In this document: positions 1-64,000 of the stretch, piece after piece | Layout of the letters: every line of letters begins with the position of its first letter | Position numbering within the stretch: the first letter of the stretch is position 1 | Assembly: GCA_900088475.1 (NCBI GenBank) | Contig: FLMG01003710.1 | Coordinates: 1 to 64,000, forward strand | Direction: 5' to 3' | Source of the DNA: Hyphochytrium catenoides | Taxonomy: Eukaryota; Protista; Hyphochytriomycota | Length of the DNA: 64,000 nucleotides | Notes under the pieces: model-generated | Told to the model about the DNA's origin: nothing | Databases searched by the model: none | The model's input: only the letters and a program-made list of their open reading frames with translations | Made by a program: the position numbers and the translations under genes

Positions 1-249
1 GAGAGAGAGAGAGAGAGAGGCGCGCAAAGAGAGGAAAAGTGAAAGAGGTCAGGAGGCGGAAGGTCCGTTGGATGACGTAAGCGATAGTCGGAAGAAAGTA
101 AGAGATCCGGAGAGACAATCATTGGGCTTTGCTATGTCGTACGTCCTGCGGTTGGAATGGCTGCTCACTCTCTGCTGCATCTCCACTGCGTCCCTTCCTC
201 TTCCCCCCGCTCCTGCTTCTTTGGCACGCAATTTTCCTCTATGGCTCAG

Positions 250-2742
250 GGGCCGATTTGATCATCATCAGAAGGGCTTCAACGAGACCTTGGATGGCTC
301 GAAGATCAAACTCTCGAGCGCTGGACTCATCTATAAGTGAGGCATAGCGACACCTAATGAGTCCGCCTCCACGTCCCTCTCTTTACGCCTTTNNNNNNNN
401 NNNNNNNNNNNNNNNNNNNNNNNNNGTCTTTCTCTCTCTCTCTCTCTCTCTCTCCCCCTCTCTCTCTCTCTCTCCGCCTCTTTGTCCTCTCATACTTTCA
501 GTTACTTTCTCTTTCCTCTATTTGCTCCCGCTCTCCTCTTTTGCCTTTCCTCTGGGTCCCACGCCTTTCCTTTACTCGCTTTTTCTTTCTTAACTCTTTG
601 TCTTCGTTCTTCCTTGCATTCTGCCGTCTGACGCACGCTCGATTTCCCTCGTCCTTTGCAGACATTATGGGATGCAGGTGCTAAAGGAGCTGGCGGACCC
701 TTCGGTACCAGAGAATGTCGTCAAGATTATTTATAAAAAGGTTTGGGACTGAATATATTACTCCCCATCCGTCTTATCGCTGCTGCTGCTGCTGCTGCCG
801 CCTGCTGAGGATTCGACCTCGTTCGGTTGCCTTCTATAGTGGAGTCTCCTTTGCACTTCTCAATTAGATCTTTACGCACTCCACCCCACCCTTGGGAACA
901 GATGTATGAGACATTCATGGAGCACATCGATGGCATAGATAACGGGGTGGAGGTAGCCGATGGACCTCTGAATTACAAGATCTCTACGAACCTCAGCGCA
1001 CGGGTAGCATTTCATAATCGGCTTCCTTTCTTCTCTCTCTCTATATATATATATGACTCTCTCTCTGTCTCTTTCTCTCTCTCTTTCTTAGTCTCTCTCT
1101 CTTTGTCTGCCGCGCTCTCTATCTGATACACATATACTTCCCCCGCACACACCGTTTTGGTCTGTCTGCCTCTCTTCTCTTTGTCCTTCTTTCTTCTTTC
1201 TCTCTTCTACTGCCTGTCTCTTTGTTTATCAACAGCAATGTCGCTTTAACAGCTTCAGTTGACCTACGCAGTCTCTCTATCGATGCCTCTCTTGTGTTCC
1301 TTGGAGCCCTGCCCGACTTCTCATCTGACTTCATCTCTATTTGTCCGTGGAGCAGGTCGGACGCCTCAACCCTAAATGGAACGCAGACAATTCCCCTGAG
1401 GCCACAAACGCTATGTTTAGAGAGGTGAGTGATATCAAAGCGAGATGAGATTGCGCGAATATGTGCGTTGCGAGACCGAGAGAGAGAGCAGCTATGGCCA
1501 AAAATAAAGATAGGAAGGGGCCTTGGTAAACCTGCCACGCACCCCTATCTTGACTCCAGAAAGTATTTGTCTTAACCTCATCTACACCGACCGTCTATGC
1601 TGACGCGCATTCACTCGCTATACTTCCACTTGCGATCTACCCAACTGCTAAATAGGCCATGGAACTGACTGCTAGGGAATTTATTGAGTTCGCAGAGTAT
1701 TACCTCGAGGGCTGGTGGCCAGCGAGAGCCATTGTTGAGGAAGCACTCGGCAAGAGGTAAGGAGAGTTATCGACCTCTCAATGAAGCAGACGGTCAAATA
1801 TCCATCCTGGAGGCGGTCCATGCCCTATATGTTTGCGTATACCTACAGGACGCGGTTTTCCCTGTGTCTGCTCCTTTTTGTTTACTTCCCGTGCTGCTTA
1901 CTAATCTAGCTTTGTAGGGAAACCGTGCATCCCTCTGGTTCCATTGTCCTACTGCACCAATACTGTCCATGGGCCTCTCACCTGTTCTCTCTGGAAGCTG
2001 AGCAAGGGATCAAAGGGTTGATCAAGTACGTACTTTATCAAGACCAGGCAGGCAATTGGTAAGCAGCAGACACTGGCGTCGGTACTAGCTATCTCTTTAG
2101 CATCCCTGTATTCTCATGCCCCTGCCTTTGTGCTGTCCTACTCTGGCTAAGTCGCTTCTTGCGCTCCGATCCCTTGAAGTCCCATTTAAATTACTGCTGT
2201 TTACTCTTGACCTCTGCGCGAGTCCTAGCTAGTCCAAAAGATGACTCTTTTGCTTGCGGGCAACCAAAGGACGCGCCTGTTTGGTACAATAGCACAACTA
2301 GCTTCATCTACTGTCGTTCTGACGCTTTCATGATGTGGCATGCCAGGCGTGTACAGGCGGTATCCTCTGCGGAGGGGTCTTTCGCAACCCGTTTAGCACT
2401 ACCAGAGCCCTGGCGCGGACTAAGGGATGAGGCTCTATCAAAGTTTTGCGGCATAGAAAACTGCATCTTTGTCCGTATCCTTTCCCACCGCTGAGAGGAT
2501 GAACCTTTCTTGAGTTTGCATGCAGTTTCCCAGTCTTGATTTTCTCTGATCCGGTGCATCAGTTTTTCTTCTGTCTCTCTGCTATGAGTTCTTGGGCTAT
2601 CAGTCGTCCAGCCAATCCTTGCATACTGGTTTGCCCTTGACTTGATGACTTGTCGTTAGACGCTGCAGGTTTTATAGGTGGAAATAAGACCAAGGAGGGA
2701 GCAATGCGGATGGCTGTCAAGGCACTAGAGTTCAAAGCTTAG
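250..2742 (+). CDS. MYG1: MYG1 family exonuclease (UPF0160), multi-exon, 5' end outside the window
   Basis: Spliced exons at about 250-336, 662-740, 902-1002, 1356-1425, 1656-1757, 1918-2058, 2347-2474 and 2660-2742 give RFDHHQKGFNET..KLSSAGLIYKHYG, IDGIDNGV, RVGRLNPKWN, CPWASHL, RVQAV..SFATRLALPEPWRGLRDEALS..GIENCIFVHAAGFIGGNKT, all typical MYG1 motifs. Junctions are GT-AG; stop TAG at 2740-2742. Confidence 0.93.
431..474. repeat. (CT)n microsatellite next to the assembly gap at 393-425, in a MYG1 intron
   Basis: Directly visible tctctc run immediately after the N run. Confidence 0.9.
779..797. repeat. (GCT)6 microsatellite in a MYG1 intron
   Basis: gctgctgctgctgctgctg visible in the sequence. 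Confidence 0.85.
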
Positions 2743-3301
2743 GTAGTGAGACTTGAAGTGGTTTCCCAGCCGTAGGGATAACTGGGTGTAAGCACGATGT
2801 TACTAAGATGTCATTTACATTGTATCGCTCGCCCTTCTGCCGTTTGCAGGGTTCTGTCTCTACTTCCTGACACTTGCAGTTACTTCTTAGCATATGTCTT
2901 AGCCTAGGTGGAGTCGAATGAGGATATTTTCTTGGCGCAGTTCGACGATTTGCTGATTAGAAGGTCAGTCTAGCAGCTAGGGATGTACCCGACGTTGTTC
3001 TATCAACCAGAGATATATGACCAGACTCACACACCCACGCTTTGCCGAAAAGTTAGGCGTATGGTAAAGTCGGTGCTCATGAACTGGAATGGCAGATGAG
3101 GTTACTGTTTACATAGACTAATAATAGCGCTAATAGTACCTTTGCCAGTCATTTCTTTAAACAAGCTCTCAATGGCGGACAGCTAATACTTTACCGAACA
3201 CACAGACACGACCTCTGTAACTCGTGTGAGCTCCTCACCATATTGATTGTTCTCTTTTATGCAACATTCTGCAGTCCAAACTGCCTACCACTGGTCATCC
3301 T

Positions 3302-5179
3302 TTAGAGAAGGTCCCACCAGTGGCGCAACAGAACCGACTTATCAATAGCAATCGCGGCAAAATAGCCTCCCACTAGGGCTCCTGCGTAACCATTGGTCAG
3401 GTTGTCGTGGCCCGTCAGGAAAAGACCTGAGATAGGGGTTCTTGGTCCACAGAGGAGAAACTCTTTGAAGCGAGTAGGAGAGTGCTCCATTCCGTAGCTC
3501 TCTCCCATGAGTGTACCAAGATAGTAGTCGTTCGTGACAGGAGTTCCCACGTCGATGTATGCAATCTTGCCCTCTATTTGAGGCGCAACGTGGAGCACCA
3601 TATCCAGAAGACGAGATCTGTACGTGCTCTTTATGTCATCGTAGTCCTTCCCACGGTGCTTCACCCTACTTTCCCTGTACTTTTGAAACCATTCGTATTC
3701 TGCCATACAGACTGCCAGCGCAACCTCTTTTCTAGGATGCCTGTCTTTATATGTAGGATCCTTAGCAGATGGAAAGGAGACAAAGGCACCAGGAATGGGA
3801 GATGACATATCATTCTCATACGTCCGGTTGTTTCCTTCATGGTCCCAAGAAGGAAAGACCCAGAAGTTCTGTCGCGGAAGGTGAAGGTTTTGTCCGTCTT
3901 CGTTGTTAATCCCAACGAACAAAGAGCAAAGAGATGTCTTCGGCGTCACTTTCTCTAGCAGTGCTCTCTGGTCTTTAATGAGATGGTGGACCGACTGGGG
4001 GAGGAGCTTCTTGTAGGTGTTGACAGCCCCAGCGCCGCTAATGACGATGTTAGAGTAGATCTTTTTCCCCTTCACAATCACTCCTATGGCTGCTCCAGAG
4101 GCCGGATCAACCAAAATCTCAGAAACAGGGGCCCTCACTAGCACTTTCCCGCCATTGGCCTGAATCTTCCGTACTATTGGCTTGCAGATCTCTGCCGGCC
4201 CACCCACAGGGTAGAAGCCGCCACCTACGTAATGTCCGACAATGACCGCGTGATGCATGAAGGACATTCGAGAAGGCGTGATGCCTGAGTTTCCATAGAG
4301 ATAACAAAGAACCCCTAGAAGTTTCTCGTTGTCCGTCAGCTCACTCAAAATCTCTAATGACGTCTTGTCGATGGTTCTGGCAACCATGGGAAAGAGAGCA
4401 CGGAACCACCCTTTCATAACCCTTCCTATAGAGACAGGCAGAAGGCTGAGAGCGAAGTACATCTTCATCTTCTGGTTGACTTCGAGGACAAGAGAGATGT
4501 ACCTTTCAATGGCCTTTCTCTCTTCTGGAAATTGTCGGATGAGGTCTTCCTTAAGATGCTCTGCATTCTTATGCATAGGAAACCTCTCCAGCTCTCTCTC
4601 GCCCTCTTTGCCTTTTCTCATTACCGCTGCCACGTCAAAGTAATCGTCCATAGGGGCCCAGCGTACGCAGTCCTCGTCCGAAATTGCCTTCATCATTTTT
4701 CCAAGAGAAGAAGAAGGATTGCCAATGTCTCCTCCCACATAGTGGATGCCGGTGTCAAATTCATAGCCTCCTCCCTCTTCAAAGGTATGACAATTGCCGC
4801 CTACCACGTCATGCTGCTCGAGAACCAATACTCGGTGCCCTCGTTGAGAGAGAAGGGACGCAGTGGCAAGGCTTCCGATGCCGGAACCGATAACGATAGC
4901 GTCCAGATTATCCGGGACCAACCTCGTACTGAAGCCTTGCTTCATAATGTTCACATCACTCTCTTCCTCCCCCAATCTCTTCCTCTTTCCATCTATCGCT
5001 TCTTCTTTTCTTTTGTTCTTGGAAGATAGGACCTTGGAGACCATGACAATGGAGACAGCAAGGGCGACAGCTGCACTGGCACCTGCCACCGCAGTATGCC
5101 ATGGCTCACTCACATTCCTCAGCCCCATTATCGTAGAGATGGGCTCATAGGAGCCGCCATCTAGAGAGCTCCCACTCAT
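3302..5179 (-). CDS. All-trans-retinol 13,14-reductase (RetSat)-like / phytoene desaturase family FAD oxidoreductase, 625 aa, intronless
   Basis: N-terminal hydrophobic anchor, dinucleotide-binding motif DAIVIGSGIGSL, LEQHDVVGGNCHTF..YEFDTGIHYVG, FVSFPSAKDP, GTPVTNDYYLG..GESYG and TPISGLFLTGHD, as in the RetSat subfamily. Confidence 0.88.
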   Translation of the reverse strand: MSGSSLDGGSYEPISTIMGLRNVSEPWHTAVAGASAAVALAVSIVMVSKVLSSKNKRKEEAIDGKRKRLGEEESDVNIMKQGFSTRLVPDNLDAIVIGSGIGSLATASLLSQRGHRVLVLEQHDVVGGNCHTFEEGGGYEFDTGIHYVGGDIGNPSSSLGKMMKAISDEDCVRWAPMDDYFDVAAVMRKGKEGERELERFPMHKNAEHLKEDLIRQFPEERKAIERYISLVLEVNQKMKMYFALSLLPVSIGRVMKGWFRALFPMVARTIDKTSLEILSELTDNEKLLGVLCYLYGNSGITPSRMSFMHHAVIVGHYVGGGFYPVGGPAEICKPIVRKIQANGGKVLVRAPVSEILVDPASGAAIGVIVKGKKIYSNIVISGAGAVNTYKKLLPQSVHHLIKDQRALLEKVTPKTSLCSLFVGINNEDGQNLHLPRQNFWVFPSWDHEGNNRTYENDMSSPIPGAFVSFPSAKDPTYKDRHPRKEVALAVCMAEYEWFQKYRESRVKHRGKDYDDIKSTYRSRLLDMVLHVAPQIEGKIAYIDVGTPVTNDYYLGTLMGESYGMEHSPTRFKEFLLCGPRTPISGLFLTGHDNLTNGYAGALVGGYFAAIAIDKSVLLRHWWDLL

Positions 5180-6614
5180 TCTCCGGACAAGCTCTACCCG
5201 CAGACGCAGTTCTTTGTTACTCTTCTTCGTCCTTAAACCAATCCGCTAACTCATGCCCCAAGGACGCTAACAGTGGGCTCTCTTAAGACGTCAGCCTTCA
5301 CAGCGCTTTCGCTTCTACCTCATCAACATGCGATAGCGATAGCGATATCCCTGCACACGAGCAGACAGGACCAAGTAAACTGGGAGAGTGCAGGCGATCG
5401 ATGAGCAAAGCTGCATAGAACGCCAAGAGAAATGGGCCGTGGCGCTGTGGCAACTCCTGTGGAAGGAGACAACGATGTGAAAGAGAAAGAGAAGCGGAAC
5501 ACCGTTGGCGTGGGGACAGGAGACAGGAGGGAGAGAGAGGAGAGGAGAGAGGAGGTTCGTGGGTCGATGCGTCTTTCCTTCGAAAAGAAGAGAGGAAAGA
5601 TCTTTGTTGAGGGGATTTCAAATCTCTCCCAAGATTTTGAAGGAAAGAGGAACTTCTTCAGGTCACTAAGCAAAAGCTTTAACAAGGTGATGAGGCCTAT
5701 TTCTAGGTAACTTGAGAACAACCTCGACCCAGTCTTAGGCATTTATTATAAGGTGATACAAAGTGCGGAAAAGGATCGGGTAGGATAATCAAATATATGG
5801 CATTGCAGGAATGTTAGAACTTGGTCCGTAGGCGGCTATTCTGTAGGGCAGATAGAGAAGAGTGGGGTTCCTTTACAAAAGCTTTCCTGTCTCACTCTGT
5901 CTTGCTCCTCCAGCTTCCAACGCTTTCCTCTCTTCTCTCTCCTCTCATCTCACTCTCTCTCTCTCTCCCAGAGGCTTTCCAGATGGAAAGTCAACAGACA
6001 GGAGGTGAACTGCTGGCGTGCCCTTGAGATGTCAACCTCCGCGTCAGCTCACTTCCAGTCAGTCGTCCAACCCCCGGCCGCGCTCATCACTGAAGGCGCC
6101 AGCTTGTTCAAAGAGCTCTGTTTTGATATCTGACGGCATCGCCATCTTTCTAAGAATCGCTTTCTGCTTGGGCCCTTACTCCTCTCAGTCCTTGACTCTA
6201 CTCAGTCCAAGGGTGTTATCAAGGTACGCAGTAAGAGTTTCTGTTATTGAGGCTCTCTGCATCCATGCTGCGCCTCTATGTAAGCCAGTACCTTTTTTCA
6301 ATCAAGCGTCATGGGTATTCAAAGGCGGATAGTCACCCTCACGATAGCCACCACTAAGCTTGCTTCATGAGCTTCTATCAAGGCTTGGGCTTTGTGGCGC
6401 ATTTGTACGGTCAACTTTATAACTTTATTGGCATTTGAGAGCGAATTAGCCTGCAATAAACTCAGTCTTTGGCCCTCTACGACAGCTCCTTTCTTTAATC
6501 TACATAATTCTTCCTGGTTCTAACAGCTGCATTGAAAAGGGTCATCCTTGTGTAGAGACTTCAAAGCTTTGGGCTTGTTTACCTTCTGTTAATTTTTCCA
6601 ATAGCCTGTTACCC

Positions 6615-9097
6615 CTAAAAATCTGAGACCGATGGCGGGGACGGTAGGCCGGACTCCTCCATACTCTTGGTCCTCTGCAGAGGCGCGCCTCCAATCTGGA
6701 CGATTCTGCCTTCTAGTTGTGGCTTAAGAATATAGCAGCTATTGGCCTCCGAGTACGTCTGTTTGTGCAGTCTCTTGACTGCCTTTCGCACCATCGGAGG
6801 TACCCGTAACCCATCCCACTTGTTTAGCACCTGCAAGATAAAATAGGGTAAAGGCCTCGTCAGTACAGCGCAGACGCCACATTGTCCCCGACCCACGTGG
6901 GTCTAGATCGACCAACTCCACACCACTTCCTCGGCTGCCAGAAGAGGAAAGTGTTTCCTCCAAATACAGTTGCCCTTCATCGGACCAAGACTCATTCCAC
7001 TTCTCTCACCCTTGTCCTTATGTTTCTATCTCCTGCCTATTGATACCCTACCCTTATCATCAGCATTGATTCGCATATCTCGCTTGCGCGTACCTGAAGC
7101 ACTGTGAAGCGGTTCTTCATCATCGTGTTTAGGTTCGGGCACCGCTCATCCTCTAATATCAGACGACAGCGGGTGAAGACCTCGTACCCATCGTGTCCGC
7201 CAGCAAGATATTCCTTGGTGGCCAGCCTATACTCCTTGTCCCATTCTATAGGCTGGCCCTGGACCTTTAAGCTCTCTTTGACCACACGAGAGCCAGGGGG
7301 ATTGTCTGCCTTGAATGAAAAAGAGAGGCCAGAGACTAGAGGGAATCTACCCTCCATTCTAGGGAACTTACTGACGCCATTTTCTAGCGCTTCTAGCAGC
7401 TGAGAGCCAGTAATCCCCAGCAGCACGCAGGGATCTATAAGCGGGAGCAGCTCAAGCAAAAATCTTTGCTTCAGTTTTCCTGGCTTGTAGGTCTTATCAG
7501 CTCTTATCGTACCCGAGTTGATGAGGGCAAGATCGGCAGAGAGACCGTCCCTAAGCGTATCCGTCACAAAGTTCCCAACATTAGTCTCCTTAGCCCTCAC
7601 CGAAGTAAATCGGGCGTCAAGCTCCACCTCAGTCTCTCCTATTACCTCGTCTAACATCCTCTCCATCCCACCCATGAAGGAATGAACCAAATCGGTCATT
7701 TCAGGATCGGGAGGAATGTCTCTGGTTGGCTTGAGGAATTGTACGTTGAACCACGGCCGACGGTAGAAGGAAGACGAACGAGGGTGAGGGGAGACGCTCA
7801 ACTCTATTCTTCCCAGGAGGCGGAAGTCCGTCCCACTCTTTACAATCTGCACTCCGTTCAGCTCTTCCGCATGCTCTTCGTGGTCGTGGCCACCTAGAAT
7901 GAGGTCCACCCATTCCCCTGCTTCAACGGCTAGCCTTTGATCGTTGGGGACTCTCATGTGTGTGAGGGCGATGACGACGTCTACGCCCTCTTCCTCTCTC
8001 AGCCGTCTTCCAACTCTCCTCGCGGCCTCTACGAAGTCTTCAACAGCAATCTTATCTGGATCCACAGCGGAAAGGGTCTCCACCCATTCTGCTTCTACAA
8101 GCCCCATTACTCCAATTCTGATGCCATGGTGCTGCACGAGGCTGAACTCATCACAGTCAGCTAACCGGTTGCCTGGAACAGGTACAAGCAAAATGTGAGG
8201 AATGATGTTAGGGAAGGAATGAGATCAGCTCTAGCTCGCCTCTAATCATCTGTCAAATGGCTGATCGCAGCCAATCCCTTTCCCGTCCTCCCCACATATC
8301 TCTCACGACAGTCTAAAGACGTGAAGGTCAGCAGTGGTATGGCTCCCACATCTCCTTATAGGCTTCCTCATAGGTCATTTGAATCACCTGTCTCGAGGTC
8401 TGTCACATTAGAAATGATCCATGGAAAGTTGGTCTCCGCCTTCAGCTTCATGAACTGGGGTAGGCCGTAGTCCAAATCATGGTTCCCAATCACTGAGGCA
8501 AACACCTCCATTTTATTGATCACGGGGACCATGTGGCTGAAAAGAATGAGGATAGCGAGAGGCATACAGAGAGTGCAAGGCTTAGGGTACCTTGACAAAC
8601 GCCACTATCAAGAGAAGGAACCGTTGACTAGTTCCCTCGGTCAATTTCCCTGTGGTTTCCCTTGTACCATGGTAGCGGTCTATCACTAACTTCTTGACTT
8701 ACCTTCCCCTAGTAGTAACGGAGAGGAGTGAGGGATTGAACACATCTCCGGAAAAAAGAACGAGTGCGTCATCCCGCTCTTTCTGCTGCTTCACTAGAGT
8801 GACGAAGCGAGGTGCACCCCCAGGAATCTCTTCAGAATTATCTGGCTGGATCTCATAGACACTAACGCGAGATGCGTGAGGTAGTGAAGTGTGCCGGCCA
8901 GGAGGAGAATGGAGCGAGAGACCAGTAAAAGCAGCGTAGTAGGAGACAACAAGAAAGGCAATAAGTGGGGCAAGGGCAAGATATCAGTAAGGATAGAGGA
9001 TGAACAGCCGCCAGCAAAGAGGCCATCAAGTGACTCACTCGTTGAAATGCAGGATAACAGTTGACTTGGGCTGTTCGCCCTCATTGTGGCTCATCAT
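6615..9097 (-). CDS. 5'-nucleotidase / calcineurin-like metallophosphoesterase with 5'-nucleotidase C-terminal domain, about 5 exons
   Basis: Exons at about 9097-9039 (MMSHNEGEQPKSTVILHFND), 8861-8703 (VYEI..GGAPRF..LFSGDVFNPS), 8536-8388 (GNHDLDYG..FPWIISNV), 8172-7094 (ALTHMR, ILGGHDH, KSGTDF, ETNVGNF, INSGTIR, LENGVS..EGRFPLVSG) and 6830-6615. The metal-binding motifs are present and there is no signal peptide. Confidence 0.9.
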
Positions 9098-9327
9098 CCC
9101 CTTGCCGAGCGACAAAAGCGGGACTTCCTATCGAGGAGAAGTTACACAGGTGCAAGGAAGAAGCGCAACAGCTAGTAAGGTTATCAGCAATAACAGTCAT
9201 AGAACGAGTAGAAAGGATGGCACACCTTGCGAGAGATAAGCCACGGCGTTAGAGAACGCTAGCAGTACGTAGCCTCCTGATGACCTTCAAGAAAGAGGAG
9301 CTCTGCGTTCAGGTACAGTTCCCGTCA

Positions 9328-9381
9328 AAACCCTACTGCCAGTAAGAATGGAAGGCCAAACCCTACTGCCAGTGAGAATGG
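9328..9381. repeat. 30-bp-period tandem duplication containing AAACCCTA
   Basis: aaaccctactgccagtaagaatgg at 9328 and aaaccctactgccagtgagaatgg at 9358. Confidence 0.85.
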
Positions 9382-10454
9382 GTGGTCTGCTACGCCAGGA
9401 AAGTGAATGGCGGAAGGAGTGACTATCGCCTGGGTAAATCTCTGCGACGAGGCTTGAGATGCAGACGGAGACTGACAAGGGAGCAGCAGTCAACAGTGAC
9501 ATGCATGATGATCCCAAGAATGTTATCCTTGAAGATCTCGCGACTCATCACAATAGATTCTCATCCCGCTAGATGTCGGAGGGGATATCTGTGTATCTCA
9601 TTGCTAATGTTCCAAGAAAACAAGTTTTGTCCAGCCTGCATGAGTGTACATGAGACATGCTTGAAAAAGTAGAAGTGGTCGATGCTGACTTCAGAGCAAC
9701 AGGAAGCATGAAGCAAAGCGCCCAGGCGTCCACGGGTTATGGAGATCTAAGCTGTGCAGAGGTGACATCAAGCCCGTCAACGCATGGGTGCCAGGGTTTG
9801 TTTGGTTGAGAAGTGCATCACAAGGGAGGGTCTATCCAAGATGATCCTTAGTGAACTGAAGAGGGAGAGAGACACAAGCCAGATAAAGAAGACACGGAGA
9901 TGATGCTGGGAGTTGGGATGACCTGGACAATGGGAGGTAGTGTTAGGCAAGAGAGTGGCTAGGTTGCTCAAGGATGTGCGAAGACCCAGTGGCCAAGGAA
10001 GACAACAACCTTGCTGTATGGAAGACGAGTTAGAACAGACCACGGAGCCTGCTTCAACTACTGGGGAAGGGCATGGGCCCTGTCACCTAGCCGACAACGA
10101 GACAGAAAGAGCTCCAACAGTGTTGGAGCCATGACATAGAGACCAATTGTAAGCGAGAGCGCCACGGTTCTGGGAAATCATCATGTTTTATAGAAACTAT
10201 CATCACAAGAAATTTCCCTGGCCGCAATGGTGCCTCGCAGAGACCGCATAGACCGAGAACGTAGCAAGAATACGTACTGATAGAGCTTGGCTCCTGCAAG
10301 ACACCCATTCCTCTCCTACATTGTAGCGTTGACACCCTAGACCACTCTGCTTTTCTCTTTAACTTTCACTCTTTACCTCTTGTAGGCGAACAGTGCGGAA
10401 GACTTGTGTCCTCTCTATCGACTGCTAGCCTACTGGCCTTCCCTTGTCATCTAC

Positions 10455-13400
10455 TTAAGACGAGCTTCCCATTGGTTTCAGTCGAGGAGACTGGTGTTTC
10501 GTCTTGGTACTGCCCAAACCTTTCACGCTCACCGCCGGAAGGGACGTTGACTTAGAAATAGAAGAAAAAGAAGGGATCCCCGGCTGCCGACCGACCGCGG
10601 CCGGACTCTCTACTCTAGTCTGTGGGAGTCCCAATTCTTGAGGATCTTGCGTGAAGTCCCAGAGAGACGGGCTCGGCGAGGCTTGCAAGGCACCTGAGTA
10701 TGTTAGGATCAGAAGGAATACTGATCTGAGCTGGGCTTAGAGAAAACTACATGGTGCAATGACCTAGTAAGGCCCAGTAAGGAAGGTGACGGGCCAGACA
10801 CAATTCCTGGTTCACCAAGCCAGGACTGAACGGATGGGGGTGAAAACGTTCCGTCTGCCCAAGCACGATTTACAGCGAAACGACGTGATTCCGCCCGACC
10901 ACGAAGGCGCCAGCACCCAGTAACGAGGGAACCTTGAGAAGGTAATAAAGATGCCTACCAGAAGACGTTGGGAGGGGCTCTGCTGTACTTTGTGCGTCTT
11001 CTTCTGCCCTCCCCTGTTTCATTGTCCCTCTATAGAGGGGAGACACTTCAAGGCGAGAAGAGCAAAGGGTTGGGGAGGGAGAAGGTTTAGACAGAGCTAA
11101 TAAGGCACCCTGAGCCAATCTGCCTGACTTCTCTTCTTTAGCGATCAAAGTATCATTCTGTTCTTCATGGTTCTACTTTCCTCTTCCACCACCATTCCAC
11201 AGCTGACGTGGTTGATTTATTATTGTACTTACCGGCTGGACCCTTCTCTTTCCCAATGACCCCCTTTCCTCTCCTGGCTGTTAAAGGCCTAAGGCGACAG
11301 TCGATGGAAAGCGTTTTAGCAGGCGTAAAGGCTATTCGTGAAGGAAGGACGGATAAGTTGACACAGACCAAATGCGGCATCCATCCCTTGCGGAGGAAGG
11401 ATGGTGGAACTAGGGGACTGATGCATTCTCAGGAGACGAGTTCGTCAACAGGGAAGAAGCACAAAATAACAGCGTAGATATAAAGGACTTCAAAGCAAAT
11501 AGAATAGGTTGGCAGATGGTGGGAACTGGCAAAGGAGGCATTTTCGGAGACGAGTAGTAAGGCAAGAAGGAAGAGGCAAATGAGTAGCAACATTCTTATC
11601 TTTCCTGTCCTTTGAAGATGCTTGTTAACGACTCTCGTGGGCCTTACCTAGTCCTTGAGCCTTCCCCCAGAGGTGTAAAGTTGATACCAAGGCCGTTAGA
11701 AGCTAGAATGTGCCTTGCTTTAAGCGGATCTACCGCAAGGAGGTTGCGGAAGTAGTCGCAAAAAGACGAGAAAGAAAGAATTCTGGCATCTTTCTCTCTC
11801 CATCCCAGCTTGTTATAGACATTGGAGACCCCTGACGACGAGGAAGCAGTGATATGACGGTCAAGTCTTCGTGTTTCCTCTGGAGAGAGGAAACCATCCA
11901 AATCACTGTCGTACTTGTCAAATATAGTTCTGTCGACAAAGATAGCGACACCTGGTTAGGACCTTTAAAAGCACTCTAGCGTCTTGTTGCCGGTAGTTTC
12001 CCTCTGACACCCCGATTGCTAAAGCCATTCTGTGGCAACCGTGAAGTCCACAGCGCCAAATGTATATGAACGCCAAGCAATGAGGGCTGACGATGGGATA
12101 GACTTATTCTTACCGTATCCCTGCTACAGCTTCACCATTGAGCTTGTCGTCATCTTTAATTGCTCTTGCCCAATCCAGCGTCTGTGCATGGAACCACCTT
12201 CCTTCTTCTGCCCTGTATCATATGACGATAACCACAGAGAGTTACCTTTTAGGGAATCTTGCAGAATGTGATAGTGGCAAGGTCTTACCTCCTATCTCTC
12301 TCTCCGCTTGTCTTCGGGCGAAGTATGGGGACAGCACCCTCCCAAGGCCTTACCGGAGCAACGTTGGTTTCTCCTGACTCCTTTGAAAGAAAATCTTTGG
12401 TTTCTTCTGTCTCTAAAGCGGCCCTTTGTTCCTCATCGATAGTAACTTTATTCCGTTTTGGAGTGTTCTGCACTTTCCTCGCTAACGTAGAGTAGTTCAA
12501 GGTACTCAGCGTCTCATCTAAGACGTATTGAGATGGAGAGACTGTGAGGATGAGTGTCGTGAGGGAGTTTCCTCCAAGACTTTCCTCCAGCAGCCGCTGC
12601 GAAAAGAAGCGAAGGGAACATCATTTCCTGGTGTCAGCGAACCGAAACGTGAAGACTCAGAGAGTCCTGGAAACAAAGGGAGCATCCGCCCAAAGCCGAC
12701 CAGAAGAGAAGGATTGAGAGGTCAACGGAACAGGAAAGATTGAAGATCTCAAAAATTTTCCAGTTCTGTCAAGGCCAACAGGAAGTACCGTGAGCTTGCT
12801 TTCTCTATAGGGTATATGGCCCCACTTATTGACCAGTCCCTGAATCACTCGTCCAAGCGCAAGTAGACCCTGTCCAATGCTCGCAGCCTCTCTCTTTCTT
12901 TCTTTCTTCCCACCAGCGCGCTCAAAGTTTTCCGAGCCACTTAAATCAACCAAGTTCAGTCTTCCTCGTTTCACAATGGTCTGACCTTCGCGAATGACTG
13001 CAGTTAAAGGTAAGGGTCAGAGGAGAAGCAGAGAAAACTCTGAAGCCAGACGCAAAGATCAAATCTCTCTGCCATGGCGTAACGCATACCTCGTGTCTCG
13101 ACAGAGATTGAGAAGATTGAATGCGAGCGGCTTGACACCTAGTGATGGTTTAGAAGATTAAAGAACTAAACGTGGTCTAGATAGATACCCCCATACCTGA
13201 AAACGAATCAGTTAGAGAAGCAAGGAAAAACGGAGATGGACACATAGTAAACCTCGACATACTCTAAAGATATGGCAAGCACAGCTATTATGACAGTCAT
13301 AGTCTTGCAGTGTAGTGCAGAGTTTAGAGGTAAGAAGGCTCTCCTGAGCGCCTCCGTCTTTTACCTTGTTGCATAGAGTCTCTGCCACGTGTCTGCTACG

Positions 13401-16400
13401 GAGGCTTTTCTCCAGAATGGAGAATATCATCGCTGCGTTCGTGACTTCCACCTCTTCTAACCCTTTCACTATTATCCCCTGCACTGGGTCTTTGGTTATC
13501 TGGAGCTTCTTCGGTTTAAAAGTTTCCTTGTTTATCCTCTCCTCGTCCGCTGACGAAGCCCCTGTCTTGTACCTACAACAGGATTAAAGAGGTTAACAGC
13601 AGAGTACGTAGGCATGCTGTTCCAACCAGGCCTTGGTGCTCTGCGCGCTCTCTCTCTCCCTCTTCTAACCCAATCTCCTCTGATTGAGTCAATGGCCGAA
13701 CTGGTGTTACCATGCACTACATAGGAGCTAGTCTCTACCAATGCTTAACTTACTCCACATTTATTCCTCTCTTTCGTGCTGCCATGAAGAGGCTCCTGGA
13801 CGTGGTGGACATCTGCTGTACATTGCCACTACCTTCGCTTTCTTCCAGCAGATCTGTTAGCTCCTCATTATAGATTTCCAAATGTGAAACCTTCACCGTG
13901 TACTCAAAAGAAGATCGTGAGGATGGAGTGTGAGGAAAGGGTTGAGAGGAATTCAGGGTGTCAAAAATGGTGTGGATGCTTCTAGATATTATCCCTGCTC
14001 TTTCTGGATCTCGAATGGACCCTTCCATAGTGTGAGTTTTGCCAGATCCTGTAGCCAGTGAACAGCAGCAGAAGCAACTTTAAATTTTTAATCAGTCGAT
14101 AAGCAGTAGTGCAACTCTTAGTCAGTGAAGAAAGGTCATTTCGGTCCCATACCTGTCTGACCGTAGGCAAAAATGGTGCAGTTGTACCCCTGCAGAGCGG
14201 TAGTTACGATCGACTCCACTTCCTGAGCAGTAAGAGGGAACGGTACGCAGAGGAGTGAATAACCCAAGTGCTCAGCCACCGGAGGTAGTAGACGAGAGAG
14301 GACGAACCAAGGAGAAGATTGTCACTGCGGATACTTGTTATGGAGCCTAAGCGGCTCAGTCACCCACAAAGAAGCAGGTAAGAAGGGCAGTAGTCCCACT
14401 ATCTTACTCTGGATTCAACCTCTCTCTCAACTCACCCTGTAGACTTCGTGCTGGGTCGTGCTAGGTCCAAAGACCCTGTCAAAGGTAAAAGTTCTCCTTG
14501 GTAGATAAGGGGCAGTGGGATCAATCGTTATCTCGGTGCTCGAGGTGCAGGAGAGAACAGATGACGCTCCTAGAGCCTTTTCCTCGTCGAAAAGCGGGCG
14601 GGCTCGAAGAAGGACTCTGATGGGCGTGAGGGAGCCGTCCTGGTCACTCTCAGTATTTATCTATGAAAAGAGCAATATCCCAAAATCTGGTAAGACCGTG
14701 ACTTTGGGTAAGAAGCGGGACATACAAGTAGGGAAAAGAACAAAAATTGTCACCATGTCTTAGAGGGTGGTTGAACGATACTGATCTGAAGCAGTATGGA
14801 GGTAACTGGTGGAAGTGCGAGGTAGCAAAGATGACAAGCTTGAGATGCAGAGAGCGTTTGCAGACAGGAAAATGTGGTTTACCGACGGATCAGTTGAGGA
14901 GAAGGATTTCATCTCTTTGGTCAGTGCAAGGCTCATACGGGTGTAAACCATATCGTCTGCTCTCGAGCGAAGAGTATCTTCTCTCTCTTTCGCTGCGCGT
15001 ATAGCCGCCAACTCTTCTGCCCGTACTCTCCAATCGCCATTGTCAAACTCTTCCTCCGATGGATACGGCGCACCTTGCCCTGAAGAGAAGTTCGAAACGC
15101 CACAAGGGAAAAGATCAGATAAAGCGATGTATGCTAAGGATGGGCAGTAGCAAGTATAAACCGAAGTAGGTCGGTGTCAAAGCTCGCAGACCCTATAAAA
15201 CGGAAGACTGCAGGGAAATGTGCAAGAGTACAGCTCGAACGACACGCTATTCAGCAGATACAGTCCACAGTCATCTCAGACGTACAGGTGTAACATGCTA
15301 AGTCAGCAAACGACCACCACGACGCGGACAAGAACACAATAGGAACTAACCTTCGCCGTGCTTACGGAGGACCATAATCTCTCCTGTTCCCGTGCTAGAG
15401 CAGAAGAAGATATTGCCGTGGTTGTCGAAGACTGCAGAAGTCGCGAAACCCTCAAATAGAACTCTGAGGGGATCTCCTGGCTGAGGTGCTGTGGCCAATG
15501 CTGTGGGTCTTTCGGGACATATAGAGGACGACCCACAACCAGCGAGCAGGATTCTCCCTGAGGGAGAAAGTGAAAGAGATTTAACTGGAGAGAGTCCGAA
15601 ATAGAGCCACTCTGGTCTTCCCCCTTGGTACTCCCATTCCCCGCTTCCGCAATATTCGTCATTGTGCGCAAGAGGTGTTATGATGGAGACAGCACCCACA
15701 AGCCCATAGGGCTCTGTGGGGACTCGAGCGTATGCCAGATATAGTACTCCCCGTGTATCCACCGCAATGTCCTCCGGCACCAAAGATTTGTTGACCAACC
15801 GATGTCCGCTTTGCGTCTGGTCTGTTGCCTCGCTATGTTCATCCTCAAATAGAAACTGAAGAAATGTGATTTTTTCCGGCGCTCTGGCACTACGACTTTG
15901 AAGCGTTGAGGGAGGCAATCCTGCAAGTCTCCAGCTGACGAGAGTTGACCCTCCCTCTCTCCGTCTCATCCTCTCAATAAACATGACAGAATGCGTAGCA
16001 GAGACATGCAGACCAGCAGGGTATGAGAGAGACTGAAGGAGAATATTGAACTCTTTTGTGAGAGAATTATAAGCAGAAAGTCTTCCTCCGTCTTTGCTTG
16101 CCTCTCCCTCTTCGAGAACGTACACGATATGGCCCATGGCTTCAACTCTGGTCGGTCGATGCAAAGCCTCAGCCAGGACTTCATTGCATCTGCTGGCAAG
16201 GTGAAGAACTCCAAAGGTTCCCCCTTGGCAATGCACCCAGTACAGATCTGTTTCTCCATTCGGTGTCATGCTAGCACTTAGACTTGTACAGCCTAACAGC
16301 TCTTTTTCACCCGCAGTCGGCAGTACCCTCTCCACCGAACTCGCGGCCCTCTGTACGGCCTCTGAGCTATTGAGCCATGCCAGTCGTCTTGCATGTTCCT

Positions 16401-16917
16401 CCGTGGAAATGATCGGGATCTCTATACCGGCAGAAGGTCCTAGAGACATTTCTTCTCTCTCTCCCAGTAACCCTCTGTGGTCCTCATACCCCTCGAGCTT
16501 TGCTGACGATGTGTAGGAGGAAAGAGCAAATGAACTGCTCCTACGTTGTTGGTTTTTTACCAGTGCCGCTAGGAGTCCTTGAAGAAGAGGGGGATCATAC
16601 TTCAACCTGGAATCTTTAACTAGCACGAGCTCCAGTGTTACTTCGTCTTCCGTCAGTCGATTCTCTGCTACCTCTTCCACTGCTTGTGCAAGGTCTTGTG
16701 AACCCTTGAGAGATGTAAGCCTCGCCTGTTCTTTGCTGTAGGTATAAATAAGCGGCCAGCTGTCTGAGTAGTCAACAACAGTGCACGCAAAGAGGACACG
16801 TTCCTGGAATGCCGTCCATTCTATGGGATAGGAGACAGCAAGCTTCAAGGCTTGACTTAGCTCTCCCAAAGCATTCAGAGTCTGGACCACCAATGACAAC
16901 TTCTCTATACTCTTCAT
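10455..16917 (-). CDS. Kinesin-5 (BimC/Eg5)-like motor protein with a predicted N-terminal PB1-like plus beta-propeller region and a C-terminal EF-hand; 3' end uncertain (11165 or 10455)
   Basis: Motor exons from 14660 to about 12290 give [100 protein letters not shown] and ETLSTLNYS. The upstream 523-aa ORF joins in phase through GT-AG introns 15350-15080 and 14882-14661. The motor call is secure; the fusion is inferred. Confidence 0.8.
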
Positions 16918-17464
16918 GTCAGCACTTAGGTAGGACTCTCGTGGAGCCCCTCCATGTTGTCGTCCCTCACGAGAGCCAAGCGCAACGATGCTGAACCGCC
17001 TCTCGTTTCAATAAAGCCAGACGCTGGACGTAAAAGTGCTATGCGTAGACTTCAACCGCGCCATCTTCGTATCTGCCCGAAATGAAACCACTGGACTGGA
17101 ACCACTGGACCGCTCCAATGTCGCCCGTTTGGCCCATCGTCCCGCTGCAAATGTCATCTACCTCCCTAGAGCCCATATCAGCTAATCCATCCCAGGCACA
17201 ACTAGCGAGATGCTGCCGCATCGTTGAGTCTGTCTCCAGAGGTATCTGAACCCAGGATGAGTCTCAAGCTCGGGAGGAGCGATAGGGAAGCTTGCTAGCA
17301 GGTGCTGCGGCCGACATCTGCTAGGTCGCTTCTGACAACCTTTTTGTGGGCATCTCTCCTGCAACTTCTGCCAGTTGACCTTTCGCACTTAGTGGAGTTA
17401 CTATACGGCTGGCGCTTTGGTTATCAATAGCAGCTGACCCTTGATTACTGGAAAGCAAGAATGC

Positions 17465-17476
17465 TTTTGGCGGGAA
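17465..17476. promoter_or_regulatory. Putative E2F/DP binding site (TTTTGGCGGGAA) in the divergent kinesin/primase intergenic region
   Basis: Matches TTTSSCGS on the + strand and TTCCCGCC on the - strand, about 310 bp upstream of the primase ATG. DNA replication genes are classical E2F targets. Confidence 0.55.
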
Positions 17477-17651
17477 CTTTCAGAATGTAGAGAAACTCCA
17501 AATCTTTTCCAGTCCTTTCTCTTGTACTGTGTAGAGCTCGCGGCATGATCTCTCACATCGCTCCCTCGTCATAGGTCGTCTTAACAGAGCTATCTCAATC
17601 TCTGATCCTCATCACCAAGCTCGCTCCACTCCAGTGAGCTTCTATTATAAC

Positions 17652-17659
17652 TATAAAAG
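17652..17659 (+). promoter_or_regulatory. Putative TATA box (TATAAAAG) upstream of primase
   Basis: CTATAAAAGGGG lies about 130 bp upstream of the primase ATG at 17786. Confidence 0.45.
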
Positions 17660-17785
17660 GGGACGCCTAATCTTCGCAAAGCGAAAGTGCTGGAACCCCT
17701 CAGTCGCGAGGAAGCGACGACGCCCCTGTCTTGTCAGCGCAGGGAAGATTTGTTACATTGAGTATAGAAGGTCTTGTTTGGTGCT

Positions 17786-19994
17786 ATGGAGCCGATGATG
17801 GAGCCTGAGAGTGAGGGACCAGCGACAAACCATAACTCCAGCCAAGAGTTTAGTGAGGACCTACTGCGCGTGTACTATGGTTCGTGTCTTATTATNNNNN
17901 NNNNNNNNNNNNNNNNNNNNNNNNNNNNNNNNNNNNNNNNNNNNNNNNNNNNNNNCAGATTCGAGCTACTTGCTGCGGAGGGAGTTTTCCTTCACGTTGG
18001 AGCATGACATCTACATTCGTTACAAATCATTCAAGGATAAAGAGGAGCTTGCCGCCCAGATTCAAGCTCTGCAACCCCACAAGATTGACATTGGTGCCGT
18101 TTACAGCCTCTCGGTAAGCTATTCATGAATACTTTAGAGTGATGGACGGTTTGCCTCCATATAGGACACGGCGGTTATGAGAAAGAAGGAAAATCATATT
18201 AACCATACACTCACGATTATTTCTGAGCAGCCTCGGGATCATGACAAGATCAACCCGTCAGAGTTTGTCCCTTTGGAACGTGAGCTTGTCTTTGACATTG
18301 ACATGACTGACTACGATAGCGTCCGGACCTGCTGTGAGGGTGCCAACATCTGCACGAAGTGCTGGTCGTTTATGACAGCTGCAATAAAAGTTCTTGACGT
18401 GGCCCTGAGAGGTAAGTGAGCTTTGCGGCCGCGATCTACCCCATGTTATGTTAGATTCTGTTCAGGCCCACCAGTACTGACTACTGTTTCCCTTCTCCCG
18501 ACATGCAGATGACTTCGGTTTCCAGCATGTCCTGTGGGTTTATAGCGGTAGAAGAGGAGTCCACTGCTGGGTCTGCGATGAGATCGCAAGAGGGTTAACC
18601 AACGAGGCGAGGGAAGCTGTGGTGCAGTATCTTACAGTTTACCAGGTTAGATCCTATCGTCTTTCTTGCTCGCGCGAGTCCTTACTGTCCCGCATAGGGG
18701 GAGGGCAACAACTCGCGGTACCTTGGGTATCCACTGCATCCGTCCTTAAGGTATGTCTACTTTCTTTCAGATCACTCCATATACTGATACTCTGCATCCA
18801 GTCGCGCCTTTGAGATATTGGAGCCACTCTTTGTGGAGTGGATTGTCTCTGAGAAGGGCCAGGCTCTGCTCTGCACTCCAGAGGGCTGGGCGAAGGTACT
18901 CAATAGAATCCCTGACCCTGGTAAGTTATCATCATCTGCAGTCGTCTAAAGTGTAAAGCGGGGATAATCACAATCTCCTCTACTCACGCACACTCTGTTC
19001 GCGCTACATTGCGTTATTCGTTAGCAATCGCTGCTAGTCTAGACGAGAGCTGGAAGTCAAGCAAGTGTAAGCTTTCTCCCGAAGAGAAATGGGAGCAGCT
19101 AAAATCCACGATACGGTCTGTAGAGAGCCAGAGCAAGGCGAAGAAAATGAAGGTATTCTGATCCCCTTCTTTGGCTCACGTCAGCAAACTTGAAGCGCAT
19201 TTACAACCTCGTTCTACTGCTCCGCATGTCGCGGGCACTGCAATCCGCAATCTCGTCTTACCACCGATCAGGTAGACAAGACAACATCAAGAAAGCTACA
19301 TACATTTATTGAAGAGTTAGTGTTCTACTACATGTATCCGAGGCTGGATGAGAACGTTTCCAAGCACCGGAACCATCTTTTGAAAGCTCCCTTTGCTGTC
19401 CATCCAAAGACAGGTGGAGCTAGCTCGTTAGACTCTCTATCTCTTGGTTAGGTCTCCCCGCTGTGTCCATTACATGCTGTTTCTGTCCTTCGGAAACTCT
19501 ATACACTATTCCTCCTGAGTGGTCTTACCATCTTGTTTCTATTATCAGGCCGTGTGTGTGTGCCGATCAAGGCGGGAAGTGTCGATCAATTCAAGCCCTT
19601 TCAAGTGCCTACTCTGGCACGATTGGTGGCCGAACTGGATGACTTCAATAACTCTAACGCTGACCCATTATCGAAAGACTCAGAAGGTACACACAAGAGA
19701 AGCTTATGACCGACACAGCGCTAGGTGGCAATTACGCTGTATGAAAGGCGATTGCATTTGACTACCGGTGTGCCCCTTACAATTCTGTCATCGTCAGATT
19801 GGGAAAAGACTAGCCTAAGGCCGTCCGTGCAAATCTTTTTGGACTTTTATCGCAAGGTCCGTTCCAGCGTCCTCAAGACTGTAAAGGAGGAGAAAGAAAG
19901 TGAGTGTATTGTACCCCTTTGCCACGCTGTGTTTGCGTCTGCTGATAGCGGCCCTGTATTTCCAGGAGCAGCTGCAGTTACTGGGGATTGGTGA
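17786..19994 (+). CDS. PRIM1: DNA primase small (catalytic) subunit, multi-exon; an N gap at 17896-17954 interrupts the first intron region
   Basis: [79 protein letters not shown] and [32 protein letters not shown]. Stop TGA at 19992-19994. Confidence 0.95.
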
Positions 19995-21710
19995 CGGGTG
20001 TAAGACTATTATGCAAGTACTCATTATGATCGTCGCTGTGACAGTGAGGCTTTGTGACGGTGCTGAGCTATGTACTGTTTTATAGCCTACTGTCCGTTGC
20101 AGCGAAGCCGCGTAATCAGTGTCATCCATGATGACTGTAAGTATGTCTAGTATATATTCAAGCAAGCCCATCTATTTTACCCATCAGAACAGCAAGACTC
20201 TGCGCACGCTGTCTCGACTACTAGAGTCTAAACGTCTTTCCACGCGTGTAAAGCGACGTGCTGCTGAGCAGAGTTTGAGTTTGTTCCATCAGTAGTTCTA
20301 TGTCAGGTTCATTGGTGCATCCATACTGTACAGCTAAGGTACTGCTCTTGGCGGGATTACTCAAAGTGAAGCACGTTTTTATGATTGATGATGTTCTTGT
20401 AGCACAAGGAGAATCCACTTCCCAGTTTACAGATAGGCTCCCGTCCCCATCCATAGCTCCTTATCTTGCTGGCTATTTACTGGGCTGCTAGTCCCTCACT
20501 GTACAGAAACTCAGGAACAGGTCGTTCAGAACAGGTGTGGCATCGTCGTTACTATCCCTGCCGCTATATAGTAGTGACATGACAGAAGGACTGGGACACG
20601 GGAAGGAGGACATGGCACCTACATGAACAGCTCCTACTACTACTGTCTGGCCCTGTGCCCTTTGTCATCCGTTCGTCAGAACACAGGAAGTTTCTATCTC
20701 AACAGTAGGAGAGCAAGGCAGGCCCTACAGATATCCTCGATGATGATGCGTGGTGAATGACTATGGGAAATCAAGCAGTTGACGAGAGACAGGGTGTTAG
20801 GGTGACAGCTAGAACATTGCTTTCAAAAGGCTGGACTGATTCATTTTTATACTAAATCAGCTTGGGTCACCGTGTCCATAGCACATCCTCTGTACTAAAG
20901 AAAGCACTTTTCTTTCAAATGAATAATGTAAGGTATGCCCTAGAATATCACTATTTGAAGCTTGCGGGCGGCTTACCCTCAGGGGCAAGGAGGGGGAACT
21001 TAGTTCAGTTTCGCCATAACCCCGGCATATGATATGGTAGCTAGGGTTTCGTTTTTGATCTGGTTGCATTCAGTGAAATATCTATTCATAAACCGCTTCT
21101 CTGTATTTATGGTGCATTTATTATTCCACTTGTTCCTGATCGTACGCCCGCCAGAGGTCGGCGATAAAGTCTGTAGATGATGGGCGCAGAAAACAACCCC
21201 CGCACCATTTGATGAGTTCCTCTTTCCTGATGTTCTACGGACTCCTGGCCATCTCCTGGACATTCTGTCTCTCAGGCGAACCATAGATCTCTCCCGTCGA
21301 AGGCGTATCTCTTTCTCACTCTGGTTTATCTCAACCCAGTTTGCGTCGATTCTTATGATGCTGCTTCATCTGCTTCATCTCACTCCTCCGCCAGCCCGCG
21401 CTAGCCAGAGCTCATCAGAAAATCACTCCCTCCTGAAGATTCATTGAGCGGTTCGGAGCTCCTGTTTGCGATTGCTTTATGGGCATCTCCTCCTGTTAGC
21501 TGGCATTCTCTTTCCATTTGCTGTCGAAGTCTCTCGCCTTTGGTTCTCGCTTAGTAAAGGCAAGCGCCATTGCCTGTCGTAGCGCCTACGTCTGGGGGCT
21601 GCAAGGGATTTGCCGGATGATCACAGGTGGAGGAGTCGCTATGAGTGCTTATTAAAGGAACTAGGACAAGGAAGGTCCTCCACCATTCCGTCGCTCTACT
21701 CTCGTTATCA

Positions 21711-24700
21711 ATGTCTTCAGACAAGCATGGCAGAGAACCTCAGTCCGATCACAATGGTACTTCAGAGCTCGTATCTATCCTTCGATCTCCTTAAGTTGGT
21801 CTTATTGACTGCTTCACTTATCTCACCCTTCTCCTCCTTATAAAATGGATTTTGGAGTACTAGCCTCCTCAGTCAGTGTACGTCTGCCGATAGCCATGTG
21901 CCGGTGCCTGCATCCTTCCGTTGCTACGGCAAAGGTTTCTGTTTCAGCCTATTTTTCTGGACGACTGTGGAGAGTGGACTGACGACTTTCTCATATGAAC
22001 AGGAGGCACGTTTGCCCCTACCGCGGCGAGTATCGCAGGAGCTGCTGCCCTTTCGACCGACCAACAGCATCTGCACTGCGGTCAGAATGGTAGTAAAGAG
22101 ATGGATAGCGGGGAATTTTCCTCTCCTCGAGTTCTTAGTTCTCCCTGGGAGTTGGAAGCAGCTGTTGACAGCTCAGTCCCTATTAGGCAGTTAAGTAAAA
22201 AGCAGAGGATTTTGATGATGGCGCAGAGACTCGTAAGGCGGGGGAAAGAGACAGGAAGGGAAGAATCTGGAGGCGCTACTGCAAGAAGCCCTGCCCCGCT
22301 TACTCCGGACCTGACTGGCGAAGCGTCCACTGAAGACGAATTTCAATCGTTCAAGGGTGACATAGTAGTCCCAATCATAGAGGACACAGGGAGCTTTTAC
22401 GATCAAGATGGCGTCTATCGCAAGAGAGAAGATGTATCTAATGATGCGGAATCGGAAGATGGAGGAGGGCCCGATGATCAAGCGGTCTCTAGTCAACCCA
22501 CAGGTGCATTACACCCACCTATCCCCTCGCAGAAGAAGAACGAAAGAGGGCAAAAGCATGAGCAAGAGAAGAATCTTAGCCGTTGGTGGAAAAACTGGAA
22601 AATCGCTGCGGTTTTCGGCATGTTTTGGCTCTTCTTTCTCCGTAAGTCTCATTCTCCTTACTGCATGACGTGCGGTCACCTCTCTTGCGCTCTCGCTCTA
22701 ATAGCTCAGCCTTGATGACAGCAAGATACGCTCACATGTTTTGCTTCTCATCCGCCTCCATATAATTCGTGACTCTTCCTCTCGCACCCGACATCACAAT
22801 AGATGAGGTTTTGAGGTACGTCCATGTTTCAATGGTGGAACACTTGCATGCGCACTGACCTCTGTATACCCCTTTTCCCCTGCTCCCCTACCAAAATGTG
22901 GCCACATTTATACCACCTCAACCTTCCGTGTCCATCACTGCCCTCCTCTTGATTTGGCACATTCGTCAACTTACCTTGCGCAACAGCATAGCTGTGGTCA
23001 TGACTGTATCCTCGCTCGCGCTAAAAGACGCAGTCGGGAGTTTCCAAACTAAGAGCTCGGACGTAATCGCCGGCCTGGCAAAGGATAATGTTCAAGTGCT
23101 GAGTGATAATTTTCAAGGGCTGCGGCAGGTTTTGACCGAGCAGACGCAAAACAACGTCAGCGCTTACATAGTTAGAACAACATATCCCGCCTTCTCAGTC
23201 CGTGATGTAAGACTACACTGGGACCTTCTCGACCTGATGGGAAATGTCCTTTACCCTTCGTATATATTTCTCTGCCGCGGAATTTCATTCTGAAGATGTC
23301 CCTCACCATTGTGAAGTTGTTTTGAGATCGTTCATGATCCCAGGCTTCAAGGCAGTGCAACCTCTCCTCATACTTCTTACTCCCTATTCCCAAAAAGCTT
23401 TCCACGCGTAATGCCCGGCCTACCTCTTACTCTTTCATACGCTTAGGGATTACTGGCGGGACTAGCTACTGCGCCACTTTTCACAAGCTGGACCCAGCTG
23501 ACCCCAACCAACTCACTCTCGTTCCTTAGCCCGTTTATGCAGTTTATTCGGTTTAAAAAGCAGGAGTTTCAGCAGGTCACATATACAATAGGAGTTGGCT
23601 TTGACTCAGGTGAGGGCCTAGTTCCTGTCATTCTTTTCTCAATCCCATGGACCGTCGATCCAACTCCAGTTCGTCTGCTTAAGAAATCTTATTACGGTCC
23701 TTACCATTTGAATGTATCGGGGCCGGAATACTTTTTACTGTTGTTTCTTAACCTGACTGATAAACTCACCGCATTACAGATGGCACCTTCTTTGGCATAT
23801 CTGCCAACAGAAGTAACTTATCAATTTTCGGCCAGACAACTCCAGCTCCTGACTACTTCATGTCGTTGCCAGTGTATACTAATGACCCCAACGGTAGCTG
23901 CACTTCTTTGCCACATGCTCACTTGTACTCCGTTGTCGCTGCTGCTTTCCACTGGACCTCAGACGGCATTGGCCTTAACACTTTCTTCTCCTCCTTCCAG
24001 TGCTTCCTTACTGCAACATACCCAAGATTTTTACGGAAAACAATTACAACGTTTCCACGCCTGGCTGCACCCTTCAGGCTTGGTATTACCAACGTTGTCA
24101 GGTAGCGCCCAAGAGTTAAGATGCCAACTAGTTGGCCTGGTGCTTATCAATTTGTATGACCGTTTGTTCAACCATGATGGGGACAGCTTCGGACAGATCA
24201 AACCTCATGTGATCCCAGCCAACCGCTTCAGAAGATCACTGATTACAATGCTCATGGGCGTGCCTGGTGTAGGTCTCCTTGCTCAGCTACGTGTCATTCC
24301 TTTCACTGCGAGCATAGTCCTATATCTTGTCCACTGATCCCTAAATTACACCTTGTACATCTAGCTATGTCTAAGCGTCTAAAACTCTCCAGATCGTGCC
24401 GTAAGGGAGCTTAACTCACCAGTGCCCGCCGAGGTTGTTACGGGGACTGCAAGACCTGGAACGTACCCGCTTGGGGCTCCCTTCTGGTCCCCAGTGTATG
24501 AGTACGCCTCTGTTTCGGGGCTGGGTATCACGTTCGGAGTGCCTATTATCTCTGGATCTCCCAGTGGCCCTTCTACTTTTCTTGGGGTTGCGTCGTCAGA
24601 CCTCTATCTCGACAACCTCTCCAGCTACATGAGGGCCATTCTCAATGGGACTGTCGTGAAAAATGGCGTGGCTTATATAATGGAACTTAGCACCGTAGAT

Positions 24701-27700
24701 CCTAGCTTTCCCACCAAGCGATATGCTTCCGGAAAGTTGATTGCGAGCTCAGATCTGACCGAGCCTGTCCTGGTAAGTTTGGGCCCTGTCAAGTGATGAT
24801 GTTCAGAGGCATACCTTCTTCGACTATGTAGGAGTGTACTTTACTGTTAAACAGGCTGTGACATAACCTTCCATTGATACCGCTGATTTTAATTGACTTG
24901 CCTCTTCTCCCTGTATCTCTTTGGAACTCTGTCATTCATTTGTAAGGTAACACCGTCGGGTCGAACTCTCGTCAATGCGACCGATAGCAGTAACGATCTG
25001 ATTGCTGGCAGTGCGAACTTGGTGCTTGGAACTTACGGCACGTGGCAGGTAAGTGCATAGACGACAAAGGATCAAAGACGGTAAGGCGGAGTTTTGCCTA
25101 AAGATGGAGAAAGGCTGGGGCGAGGGCGGAAGAGCTATTGCACGATGGGTTTGGTTGAACGTCCACAGCAGCGCTTCTTACCTTTGTCCGGCTGTTCCCC
25201 CCTCTCCTCGCCCTCCCCAGAATCTTTCACTCAATGGTACCGGATCCTATTCGTTAGACGGAGGTCCTACCGTGCCATGTCCACCCATTAAGGAGAGAGT
25301 TGACTCTGATGTTTCTTCGTTCTGTGCATACGTTGAATGGAAAAAATGTGGGTCATGCCATAACCTCCCAGAGATGCGTTTTCCCCCATTAACATCATTA
25401 GATGGAAACTTCTTCTACCAAATTCAAGTGCAGATCCTGCCGTTATCCCTCTACTAGTTCCCGCACCCCCTCGTGCTAGGTGAATACAAGTCAAACTAAT
25501 CTTTCTGTGGCCAAACACAGTTGAGTTCCCTTTAGAAGCCGGTAATGGTTTAGACTGGGCGCTCTTTATGGTGCTGCCAGACACAGACTTCTTGCAGAGA
25601 GCTCGAACTGCAGCTCAAAGCGCTGGGAACCGAATTAACGCGTTGGCAGAGGGTGAGTAGATAATGGAGACTAGCTTTTACTGGAATGAATGCAGAAGAG
25701 ACTAAATTGTTAAGAAGGGAGGAAGGCATGATGGATGGATGCGAAGAGTAGCACACTTAAGAGGAGCAGGAGTTGATGGATGGCGTTGTTAGAAGTTCAA
25801 GCGTTGTGTTCCGTCGCACGCTAGCAGATGTGGGAATGTTATGAAGTCTACTTGTAGGGTACATTTACCAATGTGCCGCTTTTCGTAGACGCGAAGGACG
25901 ATGTTCAGTCCACTTTAGAGTATACCTATATTGTGGCGGCGGTCTGGGTGCTCCTCTCTGGCGGTTTTGCATTCTTGATCTCCTACGGCCTTTCCAAGCC
26001 GCTTAAAGTCCTAGCCGGGGATATGCTTGAGGTTGCCAAACTGAAGTTCGGGTAATGTGTTACTTTTCTGCTCTTCAGCTCTCAAAGCGCTCGGAATGGC
26101 TCCCATCCTCCTTCTTAGCCTTTTGATCAGTCAACCTCTGCCTCTTGACTCTCCCTCTTTCACCTTTTCTTCATTCTCGCAGTGGTTACCTCCATTTGTT
26201 CTTGATTCGCTAGTCTTATAACCCTACCCTATCCTTGGTCTCATAAAGTCTCACTCTTTTTCGTTTCTTTTTCTTCAGCCATAGCAAGCCCGAACTATCC
26301 TCTCGAATTAGAGAGGTCCATGAGATGGGCTTGGCTTACCTGAAAATGAGAGAAGGCTTGGAGGGCTTTGCGCGATTTGTGCCGGAGACTGTAGTGAGGA
26401 GGATTGTCTCCGGAGATAGAAAGGTAGAAGCCTATAGCAGCTACCTTACTCTTCGCTTGGGGTCTTTCTGCACTTTCTCCGCTTCTTTTCTAGTGAGGTT
26501 TCCCTGGTCGGCTTTGCCTGTCCTTCATTGATGTTTGATTGATCATTCTCCGCTAACAACACCTAACAACCACATGACGCAAGGCCTCCAAGTTGTATGT
26601 TACACGTCGAAACGTGACGGTTCTTTTCAGCGATATCAAGAACTTCACCACCATATCAGAGTCAGTACCGCTCTCTGAGCTTATTCAACTCCTTGCCGAG
26701 TACCTAGCCCGCATGGCGAGAATCGTGGAGCGGACACAGGGCACTGTTGGTGAGATAAATCGTAACGATAGTGATAACGGTGTGCAATTCGGGGCTCTTG
26801 CACCTTCTCCACACGAGTCGCCTCAGAAACCTTCTTGACACGTGCCCTATAATCATGCGAAGGCTACCTTGGCAAAGAGAAGGGCCCAAGGGTGCTTGCT
26901 TCTCTAGATTTGACCTCATACCCCTTTCTCTGTTTGACAGGGGATTTCATTGGTGACGGCATTATGGTCTTCTGGAACAGTCCTGATTTGGTTCAAGGCC
27001 ACGCGGAAAAGGCTTGTGAATGCGCACTACTCATGCAGAAAGAGCTGGACAGCTTAAACCAGAGGTGGAGAGAGAGGGGCCTGCCGGCGATTGAAATCAG
27101 GATAGGAATCAACTCAGGAGAGGCGCTGAGCGGGAATATTGGCAGTCCTAACAAGATGAAGGTGCGAAAATACTAATGCGTAGCCTTTCTGTCGTGTCCA
27201 AACAGTCCCATTATACGACAACACAAATATTCAGCCTGCACTCGTCTGAGACTAACTCTACTGCCTCTGTGCGTGCCTTGGTTATTGTGCCTCTAATGCT
27301 TATCTACTTCTCTCCCCTTTCATCTTCCGGTCTTGCGATATAGTTCGGTGTGGTTGGAGACACAGGTAAGCTGAGTCTGTTGCCCACGTCATACGCATGC
27401 AATCGACTTCTAACTCGCCTTCTCTTCGTTGCCTCACACGCCATAGTGAACACAGCTAGTCGAGTAGAGAATATTAACAAGTACTACGGGACCAACACAC
27501 TCATTACGGAGGCTACACGCGTAAGAATCAGTGGATTCGTTGTCCGTCCGGTGGATCGTGTCAGAGTAAAGGGTAGGGCTGGCTATACAGAGGTAAGAAG
27601 CCATTCATAATGTAAAGGTTAGATGGAAAGCTAGTTCTCGGCCTCGTTGCTGGATTGTAGACTTTTAATTTGTGCTTCGTTCGTATACTCCGCACACAAC

Positions 27701-28199
27701 GTATACCATGGCCTTTGGCTGGTCTGTTCGCTCGTCGGCTTGCTGGATTTATCACTACTTAAAAATCCCTGTTTCTTGTCCAGCTTTACGAGCTTGTAGG
27801 TCACCAGTCAGAGGCTTCTGCAGCGGAGACCAAGCTCTCAGCTGTGACCGCTGAGGCATTTCAGCTTTATCTGCATAGAAAGGTGAGATGGATCCATTTA
27901 TTTTTGTCAGACTCCATCGCTATCGCCCATATTCCCCTGAGAAGCGGTATTCGGTACTTTTGCGCCGTTGCCTGAAGCTTCTTCTTAGCATCTTCATGTG
28001 GAGTTCTCTGACACGCTATCTGTCTCTCTTTTGGGTTTGGGCCGCCTAGTTCTCCGGCGCTTTAGCAATGGTAGAGGCTGCACTGGAAGACTATAAGGAG
28101 GATGGTCCACTTTCGAAGCTCCGTGAGCACTGCCTTGCGCTTATGGATACGCCTCCCCCTGCAAACTGGGATGGCGTCACGACGTTCCATGAAAAGTAG
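21711..28199 (+). CDS. Receptor-type class III nucleotide cyclase A (TM-dCache-TM-HAMP-cyclase-helical C-tail), many exons
   Basis: TM segment near 22600-22990, Cache-like FWSPVYEY..GITFGVP..GVASSDL..GKLIASS..GLDW, second TM plus SKPLKVLAGDMLEVAKLKF..SRIREVHEMG (HAMP), FARFVP, VTVLFSDIKNFTTISE, GTVGDFIGDGIMVFWNSP, IRIGINSG, GDTVNTASRVE, RVKGR and PPANWDGVTTFHEK*. The ATG at 21711 is inferred from a phase-1 first intron that is also present in the paralog. Confidence 0.88.
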
Positions 28200-29194
28200 A
28201 CAACCTGGAGGCAAATTTTACGTATTCTATCGTGCTTCTACTTTGGGTCTAGATTGCGACTTCGGTTCAAGTTCCTAGGTCGTGAGGGACAACGATTGTC
28301 ATTTCGCATACTCTTGTATCGGGATTCTCTCCCTTCAATCTCCTCTTATCAGATAGAGACAACCTGTTGGGCTTGCTGCCCTTGGGGTCAGTAGCTCGGC
28401 ATGATCTGTAAATTATGTATAATAGCTCTTTAAAACGTGATTGAATTAGCTTGTCGTTTTGACAAGCGCATTCCAGCAAGGGCTTGGAAAAATGAATGCG
28501 GTGAGAGAGGCTTTTCATAGTAACTGTCATCAAAGCAGGAAGAGCACCGGAAGGACGAGTATATACGCTTTTCGAAAACCAGTGCGTGGTGGTGGCTCCT
28601 TGGAGGGAAAAGGAGAATCTCTACACGTAGAGTAACATGGATACTTGTCAGTTCCTATTTAGCTAGGCAGGTCTTGGGCTAGGTAGACCGAAAGCTGACA
28701 GTAATATCTTGTCTGCACATCCATCTTTCTTCGCCAGCTTTTCGTTATGTCAGAACTTGCCTAGCTGAGCTTCTACGTCGTGAGCACTAGGCGACTCATT
28801 GGGTCACTAGCTGGCTTATCAAGAAGGGTCATGGTGGCAGACACTGGTCCTTCTACCATGTGCTCTGTACGAAGAATAAATTATCGCTTATAACCTATTG
28901 CAGCCCGATCTCTGCAATACCAAAAGCAGATGAGCCTCCTGAAGCTAAGTAAGGACATAAATAAGACGATCACACGCATAATTCAAACATTGGCCAGCAA
29001 GTAAACCCCAATATGTTGCAGTCACGGGGAGAAAGGTTCATATAGGCCATGAGTCACTTGGCGGGGCATCCACTCTACTTCCACTCCAGGAAAACTCGAA
29101 GGTTCAGAGCCATAGGATGCAGACAATAATGACGGACCACAGGAAAAGACGAGCAGAATGACGACACGAATGCTAGACAGCTGGTCAAGCAGCA

Positions 29195-32100
29195 CTACTT
29201 CTCATGAAACGAAGTAGCGCCGTCCCAGTTCTTTGGAGGAGGATTAGCGATCAGCTTCTTGCAGTGCTCTCGCAATTTCCACAGGGGCCCGTCGGCTGCA
29301 AACCCAGATACAGCGGCCGTTTCTGCCACCTTCAACGCTTCAACAAACTAGATATAAAGCAAGGACAAGGGACTATGATGTTAGATCTGGTATGCAGTCA
29401 GCACCGAGCAATTGACAGAGGTATAAAGATAGAATAAGAAAACGATAGCCCCTAGCGAGAAAGAGGGGTAGGGGCCAGACGACAGGCGCATGTAACTATT
29501 ATTTCCCCATTTATATGTACCTGTCCCTGAAGGTAGAGCTGAAAGGCCTTAGTAGTCACAGCAGCCAACTTTAAATCAGTCTCCGACGCTTCAGCTTGCC
29601 GTGCCATTAGTTCATAGAGCTATGGAAAGATGTCGAGAAAAGGCAGGCACCAGTTTAGTAACAAAGTAACACTCTCTAATAATGTTTGAGGGCAACCAGG
29701 AGCCAATTCGTTATTGACAAACGCCGGAACCGCATCTTCCCTCAAAGCATTAGCAAAAGGAGGTTCGTCAAAGAGCTATTAGGAGCAGGACTTCTTACCT
29801 CTGTGAAGCCGGCCCTTCCTTTAACTCTCACCCGATCGACGGGACGGACAATGAAACCTTTGATTCTTGATCGTGTGGCCTCGGTTATTAGCTTGTTGGT
29901 CCCATAGTACTTGTTGATATTCTCTACTCGACTAGCTGTATTCACTAACGAACGGAAGAGAAGGAGGAAGCTGAGCGTGGACTGTATACCTGGCCTCAAG
30001 AGCAAAGAAAGAAGACACAGCAAGGGCATGGTTGATCAAACTCTCCTAGCCGCACGGCAAATGCATCTATGTATACACAAGCGAAAGACCCTCAAAGAGC
30101 AGCCCTACCTGTATCCCCAACAACGCCAAACTGTTCCAGGGTTTAGATATAGGCATGTGGTATGTTTGGAGAAGGGGCGTCGGACATCATGAAGGAGTGA
30201 CAGCAGTGTGTTAGAACGTCAAGACAGAGCTAAGCGTTATGTTAAGGTCTGAGGACAATGAGTAGTTTTTCGTCTCACTTTTCTCCCTACTACTGCTCAA
30301 AAAAGGCAGCATGGCCCTCTCCCACCTGCCGATAGTTGTCTTACCTTCATCTTATAGGGACTGCCAATGTTGCCGCTAAGAGCGTCTCCTGAGTTAATCC
30401 CAATTCTGATCTCTATCTCAGGTAGGCCCTTTTCCTTCCATTTCTTGTTCAGGCTCTCCAACTCCTTTTGCATCAGCAATGCGCACTCGCAGGCCTTCTC
30501 CGGATGTCTGCGCACCAACTCGGGGCTATTCCAGAAAACCATAATGCCATCGCCAATAAAGTCACCTTGGTCGACGAGCGGGTGCGAATAGAGGATTGAG
30601 ATAACGGAAGAGGAGAGGTAGAGGGTCAAGCTTTATACAAAGAACTATGGGAGGGAGGTCCTGAGTCCAGAGATCCCTCCGTCTATAAGTGCCTCCTCTT
30701 ACCCACAGTGCCTTGTGTGAGCTCTACTATCCTGCCCATTCGCGCGAGGTATTCAGCGAGCAGTTGGATAAGTTCAGAGAGAGGTATGGCTTCCGAAATG
30801 GTCGTGAAGTTCTTTATGTCACTGAACAACACAGTCACATTTCGGCGAGTCACGTAGAGCTTGGATGCCTTCATGGGATAAAAGCATCTCAGAGATCACA
30901 GGCTAAGCAACAGCGAAGTTGAAGAGGCAAGCTTTACTCAGTCACACCAAGAAGCTGGTTTGTCTCGCTAGGGCTAGCACCAATTGGTCTCTCGTTGCAC
31001 ATACTCCAGACCGCCGAGAAGATTGGCTCTTCCTCACCTTTCTATCTCCTGAGACGATCCTTCGAACGACGGTCTCAGGCACAAAACGCGCAAAGCCCTC
31101 AAGACCTTCTCGCATGTTCAGGTACGCTGAGCCCATCTCATGCACTTCCCTGATGCGGGATGAGAGCTCGGGCTTCACATCCCTAACTCGTTGATAGCAT
31201 TGAGAGGCTCATGATGAAAATATGGATAAAGGACGAGGAGGTACTGTAGCAATGACGCAGGTAAAGGTGGAAGAAAGAGTTGTTCGGGGTTCGCGGACAC
31301 GATAGGCACCCGTAGAGTGGGAGATGGGTTTTGACAACAGGCGCTGCCGATATGACGACTATGAAGCCAGTGTGCTTACCCAAATCTGAGCTTGGCGACG
31401 TCAAGCATATCGTTTGCTAGCACCTTCAGGGGCTTTGACAAGCCATAAGAGATGAGAAAAGCAAATCCTCCAGAAAGCAGGACCCATGTACCGGCAATCA
31501 TCAATGTTCGCTTGACGCTACCCGCGATGTCTTCCTGAGCGTCTAAAAAAGGGATGGAAATATGTAAGCAAGCTCACAGAGTTCATCATCTCTGATCTGT
31601 CCCCACGTCTTGTCCCTTCCTCATGTTCGTCGTAGCTGACCTCTGCTGATGAATCCGCTCACTACCACCTAACCCACTTCATTCTGTCCAACTTTAAAGC
31701 TTACTTTTTCCTAATATCTCAATAGTGGTTTGCGCGTGATTGGCTGCCTCCTTTGCCTGCGCCAGAAACTCCGTGTCTGGAAGGACGATAAAGAGGACCC
31801 AATCTAGTCCATTACCTGCTTCCACTGGCAATTGGACTACGAAAACGTGGTAGTGGCCATAGCAACAAGTCAGGATAAGGGGCAAGGGAGACTGAGAAAA
31901 CATAGAGAGATCAGAGAAATCAGTGCCGGAAGGTATAAAACAATAGAGGCAAAGAAGATGGAGGAGCTCTCAGTCGCTCCACTGGCAAGGACTAATGGCA
32001 TAATAAGGAATCGCAGAATATTAACAGATAGCAGTGGAGGAAAGTATGCATTGGTAGCTTTAGACCCACGTCTGGTCCACCGAATAAAAGCGCAATACGA

Positions 32101-35100
32101 AAGATTGGAAGGGGATCCGATTCTGTCTATGACTGGCTCGCATTGTGTTGCTGGGCCTCGTTCTAAGGAGTAGGAAGCGGTGCCATTCTCAGGAACGCCC
32201 TGCGATGCACAAGGTCAAAAGATCAGGAGACCCACGCATACAGAGACACCAACTTCCCGAAGGGTGATGAGGTCTTTGTAGCTCTCTGTTATCATGAAAC
32301 TATCCTACCGAAATCAGTCAATTTCTTCATAATGTCTCTCAACTTAATGACGTCGCCAGGTCACACAGCGCGACCCAATTCTCAACCCATACGGTTCCTG
32401 CGAAGTTATTTGTACCTGCCAGTTCCCGTCATGCATGTTGAGCACCATACTCGCACTGCTGGCGATGAGACTGTTGCTGCTCTCAGTTGCATTGGGGAGG
32501 GTCAAGCCGCCACCCGCTGTTGCCTGGGTGAAAGAAAAGTTAGTTGAAAGATTGCTACAATGAAAGATAAACCGCCACCGTCGCTAGTACAGTTGTAGAT
32601 CGCTCAGAGAGTTCAACGTGCTTCTACTAGCGGTTGAAAGGGAGTTCCGGACAACTTGTCTACCAACTACTTCTTTTCTCGTAGCCTCCAATAGGTTAGT
32701 TTTGCCATTTGCAATGTCCTCACGCGAATCTCTTACTCGTATATATAACTTACCACGACACCTTGGGTCACATCAGAGCTTGCTATAAGCTTGCCAGATG
32801 CAATTCTAAGAGAGGGATAATGCGGCTCTACTGTGGTCAGTTCGACGATGAAAGCCACTCCGGTCTGTACGATCCTTCCGTCAAGAATACCCTTCATGTA
32901 GGCTGACAGGTTGTCTAGGTAGAGGTCAGAGGAAGCTACACCCACAAAGGTGGACGAGGGTCCTGGCGAGGAAGAGATGATGGGCACGCCGAACGTAATG
33001 CCCACCCCGGTGGCAGAGGCATACTCATAGGAAGGGGACCAGAAAGGAGCCCCAAGAGGATACATCCCCGGCGTTGCCGTGCTGCTCACCACTTGAGCAG
33101 GGGTGGGCGTGTTCAGTTCCCGGACTGAGATATCTATTTATAAGGGGAAACGGCGTCGCGTCAGAGCTATATCATAACCTCAGGAGAGAAAGGTAAGGAG
33201 ACTACATCCATTGCATACAGACAGGATGACCAAGGAAACTTGTTAGTAGTGGACAATGAAGCCAAGCGCACTGAAAAGAGATTTGACTCATATCAGTCCC
33301 CACAACCATTGTCAAGAAATGACAACACGAGGATGATATCAAGCATGTCTGTGTCTTGTGACTCCAAGCTGATGAAAGTAAGGGTACCACGAAAAGAATA
33401 GGATGTAAAAAGGTGAACCTACACCAGGCGCGCTCGTGCACATTATACTTCGAAACCTTAAGGACGGGCTGATTGGGGTCACAACGAGTCTCATCTCTAA
33501 GCAGCTAGAGGTTTCAACGATTAGTGAGTTTGGATGGGGAAGAAGAGGGGATCGTGGTGAAAGAACTGAAAAAAAGGGTAAGCCGTTGACACCATCTTCT
33601 TGTCCTCCATCCTACCTGACATCGCTGGTAGTACCAAGCTTGGTCCTTGCAGCCTCGCGTGGAGGCGTTGTATTTCACCCCGGTATACTCTTCTGGTATG
33701 TTGCAGAAAGGCGCACCTGAATGGCAAAGAGCATTCCCTCAGCGCCATTTACAAAATATAAAAGCAGCAGCGTAACAATATGGCTTACGGTTAGGGTCAT
33801 CAGTGAAAACAGGAAGGGACATAAAGTATTGGGGCGCCGGCAGTGTCTCCATTGATATGGTTGAATTGCTTCTATTCGCCGAGATACCGAAGAAGGTGCC
33901 ATCTACACCAACAAAAAAAAGTTGATAAGGTAATGGTGTTGAGCCCAGTTATAAAGCGATGGATAGGGGAAGAAGGGCAATATTAGCAAGCATGACCAAT
34001 CAAAGTCAGGACGTAATATGCATGAATCTATGATAAGCGCTCTAAGCGGCTAGCGGAAAGTCAAAATTGTAGTGATGAAGCCGTTTCCACCTGCATCAAA
34101 ACCGACACCAATCTTCACGGTCGCCTCTTGGAACTCTTGCTTCTTATACCGGATGTACTGCATGTAGGGGTTGAAAAATGAGAGGGAGTTCTCTGGGGTA
34201 AGCTGTGTCCAACTGGTGTAGAGAGGCGGCGATGCCAAACCAGACAGAATGCCCTAAAGCAGAAGAAGAAAATAGAGGCGTAGGTGTTCGTAAGATGGAA
34301 AGCTCCTCCGAGTCGCGCATTTGGGGGCAACCATTGCTGTGTCCTGGGCAAGCTAGCATGCTATGCCGCTAATAAGAACGAGCTAAATGATGACGAGTTC
34401 TATTCTTTATCGGCTTCCACAACTCGTGAAAAGATAAAAACATCCAGCTTAGTAAGACGAGCACGAAGTCATAGTAGACAAGACTTGAGATTGACGGTGT
34501 TTCACGCCCTTGTATTCGCCTGTAAGTTTGTCCTACTCCACCACAGGATATATCGTATAGTGAGAACTTACATCTCTGATCGAGTAGGCCGGATAGGTCG
34601 TCCTCACAATGTAGGCGCTAACATTGTTTCTGGTTTCATCAGCCAACACCTCTTGAAGCGCCTGAAAGGTCTGGTTCAATATCTGGACATTATCCTGGGA
34701 TAGTGTCCTCAGAACCGATGTACTATCGTCCTCAAAGTTCTGGACTGCGCCAATTAAAGCGTACGAAGATACTGAGAGAGTTACAGCAATGCTGTTGAAG
34801 AGGCAAAGGAATCAAGGAGGAGGAGTGTGAGATGTCAGCGTAATCATTGACAGTTAGAAAGAGGTGGTAGGGAGACCTCCCCATTTGTCCAACTAGGTCC
34901 CATTTACGACGGACACGACGAAGAGTGACGAAGTGAAAGTGACAGGAAAGGCTGACCACAAAGGTATCATTGGGTGTGCAAAATATAGTAAGTAAGGCAG
35001 AGGTCAGTTAGAGCCAAATAGAGTCGATCAAAGAAGGCTCTTACCTTACAAGCTCGTCTGTTGTCAAGGATTATTGTGCCCGCACATTGCAGGTCAATTA

Positions 35101-36321
35101 GTAGAGAAGGAGAAGGAAACATCCGTCAACAAACAGTTCCATTGACTGCATAGATGAGTGAACTGAAGAATACTTACGCAGGAAAAAGAGCCAGAACATC
35201 CCAAACAAAGCATTAATTTTCCAGCTCTTCCACCAGCTATTCACGCTCCTTCCCGGCTCCTCAACCCATTTTTTCTTCTTTGGATGCCCCCCCTCTGCCT
35301 CCCCCGGAGTCCGTGCGGCAGAAGTTGGCGAGAATATAGCTGCAGGAGGCGAAGCAAGATCCACCGCAGAGTCATCTATATCCGCGCTCGATCTTGTTGA
35401 TTCAGGTTCTCCCTTTCTATATATCCCGTCCTCATCATAAAAACTCCCTGTGTCTTCAATGATAGGCACCTCAAAATCCCCTTGGAAGGAAAGGTAAGGA
35501 TCCTGGCGTCTGGAATACTCCTCGTCTGTCTTGTCAGGAGTGAGAGGACTAGGACTAGTATTTTTGCTAGTGCCTTTTCCTTCCGGATCGTCGTCATGCC
35601 TATCCTTTCGCCGTCTCACAAACCTATGTGCCATCTTCAGCAGCTGTGTCTTTGGCGGAAGGCTGCTAGCGTTTCCATTCTCATCTCCACCTACTTCCTC
35701 CCAAGGGGAGTCTACAATCAGGGGAGACCGCGATTCCACACTGTCTAGCTCTTGCTCGTCAGTCGTCTTTCTCTTGACGTCCGCTGATTCCGGCTTCCTG
35801 GTTGAGCTGCTGCGGGCGGATGAAGCAAAGTCTTCCTCCCAGAAGGGAGGACTGCCAAGACTAGTACTCGCTATATAATAGAGGTATGGTGAGTTCTTTG
35901 CTCCTCAGACAGGCTCGCACCAAAGTGCACAGGAGTAGTAAGAAAGTTGACAGCAACAAACACGAAGAGACAAAAGAAGAAAAGAAAGAGAAAGAGAGAG
36001 AGAGAGAGAAAGCGAGAGGAAAAGAGAGAGAGAGAGAGAGAAGAGAGAATAGCGACAGAGAGAAAGAAAGAGAGAGAGAGAAGAGAGAATAGCGACAGAG
36101 AGAGAGAGAGAGTGAGCGGGAGTTATAGAGGCATGAGACGAAGGAGACTGATAGTCAGAAAAGTAACAAGAATGTGAGAAAATGAGCAACCGCAAGGTCA
36201 TCTACGAAGGCACGCTTGAGGATCATCGGGTCGATGAAATGAAGATCGACAAAAGTCTACCTTCACTCTCTATGGAAGGAGCTCGAGTTTTTCTTAATAG
36301 CTTTCCTCGTGAAAAGGACAT
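29195..36321 (-). CDS. Receptor-type class III nucleotide cyclase B, inverted paralog of cyclase A
   Basis: Same motifs and matching intron positions as gene A (VPIIEDTGSFYD, FGMFWLFFL, GAPFWSPSYEYAS, SDIKNFTTISE, GDFIGDGIMVFWNSP, NTASRVENINKYYGT, NWDGATSFHEK*). First exon MSFSRGKLLRKTRAPSIESE at 36321-36261; stop at 29195-29197. Confidence 0.88.
35965..36112. repeat. (GA)n-rich tract with a 40-bp internal duplication, in intron 1 of cyclase B
   Basis: aagagagaatagcgacagagaga occurs at 36041 and 36081 within GA runs. Confidence 0.85.
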
Positions 36322-38843
36322 CCTGGACGCAGTCGCGGTGATGGCCGTCTGAGACGTCAGCAGCAGCGAGGTTTTACTCTTGCCTAGCGGACGCAGCCTC
36401 TACTTTGGGCTAGAAGGTCGTAATGGGGTCAATCGCGCATGGTTGCATCTTGATTGGACCTTGAGGACAGTGATGCGCATTGAGAAAGACCCCAGGGACA
36501 GTGAGAAAGCGTCGGCACGCCAAAGAGAATGATGAAAAATGCCCGGTAACGGAGACAGTAAGGAGGAATGGCGATGAGCTAGTATGAGTTCTGTCCAGGT
36601 TTGCACTGTCTCTCCTCGTTGCTCGGATGCCCTATTGACTAAGAAAGACAAAGTACTAATAGCCGTTCACCACGACTTGTATCACAGAGTGGTATTCCGG
36701 GGCGGAGCAATAGAAGCAGGGTGGTCTGGCAATGTGATGGAAATAACAGACAGCTTGAGAAGGCTAAGGACGCGGAGATAATAACGAGCCGACGCGAGGT
36801 TGGAAGGGAAAAGTAAGAAGAAGTAAACCCTGCAAAACATACGTGAACGGTGAATGATGGTGTGCAACGTTAGTGCGAAGAGAAATAGGAGGGACAAGGG
36901 CAATGCGTACTAAGTGACGAACAGAACAGACAGGGGGCTGCTGCTTCGTGGCGAGACAAAGCGACAAGAAATACGGAGTATAAATTATTTGAGGACAACG
37001 AAGGAGCTAATAGTGTCGGCTTGAAGCAGCAGCGAGACAGAGAAGAGCATTAGTAGCGCTCGATAGCTGTTGCCTTTATGGAGACAGTAGTAGGAGGAGG
37101 AGGGAACGGACCGGAGCTACCAATAGAACCGCTTAACAGGAGGAGGGACTTCCACACATAGGAGATATGAGGAGGAAAGGCTCTGAGGGACGACAATAGA
37201 GAGACAACCTGGGCTTTAGTGGGGGAGGAGGGAGGAGCGAGGCGGAGAGAGAAAGGACACTGGTGGCGGTCGAAAGGAAAGACTGGGCCAGACATCATCC
37301 TCAAAAGATCCACTTCTCAAAAGAAATCCAGAAAGTCAAGTTTCCTGTCGGAGTATCTTTAGCATGTTGGCCACGGAATGCCAATGGCTCATTGACCCGA
37401 GGCGGCATTACCTCAGAATTGGGCGTTACACACAAGCTCCACACCTTTCTGACCACCTTCGAGCCACCACCACCGGCAGAACGCGAAAGGTTTGACTATC
37501 ATCATCCTCAGACCGACGGAAGGAACGAGCGAGACAGGGATAAGGGAAGAAAACGGCACAGCACATGACTGAGGCATTAAAACGACTACTCGTACTTTTA
37601 TAGCTTGAAGGCTGCTCTAGGTGCATTGTGGTCTCCCTAGAAGGAGAGGACGAAGAATGTGAGACCATGATGGACGGACAGGGTTTGCGAAGGCCCGCTG
37701 CGGTCGCGCTGTTGCCTATGAAGAGCCTATGATATATGGTCTCTTGGTGGATGTCTTTTGATAGGGACTGATCACGATTTTGGTTCTTTGCCATGCGGGT
37801 GATAAATATCATCTTTGAGAGCCAATGATGCTGATGATGGTCGCCCATGATACTGCTTATCCTTCTATCCTTCTTTGGATACTATTGGAGTAGGCAGTGT
37901 TGTCGTCCAATGCGTTGCTGCCATCTATCATGCTAGGAGCCACCATTTCCAAGAGAAGAGAGTGGTGGAACACGATGGGCGACGACGTGCTTCTTTACCA
38001 AAAGTGATATTCGCTTAAGAGTATAATCATCTCTACGCTTTCTTCCTCTATCCCCTAGAGCTGCTGCGCAAGAGTGGGATTCGAGCGAGTGGCTATTTGT
38101 CCAAACCGATAACAAGTCAGCTGATTGTACTTCTAGCTCGCTACTGAACTATCGCTTCAGTTTCTCCACTGCTCTCCGTATCATGTCCTTTGATGAAGGA
38201 GGTGGGGCATTGCTGACCTTATGGCTTTCTCTATCTATCTGCTGACCTTATTACGACAAATATCCTCTTAAATGAACTTCTCTTCTCTTCGATGAACAAC
38301 CCCACGATGGTCTCATATGGGGCTCGATGTAAATGTTAGCAGGTACTTCTGTCTGCGATGTTTATTCCTGAAATTTTTTTCGGGGATCCTGAATTCCCGT
38401 ATGGCTCAAAGAATCTCTTCATTTAACGAAGCGGAGCGATCAACTATTGACCCGCCGTCTACGCCGCTTGTTGTTCAAGAACTTGGCTTCCATCCACGAC
38501 TGAAGAAGAAGAAGAGGAGGTTCGAAAGGTGGTGGGAGAGGAGATGTTCTCATTGGCCTCATCAATGGCAGCATAACCACAACGAAGAATCGCCATCATC
38601 ATCATCGATCTTGCTGCTTGTGGTGCTACATAGGGCCTAGTTCTGGTGGAGCCCCCATAGCTGCGACCAGCGGCGCGCAGCTGGGTGCCTGATGAGAAGT
38701 GCTGCTGCTACTACTCAGTGCTGCTGCTGCTGCTGGCAAGCTTCTTGTTCAATACTGCTGCCACCATTTTGCCTTTTATAAAGCTTGACGATGGGTGAGA
38801 AGTGGAGCAACCGACAGGTGAAAGTCCATCATTATGTTCTAAG

Positions 38844-38872
38844 GTACTTGTAAGTACTTGTAAGTACTTGTA
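38844..38872. repeat. 10-bp tandem repeat (GTACTTGTAA) x about 3
   Basis: gtacttgtaa gtacttgtaa gtacttgta visible in the sequence. Confidence 0.85.
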
Positions 38873-39326
38873 GCAGCTTAGTCAAGCGGTACTTGGACCT
38901 GACAAGCTGTTTGTAAGGGTTCAGCCCCTGGCCCCTTGTGCCTTACAAAGCTCTTGCAAGGAACTACACAAGTCTACTTGTCTCTTCTAACAAGTCCCTT
39001 AACAGGCTACTTGTGGCAGCTGTGCAACCCTTCCCTTTCTTGTTTGTTCTGATGGAGCTTGCATTGTCACGGAGCGAGGCATGGCGGCGATTATTCTCCT
39101 TTGGCAGAGAGATGGTTCTAGCAGCTAGGAACTCATGATTAGAAGGTATCAGCAGCCGCTCAGAGCTCCGTTCCGGCAATGGAAGAGCTCGACAGAAAGC
39201 GGGGGTTGAGGAAGGAGGGAACTATTTAGATGGCCAGCGAAAGGACAAGCTGCCCAACTCTATGGGAGAGCACGTCATACAGCTGACGACAAGGAAGGTA
39301 CAAGGTGCGAACGCGTTTTCCGGAAA

Positions 39327-41051
39327 ATGGCGCACAAGGACGAGGATGAAGCTAGCACACAAGGCGTAGACTTTATTGATCCCTTTGACGGAGCCTTTGA
39401 TGACAGCGAAGATGAAGGGACATCAAAAAGAGAAAGGAGTGAAGGGTCGAACGTCGGGAGAGGACAAGTAAGAAGATGCTCACAGCCATTTTCACCTTGA
39501 GTGCTGCCTATGGCAAAACGCTGCCATTTGGTGCCTACACCTTCCTTCAATCTTATCTCTGCAGAGATGTCCCACTTTCTCTTATAGATCTTTCTGTTAG
39601 TTTAACGTCATCGACTCTTCTGAAGCTGAACAGCAACCTAACTACTGTCCGCTCCCTTGTAGAAAAGTGATGACTCTCTGAAACCCTCTTGGACGATAGA
39701 CAGAATAAAGCTTTCGGACCTTACCCCTGAAACATTTTCAAAGTGCTACCTGGAACAACATAAGCCTGTGGTTGTTACAGAGGCGCACAGTATACTCCCT
39801 ATGCATCTCACTGTGAATTATCTTTTAAAGACCTACGGTGACCGGTAAGTCATTGAGGCCTAATAGGCTCCAACTAAAGGAAGGATGCCTGGACGTACTC
39901 TTCTACTACCAGTCCTAGCTTGGGCTCAGCTATCTTATCCACCGGTGCTTTGGCTTCTTGAAAAGCTGTGCGGTAGCTAATATTCCCTCATTTGCCATTT
40001 CACTTGCTTTCTGTTTCTACTAGCAAGGTGCCTCTAGAGATTCATAGCAAAAATGCAGAAGAGATCACTCTCTCCGACTATCTCTCAATGCAGAGCCCTT
40101 CATACTGCACAAAATACTTAAGGAACCTGCATATGCACCGCTGGTTCCCAGAGGAGCTTCCCAGTCTCTCTCTTCCTGCACTGTTCGGTCACAACTTTCT
40201 TCGGGATACAGCATTTGTCGACTGCCCTGACTCGTGGAGGTGCTGGTTTGAGCTGTTCGTCAACACCCGTTACGGAGAGGGGTTTCCTTTCCTCCATCGT
40301 GACGTATGTTCCACGCACGCTTTCTCTATGCAGATTGAGGGAGTTAAGAGGTTTTGGTAGGTACAAACTCTTATTGTGGAGCCGCACAGGTTCCCGTCCT
40401 TATTGTTAGGGGGCTTGGCAAGATCGTTTCTGGTTCTCACAGTCTCTTTGGTTCTTGTGAGGTTACGCACCTTGCGTGAGCTGTAAGGCTATTGGTTGGG
40501 GTCCTTATTCGTCCGTTTCCTCTTATCCCTTATAAAGACCCTTTTAGCTCTCTTCGTCCCTCACTCCACCATTCTGCAACCTCCTCTGCCACCTTCTAAC
40601 TCTCTTTCCTTCCTTCTCACATCTACATTGTTGTAGGCTGTTCCCGCCTTCTGACTCTGAATGGGTGTACCCGTCCATTGTTGGAGGGGTACACTCCACA
40701 ATCTCTCTCCCCTTTGACAGCAAAGAACTTCTGTCTATCTATCCCCTTCTCTCAAAGGCATCCCCTGCAGTGGTAGACCTGCATCCTGGAGAGCTTCTCT
40801 TCATTCCCGCTGATTATTGGCATACTACGAAGACTATTAGTGTTCTTCCAAGCGTCACAATCGGCGGCAACTTCGTGACAGACTCCAACAGGCTTAAGTT
40901 CCTAGATGAGTATGCCGACTATTTAGCTTCCTTATCATTAGCGAAGAGAAGTAGCCACTGCGACACTTCATTGAGCGGCGAAGGTGAGGCCGCGCTCAGG
41001 CGACGCACGAGCAGAGATGACGGAGTTCTTCTACCAATAATGGCTCCGTAA
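39327..41051 (+). CDS. JmjC / cupin-like Fe(II)-2-oxoglutarate oxygenase (JMJD4/6/8-like), about 4 exons
   Basis: Exons at about 39327-39466, 39663-39844, 40024-40336 and 40637-41051 give FSKCYLEQHKPVVVT, FPFLHRDVCSTHAFSMQIEGVKRFWLFPP and LHPGELLFIPADYWHTT, so the HxD...H triad is intact. The start is uncertain. Confidence 0.8.
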
Positions 41052-44000
41052 AACCGTGCGCAACACTTCCACCATATGTTAGAGAGATAGAAGTCGATTC
41101 CTTGTGTGGTAGCAACTCACCCCTGTCCTATGGTCCATGAGATTGAGTCGCCAACGCCAAGGAGAGTATGAAAGAATTTGCGTCTGTGGTCCACCTTCAT
41201 CTAGACATACGATCGTGAGCTAAGCGAAGACCTCCCACCTATGGGGCTTATGGTGCTGTGGATGGAGCATCATCAGTCACCTTTGAATCTGCACCAGATC
41301 AAGGGGGTGGAGATCTATTTGAAAGAGGGTTTAAGGCAGGAGCAACCGGGCACTGTGTGCAGTGCCGACACCACACGTCAAGTGCATACCCCAAGATAGT
41401 GAATCCTTTGGACTTATCTCTCCCGAACCGTCAACATGAGGTCTTCTCTCAACTTGCCTGATGCAAATCAACACTTGTTGCGTAGCGGACCTGAGGAGCT
41501 CCCTTGCACCAGGGGGCCCAATCAGAGACCAAAGTGTGCCCGAGAAGAAGGCGAAGAAAAGAGCAGCATAGTATTAGCGCACGGTGATTGTTCATTGAAT
41601 AGAGTGCTCGTTCTTCGTCAGGTTCCATCCTTCACCTCCACACGTGTGACATCTATACGCTCCAATACTAATGCTGCCGATTGAGTGCGACAGATACGAG
41701 GTAACGCGGCCATATTTCTGCTATCTTTTGCACATAATTTTCCTTCTACACCTCCTCCACTTGCTTGGGACATCATCTAGGCGACTACTAGAAGAGAAGA
41801 GTAAATATAAAGGTAGTGGAAGACTATCTTGATCACCACTCTGTAGGGTGGCTCGTTTATGAAATAGTACTCAGATCAAAGCGTTCCTCTCGAAGACTCG
41901 ACCGGTTTCAAAATTAGGTACGACGCTGAGCTGCTCTGACATCATCCAGGAACTTTGCAAATGGGTGATAGCAGTCCCTGGGCAGCAGCGCCCGCCCTGA
42001 AAGAAGAAGCACTAGACCAGAGGATAACTTGACCACATAGCCAACAAAGCACATTCGCATTATTGGTAGTCGTGGAGGAGAGAAGAGTTAGGTACTGAGT
42101 GGTGACAGAGAGCACGGTGCTTTCCGCCTCCTTGTTTGAATTCTCGGCCCTTTATTGCATGATCACAAAAGGATTTCCATACTTACTAGTAGAGAGCGCA
42201 GTTGGCTTCTAAGGTGGTAACAATGTTCCTCCTTCAGTGCACTCGATGGCAGTACATCAAATGATGATAAGGCATCATTACTATAACAAAGTAAATGAAG
42301 GCCTTTTCGAGAAAATTGACGATATCGAAAGTCTACGACACGCCTTCTTACGGAAGATGAAGTAGGTGAGGATGATATTAACGACATCCGGCGGCCGCCT
42401 CCTTCCGGTAGACCACCAGCACCACCGCCATTGTCTCGTCTTATTATTGATCTTCTAAGCTTCGTTTAGTAGGATGATTCTTCTTAGCACTGCGAAGAAG
42501 GAGATAGCTGGTGCAGAGAGTGAAGCTGACCGACGAGATGCTCACAGTGCTATCAAACAAATGCCAGGTAGGTGACAGCAAGGGATACCAAGCAGCGGAA
42601 AATGCCTGACCATCGATGGAGAATTGCAGGGCTCCCACCATCATCAGAAGCAGCTAGAGCAATAAAACAACCAGGGCTAGACAGCTGCAGCCTGCCAACA
42701 AGGAAGCATAATCTCTCTCGCATGGTCTTAAATGCTCATCTGTCGTGGCGATGATGGTCCACATCAAGGCAAGTGCAAATCAGCAGCGACAGAAGAGCAG
42801 GGGCAACAGTTAGGCTGCAGAGCCTCATTACGGTGCCGCAGAGGCAGCAGCAGTCAGTAGTAAGGGTGGATGAAGAGGTGCTTGACAACAGAAGAGCACA
42901 AGAGAAGATAGAAGAAGCCCATTTATTAAGAGGTACTAGAGATGTTGTGGCCCCGCCACCGTTGCTACTACTAGCATCTAGAGCTCCGGACGAGGAAGAG
43001 CTAACAACTAACACAGAAGAAGACAACACGCCACCACGACGGAGGAGCTCTGGCAAAAGTGAAGCTGTAATGCGAGGAGAAACAAGTAGAGGGCCACTCC
43101 ACTTTAAGCTCAAAGAGCTAGTACAGCAGTAGAGGATGGATGATGGAACTACTATGACCGGCAAAAAGAGAAAGAATAGACCGAGACTGATTGGGCGAGA
43201 AGAGCCAAACAACAACAGTCGTTCATCGTCCGCGCAGCAGACAACAACAACCGCCAGAAGAATCAGCGACAGGCGACAGAAGGGGCACCCGCTGCATAAC
43301 AAGGGACTTGTTCACAAAGGCACCGCATGAGGCCACTTTCTTCAGCGGCCGCAGCAACAAGAAGAAGAGGTAGCACGGCAGCAGCAGCGTCCTGGAGCGC
43401 AGCAGAATCTTCGAGGTATCGTACGACTCTTTTATGTCTTGCTTTTACTACTGTTTTTTATAAAGAATTTTGTAGATAAACAGTAGCAAAATCGTAAACG
43501 GATGTGGCACATCTAATCTGCATCATGTTGTCCCATAGTGTAGGTCATTCACTTTCAGGACCTACACTCGTACTTTGGCCAATCCGTCGTGCACGCCGTC
43601 TCTGTTTGTCGCGGAAGGAGTCGGTTATTCGCTATAAACATAGCCAACCAGGAACCGACAAGGAACGATCATGACCTTCACCCACCACGTTGCTGGTAGG
43701 CAGAAGCCTCTTATGAGTAGAGCCTCAAGCCATTATGGTGTTTGCAATGTACCTCAAGAGTGTTGATGATGAGTGAAGGTTGCCGAAGAGTACATGCACG
43801 TAGTAGCAAGCTGAATAACAAGCCCTAAATAAGGCGTGCCTTGCACAGTGTATCCTCTTCTATTGCCTAGGAAGGACGACGACGGCATCAAGAAAAATCC
43901 AGAGGCCGCAGCATTATGACCCTGAAGTTCACTGCAGCAGGCCCTAGTCCAGTAGAACTAGTAGCGGCATCTCAGCCAACAAACTCAATAGAGTTCTGTT

Positions 44001-44998
44001 TATGGCGGTGCTTCTCCTTCTCCTATCAACAAATTTTGTTGGCCAAAGGCGTGCTTCATCATCCTCAGCTTCGACTATCATTTCTCCGTGTCTCACCCCG
44101 CCGTCTAACCCATGTCACATCATTTCCCACCTCCTTGTGCATCGCCCTGTCCATTTTCTAAATAGGAAGTTCCTCGTAGTAGTACTAATAATAACAAGGA
44201 TGAGAAGAACACCCGGTTATATGTATCGTATCGTAGGGAAGGATCGCCTGTCAGAATCTATGGTTTATTATTAGAGGTGATTTTTAACACAATGACAGTC
44301 CAAGGCTGCGACTAATATTGGGTCTGGGCACCTGGAATTACCTATAGCACATTAGCTAAGGAGTCAAAGGTATGCGCAAAGGAAGGAATATATCCCTTGG
44401 CTTTGCTATCAACACTTAATATTGCGTCAATATTAGGCAGGTGATCGAACCCTCTACTGGATTCTTATGCCAGAAAGCCAGGCCAGACGAGGGCCACCAG
44501 GGATAAAATAGCACAGTAGCAAAGACTAGCGCTTGTCTCACAGCCCAAAAAACTCGGAGTAGAGTAGGAATCCGGCAGGGGAGAAGTGAACGAAGTGACT
44601 GCGTGCCGCTAGCAGAGTTGTCTGGTGAGAAGGATAGGAAACTCTTAGACTTCGTGGTGCGGCGAGCAAGTGCAGCGAGAAATAGAGCATATTCTGTGTC
44701 CAGAGGTCCATTGCCTGTCTTCACATGCGATGCGACATGCGGCCGGTGATATCATCTTCATGAATACAATTCCGAAGATCGAACATTGAAGAATTTTAAA
44801 GGGAGACAAGAGAAATTGGAAGAGATTTGAAGACATGCACTTGAAGGGAACTGACTAGGTCAAGGTGAAGTGTGGTTAGAGGCTTGCGGTTGTAGGGTTC
44901 CATGCACCGCCACATATAGCTTGACGAGTCTCCTGCAATTAGCTTGCCCTTCGTCCTCTTTCTGCGTCTGTCGGATCCGCTGGTGAGTTGATGACGTG

Positions 44999-46342
44999 AT
45001 GGTGCCTCCAAATAAGAGCTCATTGACGGCAGAGTTCGAGGAAGCAGCTTTACAGAAGCGACGCGCCTCCGGGGGTCGAGCTCTATGCTCTGTAGCTGAC
45101 TGCAACAATCAGGTGAGGAGGAATGGAATGTGCGGACGGCATGGGGGAAGAGACACGTGTCGGCATTCAAACTGTGACAAGATTGCTAGAGGGAAGGAGA
45201 AGCTCTGCTTCGCACATCTTCCAGTCAGGATGAAACCTACCTGTTCTACCTATGGCTGCAAGAGGGCACCGCAGTTGGCTGGTGGTTTCTGTCATCGCTG
45301 CTTCTCTTCTGGGAAAAAGACACTAAACCTAAGGAGTCCTTCGAGCTCAGCGTTATCCAATGCCGGAGATTGTCAAGCTGCGGAAGTTCAAGCCACGGTA
45401 GTGCAGGTGTGCAATGAAGCCAACAACCCTTCTGCCGCGGTGAACGATGACCTATTGAAGACTAGAAACCTTCTCTATGGACTTCACCCTGGCATTTTAG
45501 CTCAGCACGCCAGGAGCGCAGAATCTCTTTTGGAAGAGGAAACGTTGACACCCTTTCCACGGGCCGCCTCTGGAAAAGAGCTGGAAGCGACGTCGTCTGA
45601 AGAGGATGACGCGGACTCTGTTCATTCTTCGGCAGCGACGCATTCTTTATCATCTTCTCTAAACGACGAGATGTCGTCTCCAGCCATGACTAGCCGCATA
45701 GTCCCTATGCCACCGCAACTTCTTGCGACTGCAACTACTTTTTGTCAGGACCCCCTATCTTCTACACTTGAGGTTCAGACGTCGACACCACCACCACCAT
45801 CTCAATGTTATTCACGAAGGTCACTGTTCCTCAGTCCACCCACCGCTTGCCAAGCTACTGCCTATAGTGGCGCGTCTTCCTGGCAGAGTCTTCCACTATA
45901 TCCACAGCAACACGGCTCACTGCTGGCGCCTTGTTACTATCCGTCGCAGCGACCCCATCTTCCACAACAAGTATTTCCAGCATACCATGCTGCAGCTCCC
46001 AGCTCTTCTTCTACCCTGCTTGAAGATAGCGTTATCCCTTTTGATGAGATTGACAGCTTCTCTCTTGATGTACGGGAGATCATCCTGAGCTTTAGGGGCG
46101 TCAGGCTCACGGACCCTGAGGAAAGTCGGCGTGAATTGACGAGTAAACCCTCAGAGACTGAGAAGCACGATACATTAAAGAAGGGCGATATTAAGCGTTC
46201 CGAAAACGAACCTGAGGACGAAGATATCCCAACCAAAGAGTTCGCAACAAAGAAGCCAGCAAGCTGGAGAAGTATCTCTAGGGAGGAGACAAAAGAATCA
46301 GAGGAGAAAGGGTCCCTTTCCCTATGCGAGGAGAGCGTATGA
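44999..46342 (+). CDS. Protein with three WRKY19-like Cys/His zinc-finger repeats and a long Ser/Pro/Glu-rich disordered tail
   Basis: CSVADC-x9-CGRHGG, CRHSNC-x10-CFAH and CSTYGC-x10-CHRC repeats near the N-terminus of a single 447-aa ORF. Confidence 0.7.
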   Translation: MVPPNKSSLTAEFEEAALQKRRASGGRALCSVADCNNQVRRNGMCGRHGGRDTCRHSNCDKIARGKEKLCFAHLPVRMKPTCSTYGCKRAPQLAGGFCHRCFSSGKKTLNLRSPSSSALSNAGDCQAAEVQATVVQVCNEANNPSAAVNDDLLKTRNLLYGLHPGILAQHARSAESLLEEETLTPFPRAASGKELEATSSEEDDADSVHSSAATHSLSSSLNDEMSSPAMTSRIVPMPPQLLATATTFCQDPLSSTLEVQTSTPPPPSQCYSRRSLFLSPPTACQATAYSGASSWQSLPLYPQQHGSLLAPCYYPSQRPHLPQQVFPAYHAAAPSSSSTLLEDSVIPFDEIDSFSLDVREIILSFRGVRLTDPEESRRELTSKPSETEKHDTLKKGDIKRSENEPEDEDIPTKEFATKKPASWRSISREETKESEEKGSLSLCEESV

Positions 46343-48022
46343 TTGGAAGGAAGAGGTGTATTACAGTGACTTCCTAGCACAGCTCTGCCATCATGGACAG
46401 AGGAAGAGCTTCTAATCTCACAGATCCCAGAAGATCCTACGGATGGACGAGGCACCATCACTGTCGACAGTGATTTCGGAGATGGCCTGCAGCAGTTCGA
46501 TCGCCAGCCAAGGCGGCTACGCTATCAATGGGAGCAAGATTATTCGAGTGCGACCGTGACCAGTCAGGAGAAAGGCAGGCAGAATGACGCTCCTCCTTGA
46601 CGAACATTGATTGCTTTGTTCCCTCCCCTCTTCGCCAGCCAGAAAAAGAATTTCAAAAGCAGAGAAAAGCCAGTTGCTACTACGGCGACCTAAGCGGCGT
46701 TTACTATGACCCAAGAAGGACAAAGGAGCAGCCCTCATTATTTCTTGCAGACAAAAGCTTCGTCTTCTACGTTCTCCTCGTTTCAGAGCTCTGCGATCAG
46801 ACTACCTCTCGTCTGGCCTTTCCAGTCTTTGCATTTTCTTCTTCTCAGTGATGTTCACCAGCCCAGTGTTTATTTATAGCTGTAGTACCATTATTATCAG
46901 CTCTCTTGCACCACCACGACTACCCAGCCCAAAAGAAGTCGCCCAAGAAGCGATAATGTAGAGAAGATGCGCGAGGAGGATGGTTGCTGCCTAGAACCTG
47001 TTAGCAGCACGAGCCTTGATAGTGTGAATTATGAACGATGGATGGAAGTCTAGAAGTGGTGGAGCGAGTCCTCCGCCAGGGCTCAGTGAAAAGCTGCAAG
47101 CCAGAGAAGGATGTGAGTCCCTCCAAGCCACTTAGTAACGACGATGGTGATATCTACAGAAGGAAGTAGCGCTCCTAAGACCAAGGGCTAGTCTGCTATT
47201 TTCTCGACGGACATCGCTTTCGGCTGTACCATGTCATTCTCTAACTAATGCAGCAACACCACCGTTTTTCATCAGTCTTCTTCCTGTTGTCGGCTTGCTA
47301 GATCCCCTCGCTATGATCGATGGCACGTTCCACTGCCAATGCCGACGTTGTAAGCTGCTTCCTGGTGCCTGTTACCTACTAGTGCATGCCGCATGGGCGA
47401 GCACTGTGGCTGTCTTGTTGTTGAAGGCTCGGTGCGTCTGCCTTTTCTTCTCTCTCTACCTTCCTTCAAGTTAGGGGCCTTTAGTCTGGCCAGCCGTAAA
47501 TAAGAGGCTGCTCGTTACAATACAGTTCTGATTATATAGTGCTCGGACCGAAAGTGACTGTGGTACGAAACTAGGATGTTCCCTTTCATTCCAGGAGTGA
47601 TTGAGACTTGAGGAATCTTCACCATGAGAAGGCTGATGGAGCCTATCTGTCAATGCTCAATGCGTCTGGGGTCTGAGAGGACCAGCAGCACAGACAACGT
47701 GTGAGAAGCAATGCTAGTGCTCTTGGCTGATGGGCCATGGTGCCCTAAAGAATAGCTCGCGATAATGCGCAGGCCGATTTGTTTCTTGAGAATCCCCTTG
47801 TGGCGTCTCTAGCGTGGCTGGTGCATGACATGTCCTATTGAGAATGGTGGACACAGAGGTTGACTCTCAGGCTGCTAGCGTGCCATGTCAGGATACTCGA
47901 GGTGATATAGATCTGAAGGCAAGTGTTCTGGTCTGAAAGCAAAGCTTGATACAACCCATGGCTAAGACTAATCATCGGAAGTCCAGCAAGCAGAGTTCAC
48001 CGTCGTAAGTCTAAACTCTTAG

Positions 48023-50969
48023 ATGACTCATATGGCTGCTCTTGCGAACAGAGTTGTTTACATACCACTAAGTAAGATCTTCTGTCTCAGCCTCAGCCGT
48101 GCGGCGCTCTTTCTGCATGCCCTGGTGCTGGTAGCGGCAACAGCTCACGTTCTTCAGGAGGAACGTCAGGTAGACTACCTTTAATGCAAACGAGAGTCTT
48201 TCATGCATGGCTCTCTCCTTTTATGAGAATAGACGGGACAATTCTTACATCTTTTTCTCTTGGGTCCCCTCCTATTCTCGATGCTTCCCCAAATTCTTCC
48301 GTAATGCTTCTCTGCTATTCATCTGCTAATCCTCCATTCTGTCAAGGTAACCGCCGTATTGCCTGCCCTCGATTCGTCTGTACGCCGAATCTTCTATTCC
48401 TGATAGAAAAAGCTCATGTCTTCTGCTTGATACTCTCTCTTCTAGCACTCTGTGCAGCTGCACCTCGTCCGTCAGCTGAGATCACTCCTACTTCCGAACG
48501 TTGGAGGTAGGCTTTGCACTGCTCTACAGATATTTCCTCTCTCTGTCACTTCTTAACTCTTTTTCATACTTGTTCGCTGGCACCTCCTCGTCTCTCCTAC
48601 TTGTCGTCCTCCTTGCTCCGTGTACGTACTTGCACCCCTAGCGGGTTTTGCATCTGTTGCCACTGATTCCCTTCGCACAGCTTCCTCCGAGCCAGGCACA
48701 TTGTTCTCTGATTCCGAAGCTAGAAGCTATGACATGATTTATGATCTACGCACGGCATCGAGAGGCCCTAGACAGATAGTAGAGAACTTCTATTCCTTGG
48801 TCCCGCTATCTATTGCGCTTTTCCATGTGCCTGATGGAAGCAACATAGAAGATTTGCCGGTCTTGATTCTGGAGGAAAGACTCGACAGCCAGCAAGAAGC
48901 GGAGCATGACGAGCAAGATATGCAAAGGAAGAAGGAAGAAGATATGGACAAGACAAGGAAGGGTGGGTTAGTATGGCGGGAAACGGTCCAAACGACTAGG
49001 ATCATCCTGCAGAAAGACTCTCCTCAATGGCCCAGAGGGTTAGCTGACAACTCTACTCAACTTGAGATGGCGAAGTTCTTTCGCTCTCTTCTGCAGATGG
49101 AGCTAGTCTTTACCCTCTGGACATTCGCCAACCTTCAACCAGAAGAAGAAGGCGAGAGACGTCTGAATACCAGCTGGACTATGGGTGATTTGCCTAAGGC
49201 TAAGAGAGAGCTGCAGGGTAAATATAGACTCCAGATCCGTTGCATATTTAAAAAAGGCGAGCGGGATGAAAGCCAGTCAAAGCTTCGCCTCATCTGTCCA
49301 ACCACGGTAGAAATGAAGAGAGGTTTCGAACAGTTAAACGGCGAAACCATCACCCAGAGCATTGTCTTCTTCCTGTTCGTCACAGTTCTTTATCAGGCAA
49401 GAGCCTACCGTTTAACACCTCATCTCAATCCTTACACATCTTTGATCCGCCATGGCTTTTCACACTCCTATTTTTGCAGTTAGGTCATGCTTGCCTACTC
49501 TTGCTTTTTGGCTCTTTCCGCGTATTTTCTCAGCCCTTTATCTCACTACTGACTTCTGTTTTCCTGCAGATTGTGCTCTTTCTCCTATGTTGCAAGAAGC
49601 TCAGTCGGAAGCATCAACAGCAGGAACGGAACCCGGATGACGGGTGAGCCCCCTTCATTCTCAGTGGTTCTTGTTCGTCTTTCGGTCCTCAAGGGCTCCC
49701 GGTGTTCCGCTCACCTTCATCGACACTTTCTCATGATTGCAGCTTCCTAGTGCCTTTGATGGACTCCGAAGACAAAGAGGGACGGGAGGGCTATCGTGGG
49801 AAGGTGGTGAGAAGCAGGCGGTTACTGGGGAATCTAGATGTGTGGTTTATCCTTGCCACGATCAGCAACGGCTCGATTGTCCTACACTTTACCATCGTAT
49901 GTGAAGACATCGAGCTCATCTCCAGCCCTAAGCTGCTATCTTATGAACGTCGATCTAGCTCTTCCCTTCAGTTCTTCCATCTCTATTGCCTTCCACAACC
50001 GCCTCGCACTGGCTCGCTTTCCGCATTAACGCATGCCGATGCCACTTTTTACTCGCCATTTGTTAGCAGTTGGCCTTGGCCTTTAGTTTCCATCCTACTG
50101 CCAAATACTTCTCTATCTTCATCTGGGATCATTAGATCGTCGGATCTCACTACATGTGTAACTGAGTTTACGATGCCGCCATTCCATCGTAGGCTTTGTT
50201 GCAGCTTCTTTTTGGCTCTCAGTCCGCCTATGATTCAGAGATACTTTTGGGCGTTGGCTGTGCCACCTGCTGGATATCTGCCATGCAGTACCTCAGAGGG
50301 GCCGAAAGCAGCGAACAAGAGGAAGACCGGCAAAGAGGCTCAGGAAAGCCATCACATCTGCTTTTAGCAACCATGAGTCACGGCATTCCAGAAGTCTGGG
50401 ACTTCCTTGTCGGCGTTTTCCCGTTCTTTGTGGGCTTCGCCTTTCTTGGTGTGGCATTCTTCTCCTCTGAGGTCAGTCAGAAAAGATGATGATGTACTTC
50501 TATCGCTGACTTATCACGAGCTGACTCTTTTTTGTCTCATGAAGAACCACCGCTATGCCGACATAAGCACAACTCTGCAGACTTTATTCGCTCTGATGAA
50601 TGGAGATGATATATATATGACCTTTAGGGCTTTCCAGATTTCTCTCTCTTCCATTGTAAGCCTCCCCATCCTCGGCCTCGCTCTATGCCACCATCTTTCT
50701 TCACTGTGCATCCTTTCATTCCTTACTGTGTGTCTCTGCTTCGGAACGTACTAAACCTCGCTAACCATGACTTTCCCAATTGCTAGTGCTTTCACGTCGT
50801 CTTCATCGTCTTCTTCATCTCCGTGGTGCTGAAGGCTTGCGTTGCCATCCTCATGGAGTCTTTGGAAGATGCGCTAGAAAAAGAGCAAGGGACGGCAAGT
50901 CTCAACCCCAAGGTGGCTCTCCGAAAGGAATTGGGTCAGACCAGGATTCCCAGTGAAAGGAGTGGATAG
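48023..50969 (+). CDS. Mucolipin (TRPML)/polycystin-type cation channel, about 8 exons
   Basis: S1 exon 48023-48169, luminal domain 48447-49396, S3 LDVWFILATISN, S4 ILLGVGCATCWISAMQYLR, S5 PEVWDFLVGVFPFFVGFAFLG, pore TLFALMNGDDIYMTF (TRPML: LFSLINGDDMF) and S6 FIVFFISVVLKACVAIL. Stop TAG at 50967-50969. Confidence 0.82.
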
Positions 50970-51466
50970 AGGGGACGCATCTCCACCGTAGCCATACCAA
51001 GGCAAATACGGCACCTTGCCCTGAGGGCGAATTGACATAGCGGCCTTTGACTACGTAACCTGATCAGAGGACATTGCTGTCACGCTTTTGAGCCGCAGCA
51101 CACATCCTGTGTGTCACGTGTTACCCAGCACACATCCGGTATCTGCCATTCACCTGGCACTTCCTGCCATGTTACTTGTCATCCTTACAGTCTTGGCTGT
51201 CCTCGGCTCGGGCAACTCAGTCTCCCCTAGCTTTAGCTTGTTGAATATGTCTAGAGGACACCTCAGTCACCTTGGAGCTTCATCGCGCCTTAGATCTGAT
51301 TGGGGCCCGGCCCGCGTGTGTCTCTGTAAGCTAATTAAATCAGAGGTCTCCTGCAGCTAGTTGATCCTGACTATTACGTTATAAATGAGGCGCTATAATA
51401 ATGAGGCTATCTTCCCAGTCTTTTCCCCATTTTTGCCCTTCTCCTCAGAATCATCCACGAGGTTCC

Positions 51467-54400
51467 CTATGTTAGATCTTGTCCCAGCTTTAGCGCGAGG
51501 ACAGCATCGTTGTACTGACTAAGAGCATCCTGGATATCATCTTGCAGCTGCATAGCAAGAGGTACTAGTTCCATGTTGACACCCGCCCCAATCTGAGCGG
51601 ATGCCGCTACTCTAGGTTGTAGAACCTTGACAGCGTGAATCATCTCCTGAAGAGCGCTGTCCTTCCTGATGTCACCTTGGGAGTAAATCACCTTGCCAAG
51701 CAATTGGTGAACTAGCTGTTCCACCTAATTGGAGCAAAGAAATATGTCAAGGTTAGGATGCACGCCATAGAGCTTAAAGAGCAGCCGAGAAAGGACTCCA
51801 TACGCAGCAGCAGGAAGGTTGGGAAATAAGGAAAGGAGGTTGGTATGAGGATCCCCAGTGTGGAGTGCCACCAAGTCTTTGTTAGCGTTACCTCTTGCAA
51901 CTCAGCCTCATCCAGTGGCATGGCATTCTTGGCTGATGCGAGAGCATCCCTTTCTTCCTTTTCCCACTTCTTACGGGCTTCGGCATAGGCTTCTCGCTCC
52001 ATAATATCTGGCATACACTGGTTAGGCGTTGTCTGATAGAGGATGGGCATTGAAGGAGCAAAAACAGAAAGAGAAAGGCGATGCAGACATGAAGCAAGTA
52101 GCTAAACGACACCGATTTGGTTCGCAGTGAGATGTAGAAATAGAGAAAGGGTTAGGGTTAGGGTTATTGGTTTACCTTGCACTCTGAGCGTCAGGTTCAG
52201 GAACCTATCCATATGAATATTGAACAGGGCATCTGGCATTTGGGTGAGAACCTGGGTCATGTAGCGGTTTAGCTCCTTTTCTCTCCTTGCAATAAACTTC
52301 TCCTCTTGATTCTTGCCAAAGGCGGAGGACACAGGATGGCGCTTGGGGAAGCGGGGGAACCATGGGGGCCGCTTCCCTCTCTGGCCCGAAGCGGCACTCT
52401 TAAGTTCCTAAGAGGAAGGGTTACCAAGAATGAACATGAGCATTGTGCAGTTTTTAATTCACATCTTGTTCTCCTCTCTTCTTCCAAGGACTAGCCCATC
52501 ATTGCTAATCTTTATCTCTCTTTTTCAATGTTCAGGGCTAGATTCCCAATCTTGAGTCTTTCATATGTTTCCACATTGAATCCTTGTGTTTCTTACCTGG
52601 TGAAGGGCGTTGAAGTCGTTGTATCTGCCTCCTACTAGCCATGCTGTCTGACTCTTGTCAAGCACATCTCTTCCCCAGGTACAGCGTAAGACGTACTCCG
52701 TGTACTCTACGCCCCAACTCTCGTCCTGCTGCCTCCTATGTCCTAACATTGTGCAGGTGAAAACACCACCCTACGAGACGAAGAAAGTCATTAAGCACAT
52801 CCGATAGGTCGACACCGATTTTCCTTCAGTAACAACATCTAGGTATTCCGTCCAGACTGTGTTCCATCCTATAACTGTCTATTGCGCTGCCCTTTACCTT
52901 ATATGGAATTGGTGGTCCGGTCGAGAAATCATGGTTCTGCTGCACAGCCGTAGCCTCAGCCTCCTCGTCAGCAGTCATCATTGGGCCAGCGGGAAGTTCA
53001 TTGCCCTCGCCTGCAACACGCGTAAAGTACAACGATGAGAAGCAAGGAAAGTGCGAAAAAGTGATATTGATCAAGGGAAGAGGGAAGAGGGTTGCAAAGA
53101 TGACAACAATATAAGTCTTGTCAGAATGTTAAGTCATAAGACGTAAGGAGAGCATTTTTGTACCGAATATATCCTTCCCGGCCTCCGCCAGCTCGTCCGG
53201 CGTATAATCCTTAGGGATAACAGCCTCGTCGTTCTGATTCAGCCAGGAGATATCTGGGTTTTGAAGAGAGTGATCATCGGCACTCTGAAGCAAAGGAGAA
53301 GCACCTGCTGCGAGTGCAGCTCCATCCGCAAGGAGGGGGTCCCTCGACATCTATGAAATGAGAAAAAAAGGACGCAGGAAAGAGGTGACGATGAGAAGGG
53401 TGGGGTAATCGATGGATTTGACGTATGTTGACTTACCCCTGCCTCCGGAGATTGCATCTCTCCCAGCTTGGCCTCATTGTACCGGCTTAGAGCTGCAGCC
53501 TACACAGCCGGGCCCGCAAAAGGAATGTCAACCAACTGGTGACGGTTATGGCAGATCTACCTTAAGAAGAGCACAGTGACGGACACCTAAACCAATGAAA
53601 CTACTAGACAGGATCCTCACCTCCATTTGGTGGGCATAACTAGCCGCTTCGGCGGCGGCTGCCGCCTCCTGTGCAGCCTGTGCAGCAGCAAGTGCCGCAG
53701 CCTGAGCGGAAGCCACAGCTTTCTCGCGCTTATAAACTTCGCGAGCTGGGGTTGTCGGATATACGATTTAGAAACGGAGATGTCAGTTGGTGCAGCCATG
53801 ATAGGTTGTGACAGGACATAGAGTCGCGACATTGCGAAATGTACGGCAAAGTGTAAACGGGAGGAATCATTCTCCCCATCCGTAGTGTGCAATAAGGGTG
53901 GGGATTCATCATGACGTAAGTAAGTCTGCACTCACTCTGATATCCTCTGAAGGCCGCTTGCACCTTAGTAGCTGCCGCGTTCTTTTGCTGTGCAATGCGA
54001 ATAGCCTCGGCCCTCCTCTTGGCGGCCTCAGCTTCTTCCAACGCCTTCCTTTGAGCTTCAGCCTCGGCCTCTGCAGCCAAAGTCCGCGCATGCACATCTT
54101 CATAGCGCTGATTGAACAGCTGTCTTGCGACAATCTACAGGTAAAGAGGAAGCGCACATCACGGGTCCGAAGAGAGGGTGTAACGACACAAAAAAATGTC
54201 AGAGAAGAGAGTCTATGCCTCAGATGTATAAGAGCGCCAAGGTAGATTATCTAGAGCTTACCTTAGCAAAGGCAACCTTCCATCTTTCTTGAGCAAGGCG
54301 GGCTATATCCGCGGCCTCCTTAGCTGCCTGCGCAGCTGCTCTTGCCCTTTCCGCTGCTGCTACCGCCGCGCTCTTAGCATCCTGGAATTCAAGGCGGCCC

Positions 54401-57400
54401 AGATGCCCTCTGTAAACCTTTTGAATCTTCAGTGCGGAGGCATTTGCTAGCGCCGTAGCCTTCTCGGCCTCGATGCGCTCCTGAAGAAGAGGAACAGAAG
54501 GCAAGACAAGCAAACATTTGGCAACGAAATGTGCAAGAAGAACGAAATGTTAGGCCACGAAAAGGCAAATGTCAAGCTAACTTAGAGCATATACACTGCG
54601 AGGGACTACGGTAGCAGACGAAAACGCAAGTGACAGCCAAGTAGTAAATGAGGGAAGCGGACGGGCAGCTAATGGGACCCTAGAGAAATGAAAGGCAAAC
54701 AGGCAAAAGCCGTAATTACGAATGAGATAGGTAATAGATATTGCGGCCTCAATCTACCTGTTCTAACTTCACGCGGACTGTCCGGAACTTATCCAAAAGG
54801 AAAGACGAAGCCGCCACCTTCAAGTGAGCAGTCTTCCACGCTTTGATTAATGTAGCACGCCTCTTTGCTAGCTGCTTGGCTGCCGTCACCCGATGTTTAT
54901 ACTGCTTCTGAGCCTGATTATTCACAGAGAAAAGACCAACCGAGGAAGGGTGGATTAGAGAGTCGACAGGTACGATGCCTTCAAAGACAAAGGACAAGCC
55001 CTACCTTAAACATGCGGAATGTCGCTTGGATCTTGAGAACTGCCTTCTTCTTGGTCTTAATGTAGTCAAGGAGCCAAAGAAAGCCTTGTTGGGCGAGGAT
55101 CTTGGCAGTGGCATATCGCCAGCGCCGCCGAGCCAACCACTTCTTAAGACGGCTAACAATCCATGGGCCCATCTTCTTCATGTCCACCTGAAGGTACATG
55201 AAGTTAGTCTATGCCGTCCAATGAATAGAATTGGTCTCAAAAGGGAAAAGAGATCCTTGACACTGACGACAGCTTGATGACACTACGGAGACTTGCAGCG
55301 TATCCAGTGTGCTCACCTTTAGAAGAGCATCGAGGAGAGCGATCTTGCCCGTCTTGAAAAACACCTTCGTCCTTCCCAGTCTGTATGCATCAGGGTCCAC
55401 CCTGAACGCCCACAAGACGGCTTCGGTGAAGGTCCGATCATTGTACTGTCGGAACATTCTATCGGAAGGGGAGCAGTCAGTGGGGCATTACACAGGCGAC
55501 GGTGACTAAGCCATCTTGATGGATTTAGGACCCCTTGCATGAACTAGACAAGGATATAAAGATCAAACATGGCCGGCGTGCAACGCCGAAGAACAAAGCA
55601 AACCATTGGTGCACTAGCGGTCGACAAAGGGGAGGAGTAAGTAATAGCAGCATTCTCTTTGTTGCTCGGCGTCATCAAACACAACTTGCTGATTTGAACA
55701 AAGTCACTAGAATATTACCTCTCCACTTGGTCTGGCAAGACGGGCTTGTAGATGCGACAGATCTCCCCATACGAAATTCGAGTCGGCAGTCCGACCTTCA
55801 ACAACTCGCATGTGGCTAACATTCCGGTGCACCGCAGTTGGTCGACAACGTACCTGCAATGAAAGGAAAAGGATCAGAACATGAGCTCTAACTTGGCGAC
55901 AGGAAGGGAGCGGGAGACGTCAACTGACAGAAAGCAGGCGTAACCGAGGTAAACCGTACGATGTACGATAGTCAACCAAACTAAGGGCCCTCCAACTATT
56001 GCTGTCCCCTTAGGGGCAAAGCCGGGAGACGGCTGCCAATATGAGACTACCGGAAAGTGAACGACAAACCGCAAGAAATAGGAAAAGACAACGATGTACC
56101 AGTTATCAAACAGGCCGGGCTTCATCATCGCGTTAGGTTTGATACACCGGATGAAATTGCAGCGAGTGGAGTCTAAGGTGTTGACAAGATCCTGCATCTG
56201 CGAGCTGAAACGGCCACTAACGCTCTGATTACGACGCTGAGGGGCATTCCTTGCTGGAGCCTTCGTTAAGTCCTTAACAGAAGAGCAATTTCGATAAGTC
56301 CGAAACAAACCATGGGGGACAGAAGACTTTGAGAAAAGGCAACAGCGACACGACAGCAGCAGCACGACCCGACCAGGCTCTCTCCAGAGAGGAAGTGGTG
56401 GGACCAAGCTAAACAGCAAAACCTGAGGCAGAATAAACAAGAAGAGCATAGTTTCTCTTCCTCCATGGATGTCAATCTTTCCGTTCCCCTCCATGACGTT
56501 GGACTGTCCCCAGTTTCCCCAATTTCTGCTCTCACAATCTCTTACCTTTTCGCCTTGTGCGACTTGAAGGATGTCTGCGATTAGAGGGACGGTGCTACTT
56601 CTTAGTAGTGCCTCAAGGTCGGCTGGGATCGTGTCATCGTTCTTATCAATGAAGTTTCCAATGGTATAGGTCACACGTGTAGCGAAATGCTTGATAATGA
56701 ACTGATATTTCTTATCCTTAGGATGCGGGGCAATGAAATGCGGGTTCTGGGGATATGCAGAGGTTAAAGAAAGGCAGCATTCATGGTAAAAGGAAGCCCG
56801 TCAGTCAGGCAAGTAACACCTTTGGTAAGAATTAGGAGAAGAAAGCGGAAGAGCTTTTGACAGGACAATCTGCACTACAGGCCATAGAAAGAGATAACAT
56901 CGACGTGGGACAGGTAAGAGATTCACCTTTTCATGGGTCTTATGCAGCGCAGCGTTCCATTTCTCATCCGAAGAGTTGATAGTAAGCATCTCCTGATCCA
57001 GCAAGCTCAAAATACCATCCGGCTTACGCGAAATGAGGTCAATACATTCCCGATTATCAGGCCAGATAATCGTGCCAACCTCCAACCCTAAAAAGGCAGA
57101 GACCATTGACTATTGAGTGAGATGCACACTTGAAAGACAGCAAAAGCAACATCTTCCAGGCCAGGAAAGAGGAACCGAAACAACATTTAGTCATATTCGC
57201 CAGAAGTCTCACTCTAAATGATGGCCAACGAATACTCTCCTTCACCTTACCCTCATTGCGATATAAATCTTGCTCTGCAATGAAGACCTGCTGATTGAAG
57301 GTCGCTTGGAGCGCCTCATTCGCATAGTTGATCAGCAACTGCTCAAAGTCATTCTTCTGGAAAGATTCAAACCCAAAGATATCCTAGGCGAAATAGAAGG

Positions 57401-59936
57401 GAGAGGTGGTAAGGTGCAGGGAAGACTGGGCAGGCGCGATGGAAATCGACTTAAACTCAGCTCCTCCTCTGGGCCGATTACCACCTATCTACCGCAAGCG
57501 AGCGGCTATGTTAGGGCTTCTTCCTTACCAGTACTCCAATGAATGGTAATTCCGGTGGCCCTTGCCCCAGTGAAAGATTGATCATGTTCACAATCCACAG
57601 GAAGGTCCCGTTATAGAGCGACTTTGCAATGCCATCTCTAGCATAAGTAGCCGCCTGGCTGTCTCTCTTAACAATGAAAGTCTCCCCTTTGGCAGTGATA
57701 ACTCGCTGACAAATGACATTACGTAGGCCTTCCATGTCCAAGCCAAGAAGGGAAGCAGCAGTCTGCAGAGAAGAGACATCCGTAACCTTGGACACCCTTC
57801 CTTCCACTGTTTCTTCATCTGCCAGGGTGATGTTCCCTAGATGAAGGAGCCCAGCCAAGATACCGAATAGAATCTTTTGCATGTCATTGTTGATAAGAAC
57901 GGATCTATAGGAGATAAGAGTCAGACCCTGTGTTATCCCTGTTAGCCTGTCGGTGATGCCTTCAGCATCAATATCTATACTTGAAGGAGATCTGGATAGC
58001 TCTAAGTCCCCCTGAGCTCTGATTTCTTCTCTACATTGTCCTGGCTCACCCCACCCCACCCAAGGAGTTCACCTTAGGAACCTGATTCCCTTCTCTTACT
58101 AAACGCGTATTATTTGGGCTACGGGAAACCGTACCTGAGCGCAGAAGTGGTATCCTCCCACCACAGCTCATCGTCCATGTCTTCTGCTACGGTGCACCCG
58201 CTTTGCTTCAGGTACCAATAATCCTCAGGCGCCCTGAGCTTATAGTGTTCTCGCATCTCCTCGCTTGCGCCAGCCAGCAGCTGGTAGAAGATATGAAAGT
58301 TGCGCTCTCCCTCAATCTGATGAACCAGCCTCGACCTGCGAAATGAGACAGGAACCAATAGAGATACATGTAAGAGACATGGACGAACACAAATAAGCAA
58401 CAGGTGGGGCTGTAACTCCTGTAATGACTGTCTTTCTCGCACGGTAGCATCCTGTCCCTCGTGTCTCTGCCTTACAGCTTCCTATGCCGAATCTCCTAGT
58501 TCTCCTACCGTTCCCATGCCATCCCTCCCACTTCTCCTTCTCTTCCCTATACATTAAAACTTCCACCATTGACTCCTCAGTCGGTTAAAGTAAATTTGAT
58601 GCCTACCTCTCTAGTAAATAGGTCTCAATGCTGGCACCAACTAACGAGTGAGCTGCATGAATAAGTTATTGGGAAAAACGATGTCAGCAAGAGGGACCCC
58701 CGACTACCAAGCGCAGGTTTTTATTAAGCAAAGGCGAAAGCACTCTACTTTGCCAGCTCACCCAGAATCAGAAAAAACCGCTAAGGCAGGAGACTGGCAG
58801 CTAATGATGGCACATCCTTACCTGAGTCAGGTGAAAACTGCAACTTCATGAACTTCCCGAAGCGCGAGGAGTTATTGTTCCTCAAGGTCTTAGCGTTACC
58901 AAAGGATTCCAAAATCGGGTTAGAGTCTAGAAGCCGACGATCTAGCTCCGCCTGAGCCATCTCCCCCTTGTTCCCACTGCTAATTGCATGCTCTCTAATA
59001 GTAAGAAAGCGCAGAACAATCTTTGAGGTCTCAGTTTTTCCTGCTCCTGATTCTCCGGAGATGACAATCGATTGCGATTGTGCTGGCTCCCAGAGGCACA
59101 TCTGCTGGAACGCCGTTTCTGCTACGGCATAGGGGTGCGGAGGACGATCTCCTTGCTGCGCCTTGATGTACTCCGTGACCTTGGGCTCAAGAAGCGGCCG
59201 AAGCGGATTTACCGCAATGAGGACATTAGCCATGTAGGTGTATGGCTTGCCATCATTGCTGCGCTCCTTGAGATTGTGCAGAATGCCTGGTAGAGGAACG
59301 CAGGATTGTACTCAATAAGTCGACCGACGAGAAGAGGCAGTGAAGAGGAGCACGAGGGTAAAAGGAAACAGGAGAGAGAAGAGAAGGAACTGTGTGCACC
59401 TGCTTCGTGAATGTAGTAGAGTGAGGTCATATCCTCAACGGTTCTTGGGTTCATTTTATGCATATTCTCCGAGAGGTTGCGAAGGTCAATCTCTTCATCT
59501 CGCCCTTTCGCAGTGCGGACCTTGATCACCATATTATCCGACTGTGCGACATAAGCACAAGGGGACGAGAGACGGGGGTGAGAAAACCGAGCGCGTTAGA
59601 ACAGAAGGTTTAAAACTCCTGCCAGGGCAAGGAGGGCAAGAGGAATCAAAAGCAGGAAAGTGGTGAGGTAGGTCTTACCATACTGGTGATGGTGGCGGGT
59701 ATCCAGACATCTTCTGAATCTGGAACCCAGATATCTGTCCCGACCTCCACCGGCTCCTTATCCAGAGACTCAAGGACCTGTTGGCTATTTCGACGGCGTA
59801 GGCTGTGGCGGCGGGCTAAGTTCTGTTGGACGACGCGACCGATGTCCGAAGTGGGCGCGGCACGCGGCTTCTGCGGCTGAAAGGGCTTGTTCGTAGGCAG
59901 GTTTGCCGCCGTCGTCAGTGTCTTCCGGAAAGCCAT
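51467..59936 (-). CDS. Unconventional myosin heavy chain: SH3-like N-terminus, motor, 3 IQ motifs, Ala/Glu-rich helix, PX domain and GAT-like C-terminus
   Basis: [65 protein letters not shown] and [10 protein letters not shown] motifs [20 protein letters not shown] and [11 protein letters not shown] motifs [35 protein letters not shown]. Confidence 0.92.
52149..52166. repeat. Interstitial telomere-like repeat (GGGTTA)3 in a myosin intron
   Basis: gggttagggttagggtta visible in the sequence. Confidence 0.7.
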
Positions 59937-60987
59937 AGTTCCTGCACCTGTCTACTGTCAGCTACAGGGCCTGCAAATAATGTTTCGCGTCTCATAGGCA
60001 GCACAAACAGACTCAGACTGGTCCTCACCTGGTCAACCCTGGCAAGCGCAACGGCTCGCCTACCCTCTTTGGCTCTTCCTACTGACACTAGTATTCGTGA
60101 CTAGTTCTAGGCTAGTCTTCAACGATGCTAAAGGAGCCTCCCAATGCAGCGCGCCTTGAGCGGCAACGGCATTCAAGGCTCCGTTCAGTGCCCTTGCGGT
60201 CTGTTGATAGCAGTGTCTGCAACGCCCTCTTGGCTCGAGGCAATAATGAGCGAGGCGAGCCAGATGTCAGAGGAGGTGAGCCGTGCGGTGGACAAGCCAA
60301 ACATCGGGACAGCACTGAAACGGGGAGGATCAGAGTCAAAGAGGACAATATGGAGGAAGACAGAGGCCAAAGGCCAATGAGAGAGAGGGCTCAAAAAGAA
60401 GAGAGATTAGGGTATAAAGCTAGAGAGACATCGAGACAGAGTGGCCGAGAGAGAGGAAGAGAGAGAGTAAGAGAGAGCACGGGTCATGTTGTTGGGTGAC
60501 TTCCATTGTGGCCGTACTTTGCTCCGTTTCCCTCAACTCACACATAAGGACAAAGGATAGGAGACCGATTTCATATCTAAGCACTAATTATGCTCAATGT
60601 CGCTTCATATCCTGAGCCTATTTAGAATGGTCACTGCGTTCTGATCCTCCTTGGCTTGCGACCTAAACGTTAATAATACGGTACGAGGGGAGAGTAGTGT
60701 CGTGGCGAGACTAGGTCCTTAGGATGATATCGTATTACTACTTCTCGAATACAAAAAGCTGCTGGATCCGTCTGCGAATTATACGGTGATTAAACCTTTA
60801 TTCACATCATTGCCAACAACTTAGAGAGTTGTGTATTATAAGGCAGGTGAACCTGACAATCTCCTCTGCCACCTTGGGCTTGACCACTTCTGATGGTCCT
60901 ACCCAGTGTCAAATATCAAAATTTGTCAGTCTGTCAACAGTGTTGAGAAATAACCGATGTTGAAGCTCTCTCTGTACTGCAAGGTGA

Positions 60988-63900
60988 TCAGAACAACGAG
61001 AAGTCATCTTCATCGGCGGCTGCTGTCTGACTCAGGCCATTGGCAGGAGCCGCGGCAGCAGCTGGAGCGGCAGAAGGAGGCGGCGGAGCTGAAGCCTCAG
61101 GTACCTCATAGCGCCTCTCATCTGTGGACAGTCTAAGATCTCCCAGGGTGTTTCCAAGGGCCTCTGAACCTTGGAGGGCTGATTAGGATTGCTATCTACA
61201 TCGATCAGCGACATCGTGAAGCTCAAACCTGATGTTGCAGTGCTCCTTCGTGAACTACTCTGATCACTAGAGAGACTAGAAACCTCCAGGTCATCAAGGG
61301 CGGAGGTCCTCGTGACAGTGTGGCAGTCTTGCTCGCTACTTTGCCCAGAGGAGGCCGATAAATAATCGCCAGCGTCCCCTTGCAAGGCTTCGGAAGGTAA
61401 ATGTGGATGATGGTGCATGCGCATAGTCTCGGTGGCAGGGAGAACCCGTATGTTGGACGAGAACTCTTCAGTAGGTTGCGGAAGTGGCGAAGCTGATATG
61501 ACAAGGCTTCCTGAAGGATGCAAGGGCACTTGTGATTTCTTGTGGGCTATTAAGGCCTAGAGAATTATCGGGTCAGAACGCCTCTTGAATGGACTACTCA
61601 GGCATACTCTTTCCTTACCGTCATCATAACCCTTGCCTCGGCAACGAGGACCGTGTTGAAGACATCCTTGTCATAAATCTGAAATAGAACCTCTTCGTCT
61701 AAGCGAAGAGTCAGGAGGATGTCGTTTCTCTGAAATTGAGTGCTCTCCTTTCTTACCTGGAACAACCTCTTCCTTATAGCCAACCTTAAATATTCCCCCT
61801 GTGAACTCGGGAACTAAACTTTTCACTCGCTCTGTCTTGAAAGCCCGACCACGAATAGAAGCCTGTGGAAAAGAGACATCACACTTACAGAGGCTCCCCT
61901 CCTCACCTGCAGGTCACATATGAATTTTTACCTCGACGTAAACATCAATGTCCCCATTCTTGCGCGGAGATGCTAAGTTGACAGCGCCATGAATTCTCAC
62001 CTCTACTAAGAGCTTGGGCCTTGTACACGCATACTAGCAAAGTGTTAGGCTGTATTGGAAAGTATCAGGAAGGACAGAAGGGGCCATGAGAAAGCCTCGT
62101 AATATAGGAGTCTATGCGCAGTGACGTGGGCATTTTACGTCCTCCAACACAATCACCATTTGAGCAGGAAGAACAACAACGGTGAAAGATCATAAGTCAT
62201 AGTCCCAGGATTTGCACCATTGATGGACTAGGGGACTAATATGATCGCTACCTCTACAATTACAGCGTGAAGCCTCTTGTCAGCCAACATCTCCCGATGT
62301 TCTGCTGCCTCCAACTCTGTGATATCCACTGGAAAGCCGTACTGCTTCTCCCAGAGCTTGCAGTATCTCATGCTTAGATATGGAACGGTGCCATCTCCAG
62401 AAACGGTGCGGGTCTCCCCTGTGTCTGGAATGACTTGCTGCGTGTTGCGCGTTTCGTAGGCAATGCCTCCTTTAACAGTAAGGGTGTTGTTGCCTTGTAT
62501 TACAGCCGACTTGGTCCAGGAAAATTCATTAGAAGCATGCAAGAGGTATTAGGTCAGAGTCAATGTCTATCGGCTTAAAGGAGACGAGAATGTGTTCCAT
62601 CTAGGACTACACAAGAGGGGTTTACGTCCAGTCATGATTTCCTAGGAGAGCGTAAACCATGGATGAAGACCAAAGAGACCGACTCGCTTGACCGCGGGTA
62701 AAAGAAAGGCGGGTGTACCTTGTCGGGTTTATATTTGGAATTGGTAGCTCCCCGCACCAAGCGAAAAGTTTTCCTTCGATAGAAGGTCATGACCTCCGTA
62801 TCAAGATTGATTCCATATACAACCTAAGCACATTCATGAACCGGTAACAGTCGCAAATGTAAGGCAGCACGTGGGCGCGTGTGTCCGCGAATATAGAGCT
62901 TAAACCGCGAATATAGAGCTTAAGGAGCTAAGGTAGGGCAAAGGCGTAGACAAGTCACGGACCAAACCTGGCATCCGGTTAGCTCAGGTCAACATATGCA
63001 CCCCGGAAGAGAAGCCAATAATGTATGCGATATAATCAGTTCCTATCTTACCTTTAGTTTGCAGGGAGGAGGATGTAGGACCCTTGGCAATGTGCTGCCT
63101 TCAGTGAAGCCAAAGTTAGGGTCGCCCTCATAGTACTGATACCATTGCCTTAGCTTGTAGTCAATATTATCAAGCGCCATCATCTCCTGATTCTTGCGGG
63201 GCTGGTAGCGCTTATTAGGGTTCGTGCGGTGCACGGGATACCACCCTGTAGGAGGTGTGATCAGATGATAGTAACCAGAGTAACATTCCAGTCTCCGTGC
63301 CTGTGGGAGGGTTGAAGCCCTGGAAATTCGGATTGTACGCTGCTATCTTGGAGGCCACTTCTTGTGATAGCGAAGAATAAGGTACAAACTGAGCAAAGTG
63401 GTCAGAGCGTCTTCATAAGCTTCCGCATAATATAATGACATTAAAAAGAAAATTAAGGCCGCTTACCTCTATACGAATATGGATGGCAGCTTTCTGGCTG
63501 AGTGGGAACGGTCCGCTGTTCGGTGGGATCAATTGAGGTATTATTAGTTAAGATGTGATTGAAGCAGATTGTGTCAGTGGGAGCACCATATGTGGGTGAC
63601 GGCTGAGGTAACGATCAGAAGGCACTAACCTGTAAGTTGGCTGTCCCCTCAGTAGTGAGGCGATGGTAACTTCATTAGCCGCCACAGTCTTCTGAGACCA
63701 TCGCATTCCTTGCGTTGTGCCCACAACGCCTGCCACCATGCCGCTGGCTTTCTTGATCTTTATGCTTATCACTTCATTCAAAGAAACCTGATCGGGCCTC
63801 TCAGAAACGAACTCGAACGCAGCGTTGTAGGCAGGTGTCCTAGCATGCAAGAACCAATTAAGGGTATGATGACGGGTAAAAGAAAGCACTATGGCTCTGT

Positions 63901-64000
63901 TAGGAGCCAGAATGACAATCATACTGAGAGGTGAAGGTTCGAAAGCGTTAGAACTCGGTTTGGCGCTAGCATTTACCTCCCCACCACTTCCATCGTATTT
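60988..64000 (-). CDS. LCAT / lysosomal phospholipase A2 / PDAT family acyltransferase with C2-like domains; 5' end outside the window; stop at 60988 (alternative 61032)
   Basis: HPPPCKLKVVYGINLDTE, SGDGTVPYLS (catalytic Asp) and AEHREML (catalytic His). Downstream C2-like exons read VEVRIHGAVNLASPRKNGDIDVYVE, FKTERVKSLVPEF and VLFQIYDKD. Confidence 0.78.
62885..62923. repeat. 20-bp-period tandem duplication in an LCAT-gene intron
   Basis: ccgcgaatatagagcttaa occurs at 62885 and 62905. Confidence 0.9.

What the first reader, a model, noticed from the sequence alone, without database searches (positions are those of the whole stretch)
14661..16917. Kinesin-5-like motor apparently fused to an N-terminal PB1-like plus beta-propeller module
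Seen in sequence: the 523-aa ORF (16917-15346) has a phase-1 donor (GAAG|GTTAGT at 15350) that splices in frame to exon 15079-14883 ([12 protein letters not shown]...SSTDPS). That exon's phase-0 donor (TCG|GTAAAC) opens a 222-nt pyrimidine-rich intron ending CTTTTCATAG at 14661, directly before [22 protein letters not shown], the first motor strand. No standalone start or promoter space is evident for the motor. Inference: the first ~100 aa resemble a PB1/ubiquitin-like fold ([28 protein letters not shown]). Residues ~220-520 have NHL/SMP-30-style blade repeats ([43 protein letters not shown]). Established: canonical kinesin-5 has an N-terminal motor without such cargo-like domains, so a central motor behind about 590 aa of scaffold would be an architecture I do not recognise.
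Basis: partly seen in the sequence, partly recalled or inferred. Interest (0 to 1): 0.8.

Follow-up and report, generated by a model that had tools for sequence, protein, structure and literature searches.

The report
Propeller-headed kinesin-5-like motor gene
This is one 11-exon gene for a roughly 1,170-residue microtubule motor that carries a six-bladed beta-propeller in front of a kinesin-5-like engine, a design that recurs in other eukaryotes but which I could not find described in the literature.

Summary
The 523-aa ORF, the 197-nt linker exon and the first motor exon join in frame exactly as described. No RNA data could be found, so the support is comparative. A relative at about 50% protein identity (L001) has the same 11 exons. 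All 10 intron positions and phases match, including both contested introns. The linker is under purifying selection and has no upstream ATG of its own. In two other organisms (P0003, P0009) the propeller and the motor lie in one uninterrupted ORF. At least 14 proteins share the design, including Achlya hypogyna ACHHYP_02207.

The N-terminal module is a six-bladed NHL/YWTD/lactonase-type propeller (AF2 pLDDT 80, pTM 0.84). The "PB1-like" first 100 aa rest only on a weak language-model lead.

The motor is most similar to kinesin-5. It sits in its own clade (100/100) with a 40-80 aa insert and a DLSGSE switch II. It lacks the kinesin-5 stalk and tail, and it ends in a short tail with one EF-hand.

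I read it as a new, conserved variant of the kinesin superfamily. I found no publication describing it. The scan had already noted the EF-hand tail on this window (s1-342048).

The parts
15351..16917 (-). Exon 1 (aa 1-522). It holds the start ATG at 16917-16915, an N-terminal domain (aa 1 to about 100), a poorly conserved spacer (about 100-195) and a six-bladed beta-propeller (about 200-520). It ends at the phase-1 donor GAAG|GTTAGT.
   Evidence: ORF. The start M-[KD]-S-I-x-x-L is conserved in L001. For the propeller: profile against PDB, AF2 model with pLDDT 80, Foldseek.
15080..15350 (-). Intron 1 (271 nt, GT..AG, 63% pyrimidine). It contains the ORF's TAG stop at 15348-15346.
   Evidence: The homologous 60-nt phase-1 intron in L001 (1856-1915) contains that ORF's TGA.
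14883..15079 (-). Exon 2, the linker (aa 523-588). It contains a conserved, probably helical segment DW..AEE..KERED..SRADD..RMS.ALT.EMK.
   Evidence: Against L001: 67% aa identity, pN 0.22 and synonymous sites saturated. There is no in-frame ATG upstream of the conserved part. In L001 it lies in the same open frame as motor exon 1.
14661..14882 (-). Intron 2 (222 nt, GTAAAC..CATAG, phase 0).
   Evidence: In both species it lies exactly 12 codons before P-I-[RK]-V-L-L (L001 intron 2110-2184).
12789..14660 (-). Motor exons 3-8 (14660-14436, 14222-14153, 14048-13754, 13572-13365, 13138-13090, 12997-12789). They carry the P-loop GQTGSGKT, switch I SSRSH, switch II DLSGSE, and a roughly 45-aa family-specific insert (TTS.SL..A.KRGI..EY).
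   Evidence: Pfam Kinesin hits on the exons. Spliced model. Alignment to family members and to kinesin-5.
12289..12596 (-). Exon 9: the end of the motor (L12/alpha5/alpha6), a kinesin-5-like neck-linker stretch (NTPKRNK) and the start of the tail with a conserved PWEGAVP motif.
   Evidence: The tail is conserved across the family.
11644..12212 (-). Exons 10-11 (12212-12114, 11929-11644): the C-terminal tail with one canonical EF-hand loop ([12 protein letters not shown]). The stop TAA is at 11646-11644.
   Evidence: Pfam EF-hand at E 2e-3 in the window, above the gathering score in L001.

Best explanation
Window 16917-11644 (minus strand) is a single 11-exon gene for a protein of about 1,170 aa. 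The order of parts is:
- an N-terminal domain of unresolved fold (aa 1 to about 100)
- a spacer
- a six-bladed NHL/YWTD/lactonase-type beta-propeller (about 200-520)
- a conserved linker of about 75 aa
- a catalytically intact kinesin-5-like motor with a family-specific loop insert (about 600-990)
- a tail of about 180 aa with one EF-hand

Shown here: the gene structure, the propeller fold, the motor's affinity to kinesin-5, and membership of a conserved clade of 'propeller-kinesins' that is distinct from canonical kinesin-5.

Inferred: it works as a plus-end-directed motor, because the N-type neck-linker after alpha6 is retained. It cannot form the bipolar kinesin-5 tetramer, because it has no stalk and no BASS region. 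Instead it would couple whatever the propeller binds (a protein, or possibly RNA as in NHL domains) to microtubules. The EF-hand tail could make this calcium-sensitive.
For: 1. The in-frame splice path is verified.
2. L001 is a contig from another organism. Its full model is 50% identical to the window model in one HSP, aa 95-1160. It has the same 11 exons, and all 10 intron positions and phases are identical. Its introns are 53-75 nt, and the 60-nt intron 1 removes the only stop between propeller and linker.
3. Linker and motor exon 1 form one open frame in L001.
4. The linker is coding: pN 0.22, pS saturated. The window has no ATG between the upstream stop and the conserved segment.
5. P0003 (1182 aa) and P0009 (1931 aa) are single uninterrupted ORFs holding both propeller and kinesin. 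The window model aligns to P0003 in one HSP, aa 445-987 (43% identity, E 5e-118), which crosses both contested junctions.
6. Eleven more proteins share the propeller plus motor: P0004, P0006, P0052-P0059 and Achlya P0115. The tail is also conserved.
7. Propeller fold.
8. Motor: kinesin-5 proteins are the nearest named hits and the nearest solved structures. The family forms its own clade at 100/100 support. Catalytic motifs are intact.
Against: No transcript evidence of any kind. No RNA run was listed, and the reads tool returned DNA contigs only. The donors of intron 1 (GTTAGT) and intron 2 (GTAAAC) are not the strongest in the gene. A conserved in-frame ATG in the linker (R-M-S-[LV]-A-L-T) could start a shorter, motor-only isoform from an internal promoter. 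The functional part (directionality, cargo binding, calcium control) is inference from domain content alone.
Confidence: 0.9

Rival explanations
1. Two adjacent genes. The propeller protein ends at the TAG (15348-15346). The kinesin is transcribed separately and starts at the conserved linker ATG (R-M-S) or at a tiny ATG exon such as 14756-14754.
For: The 523-aa ORF is a complete ATG-to-stop ORF. An in-frame ATG is conserved in the linker of both species. No RNA data exclude this reading.
Against: - 27 conserved linker codons lie upstream of the first ATG and are under purifying selection.
- In L001 only 30 nt and one TGA separate the two frames, which leaves no room for a promoter.
- The ATG|GT mini-exon is not conserved in L001.
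- Single-ORF orthologues exist.
- Intron 1 is conserved in phase and in approximate position.
Confidence: 0.05
2. Both forms are made: the full fusion, plus a shorter motor-only (or propeller-only) isoform produced by an internal promoter or by intron retention.
For: There is a conserved internal ATG in the linker. L001 introns 1 and 2 are multiples of three (60 and 75 nt), and intron 2 has no stop, so retaining it would keep the frame.
Against: There is no positive evidence. The intron lengths could be coincidence. In the window, retaining intron 2 runs into a TAA at 14762-14760.
Confidence: 0.12
3. Assembly artefact: the propeller gene and the kinesin gene were joined by a scaffolding error.
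For: The window contains short N runs elsewhere (393-425 and 17896-17955).
Against: There is no gap inside 11600-17000. Independent DNA contigs cover the junction regions (X1 record 15012-15489). The same order is found on an unrelated contig (L001) and within single ORFs in L002 and L003.
Confidence: 0.01

Closest known systems
Kinesin-5 (Eg5/KIF11, Klp61F, BimC, plant KIN-5A-D)
   Same: The motor core is most similar to kinesin-5. Against solved structures: KIF11 296 bits, Klp61F 259, then kinesin-2 KIF3B 244 and KIF4 230. All nearest named database proteins are kinesin-5, at 43-46% identity. It also shares EIYNEEL.DLL..LGRVI.. and a neck-linker-like N.P..N stretch after alpha6.
   Different: - The motor is internal, starting at about aa 600 rather than at the N-terminus.
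- There is no long coiled-coil stalk or BASS region, and no kinesin-5 tail domain (PF13931 is not hit).
- Loop L5 is short.
- A 40-80 aa insert follows beta4.
- Switch II reads DLSGSE instead of DLAGSE.
- The family lies on the far side of a 100/100 branch from 36-38 canonical kinesin-5 motors.
- Oomycetes have both kinds, so this is a paralogue and not the organism's spindle kinesin-5.
Unannotated 'propeller-kinesins' in public data, e.g. Achlya hypogyna ACHHYP_02207 (P0115), P0003, P0009, P0052-P0059
   Same: They share the three-part design: N-terminal six-bladed propeller, kinesin-5-like motor with the TTS..KRGI insert, and conserved tail motifs. The window protein groups with L001 and Achlya at 99/87 support.
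   Different: The window and L001 carry an extra N-terminal domain of about 100 aa and a recognisable EF-hand, which were not detected in the others. Lengths range from 987 to 1931 aa. Sources name them only 'hypothetical' or 'kinesin motor domain-containing'.
Kinesin-4 KIF21A/B (motor plus WD40 propeller)
   Same: It is a kinesin joined to a beta-propeller that acts as a binding or regulatory module. KISc-WD40 is the only propeller architecture listed in Wickstead et al. 2010 (PMC2867816).
   Different: In KIF21 the propeller is a seven-bladed WD40 at the C-terminus, behind a coiled-coil stalk, and the motor is kinesin-4. Here the propeller is six-bladed, of NHL/YWTD type, and N-terminal to the motor.
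Six-bladed NHL / YWTD (LDL-receptor class B) / SGL-lactonase propellers
   Same: The family profile hits the LRP4/LRP2/LRP6 YWTD propellers (E 1e-35 to 1e-13) and the PknD-derived Pizza proteins. The AF2 model has 24 strands in 6 blades and aligns to Pizza6, Drp35, the RPA3624 lactonase, PknD and the Mei-P26 NHL domain (TM 0.6-0.77 by target).
   Different: No Pfam model reaches its gathering score (Str_synth 19.4 bits against a cut-off of 25). Sequence identity to solved propellers is 10-16%. Nothing shows lactonase catalytic residues or any ligand.

Membership tests
Kinesin superfamily | Motor domain matching PF00225 with P-loop GQTGxGKT, switch I SSRSH and switch II DxxGxE | tested here: met
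   Pfam Kinesin hits on four exons. The spliced model shows GQTGSGKT, SSRSH, DLSGSE and [10 protein letters not shown].
Kinesin-5 | Motor sequence closest to kinesin-5 among kinesin families | tested here: met
   KIF11 scores 296 bits against 244 for the best non-kinesin-5 structure. All nearest named proteins are KIN-5, KIF11 or Klp61F.
Kinesin-5 | Falls inside the kinesin-5 clade in a superfamily phylogeny | tested here: inconclusive
   The 14 propeller-family motors are separated from 36-38 canonical kinesin-5 motors by a 100/100 branch. No other kinesin families were available as outgroup, so sister versus nested versus separate family is unresolved.
Kinesin-5 | N-terminal motor followed by a long coiled-coil stalk with a BASS domain (bipolar homotetramer) | tested here: not met
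   The motor starts at about aa 600. Only about 180 aa follow it, and these hold an EF-hand. Canonical kinesin-5 hits have about 650 aa after the motor. No coiled-coil predictor was run.
Kinesin-5 | C-terminal tail domain / BimC box (PF13931) | tested here: not met
   No PF13931 hit in the window's last exon or in six full-length family members. It is present in the Klp61F hit P0065.
Six-bladed beta-propeller (NHL/YWTD/SGL clan) | Six four-stranded blades, with structural and profile similarity to solved members | tested here: met
   AF2 gave pLDDT 80.3, pTM 0.84 and 24 strands. Foldseek probability is 1.0 to Pizza6, Drp35, PknD and Mei-P26 NHL. Profile hits to LRP4/2/6 and PknD.
Six-bladed beta-propeller (NHL/YWTD/SGL clan) | Reaches the gathering score of a Pfam family of the clan | tested here: not met
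   Str_synth 19.4 bits (cut-off 25) and SSL_N 14.6 bits (cut-off 18.9). The more distant homologue P0012 does pass Str_synth (27.6 bits).
PB1 / ubiquitin-like beta-grasp (aa 1-100) | Profile match to PF00564, or a confident beta-grasp model | tested here: inconclusive
   No PB1 hit at E<=10. The AF2 model of this part has pLDDT about 26-30. Atlas features score 0.92 to unnamed clusters whose predicted model resembles PB1 domains, and weaker rows are all beta-grasp families. That is a lead only.
EF-hand | 12-residue DxDxDG...E calcium loop, with a Pfam EF-hand match | tested here: met
   The loops are [12 protein letters not shown] (window) and DKNNDGVLTAEE (L001). L001 passes the EF-hand_1 and EF-hand_6 gathering scores. 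The window scores E 2e-3 to 7e-3, below the cut-off.

The most novel reading that the evidence does not exclude
The window protein belongs to an undescribed, widely distributed kinesin family. The family would be a paralogue derived from, or sister to, kinesin-5, present at least in a probable chytrid fungus and in oomycetes. It is defined by an N-terminal six-bladed propeller, an internal motor with a conserved loop insert, and a DLSGSE switch II. It would have exchanged the bipolar spindle-sliding design for a cargo- or partner-binding head. It may be old enough to predate the split of opisthokonts and stramenopiles.
Probability: 0.55. Interest if true: 0.7.

Novelty: new variant of a known kind. 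Interest (0 to 1): 0.6.

Why it matters
Kinesin classification and function prediction lean on motor phylogeny plus tail architecture. Pfam does not see this propeller, so the proteins are currently filed as 'kinesin motor domain-containing' or are likely to be mistaken for kinesin-5. That would mislead inventories of spindle motors in chytrids, oomycetes and environmental protists.

A conserved clade that keeps a kinesin-5-like engine but replaces the tetramerising stalk with an N-terminal propeller is a natural experiment in how motor modules are re-used. It offers a testable candidate for a calcium-sensitive, partner-specific microtubule motor in zoosporic organisms.

For genome annotation, it shows that the 523-aa ORF should not be called as a separate gene.

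Tried and rejected
- **RNA evidence.** Two run searches listed no RNA run. The three unlabelled runs of the same species held nothing from this locus, and the fourth is DNA.
- **First structure prediction.** The whole 523-aa ORF with a 2-sequence alignment was unusable (pLDDT 35). Only the second job, with 23 sequences restricted to the propeller, worked.
- **Word-indexed search with the 523-aa ORF.** It found only one homologue because of its length filter. The exhaustive profile search was needed to find the fusions.
- **The window genome's own annotated protein.** It was not in either protein collection, so no existing gene model could be consulted.
- **AFDB cluster search with the propeller.** It returned only generic propellers.
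- **The 'ATG-only exon at 14756-14754' idea.** Rejected, because it is not conserved in L001 and would leave the conserved linker untranslated.
- **Literature.** Four searches, plus the text and supplements of Wickstead et al. 2010, gave no description of an N-terminal propeller kinesin. Absence from this library is not proof.
- **Superfamily-wide phylogeny.** It could not be built, because no reference sequences of other kinesin families could be obtained.
Full report
**1. Observation**

On the minus strand, the 523-aa ORF 16917-15346 can be left at GAAG|GTTAGT, with the last exon base at 15351 in phase 1. It joins a 197-nt exon, 15079-14883. That exon is left at TCG|GTAAAC in phase 0. A 222-nt intron (14882-14661, 65% pyrimidine) ends CTTTTCATAG, directly before [22 protein letters not shown], the start of the kinesin motor. 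The joined frame is open. The only correction is that motor exon 1 ends at 14436. An in-frame GT..AG path is not improbable by chance, so the case had to be made with other evidence.

**2. No RNA**

Neither run search listed an RNA run. The one reads call returned only DNA contigs of the same organism. These reproduce the sequence across exon 1, intron 1 and exon 2 (15012-15489), including the stop codon, and show allele-like variants but no joints. The argument is therefore comparative.

**3. A relative with the same gene**

The word-indexed search found one homologue of the ORF: P0001, 41% identical, on Logan contig L001. L001 holds, in the same order and on the same strand, the N-terminal piece, the propeller ORF, the linker and the kinesin.

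- In L001 the linker and the first motor exon lie in one open frame (1900-2418).
- The propeller ORF and that frame are in the same register. Only one TGA (1867-1869) separates them.
- That TGA sits inside a 60-nt GT..AG interval (1856-1915), in phase 1 like the window's intron 1.
- I built both gene models. Each has 11 exons, and all ten introns have the same phase (1,0,0,1,2,0,1,0,2,2). Eight lie at the same alignment position. Intron 1 lies within two codons, in a poorly conserved stretch of equal length. Intron 2 lies exactly 12 codons before P-I-[RK]-V-L-L in both.
- L001 introns are 53-75 nt, so the 60-nt intron 1 is typical there. Window introns are 76-271 nt.
- The two full models align in one HSP (aa 95-1160 against 40-1065, 50% identity).

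**4. The linker is coding and cannot start on its own**

Over the 43 codons from DW to EMK, the two species are 67% identical in protein but only 60% in DNA. pN is 0.22 and synonymous sites are saturated. In the window, the linker frame is open upstream only to TGA 15179-15177 and contains no ATG before the conserved segment. In L001 the only ATG upstream of the conserved R-M-S lies inside the conserved segment. So 27 or more conserved codons need an upstream exon, and the propeller ORF is the only candidate.

**5. Single-ORF orthologues**

A profile of the ORF, searched exhaustively against 1.84 billion representatives, gave 28 hits. Several of these are long proteins with a kinesin motor downstream of the matched region: P0003, P0004, P0006 and P0009. 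P0003 (1182 aa) and P0009 (1931 aa) are each encoded by one uninterrupted ORF on their contigs (L003 5001-8549 and L002 257-6052). The spliced window model aligns to P0003 in a single HSP, aa 445-987 against 612-1164 (43% identity, E 5e-118). That HSP runs through both contested junctions, at aa 522/523 and 588/589.

A search with the P0003 motor brought in more members. These are P0052-P0059 (1038-1686 aa), including the EukProt protein P0058, and Achlya hypogyna ACHHYP_02207 (P0115). All of them hit the propeller profile. The tail after the motor is conserved as well. I therefore put the fusion at about 0.9. The remaining doubt is the lack of transcripts and the possibility of additional shorter isoforms.

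**6. The N-terminal module**

With a 23-sequence alignment, AF2 gave a confident model of aa 195-523: pLDDT 80.3, pTM 0.84, 24 strands in six blades. Foldseek matches six-bladed propellers: Pizza6/PknD, Drp35, the RPA3624 lactonase and the Mei-P26 NHL domain (probability 1.0, TM up to 0.77 by target). The family profile hits the YWTD propellers of LRP4/LRP2/LRP6 and PknD in the PDB. Pfam stays below threshold (Str_synth 19.4 bits against 25), which explains why the domain is unannotated.

The first 100 aa are conserved only in L001. They have no Pfam PB1 match even at E<=10 and no usable model. A language-model feature search points to beta-grasp/PB1-like clusters. That is a lead, not a test.

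**7. The motor**

The catalytic and microtubule-binding motifs are intact: GQTGSGKT, SSRSH, DLSGSE and [10 protein letters not shown]. The nearest solved structures are kinesin-5: KIF11 296 bits and Klp61F 259, against KIF3B 244 and KIF4 230. All nearest named proteins are also kinesin-5.

In ML trees, the 14 family motors sit on one side of a branch with 100% UFBoot and 100% SH-aLRT support, against 36-38 canonical kinesin-5 motors from plants, green algae, oomycetes, a cryptophyte and others. Columns of the family insert were excluded by the 50% fill filter. Oomycetes contribute to both sides, so the family is a paralogue.

Shared derived features of the family:
- a 40-80 aa insert after EIYNEEL.DLL with a TTS.aL..A..rGI motif
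- Ser instead of Ala in switch II
- [10 protein letters not shown]
- a short L5 loop (the statement that kinesin-5 has a long L5 rests on my own knowledge and on the canonical rows)

The stalk, BASS region and tail that define kinesin-5 function are absent. About 180 aa follow the motor. They contain a conserved PWEG motif and one canonical EF-hand loop, which is above the Pfam threshold in L001 and below it in the window. Without other kinesin families as outgroup, I cannot say whether the clade is nested in kinesin-5, sister to it, or separate.

**8. Mechanism (inferred)**

The neck-linker-like stretch after alpha6 suggests plus-end-directed movement. The absence of a stalk excludes the bipolar tetramer. 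The propeller is the obvious partner-binding surface, since YWTD and NHL propellers bind proteins and some NHL domains bind RNA (established knowledge). The conserved charged linker helix may dimerise the protein or position the propeller near the cover-strand region. The EF-hand could confer calcium sensitivity. None of this was tested.

**9. Context and novelty**

A neighbouring single-exon gene (3302-5179) has its clear best hit in Chytridiales sp. JEL 0842, at 53% identity. Other notes on this genome mention ciliary proteins. The organism is therefore probably a zoosporic fungus, but this rests on one gene.

Wickstead et al. 2010 (PMC2867816) catalogued 105 kinesin architectures. The only propeller among them is the C-terminal WD40 of kinesin-4/10. 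Four full-text searches found no description of this design. The proteins do exist in public databases as 'hypothetical' or 'kinesin motor domain-containing'. I therefore class the finding as a new variant of a known kind: a conserved, apparently undescribed kinesin subfamily and architecture, not a one-off fusion.

Noticed in passing
L001:500-580: In the relative's gene, the N-terminal piece (342-512, 46% identical to window aa 1-57) and the rest of the ORF are in different frames. The shift lies near a C5 run (about 541-545), and no GT..AG interval explains it. It is either a one-base assembly error in the Logan contig or a real frameshift.
   Followed up: partly
L001:1856-1915 and 2110-2184: The relative's introns 1 and 2 are 60 and 75 nt, both multiples of three. 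Intron 2 has no stop codon, so retaining it would keep the frame and add 25 residues. This could be coincidence or a retained-intron isoform.
   Followed up: no
window 3302-5179 (-): A single-exon 625-aa FAD amine-oxidase / retinol-saturase-like gene. Its clear best hit is Chytridiales sp. JEL 0842 (53% identity, E 2e-204), followed by diatoms and oomycetes at 41-46%. This suggests the window comes from a chytrid-like zoosporic fungus.
   Followed up: partly
window 14050-14305: DNA run X1 holds two contigs over this stretch at similar depth, one identical and one with 11 differences plus an indel. Many single-contig differences occur elsewhere in the gene. The pattern looks like two haplotypes or strains.
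   Followed up: no
window 17800-18420 (+): Exon-like ORFs resembling the DNA primase small subunit (motif [10 protein letters not shown]) lie just upstream of the kinesin gene on the other strand. They are interrupted by a 60-N gap at 17896-17955.
   Followed up: no
window 13572-13754 and family alignment: All propeller-kinesins carry a 40-80 aa insert in the motor with a conserved TTS.aL..A..rGI..Y motif. They also have Ser in switch II (DLSGSE). Both are useful diagnostic markers. The role of the insert is unknown.
   Followed up: partly
runs X4, X5: A soil metagenome and a root metagenome each hold 6-7% of the sampled words of the propeller ORF. This suggests the organism or a close relative lives in soil or the rhizosphere.
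   Followed up: no

What the first reader, a model, noticed from the sequence alone, without database searches (positions are those of the whole stretch)
26941..30570. Both cyclases carry a non-canonical Asp/Gly purine-specificity pair
Seen in sequence: both paralogs read GTVG-D-FIGDGIM and KMKF-G-VVGDTVNTASR, with both metal-binding Asp residues (FSDI, IGDG) and the N..R transition-state residues intact. Established: adenylyl cyclases have Lys plus Asp/Thr at these two positions (DKFIGD, YTVIGD), animal guanylyl cyclases have Glu plus Cys, and the cyanobacterial guanylyl cyclase Cya2 uses Glu plus Gly. Inference: these are active homodimeric enzymes on a bacterial AC-like scaffold that probably make cGMP or another non-cAMP cyclic nucleotide, and would be mis-annotated as adenylate cyclases.
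Basis: partly seen in the sequence, partly recalled or inferred. Interest (0 to 1): 0.72.

Follow-up and report, generated by a model that had tools for sequence, protein, structure and literature searches.

The report
Protist receptor cyclases with Asp/Gly pocket
Two neighbouring genes of a fungus-like protist encode membrane receptor enzymes that make a cyclic-nucleotide messenger, and their base-reading pocket carries aspartate and glycine instead of the usual cAMP-type residues. The same pocket is conserved in an unstudied enzyme family found in many protists, so the product may well be cGMP, but nobody has measured it.

Summary
Two old tail-to-tail paralogs (A on +, B on -) encode membrane receptor proteins ending in a class III cyclase domain. 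Canonical GT-AG splicing, identical exon lengths in both copies and gapless alignment to transcript-derived homologs put Asp at the Lys (purine-specifying) position. They also put Gly at the Asp/Thr position. All catalytic residues are intact.

The Gly codon lies in a 22-nt micro-exon that all five paralogs of this genome keep.

The pair is a family trait. D/G relatives occur in a diatom, a choanoflagellate, Rhodelphis, Picozoa and Mesostigma. Their closest kin are dinoflagellate proteins with Glu/Gly, the pair of the proven guanylyl cyclase Cya2. A tree built without the two columns joins D/G, E/G and D/T proteins in one clade in which every member has an acid at that position. Bacterial K/T cyclases lie outside it.

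An acidic pocket argues for GTP. No enzyme with Asp here has been assayed in any paper I found, so cGMP is the best guess (about 0.5), not a result.

The scan has already noted this family on other DNA of the same genome (s1-338274, s1-333912). No RNA run was listed, so splicing rests on comparison alone.

I rate it a new variant of a known kind, of moderate interest.

The parts
22368..26051 (+). Gene A, upstream coding blocks. They encode an N-terminal cytosolic part, a first membrane helix (WWKNWKIAAVFGMFWLFFL), an extracellular Cache-like sensor, a second membrane helix and the first HAMP-like helix. Exon borders here are approximate.
   Evidence: Ten blocks conserved with gene B at 69-80% DNA identity, each with an open frame in both copies. 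Only a sub-threshold dCache_1 match was found, and in the diatom-like relative P0153 (E 1e-4). No Pfam hit on the window exons themselves.
26279..26423 (+). Gene A exon for the second HAMP-like helix and the cyclase transducer element (..GFARFVPETVVRRIVSGDRK).
   Evidence: Canonical splice sites and the same length (145 nt) as in gene B.
26584..26749 (+). Gene A cyclase exon 1. It holds the first metal-binding Asp (FSDI, codon 26632-26634) and ends QGTV plus the first base of the Gly codon.
   Evidence: PF00211 match of 29 bits against a cut-off of 21.9. Aligns to CyaC, CyaB and Cya2.
26941..27161 (+). Gene A cyclase exon 2. Asp at the Lys/Glu purine-specifying position (codon 26943-26945). 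Second metal-binding Asp in IGDG (26955-26957). Phosphate-binding Arg in EIRIGINSG.
   Evidence: PF00211 match of 30.1 bits. Best solved relative is Cya2 (2W01, E 1.3e-11), with the Asp aligned on the Cya2 Glu.
27344..27365 (+). Gene A 22-nt micro-exon encoding FGVVGDT. Gly at the Asp/Thr/Cys specificity position (codon 27347-27349).
   Evidence: AG/GT flanks. The same micro-exon is present in all five paralogs of the genome.
27447..27592 (+). Gene A cyclase exon 4. Transition-state Asn (27449-27451) and Arg (27461-27463) in VNTASR, and Lys of VKGRAG.
27784..28199 (+). Gene A last two exons (27784-27882 and 28050-28199, stop included). They encode the end of the cyclase core (LYELVG) and a conserved C-terminal tail ending ..NWDGVTTFHEK.
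   Evidence: The tail motif is shared with bacterial and protist relatives.
29195..29619 (-). Gene B last two exons (29619-29521 and 29347-29195, stop included).
29799..29944 (-). Gene B cyclase exon 4 (VNTASR ... VKGRAG).
30109..30130 (-). Gene B 22-nt micro-exon encoding FGVVGDT. Gly codon 30127-30125.
30345..30565 (-). Gene B cyclase exon 2. Asp codon 30563-30561, followed by FIGDGIM.
   Evidence: PF00211 match of 29.1 bits..
30703..30868 (-). Gene B cyclase exon 1 (FSDI ... QGTV plus G).
   Evidence: PF00211 match of 27.4 bits..
31038..35469 (-). Gene B upstream part: the HAMP/transducer exon 31182-31038, a HAMP exon ending at 31380, and the conserved sensor and N-terminal blocks up to about 35469. 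Borders of the upstream exons are approximate.

Best explanation
Genes A and B are intact, anciently duplicated genes for membrane receptor cyclases. The layout is a cytosolic N-terminus, a membrane helix, an extracellular Cache-like sensor, a second membrane helix, a HAMP-like linker, a class III catalytic domain and a conserved C-terminal tail.

Each chain carries every catalytic residue, so two chains should form a symmetric dimer with two active sites. This dimerisation is inferred from the family, not tested.

The proteins belong to a eukaryote-wide clade that descends from bacterial class IIIb cyclases. In this clade the adenine-reading Lys has been replaced by an acid: Asp in most lineages, Glu in dinoflagellates. 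The second specificity residue is usually Gly.

A carboxylate at this place can accept the two hydrogen bonds offered by N1-H and N2-H2 of guanine and cannot donate to N1 of adenine. Gly leaves room for the base to sit deeper towards the shorter Asp. The most likely reaction is therefore GTP to cGMP, switched by a ligand bound outside the cell.

Shown here: the gene structure, the residues, their conservation and the phylogeny. Inferred: dimerisation, activity, the product and ligand control.
For: Splice model and residues.

All seven functional residues are present in A and B (signature D-D-D-G-N-S-R-K).

Purifying selection: dN is 0.086 with synonymous sites saturated and introns unalignable.

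Best solved relative of the exon with the Asp is the guanylyl cyclase Cya2, with Asp on its Glu.

D/G is kept in 5 of 5 paralogs. It also occurs in Rhodelphis, Picozoa, Salpingoeca, Mesostigma and a diatom.

In a careful tree without the two specificity columns, 11 D/G and 14 E/G rows (13 from the dinoflagellate clade plus the unnamed metagenome protein P0004) form a clade with support 98/97. The whole acidic clade of 35 rows has support 92/93, with K/T bacteria outside.

Asp and Glu swap in orthologs that are 91% identical.

Literature: guanylyl cyclases have Glu plus a variable second residue, including Gly (PMC4215837, PMC6592433). The Glu to N1/N2 contact is the main GTP determinant (PMC7384201). 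Cya2 E488K alone gives an adenylyl cyclase (PMC5995499). A bacterial cGMP cyclase, PucC, also places Glu there (bioRxiv 10.64898/2026.08.12.744502).
Against: No cyclase with Asp at this position has a measured product in the papers I could search.

Asp is about 1.3 Angstrom shorter than Glu and might not reach guanine. It could instead accept a bond from the adenine N6 amine.

The Tyr before the transition-state Arg, which strongly raises Cya2's guanylyl cyclase activity (cited in PMC4215837), is Ser here.

From my own knowledge, in some mycobacterial cyclases (Rv1900c with Asn/Asp, Rv0386 with Gln/Asn) the pair does not dictate specificity.

No RNA run was listed, so expression and splicing are not shown directly.
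Confidence: 0.5

Rival explanations
1. They are still adenylyl cyclases. The bacterial IIIb scaffold binds ATP mainly through the hydrophobic pocket, and the Asp carboxylate accepts a hydrogen bond from the adenine N6 amine, as Asp/Thr does from the other side in ordinary adenylyl cyclases.
For: The closest relatives outside the acidic clade are K/T adenylyl-type enzymes. The related D/T clade keeps the adenylyl-type Thr. Specificity in class III enzymes is set during catalysis rather than binding, and pairs are not always decisive (PMC7384201; Rv1900c from my own knowledge). The Cya2 Tyr is missing.
Against: Lys is invariant in all 230 K/T rows and 37 K/S rows of the sampled relatives, yet it is absent from every member of a well-supported clade, which points to a changed constraint. 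Asp exchanges with Glu, the guanylyl cyclase residue, and never with Lys inside that clade.
Confidence: 0.25
2. They are dual-specificity or promiscuous purine cyclases, making both cAMP and cGMP with the ratio depending on metal or pH. The short Asp and the empty Gly position give only loose base reading.
For: The Ma1120 K/D-to-E/G(Y) mutants became equally specific for both substrates (PMC4215837). Cya2 binds both nucleotides with similar affinity (same paper, citing Rauch 2008). Gly gives no base contact.
Against: Strict conservation of Asp or Glu over long evolutionary distances suggests a defined role.
Confidence: 0.15
3. They make another cyclic nucleotide (cUMP, cCMP, cIMP), or they act mainly as regulatory or heterodimer partners rather than as autonomous enzymes.
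For: The pair is undescribed. The genome holds two degenerate paralogs with complementary defects that would need partners.
Against: Pyrimidine cyclases restrict the pocket with bulky residues, Tyr/Asp/Arg or Phe/Arg/Gln (PMC11224242; bioRxiv 10.64898/2026.08.12.744502), whereas Gly enlarges it. A and B keep every catalytic residue.
Confidence: 0.1

Closest known systems
Cya2 of Synechocystis PCC 6803 (PDB 2W01), a homodimeric bacterial guanylyl cyclase with a Glu/Gly pair
   Same: It is the best solved relative of the exon that carries the Asp (47 bits, E 1.3e-11). It has an acid at the first specificity position and Gly at the second. It is a homodimer type, sits behind an extracellular sensor and transmembrane part, and has a C-terminal extension.
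   Different: Asp instead of Glu. Ser instead of the Tyr that boosts Cya2's guanylyl cyclase activity. The sensor is Cache-like rather than CHASE2. The genes are eukaryotic and intron-rich. The bacterial CHASE2 E/G proteins in my tree form a separate clade inside the K/T bacteria, so the acid probably arose independently. Cya2 itself was not in the tree.
Bacterial class IIIb receptor adenylyl cyclases (CHASE2-, dCache- or HAMP-linked; for example CyaB of P. aeruginosa 3R5G and CyaC of Spirulina 1WC0)
   Same: Overall architecture, transducer element, catalytic core and C-terminal ..WDGV..K tail. They are 40-48% identical in the core.
   Different: They have Lys/Thr where these proteins have Asp/Gly.
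Dinoflagellate Glu/Gly receptor cyclases (Polarella, Gymnodinium, Abedinium), which are unstudied database entries
   Same: They are the nearest clade to the D/G proteins, sitting with them in one well-supported clade (98/97). They share the motifs MKFG..GD.VN and FWN.P.
   Different: Glu instead of Asp. The neighbouring pocket residues also differ (AEILGDGLL against GDFIGDGIM).
Diatom bifunctional guanylyl cyclase/phosphodiesterase induced by sex pheromone (Seminavis robusta, PMC4726125)
   Same: A two-helix membrane cyclase of a stramenopile, called a guanylyl cyclase from sequence alone. A relative in my set (P0076, Asp/Thr) has the layout dCache, cyclase, PDEase_I.
   Different: There is no phosphodiesterase domain here. 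I could not link P0076 to the published diatom protein, and that protein's product is also unmeasured.
Mycobacterial cyclases with non-canonical pairs (Rv1900c with Asn/Asp, Rv0386 with Gln/Asn). This entry is from my own knowledge and was not checked here.
   Same: The Lys is replaced in an otherwise intact class III enzyme.
   Different: Those carry amides rather than an acid, remain mainly adenylyl cyclases, and are single lineages rather than a wide clade.

Membership tests
Class III nucleotidyl cyclase catalytic domain (Pfam PF00211), homodimer type | Profile match above the curated cut-off | tested here: met
   Exon-wise scores are 29.0 and 30.1 bits (A) and 27.4 and 29.1 bits (B), against a cut-off of 21.9. 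The genome scan agrees.
Class III nucleotidyl cyclase catalytic domain (Pfam PF00211), homodimer type | Two metal-binding Asp, transition-state Asn and Arg, and phosphate-binding Arg/Lys, all in one chain | tested here: met
   FSDI, IGDG, VNTASR, EIRIGINSG and VKGRAG are present in both copies.
Class III nucleotidyl cyclase catalytic domain (Pfam PF00211), homodimer type | Forms a head-to-tail dimer with active sites at the interface | not tested
   Inferred from the family.
Class IIIb adenylyl cyclase (Lys/Thr) | Lys four residues before the second metal Asp | tested here: not met
   Asp in A and B. Spacing to CyaC and CyaB places it on their Lys.
Class IIIb adenylyl cyclase (Lys/Thr) | Thr (or Asp) seven residues before the transition-state Asn | tested here: not met
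   Gly, encoded in the micro-exon.
Cya2-type guanylyl cyclase (Glu/Gly) | Glu at the first specificity position | tested here: not met
   Asp aligns with the Cya2 Glu. The change is conservative but it is not the defining residue.
Cya2-type guanylyl cyclase (Glu/Gly) | Gly at the second specificity position | tested here: met
Cya2-type guanylyl cyclase (Glu/Gly) | Tyr before the transition-state Arg, which raises guanylyl cyclase activity in Cya2 | tested here: not met
   Ser (NTASR) in A, B and nearly all relatives. The role of the Tyr is as cited in PMC4215837.
Cya2-type guanylyl cyclase (Glu/Gly) | Makes cGMP from GTP | not testable with these tools
   Needs an enzyme assay.
Animal-type guanylyl cyclase (Glu/Cys) | Glu plus Cys (or Ser/Ala) pair | tested here: not met
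   The pair here is Asp/Gly. These structures are much weaker PDB matches (RhGC 27 bits, sGC beta 20 bits).
Pycsar-type pyrimidine cyclases | Pocket narrowed by bulky residues (Tyr/Asp/Arg or Phe/Arg/Gln) in a small soluble defence protein | not tested
   No residue-level alignment to PycC was made. The architecture (membrane receptor) and the Gly argue against membership (PMC11224242).
dCache_1 sensor domain | Profile match of the extracellular region | tested here: inconclusive
   No Pfam hit on the window exons. The relative P0153 gives dCache_1 at E 1e-4, below the cut-off. The D/T relatives match dCache_1 at E 8e-9 and 4e-9, also below the 45-bit cut-off.

The most novel reading that the evidence does not exclude
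Asp/Gly marks a biochemically distinct class of eukaryotic receptor cyclases. Its product or selectivity would differ from both the Lys-type adenylyl and the Glu-type guanylyl enzymes: for example a strict preference for another NTP, or a metal- or pH-switched purine choice. That would add a new specificity code to class III cyclases and a new messenger source in diatoms, choanoflagellates and relatives.
Probability: 0.1. Interest if true: 0.85.

Novelty: new variant of a known kind. Interest (0 to 1): 0.5.

Why it matters
The two-residue 'specificity code' is used everywhere to call cyclases adenylyl or guanylyl from sequence. The published code has Lys for ATP and Glu for GTP.

Here an Asp variant is fixed in a clade that spans stramenopiles, choanoflagellates, red-alga relatives, Picozoa and a green alga. 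It exchanges naturally with Glu. One assay would say whether Asp should be added to the guanylyl code.

If these are guanylyl cyclases, many protists gain a family of ligand-gated receptor cGMP sources that current annotation leaves generic or names 'adenylate cyclase'.

There is also a practical warning. The second specificity residue sits in a 22-nt micro-exon that gene predictors may miss.

Tried and rejected
RNA evidence: the look-up of sequencing runs listed no RNA run for 26200-31300. Splicing therefore rests on paralog and homolog comparison.

Joined spliced proteins were built only inside local scripts, for alignment, trees and dN/dS. That joined step (Pfam, PDB or structure prediction on the full cyclase domain) was left out, and exons were searched one by one by reference.

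Pfam on the sensor and HAMP exons gave nothing significant.

I tried to tie the dCache-cyclase-phosphodiesterase relative P0076 (Asp/Thr) to the published diatom GC/PDE. The word search returned only unnamed relatives, so there is no link.

Literature searches for a characterised cyclase with Asp at the Lys/Glu position found none. The Cya2 structure paper (PMC2572937) is not held.

I considered a shifted alignment in which the Asp would match the Asp that precedes Lys in the bacterial 'DK' motif. I rejected it because the spacing between GTV and GD is identical and the alignment is gapless.

I considered pseudogenes and rejected them on open frames, intact splice sites and dN far below dS.

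The FWN.P motif is not a marker of the eukaryotic clade, because bacterial K/S and K/T proteins have it too.

Complex prediction and structure prediction were not run. Homodimerisation is a family property, and the tools do not report pocket geometry.


Full report
**What is there**

The window is eukaryotic DNA with many short introns. Its assembly has 61 Mb in 4759 pieces. That fits the published Hyphochytrium catenoides assembly of 4758 scaffolds plus a mitochondrion, with a mean intron of 208 bp (PMC5795050). The match is an inference, not a proof of identity.

A DNA comparison of the two halves of the region shows 15 collinear conserved blocks. They link 22368-28199 on the plus strand with 35469-29195 on the minus strand. 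These are two paralogous genes lying tail to tail, A and B. Each block has one frame that is open and similar in both copies.

**Gene model of the cyclase half**

I read the DNA, placed the exon borders, then joined and translated them in a local script.

| Exon | Gene A | Gene B | Length (nt) |
|---|---|---|---|
| HAMP / transducer | 26279-26423 | 31182-31038 | 145 |
| Cyclase 1 | 26584-26749 | 30868-30703 | 166 |
| Cyclase 2 | 26941-27161 | 30565-30345 | 221 |
| Micro-exon | 27344-27365 | 30130-30109 | 22 |
| Cyclase 4 | 27447-27592 | 29944-29799 | 146 |
| Core end | 27784-27882 | 29619-29521 | 99 |
| Tail (with stop) | 28050-28199 | 29347-29195 | 150 / 153 |

- Every intron between these exons is GT-AG.
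- Six consecutive exon lengths are the same in both genes.
- The introns differ in length and align at only 40-59%, close to noise.
- Over the cyclase coding sequence dN is 0.086, and synonymous sites are saturated (the Nei-Gojobori estimate fails).

So this is an old duplication, and both copies are held by purifying selection.

**The two residues**

- In both genes the first cyclase exon ends ..QGTV plus one G. The next exon starts with two bases that complete a Gly codon, followed by Asp-Phe-Ile-Gly-Asp-Gly-Ile-Met.
- The Asp codon is 26943-26945 in A and 30563-30561 in B.
- The second cyclase exon ends ..Lys-Met-Lys. The 22-nt micro-exon adds Phe-Gly-Val-Val-Gly-Asp-Thr, and the next exon continues Val-Asn-Thr-Ala-Ser-Arg.
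- The Gly codon is 27347-27349 in A and 30127-30125 in B.

**Are these the specificity positions?**

Exon-wise searches of solved structures answer this.

- The exon that begins with the Asp is most similar to the guanylyl cyclase Cya2 (2W01, 47 bits, E 1.3e-11). Its Asp is aligned on the Glu of EFMGDG.
- In CyaC (1WC0) the preceding exon ends at chain residue 72 and the Phe after our Asp matches residue 75. The Asp therefore falls on residue 74, the Lys of the 'DK' motif.
- The same arithmetic in CyaB (3R5G) gives its Lys.
- For the second position, the 6SIR alignments of the two flanking exons leave exactly the eleven residues that the model supplies. The Gly is therefore seven residues before the transition-state Asn. 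From my own knowledge that is the place of the RhGC Cys; the alignments shown do not display that residue.

A 25-sequence alignment with transcript-derived homologs is gapless over both junctions. No alternative canonical acceptor exists near the site, and homologs from transcriptomes read GTVGDFIGDG and MKFGVVGD without interruption.

**Catalytic competence**

Both proteins keep the following residues:

- the two metal Asp (FSDI, IGDG);
- the Asn and Arg of VNTASR;
- the Arg of EIRIGINSG;
- the Lys of VKGRAG.

All sit in one chain, which is the arrangement of homodimeric class III enzymes. Dimerisation itself was not tested.

**A family trait**

The genome holds three more copies with GDFIGDG and the same micro-exon, on contigs C3158, C133 and C2901.

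A full-library search with the Asp exon found 15,860 relatives. Of the best 150, a motif scan assigned 54 to Lys/Thr, about 34 to Glu/Gly, 7 to Asp/Gly and 10 to Asp/Thr.

| Pair | Named sources |
|---|---|
| Asp/Gly | Rhodelphis marinus, a picozoan, Salpingoeca urceolata, Mesostigma viride, a diatom transcriptome (MMETSP0786) |
| Glu/Gly | Dinoflagellates: Polarella, Abedinium, Gymnodinium |

I built a careful maximum-likelihood tree of 75 catalytic domains with the two specificity columns removed.

- Eleven Asp/Gly and 14 Glu/Gly rows form one clade with support 98/97.
- A wider clade of 35 rows has support 92/93, and every member has Asp or Glu at the Lys position.
- Bacterial Lys/Thr and Lys/Ser enzymes lie outside it.
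- Asp and Glu interchange at least three times inside the acidic clade.
- They interchange once more between two bacterial-type proteins (compact gene layout on a metagenome contig) that are 91% identical over their full length.
- The bacterial CHASE2 Glu/Gly group is a separate clade inside the Lys/Thr bacteria.

**What this says about the product**

Published work gives the following picture.

- Characterised guanylyl cyclases have Glu at the first position and a variable second residue (Cys, Ser, Thr, His, Ala, Gly) (PMC4215837, PMC6592433).
- In the GTP-bound RhGC structure only the Glu contacts the base, at N1/N2. The second residue mainly shapes the pocket (PMC7384201).
- In Cya2 the single change Glu488Lys converts the enzyme into an adenylyl cyclase (PMC5995499).
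- A newly described bacterial cGMP cyclase again places Glu at that site. Pyrimidine cyclases instead narrow the pocket with Tyr/Asp/Arg or Phe/Arg/Gln (PMC11224242; bioRxiv 10.64898/2026.08.12.744502).

An acid that exchanges with Glu and never with Lys, next to a pocket-widening Gly, is therefore best read as a guanine-reading site.

The reservations are real.

- Asp is shorter than Glu.
- No enzyme with Asp at this position has a measured product in the papers I could search.
- The Tyr that boosts Cya2's guanylyl cyclase activity is Ser here.
- Some mycobacterial enzymes ignore their pair (my own knowledge).

My odds are about 0.5 for a cGMP-preferring enzyme, 0.25 for cAMP, 0.15 for dual specificity, and 0.1 for something else or a mainly regulatory role.

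**Sensor part**

The upstream exons encode two hydrophobic helices that flank a region with Cache-like sequence features. Pfam gives no significant hit on the window exons. It gives only sub-threshold dCache_1 matches in relatives. 'Cache-like' is therefore a weak call.

**Relation to earlier scan notes**

The scan has already followed up other members of this family on other contigs of the same genome (s1-338274, s1-333912, and s1-371164 for a Glu/Gly copy). It reached a similar 'guanylyl-like pocket, unstudied protist family' reading. I used those notes only as leads.

The points established here on this window are:

- the splice-level proof;
- the micro-exon;
- the mapping to solved structures;
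- the tree without the trait columns;
- the Asp/Glu interchange.

**Verdict**

This is a new variant of a known kind: a conserved, undescribed Asp/Gly specificity pair in an unstudied eukaryotic receptor-cyclase family. Its product can be settled by one ordinary enzyme assay.

Noticed in passing
window 27344-27365 (+) and 30130-30109 (-); also L006/L015, L007/L011, L008: The second specificity residue is encoded in a 22-nt micro-exon (FGVVGD plus S, T or A). It has canonical AG/GT flanks and is conserved in all five paralogs. Automatic gene models may skip it and so lose or shift the active site.
   Followed up: yes
L007/L011 (G000 contig C133) and L006/L015 (contig C2901): Two further Asp/Gly paralogs carry complementary defects. 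C133 has Thr for the transition-state Asn (VTLASR). C2901 has Gly for the first metal Asp (FSGI). Together they could form a heterodimer with one active site, like the C1/C2 halves of mammalian cyclases.
   Followed up: partly
L001 (G000 contig C4243:250473-253961): An intron-free cyclase with a Glu/Gly pair (VDEIIGDG, KYGVVGN), but with Ser for the Asn and Lys for the Arg (VSIAAK).
   Followed up: partly
L003/L016 (G000 contig C1912): Tandem cyclase domains of another type, with Ser at the second specificity position (FSLFGDTVNTASRM). They may belong to the P4-ATPase guanylyl cyclase known from alveolates and some stramenopiles (PMC13466520). If so, the organism probably already uses cGMP.
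   Followed up: no
P0076 / L017: An Asp/Thr relative fuses dCache_1, cyclase and a class I cyclic-nucleotide phosphodiesterase in one intron-free 1112-residue protein. Its source organism is unknown (assembly GCA_020064125.1).
   Followed up: partly
P0208 and P0178 (L018): Two bacterial-type HAMP cyclases are 91% identical and differ by Asp versus Glu at the Lys position, both with Ser at the second position. This is a natural pair for testing whether Asp and Glu are equivalent.
   Followed up: partly
window 22368-26051 and 31380-35469: If the sensor is a true dCache_1 domain, these receptor cyclases would be exceptions to the statement that all eukaryotic dCache_1 proteins carry a VWA insertion (PMC8915833).
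   Followed up: no
window 27784-28199 (+), 29619-29195 (-): The C-terminal tail ends in a motif (..PP..NWDG....K) shared with bacterial CHASE2 and HAMP cyclases. In Cya2 the C-terminal extension is needed for full activity (PMC5995499).
   Followed up: no
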